Below, piece after piece: positions 1 to 64,000 of a DNA stretch of 64,000 nt. Source of the DNA: Podarcis vaucheri (lineage: Eukaryota); the NCBI GenBank assembly GCA_965113315.1, contig OZ220374.1; one strand, 5' to 3'. The position numbers and the translations under genes were made by a program. The notes under the pieces were generated by a model. It saw only the letters and a list, made by a program, of their open reading frames with translations, ran no database searches and had not been told where the DNA came from. Position 1 is the first letter of the stretch. Every line of letters begins with the position of its first letter.

Positions 1-120
1 TGGAGTTGCTGGTTTTGGTTTTTACTATGTTATGCATTTTTTATGTTTTATATTGTGAACCACCTTGTGATCTTTAGATGAAGGGTGGTCTATAAATGTA
101 ATTAATTAATTAAAATAATA
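1..120 (+). mobile_element. L2-type LINE 3' tail fragment
   Basis: T-rich UTR then tgtgaaccaccttgtgatc...gatgaagggtgg..tataaat and an AAT-rich tail; similar copy at about 54175-54340. Confidence 0.6.
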
Positions 121-909
121 AAGTGTGGTCCTTATTGACTTTCCACGAGACAAGCCTCTCTATGCTTCATTCCTCTGTGATATAGATTGTTGTTCAAAGC
201 AGTTAGCATGCACAACGTGCTCATCTTTTCTGTGTGTACTTAGAGATGGCAAATGACACATTGATTCTTTCATATCAGTAAAATTAAAGTAGAATGCCTT
301 GGAGAAGAGAAAAAAAGTAATACGACTACATTGGCTACTCCGTGCTTAGCCATGTAGCCCAGAGGGGACAATGTTTGCAACTGTAAGGATTACAAGAAAA
401 CGGCTCAAATAAGTTTGGAATATTGTTATAGATCTATTATAAACATCCCATTACTAACCCTGATTTATTTCTGAAGCAATTCTCATTTCAAATGATTTAT
501 TGATCATTTCTCTTTTCTTCTTTTTTTCTGGCTTCACCAGTTGTCAAAATTAATTTATAGTAGAGCAATGCACAGTATTCATTGTCAAGAAGCTTGTGGA
601 GCTGGGGGGGGGGGAATGCTATTCTTCTCAGGTTATATCCATGGTGGCCTTGCATTAGTGCTTCTGCTTCAATAAGATGGGGGGGGGGGGATGAGGACAA
701 TGGGACAACCCAATTTTTGCCAAGTGCCACTGTTTACTGTGGGCTTTACTGTGGTATCCCATGTTGTTCTCTAGGGTCCTCCAATTCTTAAATGTTGCTT
801 GCTGTGTGGCATGGGGGACTGTGGTGGGTAAGGAGTTCAGAAAAAAAGTTGATGCCCTGCCCAGTATAAGTGTGTAAAGTCCATTCTGCTGATGCAAAGC
901 AGCCATTAG

Positions 910-1087
910 CAAACCCTCCAAGTGTCCCTATTTTCCAGGGACATCCCTGTTTTAGAGAAGCTGTCCTGGTTTTTTATTTGGTCCTGGAATGTCCCTTTTC
1001 CTGTAGGATGTCCCTATTTTCATCGGTGAAATGTTGGAGGGTATGGTAGAATGTCCCTATTTTATTGGAGAAATGTTGGATGGTATG
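910..1087. mobile_element. Non-autonomous DNA transposon (MITE) with a tandemly duplicated right end
   Basis: Left end caaaccctccaa is the inverted complement of ttggagggtatg (ending 1045), which recurs imperfectly ending at 1087; repeated tgtccct subterminal motif. Confidence 0.6.
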
Positions 1088-2103
1088 GAGTTATCCGGTC
1101 CCCAAGCTGTCTGAAGGCAATCTTGTATACAGAAGGTTTTTAAAAAATGTTTAATGCTTTAGATAGTGGTACCATTCAAGTCAAACTTCAGGGTATTGGT
1201 CTCAGGCTCAGCAGTCTGGCAGTGGGTGTCCAAATGTCTGCCAAAGACAGCAAGAAATGGTGAGGACAACAAATAGTCCCAGTTTCAACACTTAGTGTGG
1301 GAATACTGAGTCTAATGCCCACAGCTGCAACCTCCCCCCTTTTACCCTTTAAAAATCTTTGTATGGCAGTTGTGTTCTGTGCAGTGAAGCTCCAGCTACA
1401 CCTGCCATTTTCATTTCCCCTGAAATGCCTCTGGGCCCCACAGGGGCAAGTTACGCTACACATTACATCCAAATGCGAATACCAAAGTCTTGGCTTTTTA
1501 AAAATAAAAAGCCAGTCATGGGAGGTTGCAGTGTTGAGTGGAGGAATGGTGTAAGTGAAGGTGATTATTAGCCCTTTCCATGTAGCTTTATTTCCATTCA
1601 AAAGAAATCCAATAAATTAATATTATTTTTCACACTACATTCTTTTCAGAAAGGGTGAAAACAAGTTTCTTCAATTCCTCCCTGTCAAGTAGTGCTGCTT
1701 CTAATAGCTCTAAAGAGCTGGGTTCTTCCCTTGTTGCTGCAGTCCGTCCCCCCCATGAACATTCATGTTTATAGATCTCTGTATGTCTATTTCTCAAGTG
1801 CATGACCTAAACATATCCTGAATATTATTTGATTTTGTTAAGAAGCAGCGCTACTTAGTTATATTCAAAGGTCTCATCCACGCTTTCCCCCTGAGCCCAA
1901 GAGCTATTTCCATTGTTCCACGGCTGTGCCTTGTGAAAAACTGATTTACCTGATGGGTTGGATCTTAACTGTTCTTACTTGCGGAGTTGAAAAATCGAAA
2001 GAGAGATTTTGAGTGACCAAGCTTCAATTCAATGTAGCCATCATAATGATTTTGTATGTAGGAATCTCAACTTTTATTCTTAAAGTTTTGATCTTGCTCT
2101 TAG

Positions 2104-2226
2104 CAGATACTTCACTGTGTAAGGAGAGAGTCCATGCTTGTGAAGTCAAGACCCAAGTTCCAGATCAAGAACACTTCAGTAATCCTTCCAGCATCCCCTT
2201 CAATTGCACACATGGAGGATTCTGCT
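2104..2226 (+). CDS. MALRD1: MALRD1 exon (Cys-containing linker, probable degenerate LDLa): DTSLCKERVHACEVKTQVPDQEHFSNPSSIPFNCTHGGFC
   Basis: Pyrimidine tract plus TAG/CAG tandem acceptor (start 2104 or 2107), donor T|GTAAGA at 2227. Phase 1-1, in frame with the next exon. Weak sequence similarity only. Confidence 0.65.
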
Positions 2227-2959
2227 GTAAGATTTATTGAATATAGCTTTATTATAATTAATTTATAAAACTATCTCTTCAATATAATGCTCAGTCTACA
2301 TTATTTTTATTACATGGTCATATGCTGCTGAACTGATAGGGACCACCTCTGTAAACAGCACCTATAAACTTACACAAGGGTTATGTTCCAAGGTTCACGC
2401 CTAAAGCCAAAACCGTGTTTAGCCAAAACCATTGCATTCAGTGGTGGGTGGGATTACCAAAGCCATTTTTGCCAGAACCCTGCCCCCTTTCAATTTTTTT
2501 AAAAAATTTTTGCCAAAGAGCTTATATGGTAGATAGACTACAACCAGTCTTTATTGAGCATTTATTCTGATTATTTTAAGAGGCAATTATATGACAACAA
2601 GCTTTCACCTTTATTTGCTTGTGGGGTGTTTGCTTTTCCTTCCACTAATGATTTGCTTGTCCCACACATTGCAATGCATTTTGTCCTACCTCTCCAAAAT
2701 GTAAAAGCTCATTTTTTTAAGAAGGGCATTTGTGCTGGGGCAACAGACTTTAATTGCACAATTCCAAAATTCTGGTATGTGCTTGAATCCCTCCCGCAAC
2801 ATATTGACAGATTCAGGGGGCACCCTGGATATTTTCTTTATGTGGGAGCCCAAAGAAAGGGAATATGAGGAATTGAAGGAACAATGAATCTCCCAATAAT
2901 GAAAGTAATGTGAGATTCAATTAGCTTAAAGGAGAGTAACACATTGTTCTTTCATTCAG

Positions 2960-3106
2960 TTCAACAGAACTGCAGTTTTAAGATTCACGTGTGTGACTGG
3001 AATTCTGATGCATCTGCAGAACATGATTCCTGGGTTCCTGTGAAAGAATTAGATGATCGTGGCTTAAAATCTGTTCTTCTGAAAGATAGAAGCAATGACA
3101 CCAATG
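2960..3106 (+). CDS. MALRD1: MALRD1 exon, start of divergent MAM: QQNCSFKIHVCDWNSDASAEHDSWVPVKELDDRGLKSVLLKDRSNDTN(G)
   Basis: ttcattcAG acceptor, G|GTAATA donor, 147 nt, phase 1-1; C.F....C.W..W MAM N-terminal pattern. Confidence 0.82.
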
Positions 3107-3822
3107 GTAATAAAAATGAATTAAATACACATTTGTCAGCTGATGTGAAACCTGTGGCAATCATTTTTTATATATAAAGAAGAACCTTCATGACTATTGA
3201 ATGAAAAATTGCAGATAAAGATAAGAAATTTCAATGAAAGGAACATATTCAGAGTATGAGGTATGATAGCCAAGGCTCCCCCTTGTTCAGTTTCCACTTT
3301 TTGTTTGCTCATTGGTCAATTGTAATTAATTTTTATTATACTTCCTTTTGTTGTCTTTGAAAGGTACTTTACCTTTACCCTGCCCTCCAGTTAATCTTGG
3401 CAGCAGGTGATGGAGAGCAGGTGGTATGAATTCGGAGCAGGGATTCTCACATAGTTGAGTACCCCTTCCTTAAATTCTTATCCCATTCCTAGGTTGCAAC
3501 TTCTGTTACTCTTTCCAGCTGGAGAGGAATCTAGGGAGACTTTCTGCTCTTTAGAAGAGCTGCAGCAGTGACTGCCCAGCCTTGGCTGTGAAAAGGATAT
3601 GTGAGTGAGTTTGCTTTCCATACATGTTGCCTGCAGACCCATTGTAGGGAATTGTCGTAGTGTAGTGTTGTTGAAGGCTTGTTGAGGAAGGGAGGGCCTA
3701 AACGTGGAGAGAGAAGTGAATTAGCCTCATGTTATTTTGCTTCCTTCACTTGTGTCCATGATCTCTATATTTTTAGGAGCTAATATGTTTTTGCATCCTT
3801 ATCTAGAAAGTAGCTTCTGTAC

Positions 3823-4283
3823 AGTCAGGCGCTGGTGGTGGTTGCTTGTGAGTAACCAGGCAAGACTCTGACCTGTCTTTTACAGGTTTTATTGGTGCAA
3901 ACTATGTACAGTGCAGAAACCCAAAGTTCATGTCTGTCTCAGTCACTTGCAGATTCCGGGAGTGCCCCTTTCCGGTTTCTCCCCCAGCATAAGAACTTGG
4001 ACACCCCAAATCTCCGCCTCCCCTCCTTACATTTCAAACCTCTGCACAAGCAGGGCGACGGAAGCGGCGTGTTTGCCTCCTGGCCGGCTGGGCTAGGTGA
4101 GGTGCTTTTGCTCTCAGAGGCCTCTTCGAACCTTCCCTTCACCTCGGTTATCCCCTCCCCCCCCCTGCTCCACTGGAAGTGTGGCTTTCTCCACTGCTGG
4201 ACGAGGAGCAACTTCTCAGAAGCTTTGGAGGCTCTCGGTATTCCGCTGCCTCCCTCCCCCATTCCGATGGCAGTCCCCTGACA
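3823..4283 (-). mobile_element. Solo LTR (Gypsy-like), about 460 bp
   Basis: Ends (a)gtcagg...cctgaca, flanks tgtac/ggtac (5-bp TSD, 1 mismatch), AATAAA on the minus strand near 3890, locally GC/CpG-rich. Confidence 0.7.
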
Positions 4284-6312
4284 GGTACCATTATTAAAAT
4301 AAACAGAACTAAGTTTGAAGAGTCACAGCAGATCGCTAGAACATATTATTTGCACAGAGAAGATCCTATACTCTTATCTGTGGTTTCTCTGTTGCCGTCA
4401 GTCAGAGCAGGCAATGCTGAGCCATTCAGATTCAACTGTCGCATTTAGTGTAGGGCAGCTTTATATGTTCATATATAGTTCAGTGTTTCATCTTAAAATA
4501 ACTGCTGAAGCACTTTAAGGTCAGAAAAGTATAAGATGCATAGAAACATCATAATTTCTGGAATGTACCCCAAGGTTTCAGGTGGTTCAGTCTCACTCAT
4601 GATAGCTCAGACACCAAGCGTTTCTTTTCCTTCTATTTATTCCAAGGATAAATGGATAGCAGAGATCAGCTTTATAGCTCAAGCACAAAAAAACAAAACA
4701 AAAACCTCTCAATGTCACATACCGCTCTCAAAGGCGGCTTGCTGAGGTTGAGATTTGCAAAGAAAATGTTTTCTTTTCTAATTTTGTTCAAGCCCCATCC
4801 CACATAGATAGTGAGCATAAAATTAAATCATGATGGCAACTGGACAACAGTATTCATGAAACAAAATTGATTATAGAATATTTGTGAGTCTTTTAATGTA
4901 CTCATACATATAATAAACTTCTCTTCCTGACCTTGACTGATATTTTTCTAGCTGTGTGATTTCTATTTTCTGTGTTATTAAACTCTTGAGTTTTATGGCA
5001 CTTGCACTAGTTGGAACTTTATTGAAATGGATGAGCTTTGCATCAAAGGAGTCCTTGGACTAAAGAACAGAATGCCGGCCGCTTGTTTAATTGTCCTAAC
5101 GTTAAAAGATCTATTACCTGTTTGTTTATAGCATTTTCGGTATTGTTGTTTTCCTGCTGTTATAATTGGTATCTTTACTGGATTTTTCTTTCCTATTAGC
5201 TGTTTGCAAATATAGTGGACAATTATAGAGTTTCAGAATAAGCACATCATTTTAGCAACATATAAATTATGTAGTAAAAATCTTAATCACCCAACAGAGA
5301 GCATCTTCTGGTTTAGTGTTGTATTTAGCAAATATTTTCTTCCCTTTGCACTGTAAAAACATAAACAAAAAACAAAGCCCAGCTATTTAAGATTATTCGA
5401 CTGTTGCAGATTAGACTGCATTCCCCAAATCTAAGTTGGTGAAATATATACATTGTTTTTTCTGCCTTCTCCATAAGTGATTAGATTAAACTCACTGCTC
5501 ATTGATAGTTGAGAACATGTAACATGAGTTGGTATGAAAATTAGAAATGTTTAATTCCTTGCATCTGAATGTACAACCTTAGAGCAAAACTGTATCAAAC
5601 ACAAGCCACTTTAGGGCGTTGCTTTAAAATCCGAAAGTGTAACAAATGAATAAATGTATTTCTATTTACCAGTGGAAGTCTATGCAGCATTTTCACATGG
5701 CTGTACAGGACGCTGATATTAAAATTTGTCCATAGCCCTGTTCACACATCTCCCTCTATGTGATTTTAATCATACGAAGGGAAAGAGCTAAATCACGCCA
5801 CTGTCCCCATCTCTGCCAGCCTAGCCCACAGTCTATGCCAGGGGTTGCTAACCTGACACCTGCAAGTGCAGTAACACCCACCAGTGCTTCTTATGGCACT
5901 CATGAATTGTCTCAGTAAATAAATATCCTCTCAAATATCTGCAGTGCATGCTTGCTGTTCCTGCTCAGTTCCTGTTTACACTGGCTTGACTTATCCTACA
6001 TTAAACAAGGCCCCTTAAACATGCACACGTTTCATTGGGTGCCAGGATTTGACAATAATGTCAAAAAATACCCAATTAATGCAGATTACATAAAATTAAT
6101 GACAAATGTTTCTGGGAGCTGTTTCATTGATTATTTATTACATTTTGATCCCACCTTTCATCTAAGTGAGTTTAGGGCAGTGTACATGACTCCCTGTGAG
6201 ATAGATTATGTTGAAAGGAGGTGAGCTTCGAACCTGGGTCTGCTCTGTCTCACTCCAGCAGTCTAATCATTCATTCATCTTTCTTCCTTCAATTTAATTG
6301 TATGGCACTTTT

Positions 6313-6314
<2 letters not shown>

Positions 6315-6343
<29 letters not shown>
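6315..6343. repeat. (AC)n microsatellite
   Basis: About 14 perfect AC units. Confidence 0.95.
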
Positions 6344-6345
<2 letters not shown>

Positions 6346-7590
6346 GCTCAAAGCAGCTTGCAGCAAAACAGGGATGTGTTCCAAAGAAACACTACGGAAA
6401 CAATTTCATAATAACTTAGAGAAACAAAAATATAATAACATCCCCAAAAAACTACATTTCAATACTATAAATATAACAGGATTACTTAAACAAAAATAAC
6501 AAGGGAGTTTCATAGTTTCACCTTAGTCTTTTTCCATGATGTTTCTCACAGTCCCTCATAATGCTTCCAAAGACAAAGAGTGGGATAATCAGCCAGTCTT
6601 TACTAGCCAATACAAATATTGTTTTCTATTCAATGGAGGTTAGCATAAGCCCTGGTTTGCAGAATATTCTCTCTTTGCCTCCTTTTAAATGAACAGATTC
6701 CCTAATCCAGTACATCTAATCATGAATCTCTTCACATGGAAAGTTCTGAGAAGCACTCACATGAAAATCATTTTTGGGCAAAAGGTATTTCCATAAGCCT
6801 AGGGAATTCCCAAGTGATAAGGCAAATCCATGTTCCGAGCCCCTTACGTTCACCCACTGTAGGGACCCCTCACCATGTGGAAGCATTTCTCAGTGGCTGC
6901 CTCAGTGCTGCAACATGTTAAGTGCTCTGTTGTGAGTTCACCTACAAAATCTGGCTCATGTTATCTTGCCTACAATGTTACCCTTTGGACATGCATGCTG
7001 GGTTATCATAGCATTCATTCATCAAAGACTGACCTGTAAACTTAGTCTTTTTAAAGTGGTAATTATTGTCAAGGGAAAGTTTACTGACAGCTCCAAAATG
7101 AGATGCAAGGTCCTGTGCCTAGTGAGCTTCAAGGATATAGCCGTCTCAAAGCATAACTCTCTAACGAGGGCTTTTGATACACAGATGCGTACAAATGAGT
7201 GAGATTAAAAAACCTGCTTGAATAAAATCTAATCTTTTCTCCTAGATACAGTCTTTGAGCTGTTTGATCTCAAGTTGCTAAAAAAGGAAATTGAAATGGG
7301 GGGGGGGGAATCCCTATTAATACCCATGCCATATTAGTCAACCTATTCCCTGAGTGCAGAGGAACTTACTACTATCATTGAAAATTTGTGTTTATTCAGG
7401 AACCACTATTTTGTGTTAGGTTGCAGTCTTGTGCACATTTACCTTGGATTAAGGTATCCTGAACTCAATAAGACTGACTTCTGAATACACATACAAAGAA
7501 TTACTTTGTTAATTTGTTGCTGTGCGTAGTCTTTGCTAGACAATGCATTTATCAGTTCATATCCACTGAAGTTGGTGTTAAGATCAGAGT

Positions 7591-7755
7591 AAAAAGGTAA
7601 AGGGACCCCTGACCATTAAGTCCAGTCGCGGATGACTCTGGGGTTGCAGCGCTCATCTCGCTTTACTGGCCGAGGGAGCCAGCGTTTGTCCGCAGACAGC
7701 TTCCAGGTCATGTGGCCAGCATGACTAAGCTGCTTCTGGCGAACCGGAGCAGTGC
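7591..7755 (-). mobile_element. Sauria SINE, 5'-truncated
   Basis: aaaggtaaagggacccctgaccatt... is the reverse complement of the 3' half of the copy at 15794. Confidence 0.9.
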
Positions 7756-8308
7756 CATATTAGTTATTTGCAGTACCTAAGAAAATTATTTCTTTGCATA
7801 ATGGTCAAACTACATATAGGAGCTTTAAGGGAAAATAGCAGCTGGGAGGGGGGGTGTTGGCAGGGAATTGGTGTAGAGCCCTAACCCAGATTGGGAGAAC
7901 ATGGTGCATCGGAGCATAGCAACTGCCTTTCCTTCCAATACAAATGGCCATTTAAGTATAGTACCTGCTCTGCCCCCCCCCCCAAATAACCTAACATGTA
8001 GTTCAGCCTTTAAAGACCTCTCATTCTAACTCTCATTCTTTAAAGAACTCTCATTTTAAATGCAACAGATCAGCTGATCTGTTCACGTGATCATATCTTT
8101 TTTTCTACCATGGGAATATTAATGACAGCAATGTTATACACCAGCATGGATGACAATCGTAATCATTTAGCCTGAGGTCTCATATTGCAATGTGCTGCAA
8201 TCACACAATAGGAAGTTAATATCTAGAAGCCAGTCTGCATGGTGAGAATAATTTTACTGCACCCCTGCTTCCCCCATTTTCATTTGGTAGCAGGTATATG
8301 GTAAAAGT

Positions 8309-8675
8309 GGCGGGGACGCGGGTGGCGCTGTGGGCTAAAGCCTCAGCGCCTAGGGCTTGCCGATCGAAAGGTCGGCGGTTCGAATCCCCGCGGCGGGGTG
8401 CGCTCCCGCTGCTCGGTCCCAGCGCCTGCCCACCTAGCAGTTCGAAAGCACCCCCGGGGCAAGTAGATAAATAGGTACCACTTACCAGCGGGAAGGTAAA
8501 CGGCGTTCCGTGTGCGGCTCTGGCTCGCCAGAGCAGCGTTGTCACGCTGGCCACGTGACCCGGAAGTGTCTTCGGACAGCGCTGGCCCCCGGCCAATAGA
8601 TGTGAGATGGGCGCACAAACCCCAGAGTCTGTCAAGACTGGCCCGTTCGGGCAGGGGTACCTTTACCTTTACCTT
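8309..8675 (+). mobile_element. Sauria SINE, full length, young
   Basis: tRNA-like head (ggtggcgctgtgg, box B ggttcgaatcc), (ACCTTT)n tail, perfect 14-bp TSD tatatggtaaaagt (8295-8308 / 8676-8689), CpGs retained. Confidence 0.95.
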
Positions 8676-8752
8676 TATATGGTAAAAGTACCCTTGCTAT
8701 ATTGCCAGATAGTAAAAATAAGCAGATTCCCATATACCTACATGGACAATAC

Positions 8753-9313
8753 TGTTATGAGTTCATGGGTGCTAGACATTTCTAAATTCCTGGAGTCAGT
8801 AAGTGTTAGAATTTAATCAGACCCATGTGTAGTAAGTTGTGTGCTAGACACTTCTAATCCCCTGGAATCCGCAAGTGTCAAAAGCTGATTAAGCCAGACT
8901 AAGTTTCCTAAGTGAGGTGATAGTCTGGGAGATGAGCCATTAAGAAAACAGAGGATGAAAGGGGCTTGGTGTGAGACAGCAAATGAGTCGGGCCCCTCTT
9001 CCTCAACAGATACAGCTGGAGCTTAGAGAGTTAGAAGTTATGTGACTGAGAAATAAAGCAGCAGAGTGTGATGTTTTATGTCTGTTTGGATCCAAGGTCA
9101 TGCCTATGGCAGAAGCAACACTCTCTTGGGGTGTTGATGCTAGGAACCCCTCCATCGTAGGCTCAGGTTGCATATTTGTGCATATAAATCAAATATCATA
9201 AAGACACCACAGTCTTCACTGTGGCTCATTTCCAAAAGGAAACATGGACCCTGGGTAAGCACCTGAAATCCCTGGAATATTGCACTTCTCAGAGATTGGG
9301 GTGATGTGCAACA
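8753..9313 (+). mobile_element. Probable solo LTR, about 560 bp
   Basis: TGTT...AACA termini, flanks atac/atat, internal ~43-bp imperfect direct repeat (gtgctagaca..ctaa..cctgga...aagtgt). Strand is tentative. Confidence 0.6.
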
Positions 9314-9439
9314 ATATGTTGAATGCTAATATAGGACATGGTCAGTTGTAGCCACCCAATATTTTCGTTTGTACAATGTTCTGAATCACATGTCGGTGTG
9401 CTGCTAGTAGCCCTGGTTCTACAACCTGGGCAGTAGGCA

Positions 9440-10135
9440 TAGGGTAGCCTTGTGCCCTACTTTACAGAGGACAGTCCACTATTTGAAGAGCAGTTTGTAA
9501 TTTAGCATATGCAAACCTGTGGCCTCTTTTTTTTTTACAATAAAATAAAAAAGGTCGTTTATTGTTGCAAATGATTAAAAAGCAAGAACATTGCCTAGAA
9601 ATGGCTTGGTTCATGCTGAAAGGTTAAAACATCCCATCTCCTCCCATGGACCCATCTAGGTCATGGGCTGCGAGGGAACCACCAAGGGGTCTGACTCCTG
9701 CCCCATAAGCTCCCAGGCTGGCCCAGCAGTGGGGAAAGGCCAAAGGGCTCCCACCAAGAGGCAGCTAAAGGACAAGGAGGCCGGGAGACCTTTGCTCAAG
9801 AGGCCCAGGCAGTGAGTGGAAGATGGAGTGAAGGGGAGATGGGAGCCTGCTCAGGGCTTGGCTCCTTAGAGGGACAGGAAAGGAGGGAAAGGCTCTGCTG
9901 CCTCCCTGGCCTGGGCGGCTCCCCCCCAAAAAAATCTGTGTTTAGAGAGGAGAGGAAGGGGAGGTGGGGAAAGGACTCCGTGGCTTCAGTGGGGACAGTG
10001 GAGAGTGACCTTGTGGGGACATGGGCACTGGACTCTGCTGCAGAGACGCAGTGGCTGGCCTGGGGGCACCATGGGGGTGGGGGTGGCTGTGGCCTCTTTT
10101 TGGGGGGGGCTGGTACTGCATGAATGGCCACCCTA
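9440..10135. mobile_element. hAT (Tip100-like) MITE interrupted by a retroposed insert
   Basis: Termini tagggtagcc / ggccacccta; shares cctactttacagagg and attagcatatgca with the element at 39048-39402. Confidence 0.6.
9527..10086 (-). pseudogene. 5'-truncated processed retrocopy (putative C-terminal CDS, 3'UTR and polyA) of an unidentified mRNA
   Basis: 15-bp TSD ctgtggcctcttttt (9517-9531 / 10087-10101). Minus-strand AATAAA (9558-9563) lies 21 nt before an A10 tail. Open frame HPHPHGAPRPATASLQQSPVPMSPQGHSPLSPLKPRSPFPTSPSSPL* ends at 9942. Confidence 0.72.
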
Positions 10136-10724
10136 AATTGTCTTGAAGGAAAAAGAGAGAAATATGCAGCACAGAGGGCCTGTGGTTTACACAAGAACAA
10201 CCACTCCTGGAGCTTAAGCCCAAATAATGAGAAACAATCTCAAAATTCATATCAACAAACTATGAATCTCCAGTAGCAGGAAGCTGTGAAAATGTTCCCA
10301 TCCTGACACTGATTGTCCTGTAGATAAGAAGAGTCCTGAACTTCTGTTTGAACCAGGGTTAAGTGAAGAAGAGTTCAGCGAGCCACATGATCAAAAATGC
10401 CAGAAAGCCAGTGATACTACTAAATCATTTGTGGAAACTCATAGAGAATGGAAGCAGATTGCTCCATATTAGGAGGGTGGAAGGACCTGAGGACTTCTTC
10501 AAACGGAAGCTACAATGGAGACAACACACTGGCCGCTGGGCAGACGCGATGCCTGTGTAGCATTAAGTCTATGGTGGTGGCGGCTAATATGTGGCCCTCC
10601 CGTTGTTGCTGAATGGCAATTCCAATTATCCTTGATCATTGGTTGTACTGTCTACACCAGCAACATCTGGAAAGTCACACTTTAGCCATCACTGGACCAT
10701 GGCTGCCAGGATTTTTCTGGTCTG

Positions 10725-11150
10725 ATTTCAAAGTTGGTGCTCGTGTTTAAAGCCCTAAATGGTTTGAGACCTCAATACTTGAGGTAGTGCCATTCTTCAT
10801 ATACTCATACCAGAGCATTAAAATCTCGGGGGGCTCTCATCTGTGTTCCACCTTTAGTAGGGCACACATGTGGAGATGTTGGAGAAGGCCTTATCTGCTG
10901 TAGCACCCTGGCTGTGAAATGGCCTCCCCTTGGGGACCAGTCCTCATTGGCTTCATTTTGGCACCAAGCATTTTGGCAGCATGAACTGCAGTTGCATTTG
11001 AGCTAACTATGTTGATTCTTACTGCTGAGCAATGGCTTTTATGTTGGCTATAATTATTAATGAGTACTGATTTTTGTGTTGTCATTTTATGGATTGTAAC
11101 CTATCTCTGAGATCATCTGATATAAGGCAGGTTAGAAATAAGGTTACTAT
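10725..11150 (+). mobile_element. L2 LINE 3' fragment (degraded)
   Basis: Residual ORF2 peptide VLVFKALNGLRPQYLR, gccttatctgctgtagcaccc motif and an L2-like tail; ends about 90 nt before the exon at 11236. Confidence 0.7.
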
Positions 11151-11235
11151 AAATTGTTATCATTGTTATCATCATCAATATTAAAGGAACCAATCTTTTA
11201 TTTTTAGAAGAACTAATGGAGAGATTCTTTTTCAG

Positions 11236-11381
11236 GCCACTATAAGTGGATCAACACATCATATGAAAGCCCAACTCTGAATGGCACAATGTGTCATTGC
11301 TTTGGTGAAAACTGCCATATTTGGTTTCATTACACCATGGTGGATAACAGCGTTCTCAAAGCAGTCCTTTATACTGATGCG
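11236..11381 (+). CDS. MALRD1: MALRD1 exon: (G)HYKWINTSYESPTLNGTMCHCFGENCHIWFHYTMVDNSVLKAVLYTDA
   Basis: tttttcAG acceptor, GCG|GTAAGT donor, 146 nt, phase 1-0. CHC.G..CH..F.Y matches the recalled human segment. Not in the ORF track. Confidence 0.9.
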
Positions 11382-11754
11382 GTAAGTAAAAAATTGTGGA
11401 TATAATTCAGTTTCAGACAGAAAAACAGACTTTCTCTTGCAGCGCATGCCTAATCTCCCTTCCTTTTTCATCCAGTTATCCAGGAACAGGAACAAAGCTT
11501 TTATAGGAACCATTGAATAGTAGCACATTGTTTTAAAGAAGTTCTTTGTGCATTTTCAGTAGGAAGGTATAATATACTAAGCTCCAGCAGAAAAGCTGGA
11601 AGAATGGAACTTGTCTGCAGAAACAAACACTTTAAAAAAATAGGATTAATTGTTTTTGCAGGCTTCAATGTTGTGTTTCCTTTAATGATTTCATACATTC
11701 TTTTCGAAATGGAAAAAACAACAACACCACTAGTAGTAGGGAAAGGCTATTTGG

Positions 11755-12105
11755 GGTTTTTTAAAAATACAATTTCTTAATTTTACAGACCTTTACATTC
11801 ACCAAAGCATATATCATATATTTAACATCAACTTCCTTTCCCCTCCCCTTTAATAGTTCGTTTTAGTTACCCTTTTCCACTGCATAATCTAATCAATCTG
11901 TATTCTTTCCTTTTTCAGTTTTGTCTCAATTTTATACTGCTAAATTTACTCTAATCCTGCTAACGCCTTAATTTGTTTACAGTAGTTTTTTTTCTAATAT
12001 TCTGCAAATCTTTTCTAATCTTCCTTAAAAAACTCTTTCTTCCTAACCTCTTATTCTACTAGTTAATTTAGCCATTTCTGCATATTTCATCAATTTCATC
12101 CACAT
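11755..12105 (-). mobile_element. L1 LINE 3' fragment
   Basis: Minus-strand peptide WMKLMKYAEMAKLTSRIRG resembles the squamate L1 ORF2 C-terminus; A-rich minus strand followed by 3'UTR. Confidence 0.7.
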
Positions 12106-12419
12106 GGGAAAGGATATTTGTAGCCAGGACATAGATCTTATCCTTCTCCAGAAAAATCGAAAGAGAGGCAATGAAGAATACATTTGTCTACCACCTTCCT
12201 GCATTGCTTTTGTAGTAGCTTCACAAAGGAGCTGATAGCACACCATGCCATTTACTATATAGATCTTTCACATTGTATAGAGTACCTGCACATCATTGTC
12301 AGCTACTGTGAAGAATGATTCACAGGGACAGAGCACTGACCCAGAAAACAGGAGATGGACATTTCAATCCCATGCCGGGGGGGGGGGGGCTGTAGAATTC
12401 AGGCAAACTTGGGAGAGGC

Positions 12420-12605
12420 TGAAACTCCTTGGTAAATATCTGATTTACCTGTAAAAGATCTTTAGTTCAATCCTTGCACTTCCAGGCAGGACTGGAAAAG
12501 GTTCCTGTCTGAAATCATAGAGAGCTGTTGCCACTCAATGTAGACAATACAGAAGTAGATGGAATGTTGATCTGACTTGATACAGGGCACTTTCCTTTGT
12601 TCTAA
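12420..12605 (+). mobile_element. Squam-type tRNA-derived SINE (degraded)
   Basis: Box-B-like agttcaatcc, then ctgtctgaaatc..agagagctgttgccactcaatgtagacaatac, as in the copy at 58717. Confidence 0.6.
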
Positions 12606-14958
12606 TGAATATGTGGCACTAGTATGGAGGCTCGCCATGTGTTGTAGAAAATCCATGTCGCAGGTGATGTTACTTTCCCCTTGCAGAAGACCCACCATAT
12701 GGATTTCCCTCCCAGCAACTTGCATGTGGGGCTGTAACATGTAAATTGGCTCACAGAGTCAAAAGAAATCTGTGAATTCTATGGCATGGAGAAAAAGTGG
12801 TAGAAAAAGAGTAAATGATAGAAAAAAAGCTCACCAGCTAAATTATGCCTGTATTTTCAAAGGCAAAAAAGCTAGAAGAAAGGGTTTGCAAGTCAGGAGT
12901 TAGGAGTTTCATTTCAACAGACAAACAAACAAAGCAAAAACAAACTAAGTGCTTTATGCCAGCAAGTCACATGTGTTCAATGTATCCTGTGGCCTCAAAA
13001 GAATTCTATTAAAATTATTTCTTCTTCTTCTCCAAGTACTTAACCAAAATCATAGGTCAGTTAGGCGCAATTTTTGTAAATAAAGTAGGGAAGAGATTAA
13101 AAGACTTGGCAGAGATTAAATCAATTAACTGAAAATAGGCATTAATATACATACTCAAATATAATTTTGACAGCATACATTATCAGATCTCAGACCTTTC
13201 TTTGCAGCAGCCTATTTACACTTTTTATCATTCAGTCATTATACTCTTTACCCAGTCAAAATACAATTGCTTTGTGGGTTCAGCTAGAGTTGCTATTAGC
13301 ATTTATCCACTATCCACCCTGTTTCTTGCTGCCTTGCATTCAAGGTTGCTGTTGCTGTTTTAAGATCAAAATCTTGAGGTTAGGGGAATTAATGTAACCC
13401 CACAACCTATGGCACAGAGTTCTTGATGACAAATGAACCTTCAAAAAAGCAGCCAAAAATTGAGCCACAAAGGTACCAGGAACATTTTTTTGAGGATGGA
13501 AACCAATGGAGCTGATGAACTGTAGGGCAGTGCTCAGAACACAGTGACACTTAGATGATCTATTACCAAATTACTTACTTTTTCTTCCTAGAAGGAGTGG
13601 AAAGTGTTTTCCCAGCCTTTGTGATGGGAACGGAGACAAAATTAGGCTTTCTGACCTGGAGGTATTATAACAAAGAGGGGGAGTTTTCACCTCTTGAATG
13701 GGGTTGAGCTTGACCCTTTCTGACTACTGAATAGCTTCATTCCATCCAATTAATTTTTTTCTAGAGTTTATGTGAACTGTGAAGTCACATTCCTAAGGAA
13801 TTAGTCTATATACTACACAAACTAGCACCATCCTTTGCTGCCTTAAGAGCAGCAAATCCTTGAAAACTGTGGCAGGGCTGATTTTTCAACCTGCAAATGA
13901 AACTTAAGAGAACAGTGACAAATTGAAGTAGCTGACAGGGCACAAAGAGAACTTGTTCTTTTCCATTCCATACTGGCAGCAATGCCACCAAGTATATAAT
14001 AAGACTTCTGCTTTTTGAACTGTCAGAAACTTTGACCCAAGAGCTTCGGAGTCCTGAGGCTAAGACCTAGCCCAGTGTGCCTTAGCATAATGGGCAATAT
14101 CATTAGGCCCCAGAGAACATTTCCATTGTAGAAGAGAATTGGTGTGTACACCACCATCTTGTGATTGACAGGGAATCTGAGCCCTCTGGATAGGCCAGAG
14201 CTGATATCATAGGAACCTTGCCCAGGGCCTCCTTTTTTCTTGTACTTTAGGTTCCAACTTAAGGCACCACCTCAGGAGACCCTGTAGAATTATATATAAC
14301 CTATGGCATATCCTGGTCCTGCCAAGAAACTCTCAGGTTTAGATATTTCTTTCCATGATCTATGCAGCTTCTTAGCCTCTTGTCTCTCGTGCAACCCTGT
14401 AGTGAAATCAGTTCTTATAAGATCCATATTTCTTCACCCTGGCCTGGAAGGAGGCACAGCTAGAACTGCTCTGGCTATTTTGGCTTCCATGGTCTTAGCT
14501 TCTTTTTGACCTATACAAAAGAAAAGCTTAAGGCTTGTGTTTGGGGCACACAATTCGGTATAAGGCACAGGAAAAGAGATACTTCATCTCCTGGAAGTAA
14601 GTCACATTGAATTCAATGGGGCATACTTCTGAGTAGAAATTCATAAGATTGTGCTGTTTTCTAAACAAAATTTCATGAGCATTGGCAGAGTAGATTCCCA
14701 TTAACCTTTTGTCTCATGCGGGGAAACCACCCCACATTTGTCTCTTTGTCTGCCTTGTAACTTTCCTTAGCAGTTTATTTTACATTTACATAGATATCTC
14801 CTGATAATTGCTCAATTATTGTGCCTAATTACTGCAAATGTCTTGTCTTCCCTGGAGTCCATGCAATCAGAGCAGTAAACACAGCAACGAAGTACAGAAA
14901 GCCGTGTTTCTCCAGGCAGCAGTGACAGGCTGATTATGGTTCAGAAAGTTTGGCTAAG

Positions 14959-15094
14959 CCAGCCTTTCCCAAACTGCTGCCTTGCTGATGTTTTGGACAA
15001 AACATCCACCAGCCCCATCCAGCATGACTATGGTCAGGTTTGATGGGGGTTGGAGTTCAACACATCTAGAGGGCATCAGACTGGGGGAAGGCTG
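14959..15094. mobile_element. Palindromic hAT-type MITE (older copy)
   Basis: cagcctttcccaaactg ... cagactgggggaaggctg termini with a gatgtttt/aacacatct core; ends about 100 nt before the exon at 15192. Confidence 0.7.
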
Positions 15095-15191
15095 AACTTA
15101 AGTGGTTTGACAGAAGCCATAGATAAAATGGATGCACATTTATAAATATGTATGTAAATTTATGAACATATATGTGTCTTATACCTGTCAG

Positions 15192-15287
15192 GATGAACAA
15201 GTGGTGCTGTGGAGAGCCAGTGCAACAACTAACAATGAGTGGGTGAAAACAGAAATACAGATACCAACAGATCTTAAAAAAACCAAG
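15192..15287 (+). CDS. MALRD1: MALRD1 exon: DEQVVLWRASATTNNEWVKTEIQIPTDLKKTK
   Basis: ctgtcAG acceptor, AAG|GTAATA donor, 96 nt, phase 0-0; LW......WVK...IP.DLK MAM motif. Not in the ORF track. Confidence 0.9.
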
Positions 15288-15793
15288 GTAATAGAAAACA
15301 TTTAAGCATCCCCACTTTGAAAGTTGATCCCAGTGAATTAGAGTTGCTGCTGAATATATGGAGAATTCCATGTTCTAGGATTTTTCTTCTATGAACTAAT
15401 GCATGCTTGCAGCTGGAAGAATGTATTTCATGTAAGAGAACAGGAAGCATCCTGCAGGCAAAGGTCTTTGGTCCACAACTTCCTTTTCAAGCATCTCAAG
15501 CAGTGGTGCAGCTAGGGCATCAAAGTCCAGAGCCTCCCAGCCCAAGGGAGCCCCAAATGAGTACAAAGAGAGTGTCTGATTGTGGAAGAAACAGCCAAGA
15601 GACCCCCACATCAGCACTCAGGCTGGCATGGACATGCACTGGTCTCCCTGCCATCTTATCTTCTTCTTTTTAGAAACAAACAAACAGATTCCCCTGTTTT
15701 ATAGCTGGGGTGGCTGTACATGGACAGGTAACCATTATTTTCAATAAATGTTAATTATAAGTACTATAATTTATTATAATAATACATTTAATT

Positions 15794-16145
15794 GGGACTT
15801 GGGTGGCACTGTGGGTTAAACCACAGAGCCTAGGACTTGCCGATCAGAAGGTTGGCGGTTCGAATCCCTGTGACGGGGTGAGCTTCCGTTGCTCGGTCCC
15901 TGCCCCTGCCAACCTAGCAGTTTGAAAGCACGTCAAAGTACAAGTAGATAAATAGGTACCGCTCCGGCGGGAAGGTAAACGGCATTTCCGTGCGCTGCTC
16001 TGGTTCGCCAGAAGCAGCTTAGTCATGCTGGCCACATGACCTGGAAGCTGTACGCCGGCTTCCTCGGCCAATAAAGCGAGATGAGCGCCACAACCCCAGA
16101 GTCGGCCACGAATGGACCTAATGGTCAGGTGTCCCTTTACATTTT
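15794..16145 (+). mobile_element. Sauria SINE, full length
   Basis: gggacttgggtggcactgtgg head, box B, gtccctttac tail; TSD tacat(t/c)taatt; followed by (TAAT)n. Confidence 0.95.
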
Positions 16146-16834
16146 TACATCTAATTAATTAATTAATTAATTAATAATTGTTTACCTGCCAAGATATTAT
16201 CCTTTTATACAGCAAAACAGTGCTTATTCCCAAGTCAATATGTTTAGCATCAGGGCAGCAGAAGCAAACCCCATTTCCGCCCTGTAGTCCTGCTGATACT
16301 ATGATGTAAGCAAGTTCAAACTAAGAAACTAAATATGCTCAGTGTATTTCTAAAAAATAAAATAAAATAAGGGATGGTAAACTTCTTGGTTTTTTGCATA
16401 TCAGGAATCTAGAAGCAGTTGTTAAGCATTCAATGGCAGGAGGGGGGGAGAAGAAAAACGTTGATGGTGTGTGCCGCACAACTGCAGTAATACACAAGTC
16501 TGTCCAGAGGGGGGCCCATTGCAACCACTAAGTCCACATTCTGAAATGATCTGCCTGTACCACTGACTCTCGAGTTTCCACCAAGTATTTGATGACTAGT
16601 CTGCAGGTTTCAGGGAAGAGGCAGGGAGCAGAACATGCATAGGACCTGACAATCCAGTCCATATCACTGGCCACACCTCACAGAGAAGCCTGAGACAAAT
16701 TCTGCCCATCGGGCGCTGAGGAGCTTCTTAACATGCCAGGAGCAAACCTGCTGCCCTGCAAGAAAATAACTTTGTGTTGCAGTAAGCCTGTTACCATATC
16801 TAACTTAAAACTCTTCAGCCTTGTGTACTTCTTA

Positions 16835-17050
16835 AATATGTTTTATTCCATCTTTTCTCCAATGAGCTCTGGTGTATATGACATAGATGATTATCTCCCT
16901 TTATTTCCTCTCGGCACCCCATGAGGCAGGTTTGGCCAAGAGATAGTGACTGGCGCCAAAACCACTCAGTGAATTTCATGCTCAGTGGGGATTTGAATCC
17001 TGTTCTCTCTATCCTGCTTTAACCCTCTAACCACCATGCTGGTCTGGCTC
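16835..17050 (-). mobile_element. MIR/CORE-like tRNA SINE (old)
   Basis: ggggatttgaatcc (reverse-complement box B), ctctaaccaccatgc, CORE-like centre and L2-like tail; a fragment also lies at about 6120-6270. Confidence 0.55.
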
Positions 17051-17797
17051 TCCCTCCCAAAGCCTACCAAGTATAGAAATCATCTGGAGTGTAACAAGAA
17101 GTGGACCTGCCAGCCGCAGCTCCAGTTTATTTCACCTTTAAATTCAGCCAGCCAGTTGCTGCTAGGTGAGTGAGCCAGTGCTGTTGCAGGATTAAGCTTT
17201 CCATTAAAAGGGCAGAATGGAATTTCAGAAACTATGGGCACACCTGGCACTTTAAAACATGCTGCAGGAAAATTACCTCCTGGCAATTTCCTGCCTCAAA
17301 TCAATTTCCAGCATAACAAAAACGGATTACTTTGTTTGTAATTCCTCACTTCCTTCCAACTTATTTTTAATAGTACTTTTTACTGAGTATATTGTACAGT
17401 ACAATGTTCCTTCCTACTTTTCATCCAGTTGTGAAATTCATGCCTTATTTGAATCCTAAAAGGAGAATTATTTACAAACAATATGGTTTTTTGCGCATAT
17501 ATATATATATATTCTGAAATTGATTGAGCATTAACTGAACTGCTTAGGAGATAGACTAGTCTGTACATTGTGGATCTAGAGCAGAGAATAAAAGCAATGA
17601 AATATCTGACCTTGTCAAATACCATCCTTGATTCCTTTTTCTTTTCTTTTCTTTTTTAAAGTGTTTTCCTCCTCTCTCCCCATAAGAGTTGCCAGACTGC
17701 AACTCAGAGACTCTATCAGCTACTTTAAATATTCTAAGGTAGCAGGAGAATGTACAACTTTGGTTTGCAGTATCATTTCCCTATTGATCTCTCAATG

Positions 17798-18243
17798 TAG
17801 GGACAGAGGAGAAATTTGATTCAGTACACATTAAAAGCCAAATCTATCAAATTCACAGTTTTTTAAACAATATGCAAATAGAAACACATCTATCCTTCAA
17901 AATTTGCACTTTTACCACAATCTGTGGTAATACAGATTGCCAACCAAGCAGCAATTTTTTTTAAAAATGCATAAATTAGGGAAAGTGTGCATACAAATGA
18001 AGGTGTTGGTGAAAATAACATCCAAAAATGCATTATATATGGGGAAATTGCTTGCAGAAATGTGTATATTAGTACTACATATAAAATGTGTTTATTAGGA
18101 GAAATTCACACTAAAATGCAAGTGGATTTTCATGAGGATTTTGCTTGTAATCACAAATCGTTGCAATATGTGAAAAACCAACTATAAGGTTGGAAAAATG
18201 AGAAACAGAGAGAACTGAAATGGACAGATCCTTCTACTCCTAA
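17798..18243. mobile_element. Non-autonomous hAT-like element (TAGGGA-type ends), AT-rich interior
   Basis: Related copies or fragments at about 21130-21300, 24180-24605 and 50200-50315 share aaatttgcact, ggtgaaaat, ggggaaattgctt and gaaattcacac motifs. Confidence 0.6.
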
Positions 18244-18474
18244 TCTGTTGTTCATGCCCAGCCGATCTTCTGTGGGTTGAACCAAAGCCTTGCAAGTGAT
18301 GAGGGATGTCAAAGCTGACTGGTGAAGGCATGCCAGTACGCATCAGGGCTGACTTCATTGTACTGGGAAGTGCAATGGGGCAGTCCTCAAAACCAACAAT
18401 TTCAGTTGTGAGCCATTAAAAATAAAATCAGGAAGCAGCATTGGCTGAAAAGGGCAACCAACAATGCTTACCTA

Positions 18475-18705
18475 CAGTGGTACCTCTGGTTAAGAACTTA
18501 ATTCATTCCGGAGATCCGTTCTTAACCTGAAACTGTTCTTAACCTGAGGTACCACTTTAGCTAATGGGGCCTCCCGCTGCCACCGCACGATTTCTGTTCT
18601 CATCCTGAAGTAAAGTTCTTAACCTGAGGTACTAATTCCGGGTTAGCAGAGTCTGTAGCTTGAAGTGTTTGTAACCCAAAGCATCTGTAACCCAAGGTAC
18701 CAATG
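18475..18705. mobile_element. Tc1/mariner (Tigger/pogo-like) MITE
   Basis: TA TSD on both sides; TIR cagtggtacct / aggtaccaatg; internal ttcttaacctga repeats. Confidence 0.88.
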
Positions 18706-20044
18706 TATTTAGATAGTACTTGAGCTGGGATCTGCTCTGCAATTCACCTCAGTGTACTGTGACTTACTCTGGCCCTGTTGACACAATTATAACTAAGATT
18801 TAGGAAGGTAAAGTACCTTATTTCACGTCTGTAGGGGTTAAAGGCCTATAGGAAGGCTCTGACTGAATTGTAGCGGGGAAGCAAAATGGATTATATACTG
18901 ATCTCTTGTGAGCTTTCCAAAGAAGGAGATTTGTAAAGATAGGAAATCTGAGTACTTACCTCTCCATCCCTGCTAATGGCTTTGGTGTGTGTTAACTTGT
19001 CCTTTCTTTTTGCACCAGCTGTCATTCAGTTTGCTGTAATATTGAATATATTTCAACAGTTCATCATTTTAAAGGGCTCTTGAATTGATCCGCTTGTGTA
19101 TATTACACAAGTGGAAATTATGTTAGAAAATGGAGTTACATGAGCCTGTTTGGCCTTTACGAAAGTGCAACCAAATCAATATATGCGTGTTTACCTGGAA
19201 GTTAGTCCCAGTGACTTCATGTGGATTTGTTCCTCATAAGCAGCCAACAATCTTAACAACTTTTAACTGAGCATTGATTGGAGCCCCTATGTGCATTATA
19301 CACATGAATGGGCATCATCTGCAGAAAGGTGCTTCAGGGCTTCCTCTGGCCCTGAGCTCATTCAGCTTCTTCTGGCTCAGTATCTGACATCCGGGCAATA
19401 GGCAAGCATATCCGCAGGGAAAACCCTATATGGATAGACCTTTAGGTGTTAGGCTTTCAATGAGAACTAGAATTTTCCAGGATTGGGATTCCAGCTCATG
19501 TGGAAGGCACACAAATATTCATGCCTAATACATATACATTAGACATGTGGCAAGGGGAAGCCAACAGACCACAGGAGCAGTCATTCAGCCCCATAGCTCC
19601 TTCATGTAATTCTTGCATGAAGGCAGCTTAGATTTCACATTGAAAAAAATTATACCCAATCCAGTTGGTTAACTGAAGCACAGGCTTGTTTCATACAGTA
19701 TGCAAGCTATGGCATATACCACACATGTCCCATATAATGTACATACACTTTTAGCATTATTATGTAATGTTAGCACACTATCCTTTAATGGCTTGTGTGT
19801 GGATGTGCTGCTAGCATGCTCATGTTGCACAAAATTGGGCCTGTGCATAGAAAGTGCATTAAATGTGGTACATAAGTAATGACTTTATCTGTGGCTCATG
19901 TCCTACATTAATCAGGACAAATGTTAAAAGAGGTTGCATGAAACACTGAGCAAATACATTAACCATGTTAACACCTCAGTTTCCATTTGTTCCTCTTTCC
20001 ATTGAAATAATTTGGTAAATATAAAATAATAACCATTCTTGCAG

Positions 20045-20252
20045 CTTCTTTTAGAAGGAACAGTCGAAAGCAACATGAGCACCATCTGCCTGCATCACTT
20101 TCATTTTGTGGGAAACACAACATCAGACTTGCCAGAGGTTTGTTCTTCTGAACGATTTGCTTGTGCCAGTGGCCAATGGATTGACAGTAGTTTGGCCTGT
20201 GATTACCAGCTGGACTGTTTGGATGGAAGTGATGAAGATCCAGCAGCTTGTG
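20045..20252 (+). CDS. MALRD1: MALRD1 exon: MAM C-terminus plus LDLa (LLLEGTVES...CSSERFACASGQWIDSSLACDYQLDCLDGSDEDPAAC)
   Basis: ttgcAG acceptor, G|GTAAGT donor, 208 nt, phase 0-1; DC.DGSDE LDLa signature. Confidence 0.95.
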
Positions 20253-20911
20253 GTAAGTTAAATCACCTGTTCCAAAGATGGTACAGTGCCAAAAGGACGA
20301 GTGAAAGCATTTACGCTATAGAAAGGAATATTAGAAACAAACGATAATTTAGCAATAACCAGAGTTTCCCTGAGTTTGAATGTAACAGGAAACTCTGGTC
20401 ATACTTTAGTGTTACATCTGAATAAGGCCAATGCATATTCAAGCCTAAACTAGTAAATTGAATGCAAGAACATTTCAGTGCTTTAGAACCACTGTTGGGC
20501 TAATCCCTTACTATACAGATAGCCTGATTGCAATTATAACTGCTTTTCAGGTGTCATTCCTGGTTGTTTTTATATTGAAAAAAGTATGGTTTTACAGCAC
20601 TCATAAGGGCTTTTCTGTGTATATGTGCCAACTGAGTTATTAATTAGGAAACTTATCCCCTACTTTTAATCTTCAGTTTAAGATCTTCATATTGAATAAA
20701 GACTTTTGTGTTAAATTTATTGCTGCAGTTGGCAATAGATCTCTTAAAGTCTTCACATAGTTTCCGTTTTAAATAAACTTTTTGGATTTGAATGTGAAAC
20801 CCCAATGGTTGCTTTATTAAGACAGATTAATTTAGATAATAATGCAGTGACATTTTTGTATCAGTTTCCCACCCACCCCCTTGACTCTATTTGTGTTTGT
20901 TTTTTCAATAG

Positions 20912-21058
20912 CAAATTACACCCTCTGTGACTTTGAGTCTGACCTTTGTGAATGGAAGACACTGAACACAAAGGATGTACAGTGGAAGATAATGAAAGCA
21001 CAAACTTCTGGGGATTCCCTCCTTCCTGGAACAGATCATACAACTAGCAGCAATAAGG
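20912..21058 (+). CDS. MALRD1: MALRD1 exon: NYTLCDFESDLCEWKTLNTKDVQWKIMKAQTSGDSLLPGTDHTTSSNK(G)
   Basis: caatAG acceptor, G|GTGAGA donor, 147 nt, phase 1-1; CDFE..C.W and P..DHT motifs. Confidence 0.95.
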
Positions 21059-22604
21059 GTGAGATGCTACAGCATTTTTCTGAGCTTTCAAACACATTGT
21101 ATGTATACCGGTATATGTATTAACTTTCAAATATGCAGTCTTGGGGACCAAATTACTTTGTATTTCCAGTGCCTTAAACATAAACAGTATGCTTTTAAAT
21201 GCATATATTGGTAAAAAATGCACATTTAAATATGCAGTTTGAGAGGATGTTTTAAAAATTCAGATTAATACAGGAATCAAACAGGACAGAATTATAGGTA
21301 AAAACCTGTGAAAGTAATGTGAACCAGAAATAAGACACATTCACTCGTCCCTACTGTTGCTGTCACTGACTGATTTGCCATCAGGCACTGCCCAATGTGC
21401 AAATTATTACCAGCTCTAAGGTTAGTTCTTCTTTCACTGGGTAAAGACAGACAGCTATTTGGGTCATGTAGAATGATAGCAGTCAATCCTAAATGCTCCT
21501 GAATCAATGAGATTTAGGTCCACCTAATCACAGAACCATAGCACTGGAAAGGACTCTGGCATTCCATATTATTGGTCATTTTGGTATACCATTAATAGGT
21601 AACATGTAGATTTCTGTGGAAGCTTGCCAGCTGTTTTTTTTTGTTTGTTTTTTTAGTAGAACAGTACCATTGTCATCTAAAATGCTCCGTTCTAAAAACT
21701 CTCAAAGATGTTATCTCCTACATAGTGCATATCTGTAGTCGCTCAAATCCACAGGCTGATAGTTTGACAGTCCTGATTAGATCTTTAATTAAGCTTCCCT
21801 CCTCCCACTAGCACAAATAACAATGTCAAGCCTGTGGACTTCTTGAGAAAAAATCCAGCTCATGCTTTGGGCTTCCATGATCTATAAGACTGCTAACATG
21901 CTTTAAAAGTACTAGCCTGTGCTGGCAGGTTGATGAGAGAAACTGAATAACATACATAATAGATGATTCAATGTGGTTGAGAACAGATAATGTCCAAGTT
22001 GAGATGATTATATCTCAATATAATAATCTGAGATATGAATAAGCTTTTTGCCCATGCATGCAGCCTCTTCACTCCTTCCTTTGCAGCATGCACAATCAAA
22101 CCAGGAAGCCCCTAATTAATCATAGTTCTTTGTTTAATTTGAACCAGGAGCTTCTAGAGCCACAATATCCAACCAACTTTAAACCATGGTTTAATCTTCT
22201 GGCTTGTTCTGAAGCTGATAACTAGTTACCTGGTTGGAATGAAATGGGAAACTACAATTAGTTAGAGCAGGATGGTTCTTCCCTAAGCCGGGTAAACGAA
22301 ACGCTGGTCTTTGGGAAGGAGGAAGGAGGTGTGCAGGGCTCTCACAGGGTCCTAGAATTCCTTCCCAAAGCCTAGTTAGCGCTTTTCCAGCTTTGGGAAG
22401 GAGGTGGGTGTGCTCAGGCACCCTGTCAGAGCCTCATGCCTCCTTACCAAAGCCTGACGCCTCATCTTTTATAAATAAATGAATGATCATTTTTCATGAC
22501 ATGCTTTCCTTTTTATCACAGAGCATTTAGTGTGTGTGACACACATACAAATGGCATGCATGTATAATTAGCTGCACATACAGTTAATTCAATGTATATG
22601 GGTA

Positions 22605-22850
22605 ATTCAGTGCATTGCTGCTGGCGTCCGTCTGTCTCAGGAGACAATGGAGGGTAGATAAAATGGAGGAGTGTGCCATTGGGGCTGAAGTCAAACTCTT
22701 GGAAGGTTGCAGTGCTTACTGTGGTTGCAAAGACTGATACAGGAGATACATGTTTTGTTGCAGGTGGAGCAGATGAAGGCATCCAGTTGCGCTGCTGCAG
22801 ATGGAAACGCCTTGGTGCATACATGGCATACAAATCCTTTATCCCTGCAA
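22605..22850 (-). mobile_element. RTE-clade LINE 3' fragment
   Basis: Minus-strand peptide FICSTCNKTCISCISLCNHSKHC (C2H2-like finger typical of the RTE ORF C-terminus), then a tcctgagacagacggacgcc 3' end. Confidence 0.7.
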
Positions 22851-23821
22851 ATTATCATGTGGTGCTTCAATAAGGAAGAAAAGCAGAACACGGGTGCCCA
22901 TTTTTGGGCAACGGTTCCACACGATTTCAATAACTTTAAATTATTCTTTTTAAAGACATTTTTCTATTAATGGCATGCATTAAATCTCTCAAACACATTC
23001 AAGACCAAGTAGGACTGGTCTCATGTAGCTTTAAATTTGCAGTTCTCTTCCAAGTGAAATAATTAAACCAAAATAATGTGCTATGGTCTAGTCAATTTCA
23101 GCGCCACATGGGACCAAGAGAAACAGTTGTAAATGAGGGGGAAAGGCATTTTCATTACAATGAGTTTCATCTCTTCCTCCTGATAACTTTCAAAGTTAGC
23201 AAGCTATTGTTGCTTGTTCAGGACTAGAGCTTCATTAGCGGTATATATGCACTAGTTGTAATGCAGAATTTGCTTTGTTTGCTCAATTTAATTGATCGTC
23301 TGTGCACTACATTAATTCCAAACATAGTTTGCAACACTGTATAGGGCAATGGAAACATACTTTTGTCTTCCCAGATGAGACCTTATGTACTCTGCTCTGA
23401 AAACAAGCCTTGTGCTAATAGTGGGAGATGGGTGAAAAGGGAGCAGAGGCCCCTTCAGCATCAATCAGCGTTTGAGCAATAAACGCCAGAGTGATCTCTT
23501 TGAGTAGTGCCAGTGGAAGAAGAGTACTTCGGGCAAAGCAATTAATCACTCCATGACTCAGCATGTAATGTCTCTTTCGTTGGTTTAAAATCTAAGGGCC
23601 AAACTAGATGAGATATCAGGGGATCCATGATTAGCTCTCATGCCTTTTATTTAAAGTTAAAAAGCAGCCATGCAGGATGGTGGTGGAGGGGATGGATAAA
23701 AGTCTGATAGGAACAGTGGTACTGGAAAGGATGAGAGGATTAATAGTCTAAGAGTCAGCTTCTGAAGTTTGCTGAGAATTTACAAAACTTACTATGACTG
23801 GGTACAAATATAATAATAAAC

Positions 23822-23940
23822 AAGAAGAACTTAAGAACCTAAGAAGAACCCTGCTGCATCAGACCAAAGGCCCATCTAGTTCAACATTCTGCTCTTACAG
23901 TGGTCAACTAGATGTCTATGGGAAAACTGCAAGCAGAAAC
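23822..23940 (-). mobile_element. CR1-type LINE 3' end fragment
   Basis: aagaacttaagaacctaagaag tail repeats plus cagaccaaaggcccatctagttcaacattctg. Confidence 0.65.
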
Positions 23941-24831
23941 TGAATGCAGTGTTCTGTTGTTTCATACATGAGCCTTGAGTTTGTGTGCTGTCCCTCCTCA
24001 CTCCTGGTGTGGCCGTGAGGAAGAGATCTGAAATTTCAGCTTCCAATTTACTCTAACCACAGTTAGCATTGTTTTTACCTCTAAACTGTGGCTAATCATA
24101 ATTACGATTTATTAAAACAAGGAAGCTTCATAAATAGTTTGAAGTTGGCCTGTTTCAGTAAACTATAGTTAAGATCAGAAACAGGGGGGAGGGGGGATTC
24201 AATTCAGTTGGCACTTTGTGAAATGTTATCTGAAGCAAAAAAGGGTTCTCCTGTTAAATTTGCACTTCCAATTTTCCACTTGCAGTTCTCTAGCCAAGCG
24301 ATGTAAATAAAAATATGTATATTAAAGTGTGTGTAAAAAAGCACAGAATGGTGAAAATGATATACGTAAAAGCATTATACTGGGGGAAATTGCTTTGCGT
24401 GTGTGTGCATTAGGCAAAATTCTATACAAAAGTGCACGTATTTGCAGAAATTCACACAGATTTTCACAGGTTCTTAAAGCAAAATGCAAACTGATGTGGC
24501 AGTTTCGCCAATACCTAGATAAGAGTAACCAGTTTGTCCGCATTCAGACGTAATACTTAACTGTTGTTCATTAAAAATGGAAGCAAAAACTTCTGATCTT
24601 CCATGCCAGAGGAGAGGGGAGGATGAAGTGCACGAGCCAGAGGCTAGAGAACTGCAAGTGGAAAACCTAGGCTTGCATGCACAGGACATAATTTATTTTT
24701 AGGTCTGAATAAGACCTTATCAACAAGGCTTGAAGAAGAATGTCCCCAAGAAGTGCATTAAAGGCATGCTCATGTCATTTATGTTTTCAGGCAATGAATG
24801 TTCCTAACAACCTCCCTATTTTATATTTCAG

Positions 24832-24941
24832 GAACCTTTATTTATGTGACTGGCTCACCGGAGGCAAACACTAAGCCTATAATTTCTCACCTCAGCAGCC
24901 CAGTCTTTACAAAACTCCCCAGCGATGCTCTGTATTGCCAG
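24832..24941 (+). CDS. MALRD1: MALRD1 exon: (G)TFIYVTGSPEANTKPIISHLSSPVFTKLPSDALYCQ
   Basis: atttcAG acceptor, CAG|GTAACT donor, 110 nt, phase 1-0; G.FIY...L.SP..C motif. Not in the ORF track on this strand. Confidence 0.93.
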
Positions 24942-25677
24942 GTAACTTTGTGATATTTCCTTGCCGCCCTTTGCATAAGCAGTTTTTGTCTTCCTGTTTA
25001 GCCAACTGAATTAGACCATATGTTGCTTTTAGCCCAGGGTTGGGAAACATGCAGCCCCCTCCAGATGATGATAGATTACAAGTCCCTTTATCCCCAGCCT
25101 GCATGATCAGTGGTTGGGGACAGGAACTTATACACCAACAACACCTGGAGGGCCAAGCCCAGTCCTAGCTCAATCCACCCCAATAGCAGCCTGCAAGATG
25201 CCCTTGGGCAGGGTCAACACCAGATTTCAGGGGGTCTTTGGCATGGTATAACAAATGCCCTCACCCCACTGTCAATGTCCCTGCCAGTGCCCCTGCTGAC
25301 ACTGGAACTCACCCACTGGAGAGCCCCTTGTGTTCCCCATCTTCCTCTTTGCAGCAGTAGCAGCATTGCTACTGGCCCCTTCCCCATATTTCCCCCCACT
25401 GCAAGAGGCACTGGCAGCTTCTCTGCCAGCTCTTGACTCTGCGAAAAGGCCAAAGAAAGGTTCTTCTTCTGTGCTGCAACCTCAAAGTTTCTAAGTGTTT
25501 GACAATAACAAATTAAAAGCCCAGTCGGTTTTGGGGGGAGACTGGAGGATGCTTGCAGGTCAGTTACATTAGATTTGTGATTAAAGGGTACGTGGAAAGA
25601 TACTGTTCATTCATAGTTGATTGTTCTGTGATCCATTGAAGGGGTTCATAATTTCATTTTAAAAATCCTTCCAACAG

Positions 25678-25857
25678 ATGAGATTTTGGTATCAGTTGTC
25701 CCACGATTCCCAGCTGAGTGTCTTTCTTCGAACTCCTGTTGATGGGGATTTGCAAAGCTTACATAACTCAAAGCCTTTCAAGAGGACAATGCAGTGGACA
25801 AAAGCAAATGTCCTTTTAAGAAATATCACTGGTGATGAAATTGTAGGACCTTTTCAG
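25678..25857 (+). CDS. MALRD1: MALRD1 exon: MRFWYQLSHDSQLSVFLRTPVDGDLQ...GPFQ
   Basis: caacAG acceptor, CAG|GTAAGC donor, 180 nt, phase 0-0. Confidence 0.94.
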
Positions 25858-28800
25858 GTAAGCCCCTTACCTGCACCACGGTACAAGTGTACGCAAGTGG
25901 TTATTTGCTGCTGGTATTCCTCATTGCAAAATAACTTTAAAACTTTAACAATAACAATGTAGTTGGCTGGATCCAGATTAAGCCGGTTGTCCTAGTTCCT
26001 ATGGAGATAATTTGAAATTAAAACTAATTTGTTCCATTGATTCAAGTGGGACTTAAATTCAACTAACTTGGTATGGATCCAACCCAATAAATTACTTCAG
26101 CTGAAAGGAAAAATAAAGGAGAATGCTCCTAGATAGTATGGTATAGTATGTATCTAAGATTGGTTTAGAAACAATTTCAGAAAATTCAGAATTTCACATT
26201 TCTAGAGATCATGTTTATTCTAGTAGATAGTTGTAAGTAGCATTTAGAGAAGGGCTTGCCAGTTTCTCAGGAGCCATTATGATTTCTATACACACATCCA
26301 GAAGCTAAATCCCTTCACAGCTAATCAGACTCTGTAGGAAAGTAGGAGGAAGAGCTTTCCAATGATGTTGATATTCAGTTATATAAAATTTAAAAAGATG
26401 ATGTAGAATATATTTTCTTACAAGGTTTGAAAAATATTTTATTTTTGGTATGAGTGAGACTTTCCACATACTTTGACTGAAATTTGGTAGGGGTGCCAGG
26501 CTAGATAAAATTGTTTTAGGAGTCAGATCAGGTTCATAGCTGGAGTAGGATCCTTCTGATGTTGCTGAACTACACCCCCAATCATCCTTAGCCATACTTG
26601 TTGTCAGTAATGGGACCTGGAGTCCAACAGGAGGACCATGGGTTCTCCATCATAGTCTATGTGAAACTGATCCTTTCAGGCTCATTAATCATGCACAGCC
26701 TTTTTAGTAACTTCATTTATGGTGTTCCACTTACAGTATTGTCACCATTTTTTTGGTCCCTGCAATATACCCGTACCTGGCAAATATGATGTTATGTCTA
26801 AACTAACAACATAAGTAGGAATAGGCAAGCTCCCAACATCTCAGCTCAGGCTGGGCTGAATTGGACTTTAAAAAATAATAATCTTGAGAATGCCTGGTGA
26901 ATTCTGGATGCTTTCTTTCCTTGTTGGCCTCCTCTGCAGCGTATCTTCCCTACCTTCAGTTTTCCTCTGTCATCTTGCACCTTCCTCCCTTTCCCTAACA
27001 GTGTGCAAAGGTGGGCATAAATGGCAGCTCTGTTGCTTAGGTTACCAGAGCCTTACCAATAGGAAGTTGTTGAAGCCAAGATTTATTGAATTGTACTTGG
27101 CTATGACTTCTGACTCAAAGGCTTTCCCCACTCAGCCACTCCTTAGCTGCATTCCTTTGTGTAGGTTAGTTTTTTCCTAGTCTGAGGAGCAGAGAGTTGA
27201 GCAGCATAGGAGAGCAGGCGACAATGCAGGCCTTCCCACTCCTATCTTATACCCTGTTGACAGTGCCCTAAGTTGCCATACATGTGTGTTAATAACTTGG
27301 CAGCTTCCCCACCAGTGACAATTATGGTATTGTCACTGATGGGCAATGTTTCTCTAGCCAAGTTCTTAAAATGACATATGAATTCCTCAGAACACGTCAC
27401 TGTCGTTCCTCCCTTCCACCCCAACTCTCTGTGATTCTAATGTGGAGTCTGCTGTTGAGCTAATGTACCATAAAAAGCACCCTTACTGCACAAGCCCACT
27501 TCGCTTCATCTTGGACACCATAAATATTTATAGCGCAAGAGAGGCTTCTGTTTTAAGCATTGTGCTTCAGTCATATTTCACTTCTATGAGGCCCTTAAGC
27601 AAACAGCTATTTCTCAACAGGGCAACGCATAGCCCTCCAGTGACCCCCGCAATAAAATGTGGCTCTATTTGTTAGCTGTCAGCCATTATGTGTTTACACA
27701 AAATATCACAATAGATATTATTTCTCATTGTGAAAATGCCTTGTTGGCTTCGGTGGGGATGGCAAAAATGAATTAATGGGAGAATCAAACTGAATTGCAA
27801 ACAATGACTTCTGCTCATCTAGAAAGCCGTGTAACTCAGGCAGCCTATTCTAATCTCCCGCTAACATGGTTGCTGAGGCCCTGTTGTATGAATTGGGTAT
27901 TGGATGTTATGACTTTTTATGGTCCCTTCCTTAGCCCTTGAGATGTTTGGATGGTGGATGTTTGTGCGTTGTGAAATTGACCCCCTTTCCACTTGGATTA
28001 TGCACTTCTTTACCCTATTTTTCAGTTGCCTTTCTTTTCCTCTTGAGTTTTTACAGTTCAGAGGTGTGGAAGTAGAGAGTAATGCAAACCTTAGACGTGT
28101 TTCTCTCTGTGTGACCTGCATTCCCTTGTTGAGGATGATATATGACTAGCACAGTTATGATGGGCTTCTAAACTAGTCTGATCCATATTCCCCAATCTCC
28201 TAAGCCATGATATTTGTGTATATTGTATGTGCATGATATTCTTTCAAGCAGTGCTCTTGATCTTGGAATACTGAATAGAATTCTGACTGGCTTAATGCCA
28301 GTGTTTTCAAACTGGGCACAGGGTCACTCCTACATTTATCTCAGGATGAGTACTTCAGTTGTTGGTCCAAACTTATTGCCCCAAAAGATGCTTCAATTGG
28401 TTTGTCCTCAGACCTTCTCTTACATAATGGGGTATTACACTGCTCTTAATTCAGTAAAACAAAGATTGTGGGATATTGCCTTCTGTGATTTGCATACTCA
28501 TCCTGCTCACCGAATGCCATGAGTATACAGTATGTCGGGTTGTTTTTCACAGCTGAATATTTAAAGAATTTAACAGTTGTCAATTATCGTAGACTTTTTA
28601 CTATGTCCAGATTTAATGTGTTCCCCTCGGAAATGCTCCGAGGTAAATTTACCGCTGTTCCTTACTTTGCAAGATTTTCTCCCTGTAGTAATCAGGAAGT
28701 AGAATGCACGAAGCACATTCTCCTGTCCTGAAGACTATAAGCAAGACCCGACAACATATGAGTAACCCACTATTGGCAAATCTACAGGGAAATTCTATGC

Positions 28801-29294
28801 CATTTCTATTCCAAATTCCTACTGGATGATAGGATTCCTAGTGTGACTTTGGCTGTTGCCAAGCTTCTGTCTGAGGTGGCCAAGATCAGAGATCAATTTG
28901 TATTAGATAAAAGTCTGAAAAGTCTTATGATCTGCCCAAGCAGTTTGTGTGCTTTTAATGTATTTTATATGCTATGAATGTATATTGTATGCATTGAACT
29001 CTGTTGGGTGTTTGGACTGCAATAAAGAATTGATTGATTGATGAATGAGGCTTATGTTTTGACTTTGGAGTGAGATAATATTTTTTAGATTACATACCGT
29101 AGTTCAATACTAAATGTAATTATTAACGAGACTTGAGGAATTGACATATCTATGGTATTGTTTGCTAAAATAGTTGCATATTTTGAAAAAATCCCAGGCT
29201 GTTTGCAAATGGAATTTAACTTCAAGTGTATTTAATTTTTAAACACAGAGCATACGTGTATAAGTAGTATTTAATAAGGTTATTTTAATTGCAG

Positions 29295-29409
29295 ATAATT
29301 CTGCAAGCCACTGTTCAGTCAACAAAAGCCTTTGTTGCTGTTGATGACATCAGTATAACAAAGGCCTGTAGGACTAATTATAAATCATTTTCAAGTACTG
29401 AACAAAAAG
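29295..29409 (+). CDS. MALRD1: MALRD1 exon: IILQATVQSTKAFVAVDDISITKACRTNYKSFSSTEQK(G)
   Basis: ttgcAG acceptor, G|GTAAGT donor, 115 nt, phase 0-1; VAVDDI....C MAM C-terminal motif. Confidence 0.95.
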
Positions 29410-29944
29410 GTAAGTACAGAGCAGCATTTTCAAATTGGTTTGCTGACCTATTTAATTGTTCTCCCTTTGTTTATGCTTCCACAAAAATATATTCCTTAGG
29501 CATGGTATAGTTACAGCGTCATTCTATACATTTCTACGCAGAAGTAAGTTCCATGGAGTGAAGTTCAATGGCACTTACTCCCAGTTGAGTTGATAAAGGG
29601 CTGCCGTCTTAGCTGGAATCAGCAGGCTTATTACAAGTTTATGAGGTTTTGTGATTTGGTTTTTGTTTGGTTCCCTATGATTGATTCTTGTGTGCGTTCT
29701 GGGGTGGAATCTAGACACATAAAAAACGCTATGAAAATGTTTTGTTTTTTTAAGTTTTAAAATATATATTGAATTTGTTCACAATCACCATCTAGTGTCA
29801 CATTTGTATAATGTGCTTAAAACACAGCTATGTAGCTGATTCCCAAGTATAGGTTTTTGTATCAGTACCTATGTTTTGAGGATGTCTTAGACTCATGCAT
29901 GTCAGAGTTTACATCTATTCAATGGCCAATGACAGATACTCAAG

Positions 29945-30381
29945 TGTAGTGGTTGGGAGTTACTCGTGCGTAATCCTGCTCCGTTTGAGCATCGGATTGC
30001 CTGGTTAAACCCTCCGGACTACGCAGCCCATATTAGCGTGGCTGCCCTTAGTCACTTGTAGAATCTGTCTGTGGGTGTTTCTTAAAGCGTTGCCAACATA
30101 AGAGTTGTTTGACGCCCAATTGTTTCCGCCTCTCACTGCGCGGGAGTCTCCTGCGCAGGGTGGGCGTGGGCAGCGGGGTGCTTGGGCTCTCCTCGCTAAC
30201 TTCCAACGAAGAGTCCTAGAGCCCCCGCACCTCCCTGTCCCGTTGCTCTCCTGGATCCCTGGTGTTACACTCATTCTTTTCCCCTTCCTCTCGGCTGAGT
30301 CTCCCTCTAGCGCTTGGACCTTCCCCTGCAGAATCAGAGACCCTCTCCTTTTCCCGTGCCTCTGATGGCAGTTCCCTGACA
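29945..30381 (-). mobile_element. Solo LTR (Gypsy-like), about 437 bp, CpG-rich
   Basis: TG...CA termini; right end gatggcagttccctgaca is almost identical to the end of 3823-4283; flanks tcaag/tccag (5 bp, 1 mismatch). Confidence 0.72.
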
Positions 30382-31149
30382 TCCAGTATACCCTAAGAAG
30401 GGTGGGGCAAGCTTTGCTTGCCTTCATGCTGCCTTACATGCATGCCCAGTTGGTGCATATGCACATACAGTTCTGTACATAAAGACTCAAATCACATATT
30501 TAATCTCTAGACTGTATATTGGACATCTTGGACATCACACTTTGAGCCTGTGTGCATGGGTTTGTACATGAGTATTCCCCAATTAGACATAAGGGCCCTG
30601 TGTGAATAGCTAGCAGTATTCAAAACAGTGAAGGAATATCGAGTAGGGAGTCTCTCAGTTCTCACCTCACGCAGCAGAATAATTTACAGAAGTCTTATCA
30701 GATGTAGTCCAATGCAGGACTCACATTATTATGTGATTCAGTATGTGCAGAATTTGGCATGTGGTACAGAATCTTCTGACTGTCATGGAACCTGCAGAAT
30801 CTAAACTATGGATTTGTAAAGCCATTGACCATCGATGGCCCACAAGATCAGGACAATTTTGCAAGCCTTTCTCCTGATCATACAGCAACAAACATTGAAT
30901 TAAAACCCCACTACTTCTGCAGACTGAAGAATATATTGAATACATTAGTTGAAGGGAAAGAAGAAGTGTTGCTAAGGCAGGAAAGGATTGGGGGTTATAG
31001 CCAACAAAAGTTTACTCACTGGGTGAAATTCAACTATGTTTTATTCAGTGTAAACCTACAGGAATTAATGTGATTAAGAAAGTCATGCCCACTTATTTCA
31101 GTGGATCTACTCTGAGTAGGATTAACATCTAGTCTAGTACTGTTTTCTC

Positions 31150-31285
31150 TGACTGAGAGCTGATCTCCAGGGTCTCAAGCAGAGAACTTTTCTATCTCCT
31201 GCTACCTGACCCATTTATCTGGAAATACTAGGAATTCAGTCTTGGAACTTTTTGCATACAAAGCATGTGCTCTACCCCTGAGCCA
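31150..31285 (-). mobile_element. Squam-type SINE fragment
   Basis: ctccagggtctcaagcagag...tgcatacaaagcatgtgctctacccctgagc is the reverse complement of a tRNA-like head. Confidence 0.65.
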
Positions 31286-31382
31286 AAAATATGGCAAATG
31301 TGTTCTGTAGATAATACTTAAAGTTTTATCTGCTGGTTTTTTTCCTGGCAAGAATAAGCAACTGTGTTGCTGTTTTTTTAAG

Positions 31383-31529
31383 GGGCAACCATGTTGGAAA
31401 CCTCTGATTCTTCATCTCTTTATTGTCCACCTGGATTGTTGGCATGTAAGAATGGAGACTGTATTACTTCTGACAAGTTTTGTGATTTCACTCCTGATTG
31501 CCCAGATGGCAGTGACGAAGCCCTGTGCT
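31383..31529 (+). CDS. MALRD1: MALRD1 LDLa exon: ATMLETSDSSSLYCPPGLLACKNGDCITSDKFCDFTPDCPDGSDEALC
   Basis: ttttttaAG acceptor, T|GTAAGT donor, 147 nt, symmetric phase 1-1; complete six-Cys LDLa with DC.DGSDE. Not in the ORF track. Confidence 0.92.
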
Positions 31530-31983
31530 GTAAGTGAAAACACATTGATCTGTAATTCATGCTTAAAGATCTTTAAATGTGCATGTCAATAGCCTTATGG
31601 CTATTTCATTAGCAGGATCAGTTAATTAAGACAAACCACACAGAAGGTGAAGCACTTTCACCCAGCGTCTTTATTGATGTCTTTGTGTACAGTTGTGGCT
31701 ACTTCTCAGGTTAAAACTAAAATTGAAAATGACTCGTCAGAATAACAGAACCTCAGAAAGTGATATCTAGAGCTTCACTTTTCAAAGGAGGAATTCAGCT
31801 TTGCTTCCAGCTTTGCTTTCTTAAAACAGTCTTGTCTCTCTCTTAATACAGACACTCACAGCAGGGCTCTATAGTGTTCTAACTGATTTGATAAGGATGA
31901 TTCACACATGTCTGGCAAGTGGAAACAGGAGCAAAGCTGGAGCTTGTGAACACACCTGTTCAAAGCTAAATAATACTCTAGAT

Positions 31984-32119
31984 CAGGCTTCCTTAACCTC
32001 GGCCCTCCAGATGTTTTTGGCCTACAACTCCCATGATCCCTAGCTAGCAGGACCAATGGTCAGGGATGATGGGAATTGTAGTCTCAAAACATCTGGAGGG
32101 CTGAGGTTGAGGAAGCCTA
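31984..32119. mobile_element. Palindromic hAT-type MITE, 136 bp
   Basis: Perfect 8-bp TSD ctctagat (31976-31983 / 32120-32127) and long imperfect inverted arms. Confidence 0.9.
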
Positions 32120-32473
32120 CTCTAGATCATACATGGACTTTCTTTGATCCCTTGGCCTACCAATTTGTTTTTAAGTGTACAAGTTGTGCAAACTCTGTTT
32201 TGTTCATAGAAGCAGGTGCTCTTGGGTCTCCCTTCCCTGTGCAGTCCCTTGCACCTCCAAATAACTGCCTTGGAAGGTTGATGAACCCTCCAGAACAGCA
32301 TAGGAAGTACTGTACTGTGGTGGTTGCAGGGCTATGGGGCATCAGAACAGCACTTTCTAATTAGGCACATTCCAGTTCACCTCCCCTTCCAACTGATCTT
32401 GTCCTTCTGCATATACTGGTTGCTAACCTGTCAGATAAATTGATGCAGACTAAAATAAATAAATATATTCCAG

Positions 32474-32626
32474 CTGCTAAATGTGACTTTGAAACAGACA
32501 GCTGTGGCTGGATGGAAACAGCCAGGGGTGATGCATTTGATTGGGTAAGGAGCTCCAGAAGCGGTCTACCCCTTGCTTTCCAGAAGCAAGCTCCAGCACG
32601 GGACCACACCTATAACCAACCTGCAG
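32474..32626 (+). CDS. MALRD1: MALRD1 exon: AKCDFETDSCGWMETARGDAFDWVRSSRSGLPLAFQKQAPARDHTYNQPA(G)
   Basis: ttccAG acceptor, G|GTAAGG donor, 153 nt, phase 1-1. Confidence 0.95.
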
Positions 32627-33059
32627 GTAAGGTCTTACCCATGGCCAGCTTCAGGTGTGAGTGGAACATCAGCACAATATTCTTTGGTGGTTCCTAGCCT
32701 ATATAAGGGGGTTTCTCTGGGATGTTTTACTGGTGGTTATGGTGGGCAGCAGCATAATGCACTCTAATGATCAGGGGATGACAAAGTCTTGGAGCCACCA
32801 CCATTTTAATTTCCCACAGTATTGGGGGCATTGTAGGAATGAAAATGGTGGTGACTCCTAGACCCAGTCACCTGGCACTTATTGGAAAACCAGGGGAAAA
32901 AGCATTGTTTTCAAAGTAAATACAGGACATGTGGCTAAGGTTGCTACATAGTCATGCCAGGCATGATCTCAATCAATCTAAGTAGGAAAACCATCCATAG
33001 GTGCAATTTTATGTCAGAACACTTTTCAAGGGATGCAGTACAGATTTGTGTGGCTTTTT

Positions 33060-33168
33060 TTTTTCTTTATTATGTTTTTAGATATGTGGTAAGCCACCCA
33101 GAGTTGCTGTGAAAACCCAGTCAGATGGGCGGGGTATAAATAATAAAATTATTATTATTAATTATTAT
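33060..33168 (+). mobile_element. L2 3' terminus
   Basis: gtaagccacccagag...cccagtcagatgggcggggtataaataata, the inverse of the copy at 53207. Confidence 0.75.
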
Positions 33169-33178
33169 ATGTACTTAG

Positions 33179-33325
<147 letters not shown>

Positions 33326-33684
33326 TGAAGTTTGATTTTTGTGTTTAGAGGAAGACACGGCTGCCTTTGAAATGAAAAAGAGGGCAGTGTTTGTCATTGT
33401 ATGCGCTTTGTTCTGCAATATGTGGAATGCGTTTTTAGTATTTGTTTTGAAAGTAGATTTGGATAAATTCACTACCCAAGAAAAATGTTAAACCCTTTGA
33501 TTACATTTACAGCTTCTACGTCTGACTACTTGGTATATTCTGATTATGGCCCATTTCTACTAGTGTAACTCCTGGTTTATTACAATGATTACCATATTAC
33601 ATTGATATAGCACCAGGTCTTGCACCACTGCTCTGACAAAATCATTGATTTCAAAGTATTTCATGTGGTAGTGTACTAAATTCT

Positions 33685-33960
33685 AGGCTGGATCTACACT
33701 GACCTGTTTGATGTTATTAGAACAATATTAGATATATTGTTCGAAAATGTTACAGGACATACTTCTAAAGTAAACCTTTTCTTACCTCTATCAAAACACT
33801 GTCTCCCTACTACTAGTTGCTGGCTGCTCTGCAGCGCCCTCTGGTGTCACATTTTAATAAGGCATTATAAATGTTAAAAGTAGAACGTCATGTGGCCATA
33901 TGGTTATCAGAACCATTCCTTAACCCTTAATGTTAAAAATCATGAGTGTAGGTCCGGCCC
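33685..33960. mobile_element. MITE (Harbinger-like termini) containing a CTCF-like motif
   Basis: Inverted ends aggctggatctacact / agtgtaggtccggccc; central gcagcgccctctggtgt. No clear TSD. Confidence 0.6.
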
Positions 33961-34713
33961 CAGACTCAATTGAATTAAAATCATTTAATTAATATTTTGT
34001 GCTATTTAAACATCTCTATTATTTTGTGAATTCTAATTTTATTTTGGACTTCAGTCAGAAATCATTTCCTAGTTCTTTCTGACTGGATTGTTTAACGTTC
34101 TTGGGGCTGATTTTTCTGTTTTGTTCTTTCTGGCTTCAGCCTTCCAGCAGTCCTTCTTAAAGGAAATAGAAAGAGGATCATACCAGGCTTATTAACAATG
34201 AAACTTGAATTCCTTGACTGTAGTTTTCGAGTTTCTGTATCCTTGAAAATACCTTAGCCATTTCTGTCTCTGTGAGCCCATGACATTTTAAATTCCCTTC
34301 AAAAATCCAAAGTTCTCTCAAATTCAAAGTGTTTAAATGATTAAAAATCTGAAGCTTGATTAAGAGTAGATAAGCCAGTGTTCCTGATCTTACGCACTTT
34401 AAATAGCACCAATTGGTTAGACTCATTTCAGCTATAATTCTGCTTACTATTAATGAATTATACAGATACTGCATTTTTTTTTGTATGTAAATCTCTTTAT
34501 ATGCAGTATTAGTATTGGAAGGGTCAAAAAAAGGCCAACAGTACTTGTCAGGAAAGACAGTCTATCCTTCTCACATAATTAAACTGCGTCAATTCAAGTA
34601 ACAACCTGGTGTCTTAAGCAAAGCATAGGTACACTACAAAAAAAAGGTGTTTGAGAGCAAATTTGGTTTCTCTGTGTGCATTTGTTCAGTGTATTGTTGG
34701 TGTTGATCCCTAA

Positions 34714-35220
<507 letters not shown>

Positions 35221-35766
35221 TGAGTACTTAGAAGAGGGAAGGATTGCACCCGTAAAGAAACCAAGGCCTGTGGAAACTGAATTTTAGAAAATGCAGTCCT
35301 TTGCTCACTTGGGCTTAACATTTGCTGATTTCCTACAAACCTTTAAATGGTGCCTCATTCTTAGCACAGTGCTAAGAATAAGTTGGAAATCAGGTGAATT
35401 TTCTGCATGAGAAGCCTAACAATTTAACACATCCCATTAGTTTACACTAACCAATGTAAGTTAGTTATCGTTCGTCATTGAAAGTGTCCGAAAATAGATA
35501 CATATGGCAGTATTGCTTGAGCGAAAGTGGCCTCACCAAATTTGCTGCCTGCATTCACAGGTGGCTAGTTCTGGGAGATGGGATCTGTACAAGGTATAGA
35601 GGGGGGGGGCTTACTGTTAGCAAGAGTGGCAGCAGCCCGTTTAAAAACAACAAAGTCCTGTTTTTGAAGCTCTGCTGTCAGTGGGTGCGAGTAGAGCTCC
35701 TCTCAGCAGCTGACAACTGGCAGCCACCAGTTTCTTCTGTGCAGAATGCCCCACATATAGTATTGA

Positions 35767-36291
<525 letters not shown>

Positions 36292-39047
36292 TGAAACGTT
36301 TATGAAGATTTTTCCTTTCCTTTCCTTTCCAAATGGAAGTTTGACTGTTAGATCACATTTCCTTTGAACCAATTTCTGACCAGACATTAACTGGGCATAT
36401 CTTTTGTGGCTATTTAACACCAAAATATATTGTAAAGGGATCACTAACCTTTAGGGGCCAGTGGGCACATTTTGAATTCTGTGGAAGTGTTGTGGGCATG
36501 AGTCATAAAATAGCTGTGTGTTGGGTGTAGCATAGCACAAAATGGCTGCCACATCTAAAAGATCATAAAATGAGGGAGGGCCACAATATGGTGTGGAATG
36601 CAGGAGGCTGCAGTGGAAGGTTATAGGTGGAAAAGTTCTGTTTCATAAATGTGAACTCATTCCATCCATGGAAGGGAATTTTGGATCTGTGTCATTCAGT
36701 CTTTGATTTTCTCTTCAGTGGGAAATCAATTCCTGATGCAAGTTTCATTCACAGAGTACAGTGCTACTCTATATCCCCCCCCCCCATATAGTTGTTTGAG
36801 TTTCCTCTGTTGTTTCAGACTAATCAAATATATTAAACATAAATGGCTAGCAGTGGCAAAATGGTATACAAAAAAGTCTTTCTTATGCCTTTAATAATAG
36901 CTATAGAAATCTAAAGGCCTCTGTAATCAGGTACCCATAATGTTAGTTTAGGGCATCAAGTAGTTTGCTTGTTTATCACCTAACATTTGCTCCTAAGATG
37001 TGCTGGATTTTATCTATTCTGTGTGGTTGGAAACTGTGTTAATTGCCCCCATGTGGCGCCGCCAAATTATAAGAAACCACTAAAAATGCCTCTAATATCT
37101 TATTATTCCATAATAACTGCTGCAGGTCTTTATTAACGACTCTTACAAAGTTCTGTTCATACATAGCTACATCGTATAAGTTGATTACCCCTGCTGCTTT
37201 TTGTGATTCTCATTATCCACATATCCCAGACTGAATTTGCTAAAATGCTGAGAATGGGAATTTAGTGTGCAATTTTGCATGAAAAACTGCAACAATGATT
37301 TACATAACATTAGAGAGTGAAGAATTATTCGGTACTTGAAAGAGCAACCTATTTAAATAACCAAATATTTATTCATACACTCTCAAATATTAGATTCCTC
37401 TTGACGTCCTGCAGATACAGTTTTTGTTGGTCACATCACTATCCATAGGCAAGTTACCAAAGTCTGAGCTGGAAGAAACTTGATGTTTTCACTAGTCCCT
37501 AGCATAAACTAACAGAAAATATTACTTTGTGCCAAAATAATTTGCTGTCAGACTGCTTTACTTTCATGTTGTTTAAGTCTAGCATGAAATTCACAACATG
37601 CTATACATGTCTACTCAGATGTAATCCAGCTGAGGTCTAAGGGACTTATTCTTGGGGAATATTGCAGTCTCAGAAATAGGAAAGTTGTCTGCATCAAAGA
37701 AGCCATGTACACTGGAACAGAAATCCAGACTACAAAATGGAAGAGATACAGCTCAGTTTTATTTGACAGTACAACTAGAAGTAAGGACATGGCTCATGTG
37801 GTCCCAGAACAATAAATTTGCCCATACTGTAAGTTTGTAGTACCATAAAACTGTCCATGGGTCTCCAATCACAATGGGATAATTAGCTCTTGACACTTTT
37901 AGTACAGAGGGATAGCCAGTCCCTCTGATCTTCAGGTGTAAGCAAGACTTAACTTTTTTCTGAATTGTCCAGGGCAAGGCTTTACCAAAGGAACATTTGG
38001 TGTTGCTGAATAGGTTTTGCCACACAGTCTACATAAACAGTGCTTGCGAGCAAGTGAACTCCCTTACAGTCAGATCCTTGTCTACTAGATGCCCATTGTC
38101 TGTGAAATCCTAGGCCTTCACATCCTTTTTTGAACAAGCTTTCATTTCATAATACTTTTGACTTGTGAACCTGTGGAAAGGGTCCATTGTACATCACTTA
38201 GTTTTTTAGGAACATAAAAAATGGGTTCAGAAAAAAGCATTTAGTCTCTACTGAAAAGATGGGGCAGGGGAAACAGAAGAGGAGGAAGCAATAAGTTTCT
38301 AATTAGTTCCAATACAAAGACTTTTTGATTCAACTCCCACTGTGTTAAAATGAAAAATAGACCCAATTTTTGGAATTAGCAACAACGTGATGAAAAATGA
38401 CATTGACTTTAAAGTCAATTTTCTTAATTTTGAAACACTGGATTAAAATTAATTGCTTTGCATTTATCATATTTGCTTATATCTTATCTCATTTTTCATC
38501 TCATGGTTTCTTCTGTGTTGTTTAAAGGAATGAAGGCCTATCTCTGAAAAGTTTTCTGTGCCTTGGCTACTTAGTTCAGTTTAATGATTTATAAGCAGTT
38601 AAGCATTTGTTTCTCAAAATAGTTTTAGCTATAGGATGCCTTATATGATTAATCATAAATAGCTGATTCGTTAAACTTTAGGGAGGAAAATGAGTGTGTT
38701 ATAGACAAAGATATTTTACTTTGTCTTTCCTCTTACACAGTTCTGTAGAAAAAAGTATCCAAGAAAACTTGGTTTACATTTTGCTGTAAACACATAGATC
38801 TGGAAAAGACTGAATTGCTTAGAGCATATAACACATTCAGTCACAACAGGATGCATCATGGTGACAGCATAGAGAAATAGAGAAATAGGCAGAGGTGGGG
38901 CAAGGATAGGACAGGAACAGGAGTGGGATGACTTGCATGCCATCTTTCCATCACCAGATCAGCTTGGTCTGTGCTCCTAATGCACAAAAACTAAATTGCA
39001 ACAAAGAGGGGAAGAGAGATTGTGACTCATTTGCAGACAGAGGAGCT

Positions 39048-39402
39048 TAGGGGAGTGATGTGTCCTACTTTACAGAGGGCAGACCTCTATTAGAAAGACT
39101 GTGTGACCCAAGTCTTATTTAAAAATAGGAAGGGACAGCAGGGGCCTTGAAGTTGTCCATCAACCGTTGGTACCTGGACAGCACACTATGCAGGCACAAA
39201 GTTCACCTAGTCTCAGTCTTCCAAAAGCTGCTAAAATGGATTATATTTCTATGTAAATTATAGTCATTATTTCTAGATTTGCTTCTCTATAAATAAATTA
39301 GCATATGCAGATATGACACAAAACTATGTCTTCTTTTTTTTTTCTTCTTTTTTTTGGTGATGCATTGCCTTTTTTTAAAGTGATGAATCAGTAGCCGCTC
39401 TA
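39048..39402. mobile_element. hAT-like MITE related to 9440-10135 (uninterrupted, degraded)
   Basis: Shared 5' block cctactttacagagg and internal attagcatatgca. Confidence 0.5.
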
Positions 39403-42400
39403 GAGGCAAAGGGACATGGGCTTTCCCTCCATGGTCCTTTAAAGTGGCTTACAACTCCAGGATCTGGGGAAAATTGGGGTCTGAATTAATTAACCGTCCA
39501 ACACAATTTCCCCCTTCCTTTTAGGCCTCAGGCTGATAAGATGGAAGCTGTTAGCACATGCTGCCTGTTAGTCTATCTTGCAACATCAAGACCCACACTT
39601 GTTCATTATTTCATGTTTCCAATATTCTGTGCACATTCTGTGGCCAAACAAACAATCTACTCTGCTTTTGAAAATAGAATAGAAATAGAAGATGGCACAC
39701 ATACACCCAAATTAAAACAATAAGAAATGTAAACACACATATATATATTAAAATACCATAAAACCGCAGAATAAAACGAGCTGTGAAAAAAGTAAAAGAA
39801 AAATCCAGCAGCTATAAAACACAAAGTTAACTTCTCAAAATCTCAGAAGGTAGATTAAATAACTATACATTCTGAATAACCACAGAACTTATGGAAGAAT
39901 TGGGAAGAATGGGTCATACTACTGTTGGAAGGAATTGCTTTCATATCTGCCAAGAGACATATTAACCTATGAATTTCCATAGCATCAGCTTTGTCCTTAC
40001 TGCAGCAGTCTTAGATAACAGAAAGTTCAATTTGTTCTAAAAATAACCAGTATTTCTCTTTAATATACAGTGAGTTAAATATAATGTATAATTCTCATTT
40101 ACTAAGAATTATTTCTTATGTAATATTTGACCAACTACGTATGAGCCTTGTAAGTTTCATTCAAGCTGGATCTGCAAAGTTCTTAGAGCTAAAAGAAACC
40201 GGGAACTATTTATCCTCATTCAGATAATAAATGAGATGTGAAATTAGCTTCATGGTAAATGAGTTCCCTGGAGGATGGTACAGTATATATAATGGAATCT
40301 GAGGTTTGCACATACTCAGCTGGCAGATGCTTTTTAAAATGGCTTGCATTTTGGAACCGAATTCTGACAAATCTTTCTTCACTACAAAAAAAAGTAGATA
40401 AGAAACTGATACTATTTGCACCTTTACATTGGTAGCTATGGCAGAACATTTAATTTTTCTTCGGAGTTTTGTGAAAAACCTCTTTGCCATGTATCACGAA
40501 GAGCAGAAATCAAGATTTCTTAGGCCAATTTGTAAGAATTATCTTGGATATATCTAAGGGTCAGTTGTGTTGTGCTATATTTTTACGTGTTTGATTACAG
40601 GTGTGGTGGGTCTTTGCCCCTCCCTAAGCCTCAGGGGTGGGGGTGGGGGTGATTGGGATCACAGCTGCCAAGGAAAAGGTTAATCATCCCATTGCCTCGT
40701 CCTGTAATCCCAATTAAAATCGGCCACCTCAGCACCAGTCAGTAAATATGGAAAAGAAAAGCACACAGTAACTTGCTATGCACTTAAAGTAACGTCTTGT
40801 TTGGACCTAAGAGCTCCCAGTTTGGAAACAGCAGAAACCATACTATCAGGATTTTCTCAATTAATGTTCTCAATTAATGAAAATTAGTTTGAAGTATGTG
40901 AATGCAGTTGAGTATAAGGGTGGAAAATGGGCAGGAGAAGATGGCAACTGTGTCAGATGATGACAGGTCCAGAATGTACAGTAAGTACTTCTAATTTTAA
41001 CACTAACATCCAGGCAAAACAGTTACTATTGGTTAGTGGTACTGATGGGTCTGGAAGAAGTATTCAACCTGTTCTAAAAGAGTTTTTTTTGTTTGGGGGT
41101 AGGTACTCTTGATTTTGCCTCAGTTACAAATGTGCAGGTGACAGTGGTAGCCAATAATGTCTTTTGCCACCTCTGTTTGGTTTGCCAAGTGTAGCCTTTC
41201 CTGAATGAAGACCTAGCTCCAACAGTTCATGCTACTGTCTCCTCCTCTATTTAATAAGTGACACAAATCTGTGTACCCAGTACTGAACTTAAAACACAGC
41301 TAGGACAGATACAGGATAGATATGGATTGTGTACACACCATGTGTACTCTGCCTCCAAGACCAGCCTGAAAGAATGTGTTATACTTTATAATCAATATCC
41401 CATTACCCGAAGCAAGGCTATTATTTATCCGTAACATCTTAAATAAAGGAAAACCCCAAATTGAATATTCAGACTAATTTTGGAAATAATGTGGCATTGT
41501 ACACAAATAATTTTGACTATATGTTTATTATAATGCAGTCTTGGTATTTTTCTTCCTTTGACAGTCTCTTAGGATGAATTCCTTTTACGTTATTATTCTC
41601 CCACATCCACACTTCTATTGGCAAATTTACTTTATCTGCACTGAATTGTAGCTAACTGGAGTTTGCCTACCTATCAAAGGGAAGCTCCTGGGGTGTAAAA
41701 ACAGACACTCATTCTTTTTCTATCTTGCAAGAATCCTTCCTATTTGTTATTCATTGCTAGTTTTCCAAAAGTGAAAATATTTACAAGAACTAATTAGCTG
41801 TAGGAGAAAGGATGTAGCAATACATAATGTCTAAACATACATTCCCACATTTGACCTGAATCTGTTTACCACATCCCCCATCCTTCATTCCCTCACCTAA
41901 ATGCCAATGATACAGAACTGAAAAGAACATCATCTTATGTAAATGTCTGATGAGGAACATTTGTTTTTCAAAATATCAGTTGCATTACAATTTAAGTTGC
42001 ACTTTTCCAGCTTATTTTTTTCCTGTCACTCTTTAGTTTTGAAAAATATGGATGTATTGTCTAAATTATTACCTGTAGCTTATGGCGCATGGAAATCTAA
42101 TATTGAAACTAAGATGTATATTTCTGTTTATCCAGACTGTGGGATTCATGTGTCTGCTTTTTATGATTGACGAGAGCATTATTGTAGGGCATGTGCATGC
42201 AAGGGTTTTATAGGCGTTCAATCATTTCCCCAAACCACATGACATCTGAATGTGCAGTTTTGATCTACTGCCTGTATTGCATAGCTGATGTTGGAAATTA
42301 TGCTATCTACATGGATGGTACTACCCAGACTGGGAAAGGCTAATCTGTCCTTTTCCAAAACTGGAAATTTATAAAATTTAAAGAGACGGGGGATTTTAAT

Positions 42401-43960
42401 GTCATCTCATCCAGTTAGGCCTTGATATTAAAACTTCTTAGGGTGTGTAGGAAGGAAGAAACTGTAGGAAGGAAGGAAGCAAGGCGCACACAGGCACATA
42501 TGTTGGGAATGTGTCCTCATGTTCCTTATTTGACCATGTTCTCACTATTCTACCCTGGTTAGTTCTCTCCAGGTTGAAGGGCCCTTGGCATAAATCCTTC
42601 ATTTTAACTGTTTCCAATAATAGATTTTGGAATCAGACCAGATAATCAGGCTCTCCATCTTTTGTGCTGATAAAGAATGCCCAAATGCATTTAACAGTGT
42701 CCAAGACTAAGACAGAATATGAGCTCTCCAATCTAAAATACTGTGGACAAGATCTAAAAGAACTCACGAGAAAAAAGTGTCCCTCTGTCTTTGTTTGTAT
42801 TCCTTCCCAGTGACAGTGCCTTACATCTCATATGGCATGCCACTTTCGAAGCTTCTCCAGACTTCAGGGGCAGCTTAATTTGGGAGCTACCTGGGTGTCT
42901 TTCTGTCAAGGCAAGTCCTTTAAACTCTGGACATAATGAAATATAACTATTTAACTAAATAAAAGCACTGGCAGAAGGATTACTGCCAGTGCAACTGGGC
43001 TTTATGTCTTCTCCCCCCACATGCCCCACACTGGCCTCAAATATTCTCCATAGGGCTAGGGGAAACCCCAGAACAGATTTATGGGGTGCATGGGGTAAGG
43101 AGATGGAGATAATGTTACATTGCACAAGTAGAAATCTTTGCTGACCAAACCAGCAACTTAGTGTTATGTTGAGTCCAACCCATTGTATTTGAACTGGAGT
43201 TTAATTTAGGTTGCACCACTTTATTTAGCATAAGATAAAAACCATAATACTACGGATATTGATTATAGTCAGATATCTATTAGATCTATTAGATTTGGGA
43301 GCTCCTTCACGCTGAGCAGCTCCTTCATATTTTCAGCATGATGTGAAGTTCTTGTGATTCATTCCTGCCCATGTAGTTGAGTCATGTACATGTGCTTCCA
43401 GGATAAGGCCTCACATATGGCTGGGGTGACATCTAAAGGGAACCTCCATATAGAAAGTCTGTTCTCTAATAGCATTTCTTGAAATGCTATTTCTTTACTG
43501 TTCGTCGAATAATATAATAGCATCTTCATTTTGGTTCATTTTAATGGTATTCCCCCAATATTATGTTTCAGACACATGATGACTGAAATCATTAACCATG
43601 ATTAATTATGTAATGATTACTACTGAATGTGCTAACAATGATGAGGCTCTAACTATAGAATCTTGCCATAATTCTATATTACAGTGATATTTTAATGGGC
43701 TTACACATGGCTGTGGAGCCAACCACACTAATGCTTTAAGTGTTCCTTGTGATTAAAAGGAGCACCAGGGAGTGTTAATCATGATTAGTTTCTCTCATAA
43801 ACACAGTTTATCCTCAAGAAAGGCTATAAGCGCTTCATAAAAAGTCAAAATCGTACTCTTTTGAGGGGAGGGGTATAAATGGATATTAAACATGTAATTA
43901 GAAGTGGAAATCCTCTCAGTGGCGGTGACAGATGGCTTTTTAATTATTGCTTTTTCTTAG

Positions 43961-44092
<132 letters not shown>

Positions 44093-44175
44093 TGACTTAT
44101 AGTTCGCATGCAAATGAAGTTCCCAATCCCAGAAATGCAGAATGCAGGAAAATGAATAGCTATTTTGGAAGAAGT

Positions 44176-44500
44176 CATAGAATCGTTGAGTTAGAGAGAG
44201 CTTTATAGACCACCTAGTCCAACCCCCTGCTCAAGGCAAGAATTCCAGAGCTAGACTATCCCTCTATATGAGGGAGAACCCACCGCCTTTCCAGGTAATT
44301 GGTTCCACTGTTGAATGGCTCTTAGAGTCCTTATCGCTTACTGTTCAACAAAAAAAAACCCTATCCTCCTATAACCTAAGTGCATTAGATCTTGCAAAGA
44401 GCAAACACCTACACCTGCCCAGCTATTTGAATGTCATCCGCTCAGTCTTCTTTTCTCCAGGTTAAACCTCTTCTCATTGGGCTTGCTTTCCATGCTAAGG
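44176..44500 (-). mobile_element. CR1 LINE 3' fragment
   Basis: tcatagaatcgttgagttag...ctagtccaaccccctgctc...ggttccactgttgaatggctctta...cttcttttctccaggttaaac, typical CR1 3' end in reverse orientation. Confidence 0.8.
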
Positions 44501-44574
44501 GCCATTCCTCATATATGAAAAAATAGGGTATTTGCGAAACTCATAAGAGATAACTGTAACCATTTGCTTCTTAA

Positions 44575-44769
<195 letters not shown>

Positions 44770-46092
44770 TAATGAATACTGATGCATTAAGTTGACCTGA
44801 TTATTTCATGTTGCTATTCCATGTTCATATTAGATTGCTATTCTATGTGCATAACTCAATTTTTTTTGGTATCTTCCCCATTCTCAAAGTAATTCAGTTT
44901 AGGTGTTTCGCTCAAAGAAGCTGTTGTGTGCTCTTTCATATGATGCTGGGATTTGAAATGGCAGTAATTTAGAAGAAATGCCTCCAGCATGCATTGTTCT
45001 GCCCATTTCTCATTTTTAAAGTTACATATAATTGTTTGGTTTACTAAACTGACCAATGACTACAAAGCACCTTTGCACTCATCTGCATGCAAAAGGCTAT
45101 GGAAATTTGAAGCAATGAGTTGAAAATATGTGCCATTAAGTTATCTAGCTTGGTTTCTTATGCAAAATAAGCCTATAGGAGCACTGTATAATCATTGTTG
45201 ATTTCATAGTACTTGATAGAGCCAATTTAATAGCTCATAACCAAAAAGCTCAACCTAAAAAATTTGCTCTGCATAACACATGGTAGGTCTTAATGGTTCC
45301 ATAACAGTTAATGAATTTAATATATATATTCTGTTTCATTCTTGTTAAATAAATATTCTGGAGACAGTGGCTTTTCAAACTTGACAGAGATGCCACAGAC
45401 TTCAAAATAGCTTTGTGGTTTTATTGAATAAATGAATTCTTTATTTATAAAAGGCAAAAGCCTTCACATCAGTTGTCATACCTAGGAACATAACAGGCTC
45501 TCATGTCACCAGTACCATTGGCAGCCTAAATTTAGGAACAATTATTATAAGAACAAAACCCCTTCACTTATTACTACTGTTCAGAAGGAGAACAATATTT
45601 TGTTTAATACTACAAAAGCTAACTTTTTGAAATGAGGGGAGGGGTTGCTTTTAAGCAGAGCTATAAAAGAAACATTCAGGAAAATAGTATGTTAAATCTG
45701 CTCTCTTGGAAGAGACACAAATACAAAATCATGCTTTAACAATTGTGCTGATCATAGTTGGAGCAGTAGCCAGCCAGAACCATTTTGTTGGTTGTTTGGT
45801 TGGTTTGGAAATTTCAATGTACCACCCTTCAGTTTAGAACACACCTTTCAATACAGTATATCATAAAAAGGCTAAAAACCATCATGGGGGAAGAACATTT
45901 TGGGCAGGCTACTATTGCTTGCAATAACAAAGTTTGCCTTGCTCTGACACAAAATACCAGTTAGAGCGTTCACACAGCAACTATTAGTGCCTTGTTAAGA
46001 AACTAGCTAAACTGTCCATGGAAATGAAATGACATTTCATGTCTATATTGTTCAATATAATTCCAATGTTCTTTTCTTTCTTGTTTCAATAG

Positions 46093-46267
46093 CCTCAGAT
46101 GCTTGTGACTTTGACAGTGGAAACTTCTGTGAATGGTATCAGCCTGCTGCTCAAGTGGCAACAAGAGCTTCATCCCATACTGTTAATATATTCCAGTGGG
46201 GCCTTGGAAAAGGAGCCAGCATCCACCCAGGTGGAGAGGGCCATAGACCGTTGACTGATCATACTAC
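46093..46267 (+). CDS. MALRD1: MALRD1 exon: SDACDFDSGNFCEWYQP...GHRPLTDHT(T)
   Basis: caatAG acceptor (an in-frame alternative AG lies 6 nt downstream), AC|GTGAGT donor, 175 nt, phase 1-2. Confidence 0.95.
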
Positions 46268-46424
46268 GTGAGTGCAATGGTCAAACCACTCAGAATTATA
46301 TGTATTTCTTTCGGGCTGTGTGGATTTAGCCAGTTGTGATAGATTTTAACAGTGAGTGTGCTGCTGCTGCTTTGGTCTGCTTAAAATAGTTCTGAACAAT
46401 TGGAAACAGAAAACACAATTTACT

Positions 46425-46545
46425 TGACGGAGTTTTTCCAGGGTTTCAGTCATGGGATTTTCCAGACATATCCAGAAATGCTGGAGATTGAACCTGGACC
46501 TTTTGCATACAAAGCATGTCTTCTACCACTTAGTTACAGCTCTTC
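46425..46545 (-). mobile_element. Squam-type SINE
   Basis: ggagattgaacctggacc (reverse-complement box B), tgcatacaaagcatg..ctaccact. Confidence 0.7.
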
Positions 46546-46578
46546 CGCTATCTTTACACTGGATTTCTTAGACTGCTT

Positions 46579-46580
<2 letters not shown>

Positions 46581-46614
<34 letters not shown>
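46581..46614. repeat. (GT)n microsatellite
   Basis: About 17 perfect GT units. Confidence 0.95.
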
Positions 46615-46616
<2 letters not shown>

Positions 46617-46689
46617 AAATTATATAAATTATATCTAGAGTCTCCAAAGTCTGGTACATATGTGCATTATAACAATGGAACATTGTATT

Positions 46690-46837
46690 TTGAGTCAGAC
46701 TGTTGGTGCACATTGAATAGCAGTGGCTCTCCAGAGTTCAGACAGAAGGCTTCTCCAGCCCTACCTAGATATGCCAGGGATTGAATTTGGGACCATTTGC
46801 ATGCAGAGCAAATGCTCTACCATGGATCTATAGCCCT
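46690..46837 (-). mobile_element. Squam-type SINE
   Basis: cagtggctctccagagttcagacag...gggattgaatttgggacc...tgctctaccat; same family as 58717. Confidence 0.7.
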
Positions 46838-49800
46838 AATCAAGGTTTTGGGATTGAGCTGAAGGATTGTCCACACTGTGCCCTGTCCTCTGCTCTCAGG
46901 TATGTGTGCCTCTCCCACCTGTTCTACTTGAGTTTGTGATTATTTCTGGCAGTCAAAATCCAAGAACTCTCCCTTTGAGGCCCTGGGTTCAATATCAGTC
47001 ATATGTATTGCTTAACTCAGGTTTACAGTGGTGGTGGGGATTCATGTGCAAGAAGGGATGCATGCTTAGGTTTTACAACTAAGGAAGGTTTGAGAACAGG
47101 CAATGGGAGGAATTCAGCATCATGCTTTTCCAATTATTTCATCAGTGCAAGCTTGGCCAATGAAACAATCTCCCTTTTCCTCCCCCCGCGTGGTGTTCTA
47201 GTGGTGCTCCAGAACTCCCTGAGCTAATCATGGGGGGGGTGTGTGTAAGGAGCCATGTGGGGGGGGGGCGGGGTCCCATTTTGCCAGCAGGATAGTGCAC
47301 TTGATTCCATTACCACACCTACTGACTTGAATCTGACGCAAATTGAGGATTAACACCTTGAGCCCAGACTTCTTACAGCACCTACGGCAGGCAATGTCTC
47401 ACATACCCTCCCAGGTCTTCACATAACAAACACTGGAATTGCCTTGGACTCAAGGGGGGGGGGAGTGGCAATTGATTTCTGGTGGGTTCATTATGCAGAC
47501 CATCATTTCCTAGTAAAAAGATTATTTGGATTTGTGCATGATATGCTGAACAATAAAAAGATTTAATGTGTGTGTTTTGTTGCATGCTAGCTGTGTTTGC
47601 TTGTATGAGGTCCTGCAATTGTCTGTAAGCCAAACTGTGGCTCATTGGATCATTTAGGATCTATTTGTGTGGATGGGCTATTCACATAAGGCTGTATCAA
47701 GTGCATAACTGCTAGTGGAAATGATTCTAAGAATTCTTATATGGCTTATATTGGAACAGGCATCCTATGGTGCTGTTTCCCTAGTGACACCCACTGTTTT
47801 CTCAGATAGACTCTGTTAAGTTATTGGCTGAATGTCATTGGGGTAATAGCTGCTCTCTGTTGGGTCTGGATCTGATTTGACATGACAGTCAAAAGCAGCA
47901 AGCAGTCATATAATCTTATACCCTGACCAAGTGGGAAAAACTGGAACTGTTAAAGCATTTGCCAAGTGAAACCTCAATTTCATATTGTGCCAAACCACGG
48001 AAGAGTTGCAAAACTGTAAATAAATCATGCCAACTGTGATTAGATGCTGTGCTGGAATGTCTGCTTCCATCTTTATTACTTGAGAGTGAGATTTTATCCC
48101 ATTGTTTCCTTTTCCTTTCAAGCTCAGAGGATTTATGATGGAATGTTAATGAGATGTGCTCTGTTTTGGATGAGCCACAGAAGAATTGTGAATTAATTTC
48201 AGCTCTTTGTCAGAAGCAGCCAAACTTAAAGCACAACAAAATAACAACAACAAAGAAGAACAGTAGATTTTTAGCTAGTATTCAGCAATTGTTGTGTTAA
48301 ATATGGAATTCTTCATCTCTGGTGCCCTTTGGTTTGTGAATTATTAACCATGCTGTTTTTAATCAGGTAGTGGGAAACCTGAGAGCTTTTTGAATTTTCA
48401 AAGGAAGAGAAGTGAGTTAAAATAAGTAAAATCAAAGGCATTGTGAAAGAAACAGCAATCACATTGATTACCATCCAGTCTTGGCTTATTTATGTGACTA
48501 TAATATGTTTAGTTTGGCTGCCATCAGGCTTGTCCCAATATCCTTTGTTGGTAAAAAGTACACTTATATTAGGTTATTTATTTATATTTAATCACATTTT
48601 TAGGTCACTGTAGTCACAAAAGATCTTAGGGGTAGCAAGAAGAACTTAAAAATTTATACCAATACACACTACTACTACTACCACCACCAACAACAACAAC
48701 CAATTTAAATCCGTCTAAAAAAAATAACATCTATTCAGATGTGACCCACACTCAAAAAGTGGAAGCAGTCTCACAGCTGGAGCTTTGTCCTGGGTTGTTG
48801 TTTTTTTGGTATGTGTAACTGCAAAATAGTTTCCACTACCTAGGGTTACTATATTTCAAAGTGAAAAACTCAAAAAAGACAAGAAAAGAATATATGGCAG
48901 CCCTACCACTATCAAAGAGATATGTTGCCTTTATACTTAACAGTGGCTTGCCCTTTGGGGAATGGAAGTTCAATGACAAAGCACATCTCTGGTTATGTGA
49001 GCAAGTCTTCCACAGCACTCCATATCACTTTTTGGCCATTAACTGCAAAACACTAAAGATTTCTCAGAATGAACTAAATTCCTCTTTGCTCATCTGCTGA
49101 AAAGCCTGGGTACCTTTTACCTATAGTGCATATAGTGTATGATTGCATTCATAAATTAACCTGAGTAATTTTCTTCCGACAAGAAATTCATTTTGCAGTT
49201 AATTATGTTACTGTGGATTAAGTGGTAATTATCTGATTCTCTAAGGGCTCTGATTTCTGTGGAACTGATTCTGTACTCCAGCACTAAGGCAAAAACAAGG
49301 GGTTTCTTAGTGTGAGGGATATTGGAAAGTTTGCCTTCCTATTTTTGTAGTCTTCCGTTTGGACTAGTGGAGACTGACACAGTAGTTGATGTGACTTTCA
49401 AGCAATGATGGCACTGAATTAACACCCCTCTCTCAGTTGAGTCAGGGAACTGAAAGAGAAGAACCATCAGCCTGCACTAACTCTGTGGATGAAGCTACAT
49501 GTGGGAGAGGGGTTTACTGAGGGTGAGTGAAACCCTCTTCAGGCAGCAACGCAAAGAGGAGGCAAATAGGCCCCAGCACATCTTTTCTGTATGCTTTTCA
49601 AAAAGCCTCTCCCCCCACCCTGCCCTTTTTCAAAAAGTCCTTCCATAGGCAGCCAAAGCAAAGGAGATGGAATAGTCTCAGCCCTTCCCCAACCCCAACA
49701 TCCTCCAGAAAACCCAAAGGGTAGTAGCATCTTTCCTTTTGATTTGATTTGTTATATTTACCATATTATTTTCGCTGTTCTTTGCAATCTTATGGTTTCG

Positions 49801-50367
49801 GGAATGTTTTAAGATTGTCCCTGTTTTGTTCCCTCCCCCAAGCCATTTTGAGGAGCCTTCTATAGAAAAGTGTTTTTGTTTCGAAGAATTGTAAACCAAA
49901 CAAACTAGCCATAACCCTGCACTCAGGGAGTGGCTGCAATTGCATATCATGCTAAACCATCAGCAATAGAATATCGATAAAGAGTAATGTGCTAGTCTAG
50001 TGCATACGCCTGCATCATTTTGTTTCTCTCTTCGTCAAGCTGGTTAACCATGGCATGCAAGCCAGCGCATTGTTTTCCAAACAAACCTTGCCATAATTAT
50101 TTTGGTTTGTTTGGAAGAAACCATGTGTGGATGTGCACACCATGTTAAGCCAAGACTTGCACTTCGTCACTCCCAGCCTGGAAAAGTGAGAGGTGCAGTG
50201 GGAGCAATTCAGTGCTGTGCACAGAAGTTTTGTAAACAGATGTGGAAATGAGGTGACCTGAATTTATGATTCGAGAGACAGAAAATCCAGATTTGACTGA
50301 TTCATCCATCCCTATCCAGCACACTACTCATTCCTGGTGATGATAATCCATATTTTATAGCTTACTG

Positions 50368-50691
50368 CATGGGTAGGCAAACTAAGGCCCGGGGACTGGA
50401 TCTGGCCCAATCACCTTCTAAATCGGGCCCACAAACGGTCTGTGAATCAGTGTGTTTTTACATGAGTAGAATGTGTCCTTTTGTTTAAAATGCATCTCTG
50501 GGTTATTTGTGGGGCCTGCCTGGTGTTTTTACACCAGTAGAATGTGTGCTTTTATTTAAAACGCATCTCTGGGTTATTTGTGGGGCATAGGAATTCATTC
50601 ATTATTATTTTTTTCAAAATATAGTCCAGCCCCCCACAAGGTCTTAGGGACAGTGGACCGGCCCCCTGCTGAAAAAGTTTGCTGACCCCTG
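50368..50691 (+). mobile_element. Non-autonomous hAT element, OC1/OposCharlie1-like
   Basis: Perfect 8-bp TSD gcttactg (50360-50367 / 50692-50699); TIR-like ends catgggtaggcaaact / agtttgctgacccctg; ~70-bp internal tandem duplication. Confidence 0.85.
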
Positions 50692-51619
50692 GCTTACTGT
50701 GACATGCACCCTTGGCCAGTGAGACCTGCCCAAAGGCACTACTGAACTTCATAGTTGAGAATAGATTTGAATGCTCTTTCCCACAATGCAGCTGCTGTTG
50801 AAGAGTTGAGCTTTAAGTACATGACTTGTCTGAAAGACCAAAATGAGTAGGGATGCAGAAATGGAGCGATTCACTTTCACCACTTTTGTGCATTATGCAA
50901 CAACAGGCCTTTTTTTGCAGAAGATAACACTGATTGAAAGAATGCTAAGTAGGCAATGTAAATTAATGTCATACGTTCCATTACATGTTGAATAGAATAT
51001 AGTCTGAAGTGACTGTATTTAATGGAGCTTGAAGTATATATACCATTATATAGCACAGAGATGCATACACACACATGAGGAGAGACATCACTAACTATTG
51101 AAAAATGATTATGTGAGGGGTAAAGAACACTACACAAGAGCCATTTTCACTGCACAGATTCAAGTACTGCATTATAAAGAATATTCTCCAGCACTGTTTA
51201 TGATCTCTGTTTCTTAAAGTGTCATTTGAATGCACTTCCATTAATTTCACACTATCTCAATGAGACATCTATCTAAAAATATATACTGTCAGCACATTCC
51301 GCCCCAAAGCAGCCAACATAAACACATTGCAGTGAAAAATATTTATCCTTTCATTTCACCCACTCACCCATACTGAAAAGCTAAATTGCAAACACAAATG
51401 CACTCTCAATGGTATATAATGTTGCTTTTAAATTTTAAGTATGCCTGGATTCATAATTTTCAGTCTACGATTTAAAGAGTTTCTACAGATTTTCTTTTTC
51501 TAGACCCTTATTGTTGTGTCCCACAAATCAGCCTTATTTCTTTGGGAACTTCCACCATGAAGACATCATCAAACAGCCTGCAAGTTATTGTGCATTTGGC
51601 ATGAGACTGGCAAAAGATA

Positions 51620-51973
51620 CAGTGGTGCCTCGCAAGACGAAATTAATTCGTTCCGTGAGTTTTTTCGACTAGCGAATTTTTCGTCTTGCGAAGAACGGTG
51701 TCGGGGAAGTTTTGGAAAAGCTTCAAAAATCGCCGAAAACCTCAAAAAAGGCTACCACACCGCGTTCTATGAGTTGCTCCACGAAGTCAAGTCGCAACTG
51801 TATTAAGGGTGTTAAGAAAAAGGAAACAAACTTGCAAAAAACACAAGACGTTTTCGTCTTGCGAAGCAAGCCCATAGGGAAATTCGTCTTGCGAAGCAGC
51901 TCAAAAACCGCAAAACCCTTTCATCTAGCGAGTTTTTCATCTTGCGAGGCATTCGTCTTGCGGGGCACCACAG
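51620..51973. mobile_element. Tc1/mariner (Tigger-like) MITE, young
   Basis: TA TSDs; 22-bp TIR cagtggtgcctcgcaagacgaa / ttcgtcttgcggggcaccacag (2 mismatches); repeated internal ttcgtcttgcga motif; CpG-rich. Confidence 0.9.
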
Positions 51974-53206
51974 TATGAGCCTTCTTCCAACCCTGTCCCT
52001 CCCCAAAAGGCATTCAGAGAGGTAAGCACCAGTAGCAGATTTATAGGTATGCACAGAATTAGAGCCCCTGTGGTTGAGGGGCACCAAATAACTGAGAGAA
52101 TCTGTTTGAGATATGACTACAATGAACTGCCAAATTCTAGTATTTCTAGTTTGTTGTGTTGTTTTCACTTATCATTTCTCCTGCTCCTCAATTAAAATCA
52201 TTAGAGGCTGATCCAGTAGGATCATCGTTGAACAGTGGTGGCAGACTTTGATTTCTTACTTTTTTAAAAAACAAACAAACCAAGTCTCTAACCTTTTTAG
52301 AAAGAAAGTTATGAAGCATAATGTGCAGATATCTAGCTAAGCAATTTGTGTTAAATGAACCAGCCTGGCTGCTCCTACCTTTCAGTGTTGTTAGCCAATG
52401 AGTGAAGTCGGAACTGGATTTATGCCAGATGTGGCCCTAAACTCTGAGGTTTTTTTGTTTGTTTTTTAATGAAGTCTCTACCCTTCTAGAAATAGAATTG
52501 TGCGGGCAACCTTCTAAGCAAGGAGAGGCCACTGACACAAACAGAGGGGCAAGTATGATGCCTCTGGTTCTGCAACATGGAGTACTTGCTGAAGTTCAGT
52601 TCCAATTGGCATTAACTCCTCCCCTTCTTTCTGAAGCAAAGACGTTGCCTGGGCATCTGTTGTGGGACAAAGATGGGAGAGCATAGGAGAGATAGGATGA
52701 GAAAGGTAAGGGGAGAGAGACTGTGTTGGCCAGCAGGTACAGTAATGGCTTTTCTCACCTGTCCAGCCCTAGGAGCCTTCATAAGAGAGCTGTTTCCAGA
52801 GGAAGAACTGTGAGGGAAGAGAGACTCTGTTTGCCATCAGAGGGCGGTTGGTTTCACCTGTGCAACCCTACTTCCTGCCCAAAGAACTTCCAGAACGGCA
52901 TTGCTGCCATAGGCATTATGTGTATATGCATTTTAGTGAGCTGGATATAGTGAGATAATATGAGTTATGGGGGTGTGGAGCGGGTGTGTATGATCTTAAC
53001 AGCAATTAGTTTATTTTTGGTTGCTATTTTGTTAAGATTGTTTTATGGATTATAAATGCTGTTAATCACATAATATGCTTTTTGCCTTAACTGCGGTGTT
53101 TAGCTTATTTTTTTAGTTGTTGCTTTGTTTACAATGTTTTTTAGATTGTAATTCTTCCACTGGTGACTTGTTAATTATTTCATATGATTTATGCTGTACT
53201 TGTGAT

Positions 53207-53530
53207 AATAATAATAATAATAATTTATTATTTATACCCCACCCATCTGGCTGGGTTTCCCCAGCCACTCTGGGCGGCTTCCACAGAAACCAAAAAACAC
53301 TAAAATATCATACATTAAAAGCTTCCCTGAATAGGGCCGCCTTAAGATGTCTTCTGAATGTCAGGTAGTTGTCCATCACCTTGACATCCAATGGGAGGGC
53401 ATTCCACAGGGCGGGCGCCACCACCGAAAAGGCCCTCTGCCTGGTTCCCTGTAGCTTCGCTTCTCGCAATGAGGGAACCGCCAGAAGGCCCTCGGCGCTG
53501 GACCTCAGTGTCCGGGCAGAACGATGGGGG
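53207..53530 (-). mobile_element. L2 LINE, 5'-truncated, relatively young
   Basis: Microsatellite tail reading (AAT)n on +, tttataccccacccatctgg terminal motif, gggagggcattccacagggcgggcgccaccaccgaaaaggc; flanks tgtacttgtgat / tgttcttgttat. Confidence 0.85.
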
Positions 53531-56500
53531 TGTTCTTGTTATGTATTGTTTGTAAGCCGCTTTGGGATTTATTTGAATGAAAGGCAGCATAGAACACCAA
53601 AAATTCACAGATGAGGATAGAAACCCGAACAGCTTGTTAGAATGCTCATGGGTCTATGGTGAAGCATTGTACACCCTCAGTAGCACAGCAGGAAATCACT
53701 GAGCCAGCGACCACTCTTCTTACAGCACTGGGACATGGTGTAGGATGTCCAATATTGTGCTTGTTGTTTATTTATTTAATAGACTTATTAGTTGCTTGCC
53801 ACCCAAAGGTCTCCAAGCAACTTACAATGCATTTAAAACAAAGACATAAATGCAGTATAAATACACACATGCATTTATAAATATATGTGGATATCAGTTC
53901 TTGGGTTGGTTCAAAAAAGACAAGGTGATTGTTTAAATATCCCATTTCCAGGCTAGAAGGTATCCCACACTGTAGTAAATAGCATGAAGCAGCTATTGCG
54001 TTGTACCCAGAGGCTTCTGAATCAGAACACAAGGTTGCCAAAAAAACACTGTATGTAAGATACAGGGAAAACAAATACAGCACATACCAAACCAAGTCTG
54101 TGCTCTCAAATTAGCTGAAGGTAAAAACAAGTAAAAGAACAATGCATTCTTCTTCAACCAGGCCTTGGGCTGACTAACATACCATACCCTTTTAAACGTG
54201 TTGTGGGAGTGGGAGATTCTTGGGGTTTTTTTTGTTCTTATTTTTGTTACGTAGTTTGTGTTTTTTATATTGTATTTTTATGTTGCACACCGACCTGAGA
54301 TCTATGGATGAAGGGTGATATACAAATTTAATAAATAAATATTACTCTTCTGCTATTAGAATAAGTTAGTGACCACTGTGGAAAACAGGAAGCTAGAAAC
54401 TCTGAACCTGAGAAACTAAAAAATGGGAAGCTTGAGAGGAGAAGCAGAAGAATGGAATGGGAAAACAGCATGTCTGACTTTAAAAGTAGCATGGCACAAT
54501 GTAATTTTGTTGCATGCCCCAGTGGCTATATTTAATCATCAAAAAGACAATACAAGGTTTCAGCTTGGACACCCATGCTAGCCCTGGCCTTCACATAGGA
54601 CCAGATACAAGTTGACATTTGGATAACAACCCAGATACTTTTGTAATTGTACAGGACCCTTTTCTTCTTTTGCAGTTGACTTTGAGGAAGCCCAGCTTGC
54701 ACATGTGAAATCGCTCCTCCTTGCCCTTGCCAATGATGTTCTTAAAGGTGTACAACTGCATTTCAACAACATTCATGTGCTATCTGGAGAGAGAATTCAA
54801 TTTTTTCTCCAAGGCCAGAAATGATGTGGCTATGGTGCACAGTGGAATCTGCTTTCCTAATAATTTTGAGAGAAGCCACGTGGTGACTGTGCTCAGCAAA
54901 TGAGAAGGGAAAGCGTGTTCATTGTGCAATAAACTGGTAATGTGGAAAATCCTCCAGGCACTTCAATGAAACCATTGCCGCAAAGTATGCTTCAGAGTTG
55001 GGTTTAATATGTATAGCCTGTAACAGAATAACTTGCCTTTTAAAAACAATTCATACTTGACAGATTATATTGGTTTTTCTGAATATTTGAACTGTAATAG
55101 GAATCTACATCTGCATTTACTTACTTCTCAACTGCTGCACACGGAAGTACTGAACAGAATTGGTAAACTGTGCTGAGAGCTGAACTTTCATAGAAATTAT
55201 AACCTTCCAAAATGGCTTTTACCTTTTTTAAAACTGTTTTTTAATAGTCTGGTTGAAAAATACTGAATTGCATGACAAAGCAAATGTACTTATAATATAG
55301 ACTTTGAAAACTTTAGATGTTCAGAATGTTGAGCTCCCTTCTTTGCCCAAGTAGGGAAAGAATTATGGGGATCAACAGTGAATCAAATGGTTGCAACAAA
55401 GCAAGGTCAAAATGGTACAGTTTATAGCATTCTTTCATAGGATCATTGAAGCGCATTAAAATACTCTATGAGAGAACTCAGGAGACAGGGTAAAGAAATC
55501 TCACAGTATTGTATCTCTGCGTCTTTTCTCGTAAGCATTACTGTCATGAGAAAAGAGAGAATGTGCTTAACGCCCACTTAGCAATTCAGGAGGAATTTTC
55601 CCAAGGGCAAAACAGCAGCAAGCATCATTTAAAAATAAAATAAAGACAACAACAGAAGACGCAGATGGATAAAATGTATCTTTTTTCTCTGTTGGTGAGC
55701 ATGCAAACCTACATTTTGTACCCTCATAACCTGCAAAAATATTTAAGGTTAAACATTATTGATTGGTACTTGGAAATATTTACATACAGATCTATTTATT
55801 TATTTAAAACACATATATGCCATTCTTCAGTTAAATGAATTTCTTAGGGTAGCAATAATATCAGGTTAACACTAACAATAGGTAAATAGCATTGTAATAA
55901 CACAGCAACAAAGTAACAGTGCAGCACATAAAAACACAATATAAACAGAGGGAAAACCAGTAAGATATTAGCAGATTAAAATCAGGGGGTATACTAGAAG
56001 TCTTGTCAAATGAAAATGTTTCTGCCTGGCATCATTCCCTCTCAGCCCCATAAATCAAATTTGGCACTAAACCAAATGGGAAGGGCATTCCAAATGGGAA
56101 GCTATAATTGAGAAGGTCCTTTCTCTGGTTACCACCTGTTTAGGAAGTTGGAACTGAGAGAAAAGTCTATGATGACCATAGCATTTGGACAGGACCGTGT
56201 GCAATACATTCATGCACATGCATGCATTATGCACATAGCCACATAAACTAGAGAAATATGATCACTGGATCGGATAAAACGATTCTTGGTGTACTGATAA
56301 GCAGACCAATAAGCAGACCAATGGAAATAATTGTTGGGGATCTCTTTACCACTAAGACTGACTTAAGAGTTGCCTTCATTTCATTTTAGATTATTACTTT
56401 GTAAAATTTCACCCAAAACCGGTACCCACTTTATAAGTAGCAAAAAAATGAGGGGGACATTTAATTATTTTTCAGAAGGAATTTTTTGAGCTGTGTTGAG

Positions 56501-56721
56501 TGTGGGTTTGTGCATGCTTACCATTGGTAACTGAGCAACAGATTCTTTTAAAACATTTCCCACTCTTCCAGTGTAACACTAGAGCCTCTTAAGGTGGTCA
56601 ATAGCCACCTGCTAGAATTACTGTCCCAGAATTCCCCCGGAACAATGTTACATCAAGATGTAACATCAATGGGCTTTTTTTTTTTGAGTGGGGGTATGGT
56701 GATTCCTGTCCAATTGCTAAT

Positions 56722-56768
56722 AGTTGTTGTTATTGTTGTTGTTGTTGTTGTTGTTATCATCATCATCA
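56722..56768. repeat. Compound (GTT)n(ATC)n microsatellite
   Basis: Directly visible. Confidence 0.85.
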
Positions 56769-56852
56769 CCCTTTTGGCATCCCTTTTGGTATCCCTAGCA
56801 AACTTGGCTGAAAGTTTGAAATGCTGAACTCTGGGCACACCCATACCCTATC

Positions 56853-56988
56853 CAGGCTTGGCCAAACTTGGCCCTCCAGATGTTTTGGGACTACAGTTCC
56901 CACTACCTCTGACCACTGGTCCCATTTGCTAGGGATGATGGGAGTTGTAGTCCCAAAACATCTGGAGGGCCAAGTTTGGCCATGCCTG
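56853..56988. mobile_element. Palindromic hAT-type MITE, 136 bp
   Basis: Near-perfect inverted arms ggccaaacttggccctccagatgttttgggactaca / tgtagtcccaaaacatctggagggccaagtttggcc; same family as 31984. Confidence 0.9.
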
Positions 56989-57828
56989 CCTATACATTTG
57001 GACCACTGTGTTTGTTTATTTTAATCATTTGTATCCCACTCTTCCTGCCCAAGGAGATTAGAGTGGCATACACTAAAAACAGTAAAGTTATATAAATAAG
57101 CAACAACAGCACAGAACCATACTTAAGGCAAAATTTATAGGACTCAAAAGCCTGATTAAAAATAATCGGTCCTTCTAAATGCAAGCTATGAATGAACCGT
57201 GTGCCATTAACACATTGTTGTATTGCTGCTGCCTTTTTTTGCAGCAGTTGACGTTGTCTGCTTTCTCAAGGTAAAGAATGTTTTCTCCATATTGTGGTCA
57301 GCATAGTGATTCATTGTCTTCACTCCCCGCTTCTTCCTGTTTCCACATGCAAAAGGAAGATCCTGGAGAAGATTGGTGGGAGAGGGCACATTGCAGAGCC
57401 AGCCCTCTAGGTAGCAAAGCTTCTGGAGCACTGAGAAAGATTGGGAATGGCTGCTTACCTGGTCTGGAGGTGGGTGGTGATTGAGACCTGGCACAGTAGC
57501 CCCTCAAACCCCCAGAGGGCAGAATGACTTTACCATGGTGGCTGGCCTATCAGGGGCAAGCTGAGGGGTGGAGTCTGGGTGGTGGACCAGGGTGGAAAAG
57601 TATTCATTCTGATTTACCTCTGGGAAATAAAAGCCAACTGCTCCTGAGCATGGCATTCACTCCTACCCTTCACCCTATCCCATTTCTCCCAAAGCATTGA
57701 TTGCAGTAGTATTATAGTTGCATCAGGCTTAATTTCTTATAGACTAAATATACCTAAGTATTAAGGTTGCAAATTATCCTCTATACACTTAACCTGGGAG
57801 TGAACTATGTTGAATGTAGTGTTACTTA

Positions 57829-58165
57829 AAGGTAAAGGGACCCCTGACCATTAGGTCCAGTCGTGACCGACTCTGGGATTGCGGCGCTCATCTCGCTTTA
57901 TTGGCTGAGGGAGCCGGTGTACAGCTTTCGGGTCATGTGGCCAGCATGACTAACCCGCTTCTGGCGTACCAGAGCAGTGCACAGAAATGCCGTTTACCTT
58001 CCCGCTGGAGTGGTACCTATTTATCTACTTGCACTTTGACATGCTTTCGAACTGCTAGATTGGCAGGAGCAGGGACCAAGCAACTGGAGTTCACCCTTTC
58101 GCGGGGATTTGAACCCCTGACCTTCTTATCGGCAAGTCCTAGGCTCAGTGCCACCCACGTGGGTA
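57829..58165 (-). mobile_element. Sauria SINE, near full length
   Basis: aaggtaaagggacccctgaccattaggtcc... to ...gtgccaccca; TSD agtgtt(a/g)ctta (57818-57828 / 58166-58176). Confidence 0.93.
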
Positions 58166-58716
58166 AGTGTTGCTTACCTCTGAGTAAATTTGCCTAGGAT
58201 TACACTAGGATGCCACAGTCATCTTTGCCATTAAAAATTGCATATCTTACAGAATAATCTGAGTTACATCTATGGAGAATGTAGCCATTGTTTAGCATTG
58301 CTTTTCTTCTGTCGTAATGGCACCTTAAAATTTTCATATTTTACAGTCCTGTTGAAAATATGCACCTCCCTCCCTGCTATTTTTCTTTTTAAGGACCTGA
58401 TGATCTTCCCAATAACATGTTAAGCATCTTGTGACGTCTGGCCCTCAGCTGAGGTGTGGCATGGAATCTTTGGTTAATAATAATTATAATTAAAAACATT
58501 CGGAATCCTCGTGGTTGTGGAGTGAAACATGTTTTGCATTCAATGTGTTTTTTGCTGAACTGAATGGAGAGCCTGTGCAGACACAGCAGGCAGCATCTCG
58601 AGGCAACACAGAGGCACTTCAGGCTCTGGATATAACTGTCATTGGAATGGCAGAGGAGAGGTGCTGCCTTAGGCAGGCAATTAACCACACCAGCTCCTTA
58701 AGCAGGACCCATGTTA

Positions 58717-58860
58717 GGGAAAGGGCCATAGCTCAGTGACAGAGAATCTGTTTTGTATACAGAAGGTTCCAGTTCAATCCATGGCATCTGAGATGAGACC
58801 CCTTGCCTGAAACCCTGGAGAGCCATTGCCAGTTCATGCAGACAACACTCAGGCTGGATC
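58717..58860 (+). mobile_element. Squam3-like tRNA SINE
   Basis: gggccatagctcagtg (box A), gttcaatcc (box B), cctgaaaccctggagagccattgccagt body. Confidence 0.75.
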
Positions 58861-58974
58861 TAGACACATCAAAAAAAACGGATCCACATGGATTCTCAGG
58901 ATTTTTGCCTTGGGCTACCCCCAAACTCACCGTCAAATCATATATCATGTCTGTGGCCACAGCATGAACCACAA

Positions 58975-59082
58975 AAATCATGCATCCACTGTTTTGTTCA
59001 GAATATTTTTTTTCTTGTTTTCCTCCTTTAAAAACTAGGTGTGTCTTATGGTCAGGTGCGTCTTATGGCACGAAAAATACGG
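58975..59082. mobile_element. Tc1/mariner (Tc2-like) right-end fragment
   Basis: Ends in cgaaaaatacgg (reverse complement CCGTATTTTTCG) with a doubled subterminal ggtgYgtcttatgg. Confidence 0.65.
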
Positions 59083-59093
59083 AATTTGTTTGA

Positions 59094-59297
<204 letters not shown>

Positions 59298-59404
59298 TAA
59301 AAAAAGGAAGAAGAAGAATATTCACAACCTGCATGATGATGATGATTATAATGATTATTACATTTATATCTCACTTTCCCTTCAGGGAGCTCAAGGTAGC
59401 ATAC

Positions 59405-59600
59405 ATAGCTCTGAGATTACACCCACAAGCTCCTTTAGTACCCTCGGGTGTAGCTCCTCAGCCCCCGGAGAGCTGAATTCATTTAAAGTAGCTAGGTGTT
59501 TCCTTACCACCTTTCTTCCGATCTTGGGCTTCAGCTCCCTTCTTATATCATTTATTCTGTTATCACCCCCTGAACTGTCTCTATGGCAGCTAGTCATTGT
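59405..59600 (-). mobile_element. CR1 ORF2 internal fragment
   Basis: Minus-strand peptide HLATLNEFSSPGAEELHPRVLKELVGVISE matches the CR1 pre-RT motif (KSPGPD.LHPRVLKELA..I). Confidence 0.8.
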
Positions 59601-61095
59601 TTAGGAACTGAGTTTACTCCCCCCCCCCCCGTTTTGCTTCCCTGTCCCTTTCCCCTGTTGTGTCATTGATGTGGGGGGGGGGGGAGAATTGTAAGCCTGC
59701 AAGAGGGACTGTTTCAATTGATCATACGTATGCTGCTCTGGGAGCCTTTTTTGGTTGAAGAGTGGGGTACAAATGTTCTAATTAAATAAAAGAAATAATG
59801 TTGATATGTGAGACTTCTCTGTCAATGAAAACTGTTCCATTTAAAGGGAATGGTTATTTCATTTTGCCATGTTATGTGCAACTGGGAGATGATTTTTCTC
59901 CTATTAAAATGAAAAGCCTCTCTGGATAGTCCTGGAGCTAAAACTGCAGATCATTATACCTGGCGATAAATCCTGGAGAGGAAAAGCGTTTTGGGGAGCT
60001 GATGATGTACAGTTCTGTCACTGCTGTCTAGAATCACAATTTGACATACATCACCAGACTTCCATCTCCTGATGTTGTCAGTTTGACTCAGTTAAGACAC
60101 TTTAGCTTCAGTGAAGCATGTTTAGGGCAGTTGACTCCTGGGAGCAACCCGTCACAATTCAATGAATATTTACTGAGGCAGGAAGCGAGGAGGACACCTC
60201 ATGCACCTTCTGAAGTTCAAACTAAACAAGAGCTCTGGAACTTGGTTGCAAAAGTTTTTTTATGCAAACAACTGGATGTTTAATGTACTGCGAAACTAAA
60301 ATGAGTTTTGAAACTGAATACAATCATGGGGTAATAGCAATTTTAACTGTTCTTGGTATTAGGATTGCTTTTCTTATTTCTTCGGCATACCGAAGGCAAG
60401 TGTCATCACTTGCTATTCAAACCAGTTGAAGTGGAAATGATCCAGCCTTGTTTACACAATCAAAATTTAAAAGTTGTTATTCTGGGGCTCTTATCCTCTC
60501 CCTTATGTGTTAATCTCCAGCCCTTTTCAGGCATTATTCCCTCCTTGCCCTTCCTTGCCCCGCTAATAACATTGTGCAAGGGGAAGCATGGGGATGTTCT
60601 CTAGTGTTCCATGTCATGCCCGCACAGGAGGAGTGCTCAGTTGCAGAAAAGGACCCATCGCCAAATTTCTTGCTGTTGTGAATACTGGATCCACATGCGA
60701 AAGACCAATTCTGACCAGGAGTTCAGTGATTGGGTCAGAAACATTGGCTTTGCTCATGTGGTTCTGGTATTATTCAGACACATTCTGCAGATCTTACTAG
60801 AAGGAAGCCATTCCCTGCTAGCACTACATCTGACTGCAGGTTAATGCTTTGAATGTGTAAATAAATCAAAGGCTGGTGTGAGTTAAGAGGCTGCTATCCC
60901 AGATTCTGTTAAAAAAAAAGTCATTCACCATAAACATACTGCATGTTCAGAGATTTGTAGGATAGTTATTATAACTATTTCTTTTCATGTAAAAATGAAA
61001 CATGTAGCTAAACTGAAGCTGTTAAAAGACTGCTTGTCTTACGATTTGCAAAACACGAGCTGCTCATTTCACTGTAGATGTTGTTCGATTTTTAG

Positions 61096-61206
61096 GTGCT
61101 CAGAAAAGGGGGAAACGTGTCTTTTGAACTTTGGTCACAGAGTGGCCCCCAGGGTCCTCAGTGGAACAGAGCTGAAGTGCATTTAGGTGTTCAATCTTAT
61201 TTTCAG
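61096..61206 (+). CDS. MALRD1: MALRD1 exon: VLRKGGNVSFELWSQSGPQGPQWNRAEVHLGVQSYFQ
   Basis: ttttAG acceptor, CAG|GTATGT donor, 111 nt, phase 0-0. Confidence 0.95.
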
Positions 61207-62050
61207 GTATGTGCAATTTTGTTTGCCTTCTTCCCTTACTATTTCAAGCTATTTAATGTTTCTGTTGTTCTGTGCTCATAATGTCAGCCTTAAGACATCA
61301 TTGCATTTTGAAGCAATCAAAATGCGCCTCTGCTGTAGAATGAAGTTCATTCATTAATGGCACATAGAAGCAGAAATTGAAGGCAGGATGTTTCTTAAAG
61401 AATCTGTTACTTGAACTGACTGCTTTATTGTTGCTTTATGGCCAAGACCAGAAACCAGTGACCCTCCAGATGTTGTCAGATACAATCAACCCCAGCCAGC
61501 ATGACCAGTGATCATGGATGATGGACACTGTAGCTCTACAATATATTCAGGGTCACAGATTCCCAGTCCCTGCTTTAGGATAATAAACCTTACCACAGTT
61601 GGCAGCATCACAGCCTTTGGAAAATAGAATAATTTGGCAACAGATTTTTTTTAAAAAAAAATAGTTCCAATTGTATTTCTGTTTGTCTGTATATGTTTGC
61701 TTGTTTTGTATTACAAAGTAATGATGATTCTGCTTCGTACCAATCTTCCCTGTTCCCTTTTCTGGCAGTAAAATATGAACAATGTTAACTTTGGAATTGT
61801 TCACTCCCTACCAGCTATCTCCTTTGTGTTTCTCATGTAGCATTCTTACCAGTCGTGGCACTTGTGATAGATGGAGCTGCCCTCCTGCTCCAGCATTGCT
61901 GCTGCTTACCTGGATGGTTTGGAGTGGTCAAGTCGGGGCCATGTGGGTGCCCTGGCAGGACCAATGGCTTGGCAGCAGCAATCCCACTACTGTACCTGTC
62001 CAGCCCTGAACTCTCCACCACCCTTCCCCTCCATATCTCCATACTGGTAA

Positions 62051-62434
<384 letters not shown>

Positions 62435-62568
62435 TAATGAGCAGAAGTTATCAAGTCTCTAGTGAATTATTTATATAGTAGCACTGCTGTCAGTTCATTA
62501 GTGGTTCCAAAATGTAAATGAAAAGCAAAATTAATGATTTTGAAATGCTTGTTATACTGGAGTCTGCC

Positions 62569-62740
62569 TCACATACACCCACATGTTCATACAAACAGAT
62601 GTCCCCACCGAAGAGTTTGCCAACCTTCTGGGTGCCAAAATCCCGAGGACTCCTGCGTCACCCAAGTAAATGTTTTGGCAGGAGGCACCCAGGAGGTTGG
62701 CAACTCTCAGCTGTTTGTATGAACATGTGGGTGCATGTGA
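62569..62740. repeat. Nested inverted repeat / long hairpin (probably MITE-derived)
   Basis: Outer 30-bp arms (29/30 complementary) 62569-62598 / 62711-62740; inner ~24-bp arms agagtttgccaaccttctgggtgcc / ggcacccaggaggttggcaactct. Confidence 0.85.
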
Positions 62741-64000
62741 TTCCATTCAATATTAGTGATAGTGTCCAGGGCACTTGGAAGTTGTATTAACCAAATAAAA
62801 TAATGCGCTTCAGGCAATGATGTGATTGTTATCTTAATTAATGTAAAATGAGAAAAAACGACTTGTTATTTAGTGTACTGGTATGATGATGCTCAGCTTG
62901 CAATAAGACACAGGGGGCCACTGGGCTATTACAATAGCATTTTGGTTTTACTTCAGTTGCAAAATGAAATGTGGAACCAGCCCTACACATACTTTTCTAG
63001 AGAATTGGGTTCCAGTGTAATGAAAACACATCTGATTCTCATTTGTTACATGGACACTGAGAGGGGTGAGTTTTGGCAGCATCAAACAGGGTCCTCAGAG
63101 AACTATGTGGAACTAGATGTTGTTGCCCCAGCACTCTGTCATCTAGTGCTGTTATGTTGCTTCAGCATCAGCAAATGCTTCCCTGTTGCTTTCCTGGGTG
63201 GAGAAAGAGTGGGTGTATGTTAACAGTGTGCCCACTGGATTCGTTAGGTCATGTGCAAGTGAGGGTGTGTGGATGTCTCTACCTGTGTACGCAGGTCATT
63301 CCTACCACAATCTCCAACATATGCCCTTTGATTTTCCTGCTGCTGCTCACCTTGCGGTCCACAGAGACAGACAAATCCCAAACTTGCTGTCGGAAATCAT
63401 TTCGTATTTTCGTCAGTAACTTTCTTTCAGCGAGTTGATGTCGTGTTGATGCTGCTGCAATCTAAGTCTTGAACCAGGTAACCATATTTTAAAATACAAA
63501 AAAGTGAAAATGAGGTTATATATTCATAGAAATTTATTCTGAGCAGAAGCAAGCTAATAAACTATTTATTGCATCTTAAACTTGACCATAAGCTGCTTCC
63601 AGCTAGTTAAAACGGAAATTAAATTGTACATTGCTACATGTTCACTCCAGTGGCCAAGATTTAAATGAGCAAAGGGCTTTGATTCATGTATTTTTTAAAA
63701 CAACTTTTAAAAGATAAAATTTCAAAAAAAAGAGAAAGTAGTTAATATCCCTAGGACATTCATCCGCTTTCAGTGTTAAAGCATATGAAAGGATGATCAA
63801 GCAGCAGTGGTCACAGATGACAGGGCAAATCCCACAAAAATAATGGGCTCTCTCCAGACCAAAAGGGGATACAGAAGATGCACACTGTCCACCAAGCCCT
63901 GTTCTGTTCCCAGTAACCACAGGACACCTTTGCCCGGCAGCGCTGTGGCCCATAGATTGCAGCAAATACTGGGCAAGGCTTTGCCCAGTATCTTCTCTGT

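What the first reader, a model, noticed from the sequence alone, without database searches (positions are those of the whole stretch)
31383..31529. Intact LDLa cassette exon, apparently absent from human MALRD1
Seen: a 147-nt phase 1-1 exon missed by the ORF track, encoding a full six-Cys LDLa with an intact acidic Ca-binding motif (CDFTPDCPDGSDE), between two MAM domains. Recalled, unverified: human MALRD1 runs directly from ...SYKSLPRTSTQSK into FSKCDFEANSC with no LDLa here. Inference: this is an ancestral module retained in reptiles and lost in mammals (or in humans). Being symmetric, it could be skipped without a frameshift, giving isoforms with different ligand-binding repeat numbers.
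Basis: partly seen in the sequence, partly recalled or inferred. Interest (0 to 1): 0.72.

Follow-up and report, generated by a model that had tools for sequence, protein, structure and literature searches.

The report
Fading LDLa exon in MALRD1
This lizard's gut gene MALRD1 splices in a complete LDL-receptor-type module that is intact from bony fish to marsupials, eroded in many placental mammals and missing from human gene models, likely a dispensable ancient part being lost step by step.

Summary
The exon is real: 147 nt, AG..GT, phase 1-1, a six-cysteine LDLa (Pfam 39 bits) between MAM3 and MAM4 of a lacertid lizard's MALRD1. Spliced contigs from 4 of 8 laid runs include it; none shows the skip junction. 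RefSeq Podarcis models already contain it. But 'reptile-retained, mammal-lost' is too simple. Across 220 species' models it is intact in bony fish, amphibians, lizards, turtles, a crocodile, birds and marsupials (3 of 4). It is never intact in placentals (0 of 102), yet 32 keep an in-frame remnant, all lacking the first cysteine, with the other cysteines lost lineage by lineage. No model has it in primates (15), rodents (5), cetaceans (6), galliforms (6) or sharks and rays (14). Absence in a model is weak evidence: 13 of 28 multi-model carrier species have both forms. Alternative splicing is unshown here (only Rhineura has annotated with/without isoforms), and the repeat lacks the usual ligand-binding aromatic. 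This parallels the known loss of ApoER2 repeat 8. The scan earlier noted another optional MALRD1 exon in a chimaera. Ordinary exon, modestly interesting history.

The parts
31383..31529 (+). MALRD1 exon: 13-residue linker plus LDLa module (called LX here), phase 1-1
   Evidence: splice sites; Pfam; junction contigs; RefSeq models
31424..31528 (+). LDLa core, Cys1 to Cys6
   Evidence: translation; Pfam residues 15-49
29295..29409 (+). upstream exon, end of MAM3 and start of linker
32474..32626 (+). downstream exon, start of MAM4
29410..31382 (+). GT..AG intron, 1973 nt
   Evidence: joint in X1, X2, X6
31530..32473 (+). GT..AG intron, 944 nt, holding a high-copy repeat at about 31980-32120
   Evidence: joint in X1, X2, X6, X7; repeat depth
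2091..62413 (+). span of MALRD1 coding exons matched in the window (linker before MAM2 to LDLa after MAM6); the gene runs beyond both ends
   Evidence: tblastn of P. muralis X1

Best explanation
The stretch is a spliced-in exon of lizard MALRD1 that encodes a complete LDLa module between MAM3 and MAM4, likely an ancestral and dispensable part that placental mammals are losing step by step. Shown: splicing in close relatives' transcripts; six Cys and acidic residues; same-position module in bony fish, amphibians, sauropsids and marsupials; degenerate in-frame remnant in many placentals; absence from primate, rodent and cetacean models. Predicted: it folds as a small independent LDLa on a flexible linker from MAM3, restoring the LDLa-MAM repeat unit; it likely serves as a calcium-stabilised spacer or accessory module rather than a lipoprotein-type ligand site. 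Inferred history: present since at least the bony-vertebrate ancestor; in placentals Cys1 was lost (Phe or Val in all 16 long forms; cut off by an internal acceptor in the 16 short-only species), which would break the Cys1-Cys3 bond and relax selection, after which other Cys fell independently; because the exon is phase 1-1, dropping it keeps the frame, and primates, rodents, cetaceans and, separately, galliform birds likely dropped it. Whether cysteine loss or reduced inclusion came first is not known.
For: Inclusion junctions in X1, X2 (organism A, one study) and X6, X7 (organism C, another study); X1's contig matches the exon with 0 other letters. Species tally: intact in 4/4 basal bony fish, 14/18 amphibians, 13/17 lepidosaurs, 4/10 turtles, 1/4 crocodylians, 10/41 non-galliform birds, 3/4 marsupials; placentals 0/102 intact, 32/102 partial, all without Cys1. 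Internal control (row labels shifted by one, first row is this module): six Cys in 0/17 placental carriers against 17/17 for six other LDLa modules and 16/17 for the seventh in the same proteins; 18/18, 9/9, 2/2, 3/3 in sauropsids, amphibians, marsupials, fish. Cys2 survives in sirenians and otariids, Cys3 in camels and one bat, so later losses are independent. Among 10 placentals the module is the fastest of 13 regions (p-distance 0.36 vs 0.08-0.25), but not in squamates (0.24; MAM3 0.32) or birds. Camel and dugong remnants group with the intact opossum module (98/89) and the module at this position scores best against the lizard module in 12 of 12 carriers tested. An unnamed Logan-derived 2180-aa ORF on a 6732-nt contig (P0151, sheep-like) carries the remnant, so it is transcribed. 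AlphaFold of the Sceloporus protein: linker 85-108 under pLDDT 50, module about 76 with the same hairpin pattern as other LDLa repeats.
Against: Nearly all comparison rests on gene models, not genomes: 13 of 28 carrier species with two or more models also have a model without the exon, so 'absent' overstates loss, and remnants broken by a stop would not appear at all. No human, mouse or chicken intron was searched. The LDLa tree (41 columns) does not recover all copies of this module as one clade. RNA evidence is from two relatives, not this species, and from contigs that drop minor isoforms. The remnant stays open and 64% alike among placentals, which may mean residual constraint rather than free decay. 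No functional data on any single MALRD1 repeat was found.
Confidence: 0.78

Rival explanations
1. It is a regulated cassette exon across vertebrates: inclusion is tuned by tissue or stage, giving MALRD1 isoforms with and without this repeat, as for ApoER2 repeat 8 in mouse.
For: Phase 1-1. Rhineura RefSeq isoforms X1/X2 include and X4 skips it; Neofelis and Panthera pardus have long and short isoforms. 13 of 28 multi-model species have both forms.
Against: No skip junction listed in 8 laid runs, 4 of which covered the exon (one search hid 3 lesser joints). All 4 P. muralis RefSeq isoforms seen and all 8 Hemicordylus isoforms include it. Apart from Rhineura and the pig Ensembl set, the both-form cases come from different pipelines or releases.
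Confidence: 0.3
2. The patchy pattern is mostly annotation: models built on the human template leave the exon out, and an exon or a usable remnant is still spliced in many 'absent' lineages, perhaps even primates.
For: Varanus, two Anolis, Pogona, Crocodylus, Caretta and Vombatus first looked negative in one model and positive in another.
Against: Cannot explain the cysteine losses in the 32 placental remnants. Absence is uniform in 21 primate, 14 rodent, 13 galliform and 25 chondrichthyan models, including the curated human, chicken and Xenopus Diet1 proteins, and in Logan-derived bat and pangolin ORFs.
Confidence: 0.2
3. The placental remnant is no longer decaying but has been kept as a spacer of 33 or 47 residues chosen by an internal acceptor.
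For: Open frame in 32 species across two placental superorders; acidic residues kept in 13 of 17; two lengths as isoforms in big cats; transcript-derived ORF (P0151).
Against: Fastest-changing region of the protein; only open remnants can be seen; close relatives differ in model status (Dama vs Cervus, Felis vs Puma).
Confidence: 0.2

Closest known systems
MALRD1 / Diet1 (human Q5VYJ5, NP_001135780; RefSeq Podarcis muralis XP_028606520)
   Same: Same gene: 94-100% matches of most exons to Podarcis models, which already hold this exon; alternating MAM and LDLa architecture (PMC8804323, passages read).
   Different: Human, chicken and Xenopus Diet1 proteins have MAM3 joined directly to MAM4; the lizard has the extra LDLa.
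ApoER2/LRP8 LDLa repeat 8 (mouse exon 7)
   Same: A single-exon LDLa, present in mouse and lost from the human gene by exon loss (PMC7410921, passages read, citing Kim et al. 1998, not read).
   Different: ApoER2 repeat 8 is a shown alternative exon with a measured effect on Reelin and VLDL binding; here neither is shown. Here many intermediate, partly eroded states survive in placentals.
LDLR class A repeat (Pfam PF00057; LDLR, VLDLR, LRP2 structures)
   Same: Six Cys, acidic calcium-site residues, 41 PDB sequences matched at E<=0.001.
   Different: Lys at the position where LDLR-family repeats carry Trp/Tyr; single repeat between MAM domains rather than a tandem cluster.

Membership tests
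LDLa repeat (PF00057) | six cysteines in LDLa spacing | tested here: met
   translation; alignment
LDLa repeat (PF00057) | acidic calcium-site residues after Cys4, before Cys5 and the DE before Cys6 | tested here: met
   positions taken from the recalled LDLR consensus
LDLa repeat (PF00057) | Pfam score above gathering cut-off | tested here: met
   39.2 vs 24.1 bits
LDLa repeat (PF00057) | folds with three disulfides and bound calcium | tested here: inconclusive
   AlphaFold of the Sceloporus orthologue gives pLDDT about 76 and an LDLa-like hairpin; disulfides and calcium not examined
Lipoprotein/RAP-binding LDLR-type repeat | aromatic residue two before Cys4 (role recalled) | tested here: not met
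   Lys aligns with Trp/Tyr of LRP2 repeats
MALRD1 orthologue | best hits named MALRD1 and nine-MAM architecture in the same order | tested here: met
MALRD1 orthologue | conserved neighbouring genes | not tested
   no flanking stretches fetched
Alternatively spliced cassette exon | symmetric phase, length divisible by three | tested here: met
   147 nt, phase 1-1
Alternatively spliced cassette exon | both inclusion and skip junctions in RNA | tested here: inconclusive
   inclusion in 4 of 8 runs, skip in 0; contigs drop minor forms; Rhineura X4 model skips
Exon lost from the human genome | deleted or inactivated copy in the orthologous human intron | not testable with these tools
   no mammalian genome available; only proteins compared

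The most novel reading that the evidence does not exclude
The MAM3-MAM4 junction of MALRD1 is a hotspot of module shedding caught mid-process: an ancestral trefoil-plus-LDLa insert was trimmed repeatedly, and in placentals the LDLa has turned into a splice-selected spacer of 0, 33 or 47 residues, with a silent pseudoexon left in the human intron that variants could re-awaken.
Probability: 0.2. Interest if true: 0.5.

Novelty: new member of a known kind. Interest (0 to 1): 0.3.

Why it matters
The exon itself is ordinary and already annotated in lizards. Its history is a clean, datable series of a protein module decaying: intact in marsupials, first cysteine gone in placentals, further cysteines lost independently, exon absent from primate and rodent models. 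It shows that the human and mouse-type MALRD1, a regulator of FGF15/19 and bile acid levels (PMC8804323), is a reduced form, and that livestock and carnivores may express a version with unpaired cysteines. It also flags that many vertebrate MALRD1 models omit a real exon.

Tried and rejected
Third homologue search with the horse remnant returned only the query among 11 candidates: no information on primates or rodents. AlphaFold of the camel fragment with 24 placental rows had mean pLDDT 38 and the control LDLa was as poor as the remnant: uninformative. No RNA holder was on record as RNA; runs X5, X10, X11 and raw-read run X23 (about 12% read) gave no cover of the exon: no evidence either way. 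LDLa tree too short to prove one origin or name a parent repeat. Pfam repeat counts per protein were not used, because they vary with the threshold (opossum 9, horse 10). No relic of the fish trefoil in the window (best E 0.24). In-frame internal AG sites in the lizard exon exist only at 31456, 31504 and 31519, not at the position used in placentals. Vergnes 2013, Reue 2015 and Lee 2018 were not held, so their domain figures and supplements could mention this difference. Four paper searches listed nothing on MALRD1 exon loss; I saw listings only, except passages of PMC8804323, PMC7410921 and PMC4890752. Chance ORF or pseudoexon rejected. Reptile-specific gain rejected.

Full report
Observation. 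Window 31383-31529 is a 147-nt exon with a T-rich AAG acceptor and a GTAAGT donor; both flanking introns fall after the first base of a codon. It encodes a 13-residue linker and a six-cysteine LDLa with the acidic calcium-site residues; Pfam scores it 39.2 bits against a cut-off of 24.1. It is single-copy in the genome. The surrounding exons encode MAM and LDLa domains, and a MAM5 exon finds proteins named MALRD1, the closest from Zootoca at 96%; most window exons match Podarcis models at 94-100%. The gene is MALRD1 of a lacertid lizard and the exon lies between MAM3 and MAM4.

Is it transcribed? A run search with a constitutive exon listed 24 runs, none of the holders on record as RNA. I laid 8 of them. 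Contigs of X1, X2 (organism A, one study) and X6 (organism C, another study) join 29409>31383 and 31529>32474 at GT..AG introns, and X7 joins 31529>32474; the X1 contig skips six introns in a row, so it is a spliced transcript. In X1 and X2 three letters after the second junction differ from the window, an allelic or species difference also seen in Podarcis proteins. No 29409>32474 junction was listed; one search left 3 lesser joints unshown, and contigs drop minor forms. X5, X10, X11 and X23 did not cover the exon. These are relatives, not shown to be this species.

Is it new? No. RefSeq P. muralis X1, X3, X4, X5, P. raffonei X1, X2 and Lacerta agilis models contain it; the one P. lilfordi model seen does not.

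Distribution. Three homologue searches and three cluster look-ups gave 487 proteins. I classed 336 of them, from 220 species; left out were fragments, invertebrate and unnamed proteins, teleosts that lack MAM2-MAM3, and models lacking a flank (lagomorphs, Pleurodeles, Zootoca, Paroedura). A species counts as a carrier if any model has the module. Intact: 4/4 basal bony fish, 14/18 amphibians, 13/17 lepidosaurs, 4/10 turtles (1 more short), 1/4 crocodylians, 10/41 non-galliform birds, 3/4 marsupials. None: 14 chondrichthyans, 6 galliforms, 15 primates, 5 rodents, 6 cetaceans. Placentals: 0/102 intact, partial in 30/69 non-cetacean laurasiatheres and 2/7 afrotheres. Mouse was not among the proteins; the review gives mouse Diet1 nine LDLa copies without positions (PMC8804323, passages read).

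The placental remnant. All 32 lack Cys1: 16 species have a long form (47 residues) with Phe or Val there, 16 only a short form (33 residues) that starts just after it; Neofelis and Panthera pardus have both as isoforms. Cys2 remains in sirenians and otariids, Cys3 in camels and Rhynchonycteris, Cys4-6 in varying sets, so later losses were independent. In 17 placental carriers the module has six Cys in 0, while seven other LDLa modules of the same proteins have six in 17/17 (six modules) or 16/17 (whose labels are shifted by one row). It is the fastest of 13 regions among 10 placentals (0.36 vs 0.08-0.25) but not among squamates or birds. These species are related, so counts are not independent events. 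Camel and dugong remnants form a supported group with the intact opossum module; the whole set of same-position modules is not recovered as one clade on 41 columns, though each of 12 scores best against the lizard module. A Logan-derived full ORF with the remnant (P0151) shows it can be in a transcript; Logan-derived bat and pangolin ORFs lack it.

Caveat. Varanus, two Anolis, Pogona, Crocodylus, Caretta, Mauremys, Vombatus, horse, donkey, pig and grey seal have models both with and without the exon; with Rhineura that is 13 of 28 multi-model carrier species. Only in Rhineura are they isoforms of one RefSeq release. Absence in a single model therefore says little; only the uniform clades suggest real loss, and no genome of theirs could be searched.

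How it likely works. AlphaFold of the Sceloporus orthologue shows a disordered linker and a module of pLDDT about 76 with the LDLa hairpin. The repeat has Lys where LRP2 repeats have Trp or Tyr; that aromatic packs against ligand lysines in LDLR-family repeats (recalled). I infer a calcium-stabilised spacer or accessory module that keeps the LDLa-MAM repeat unit, dispensable because human, chicken and Xenopus Diet1 proteins lack it. The phase 1-1 layout makes loss frame-neutral. Inferred order in placentals: Cys1 loss or reduced inclusion, relaxed selection, use of an internal acceptor, then full omission in some lineages.

Context. The N-terminal half of MALRD1 is labile in models: Danio and Oryzias lack MAM2-LDLa2-MAM3; rabbit, pika, Pleurodeles and Latimeria lack MAM3; Latimeria and Anguilla keep a weak LDLa between MAM1 and MAM2. 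Sharks and rays lack the LDLa, so gain in bony vertebrates and loss in chondrichthyans both remain open.

Comparison with the known. The closest precedent is ApoER2 repeat 8, an alternative exon in mouse that was lost from the human gene (PMC7410921, passages read). Tandem MAM-LDLa proteins are old and widespread (PMC4890752, passages read). Four searches (listings only) showed no paper on this MALRD1 exon; the three primary Diet1 papers were not held. A sequence look-up in earlier scan notes found nothing.

Verdict. New member of a known kind, interest 0.3.

Noticed in passing
proteins P0130 (Anguilla, 626-785) and P0179 (Megalops, 441-595); corresponds to window intron 29410-31382: AbfB-like trefoil segment between MAM3 and this LDLa (Pfam E about 0.0015, below cut-off; 63% alike between the two); no relic in the window.
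   Followed up: partly
protein P0244 (Callithrix X2), same junction: A different 33-residue insert sits between MAM3 and MAM4; it looks Alu-derived (recalled, untested).
   Followed up: no
window 3105 to 34720: Zootoca RefSeq isoforms X4 and X5 jump across this whole span (rest of MAM2 to mid MAM4): assembly gap or real deletion.
   Followed up: no
proteins P0012, P0016, P0021, P0121, P0068, P0041: Rabbit, pika, Pleurodeles and coelacanth models lack MAM3; Danio and Oryzias lack MAM2-LDLa2-MAM3.
   Followed up: partly
proteins P0121 (226-260), P0130 (223-257); window about 2091-2225: A weak LDLa between MAM1 and MAM2 in coelacanth and eel suggests a second, earlier lost slot; tetrapods have only a linker there.
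   Followed up: partly
protein P0111 vs P0221/P0229: The Ensembl P. muralis model has Gly at Cys3 of this module while RefSeq models and the window have Cys: allele or assembly error.
   Followed up: no
protein P0335 (Mauremys mutica): One turtle model uses a short form starting at the same internal position as the placental short form.
   Followed up: no
window 31980-32120, 33080-33160 and 29945-30385: Two very high-copy repeats and a lower-copy repeat in the introns, seen as piles of contigs.
   Followed up: no
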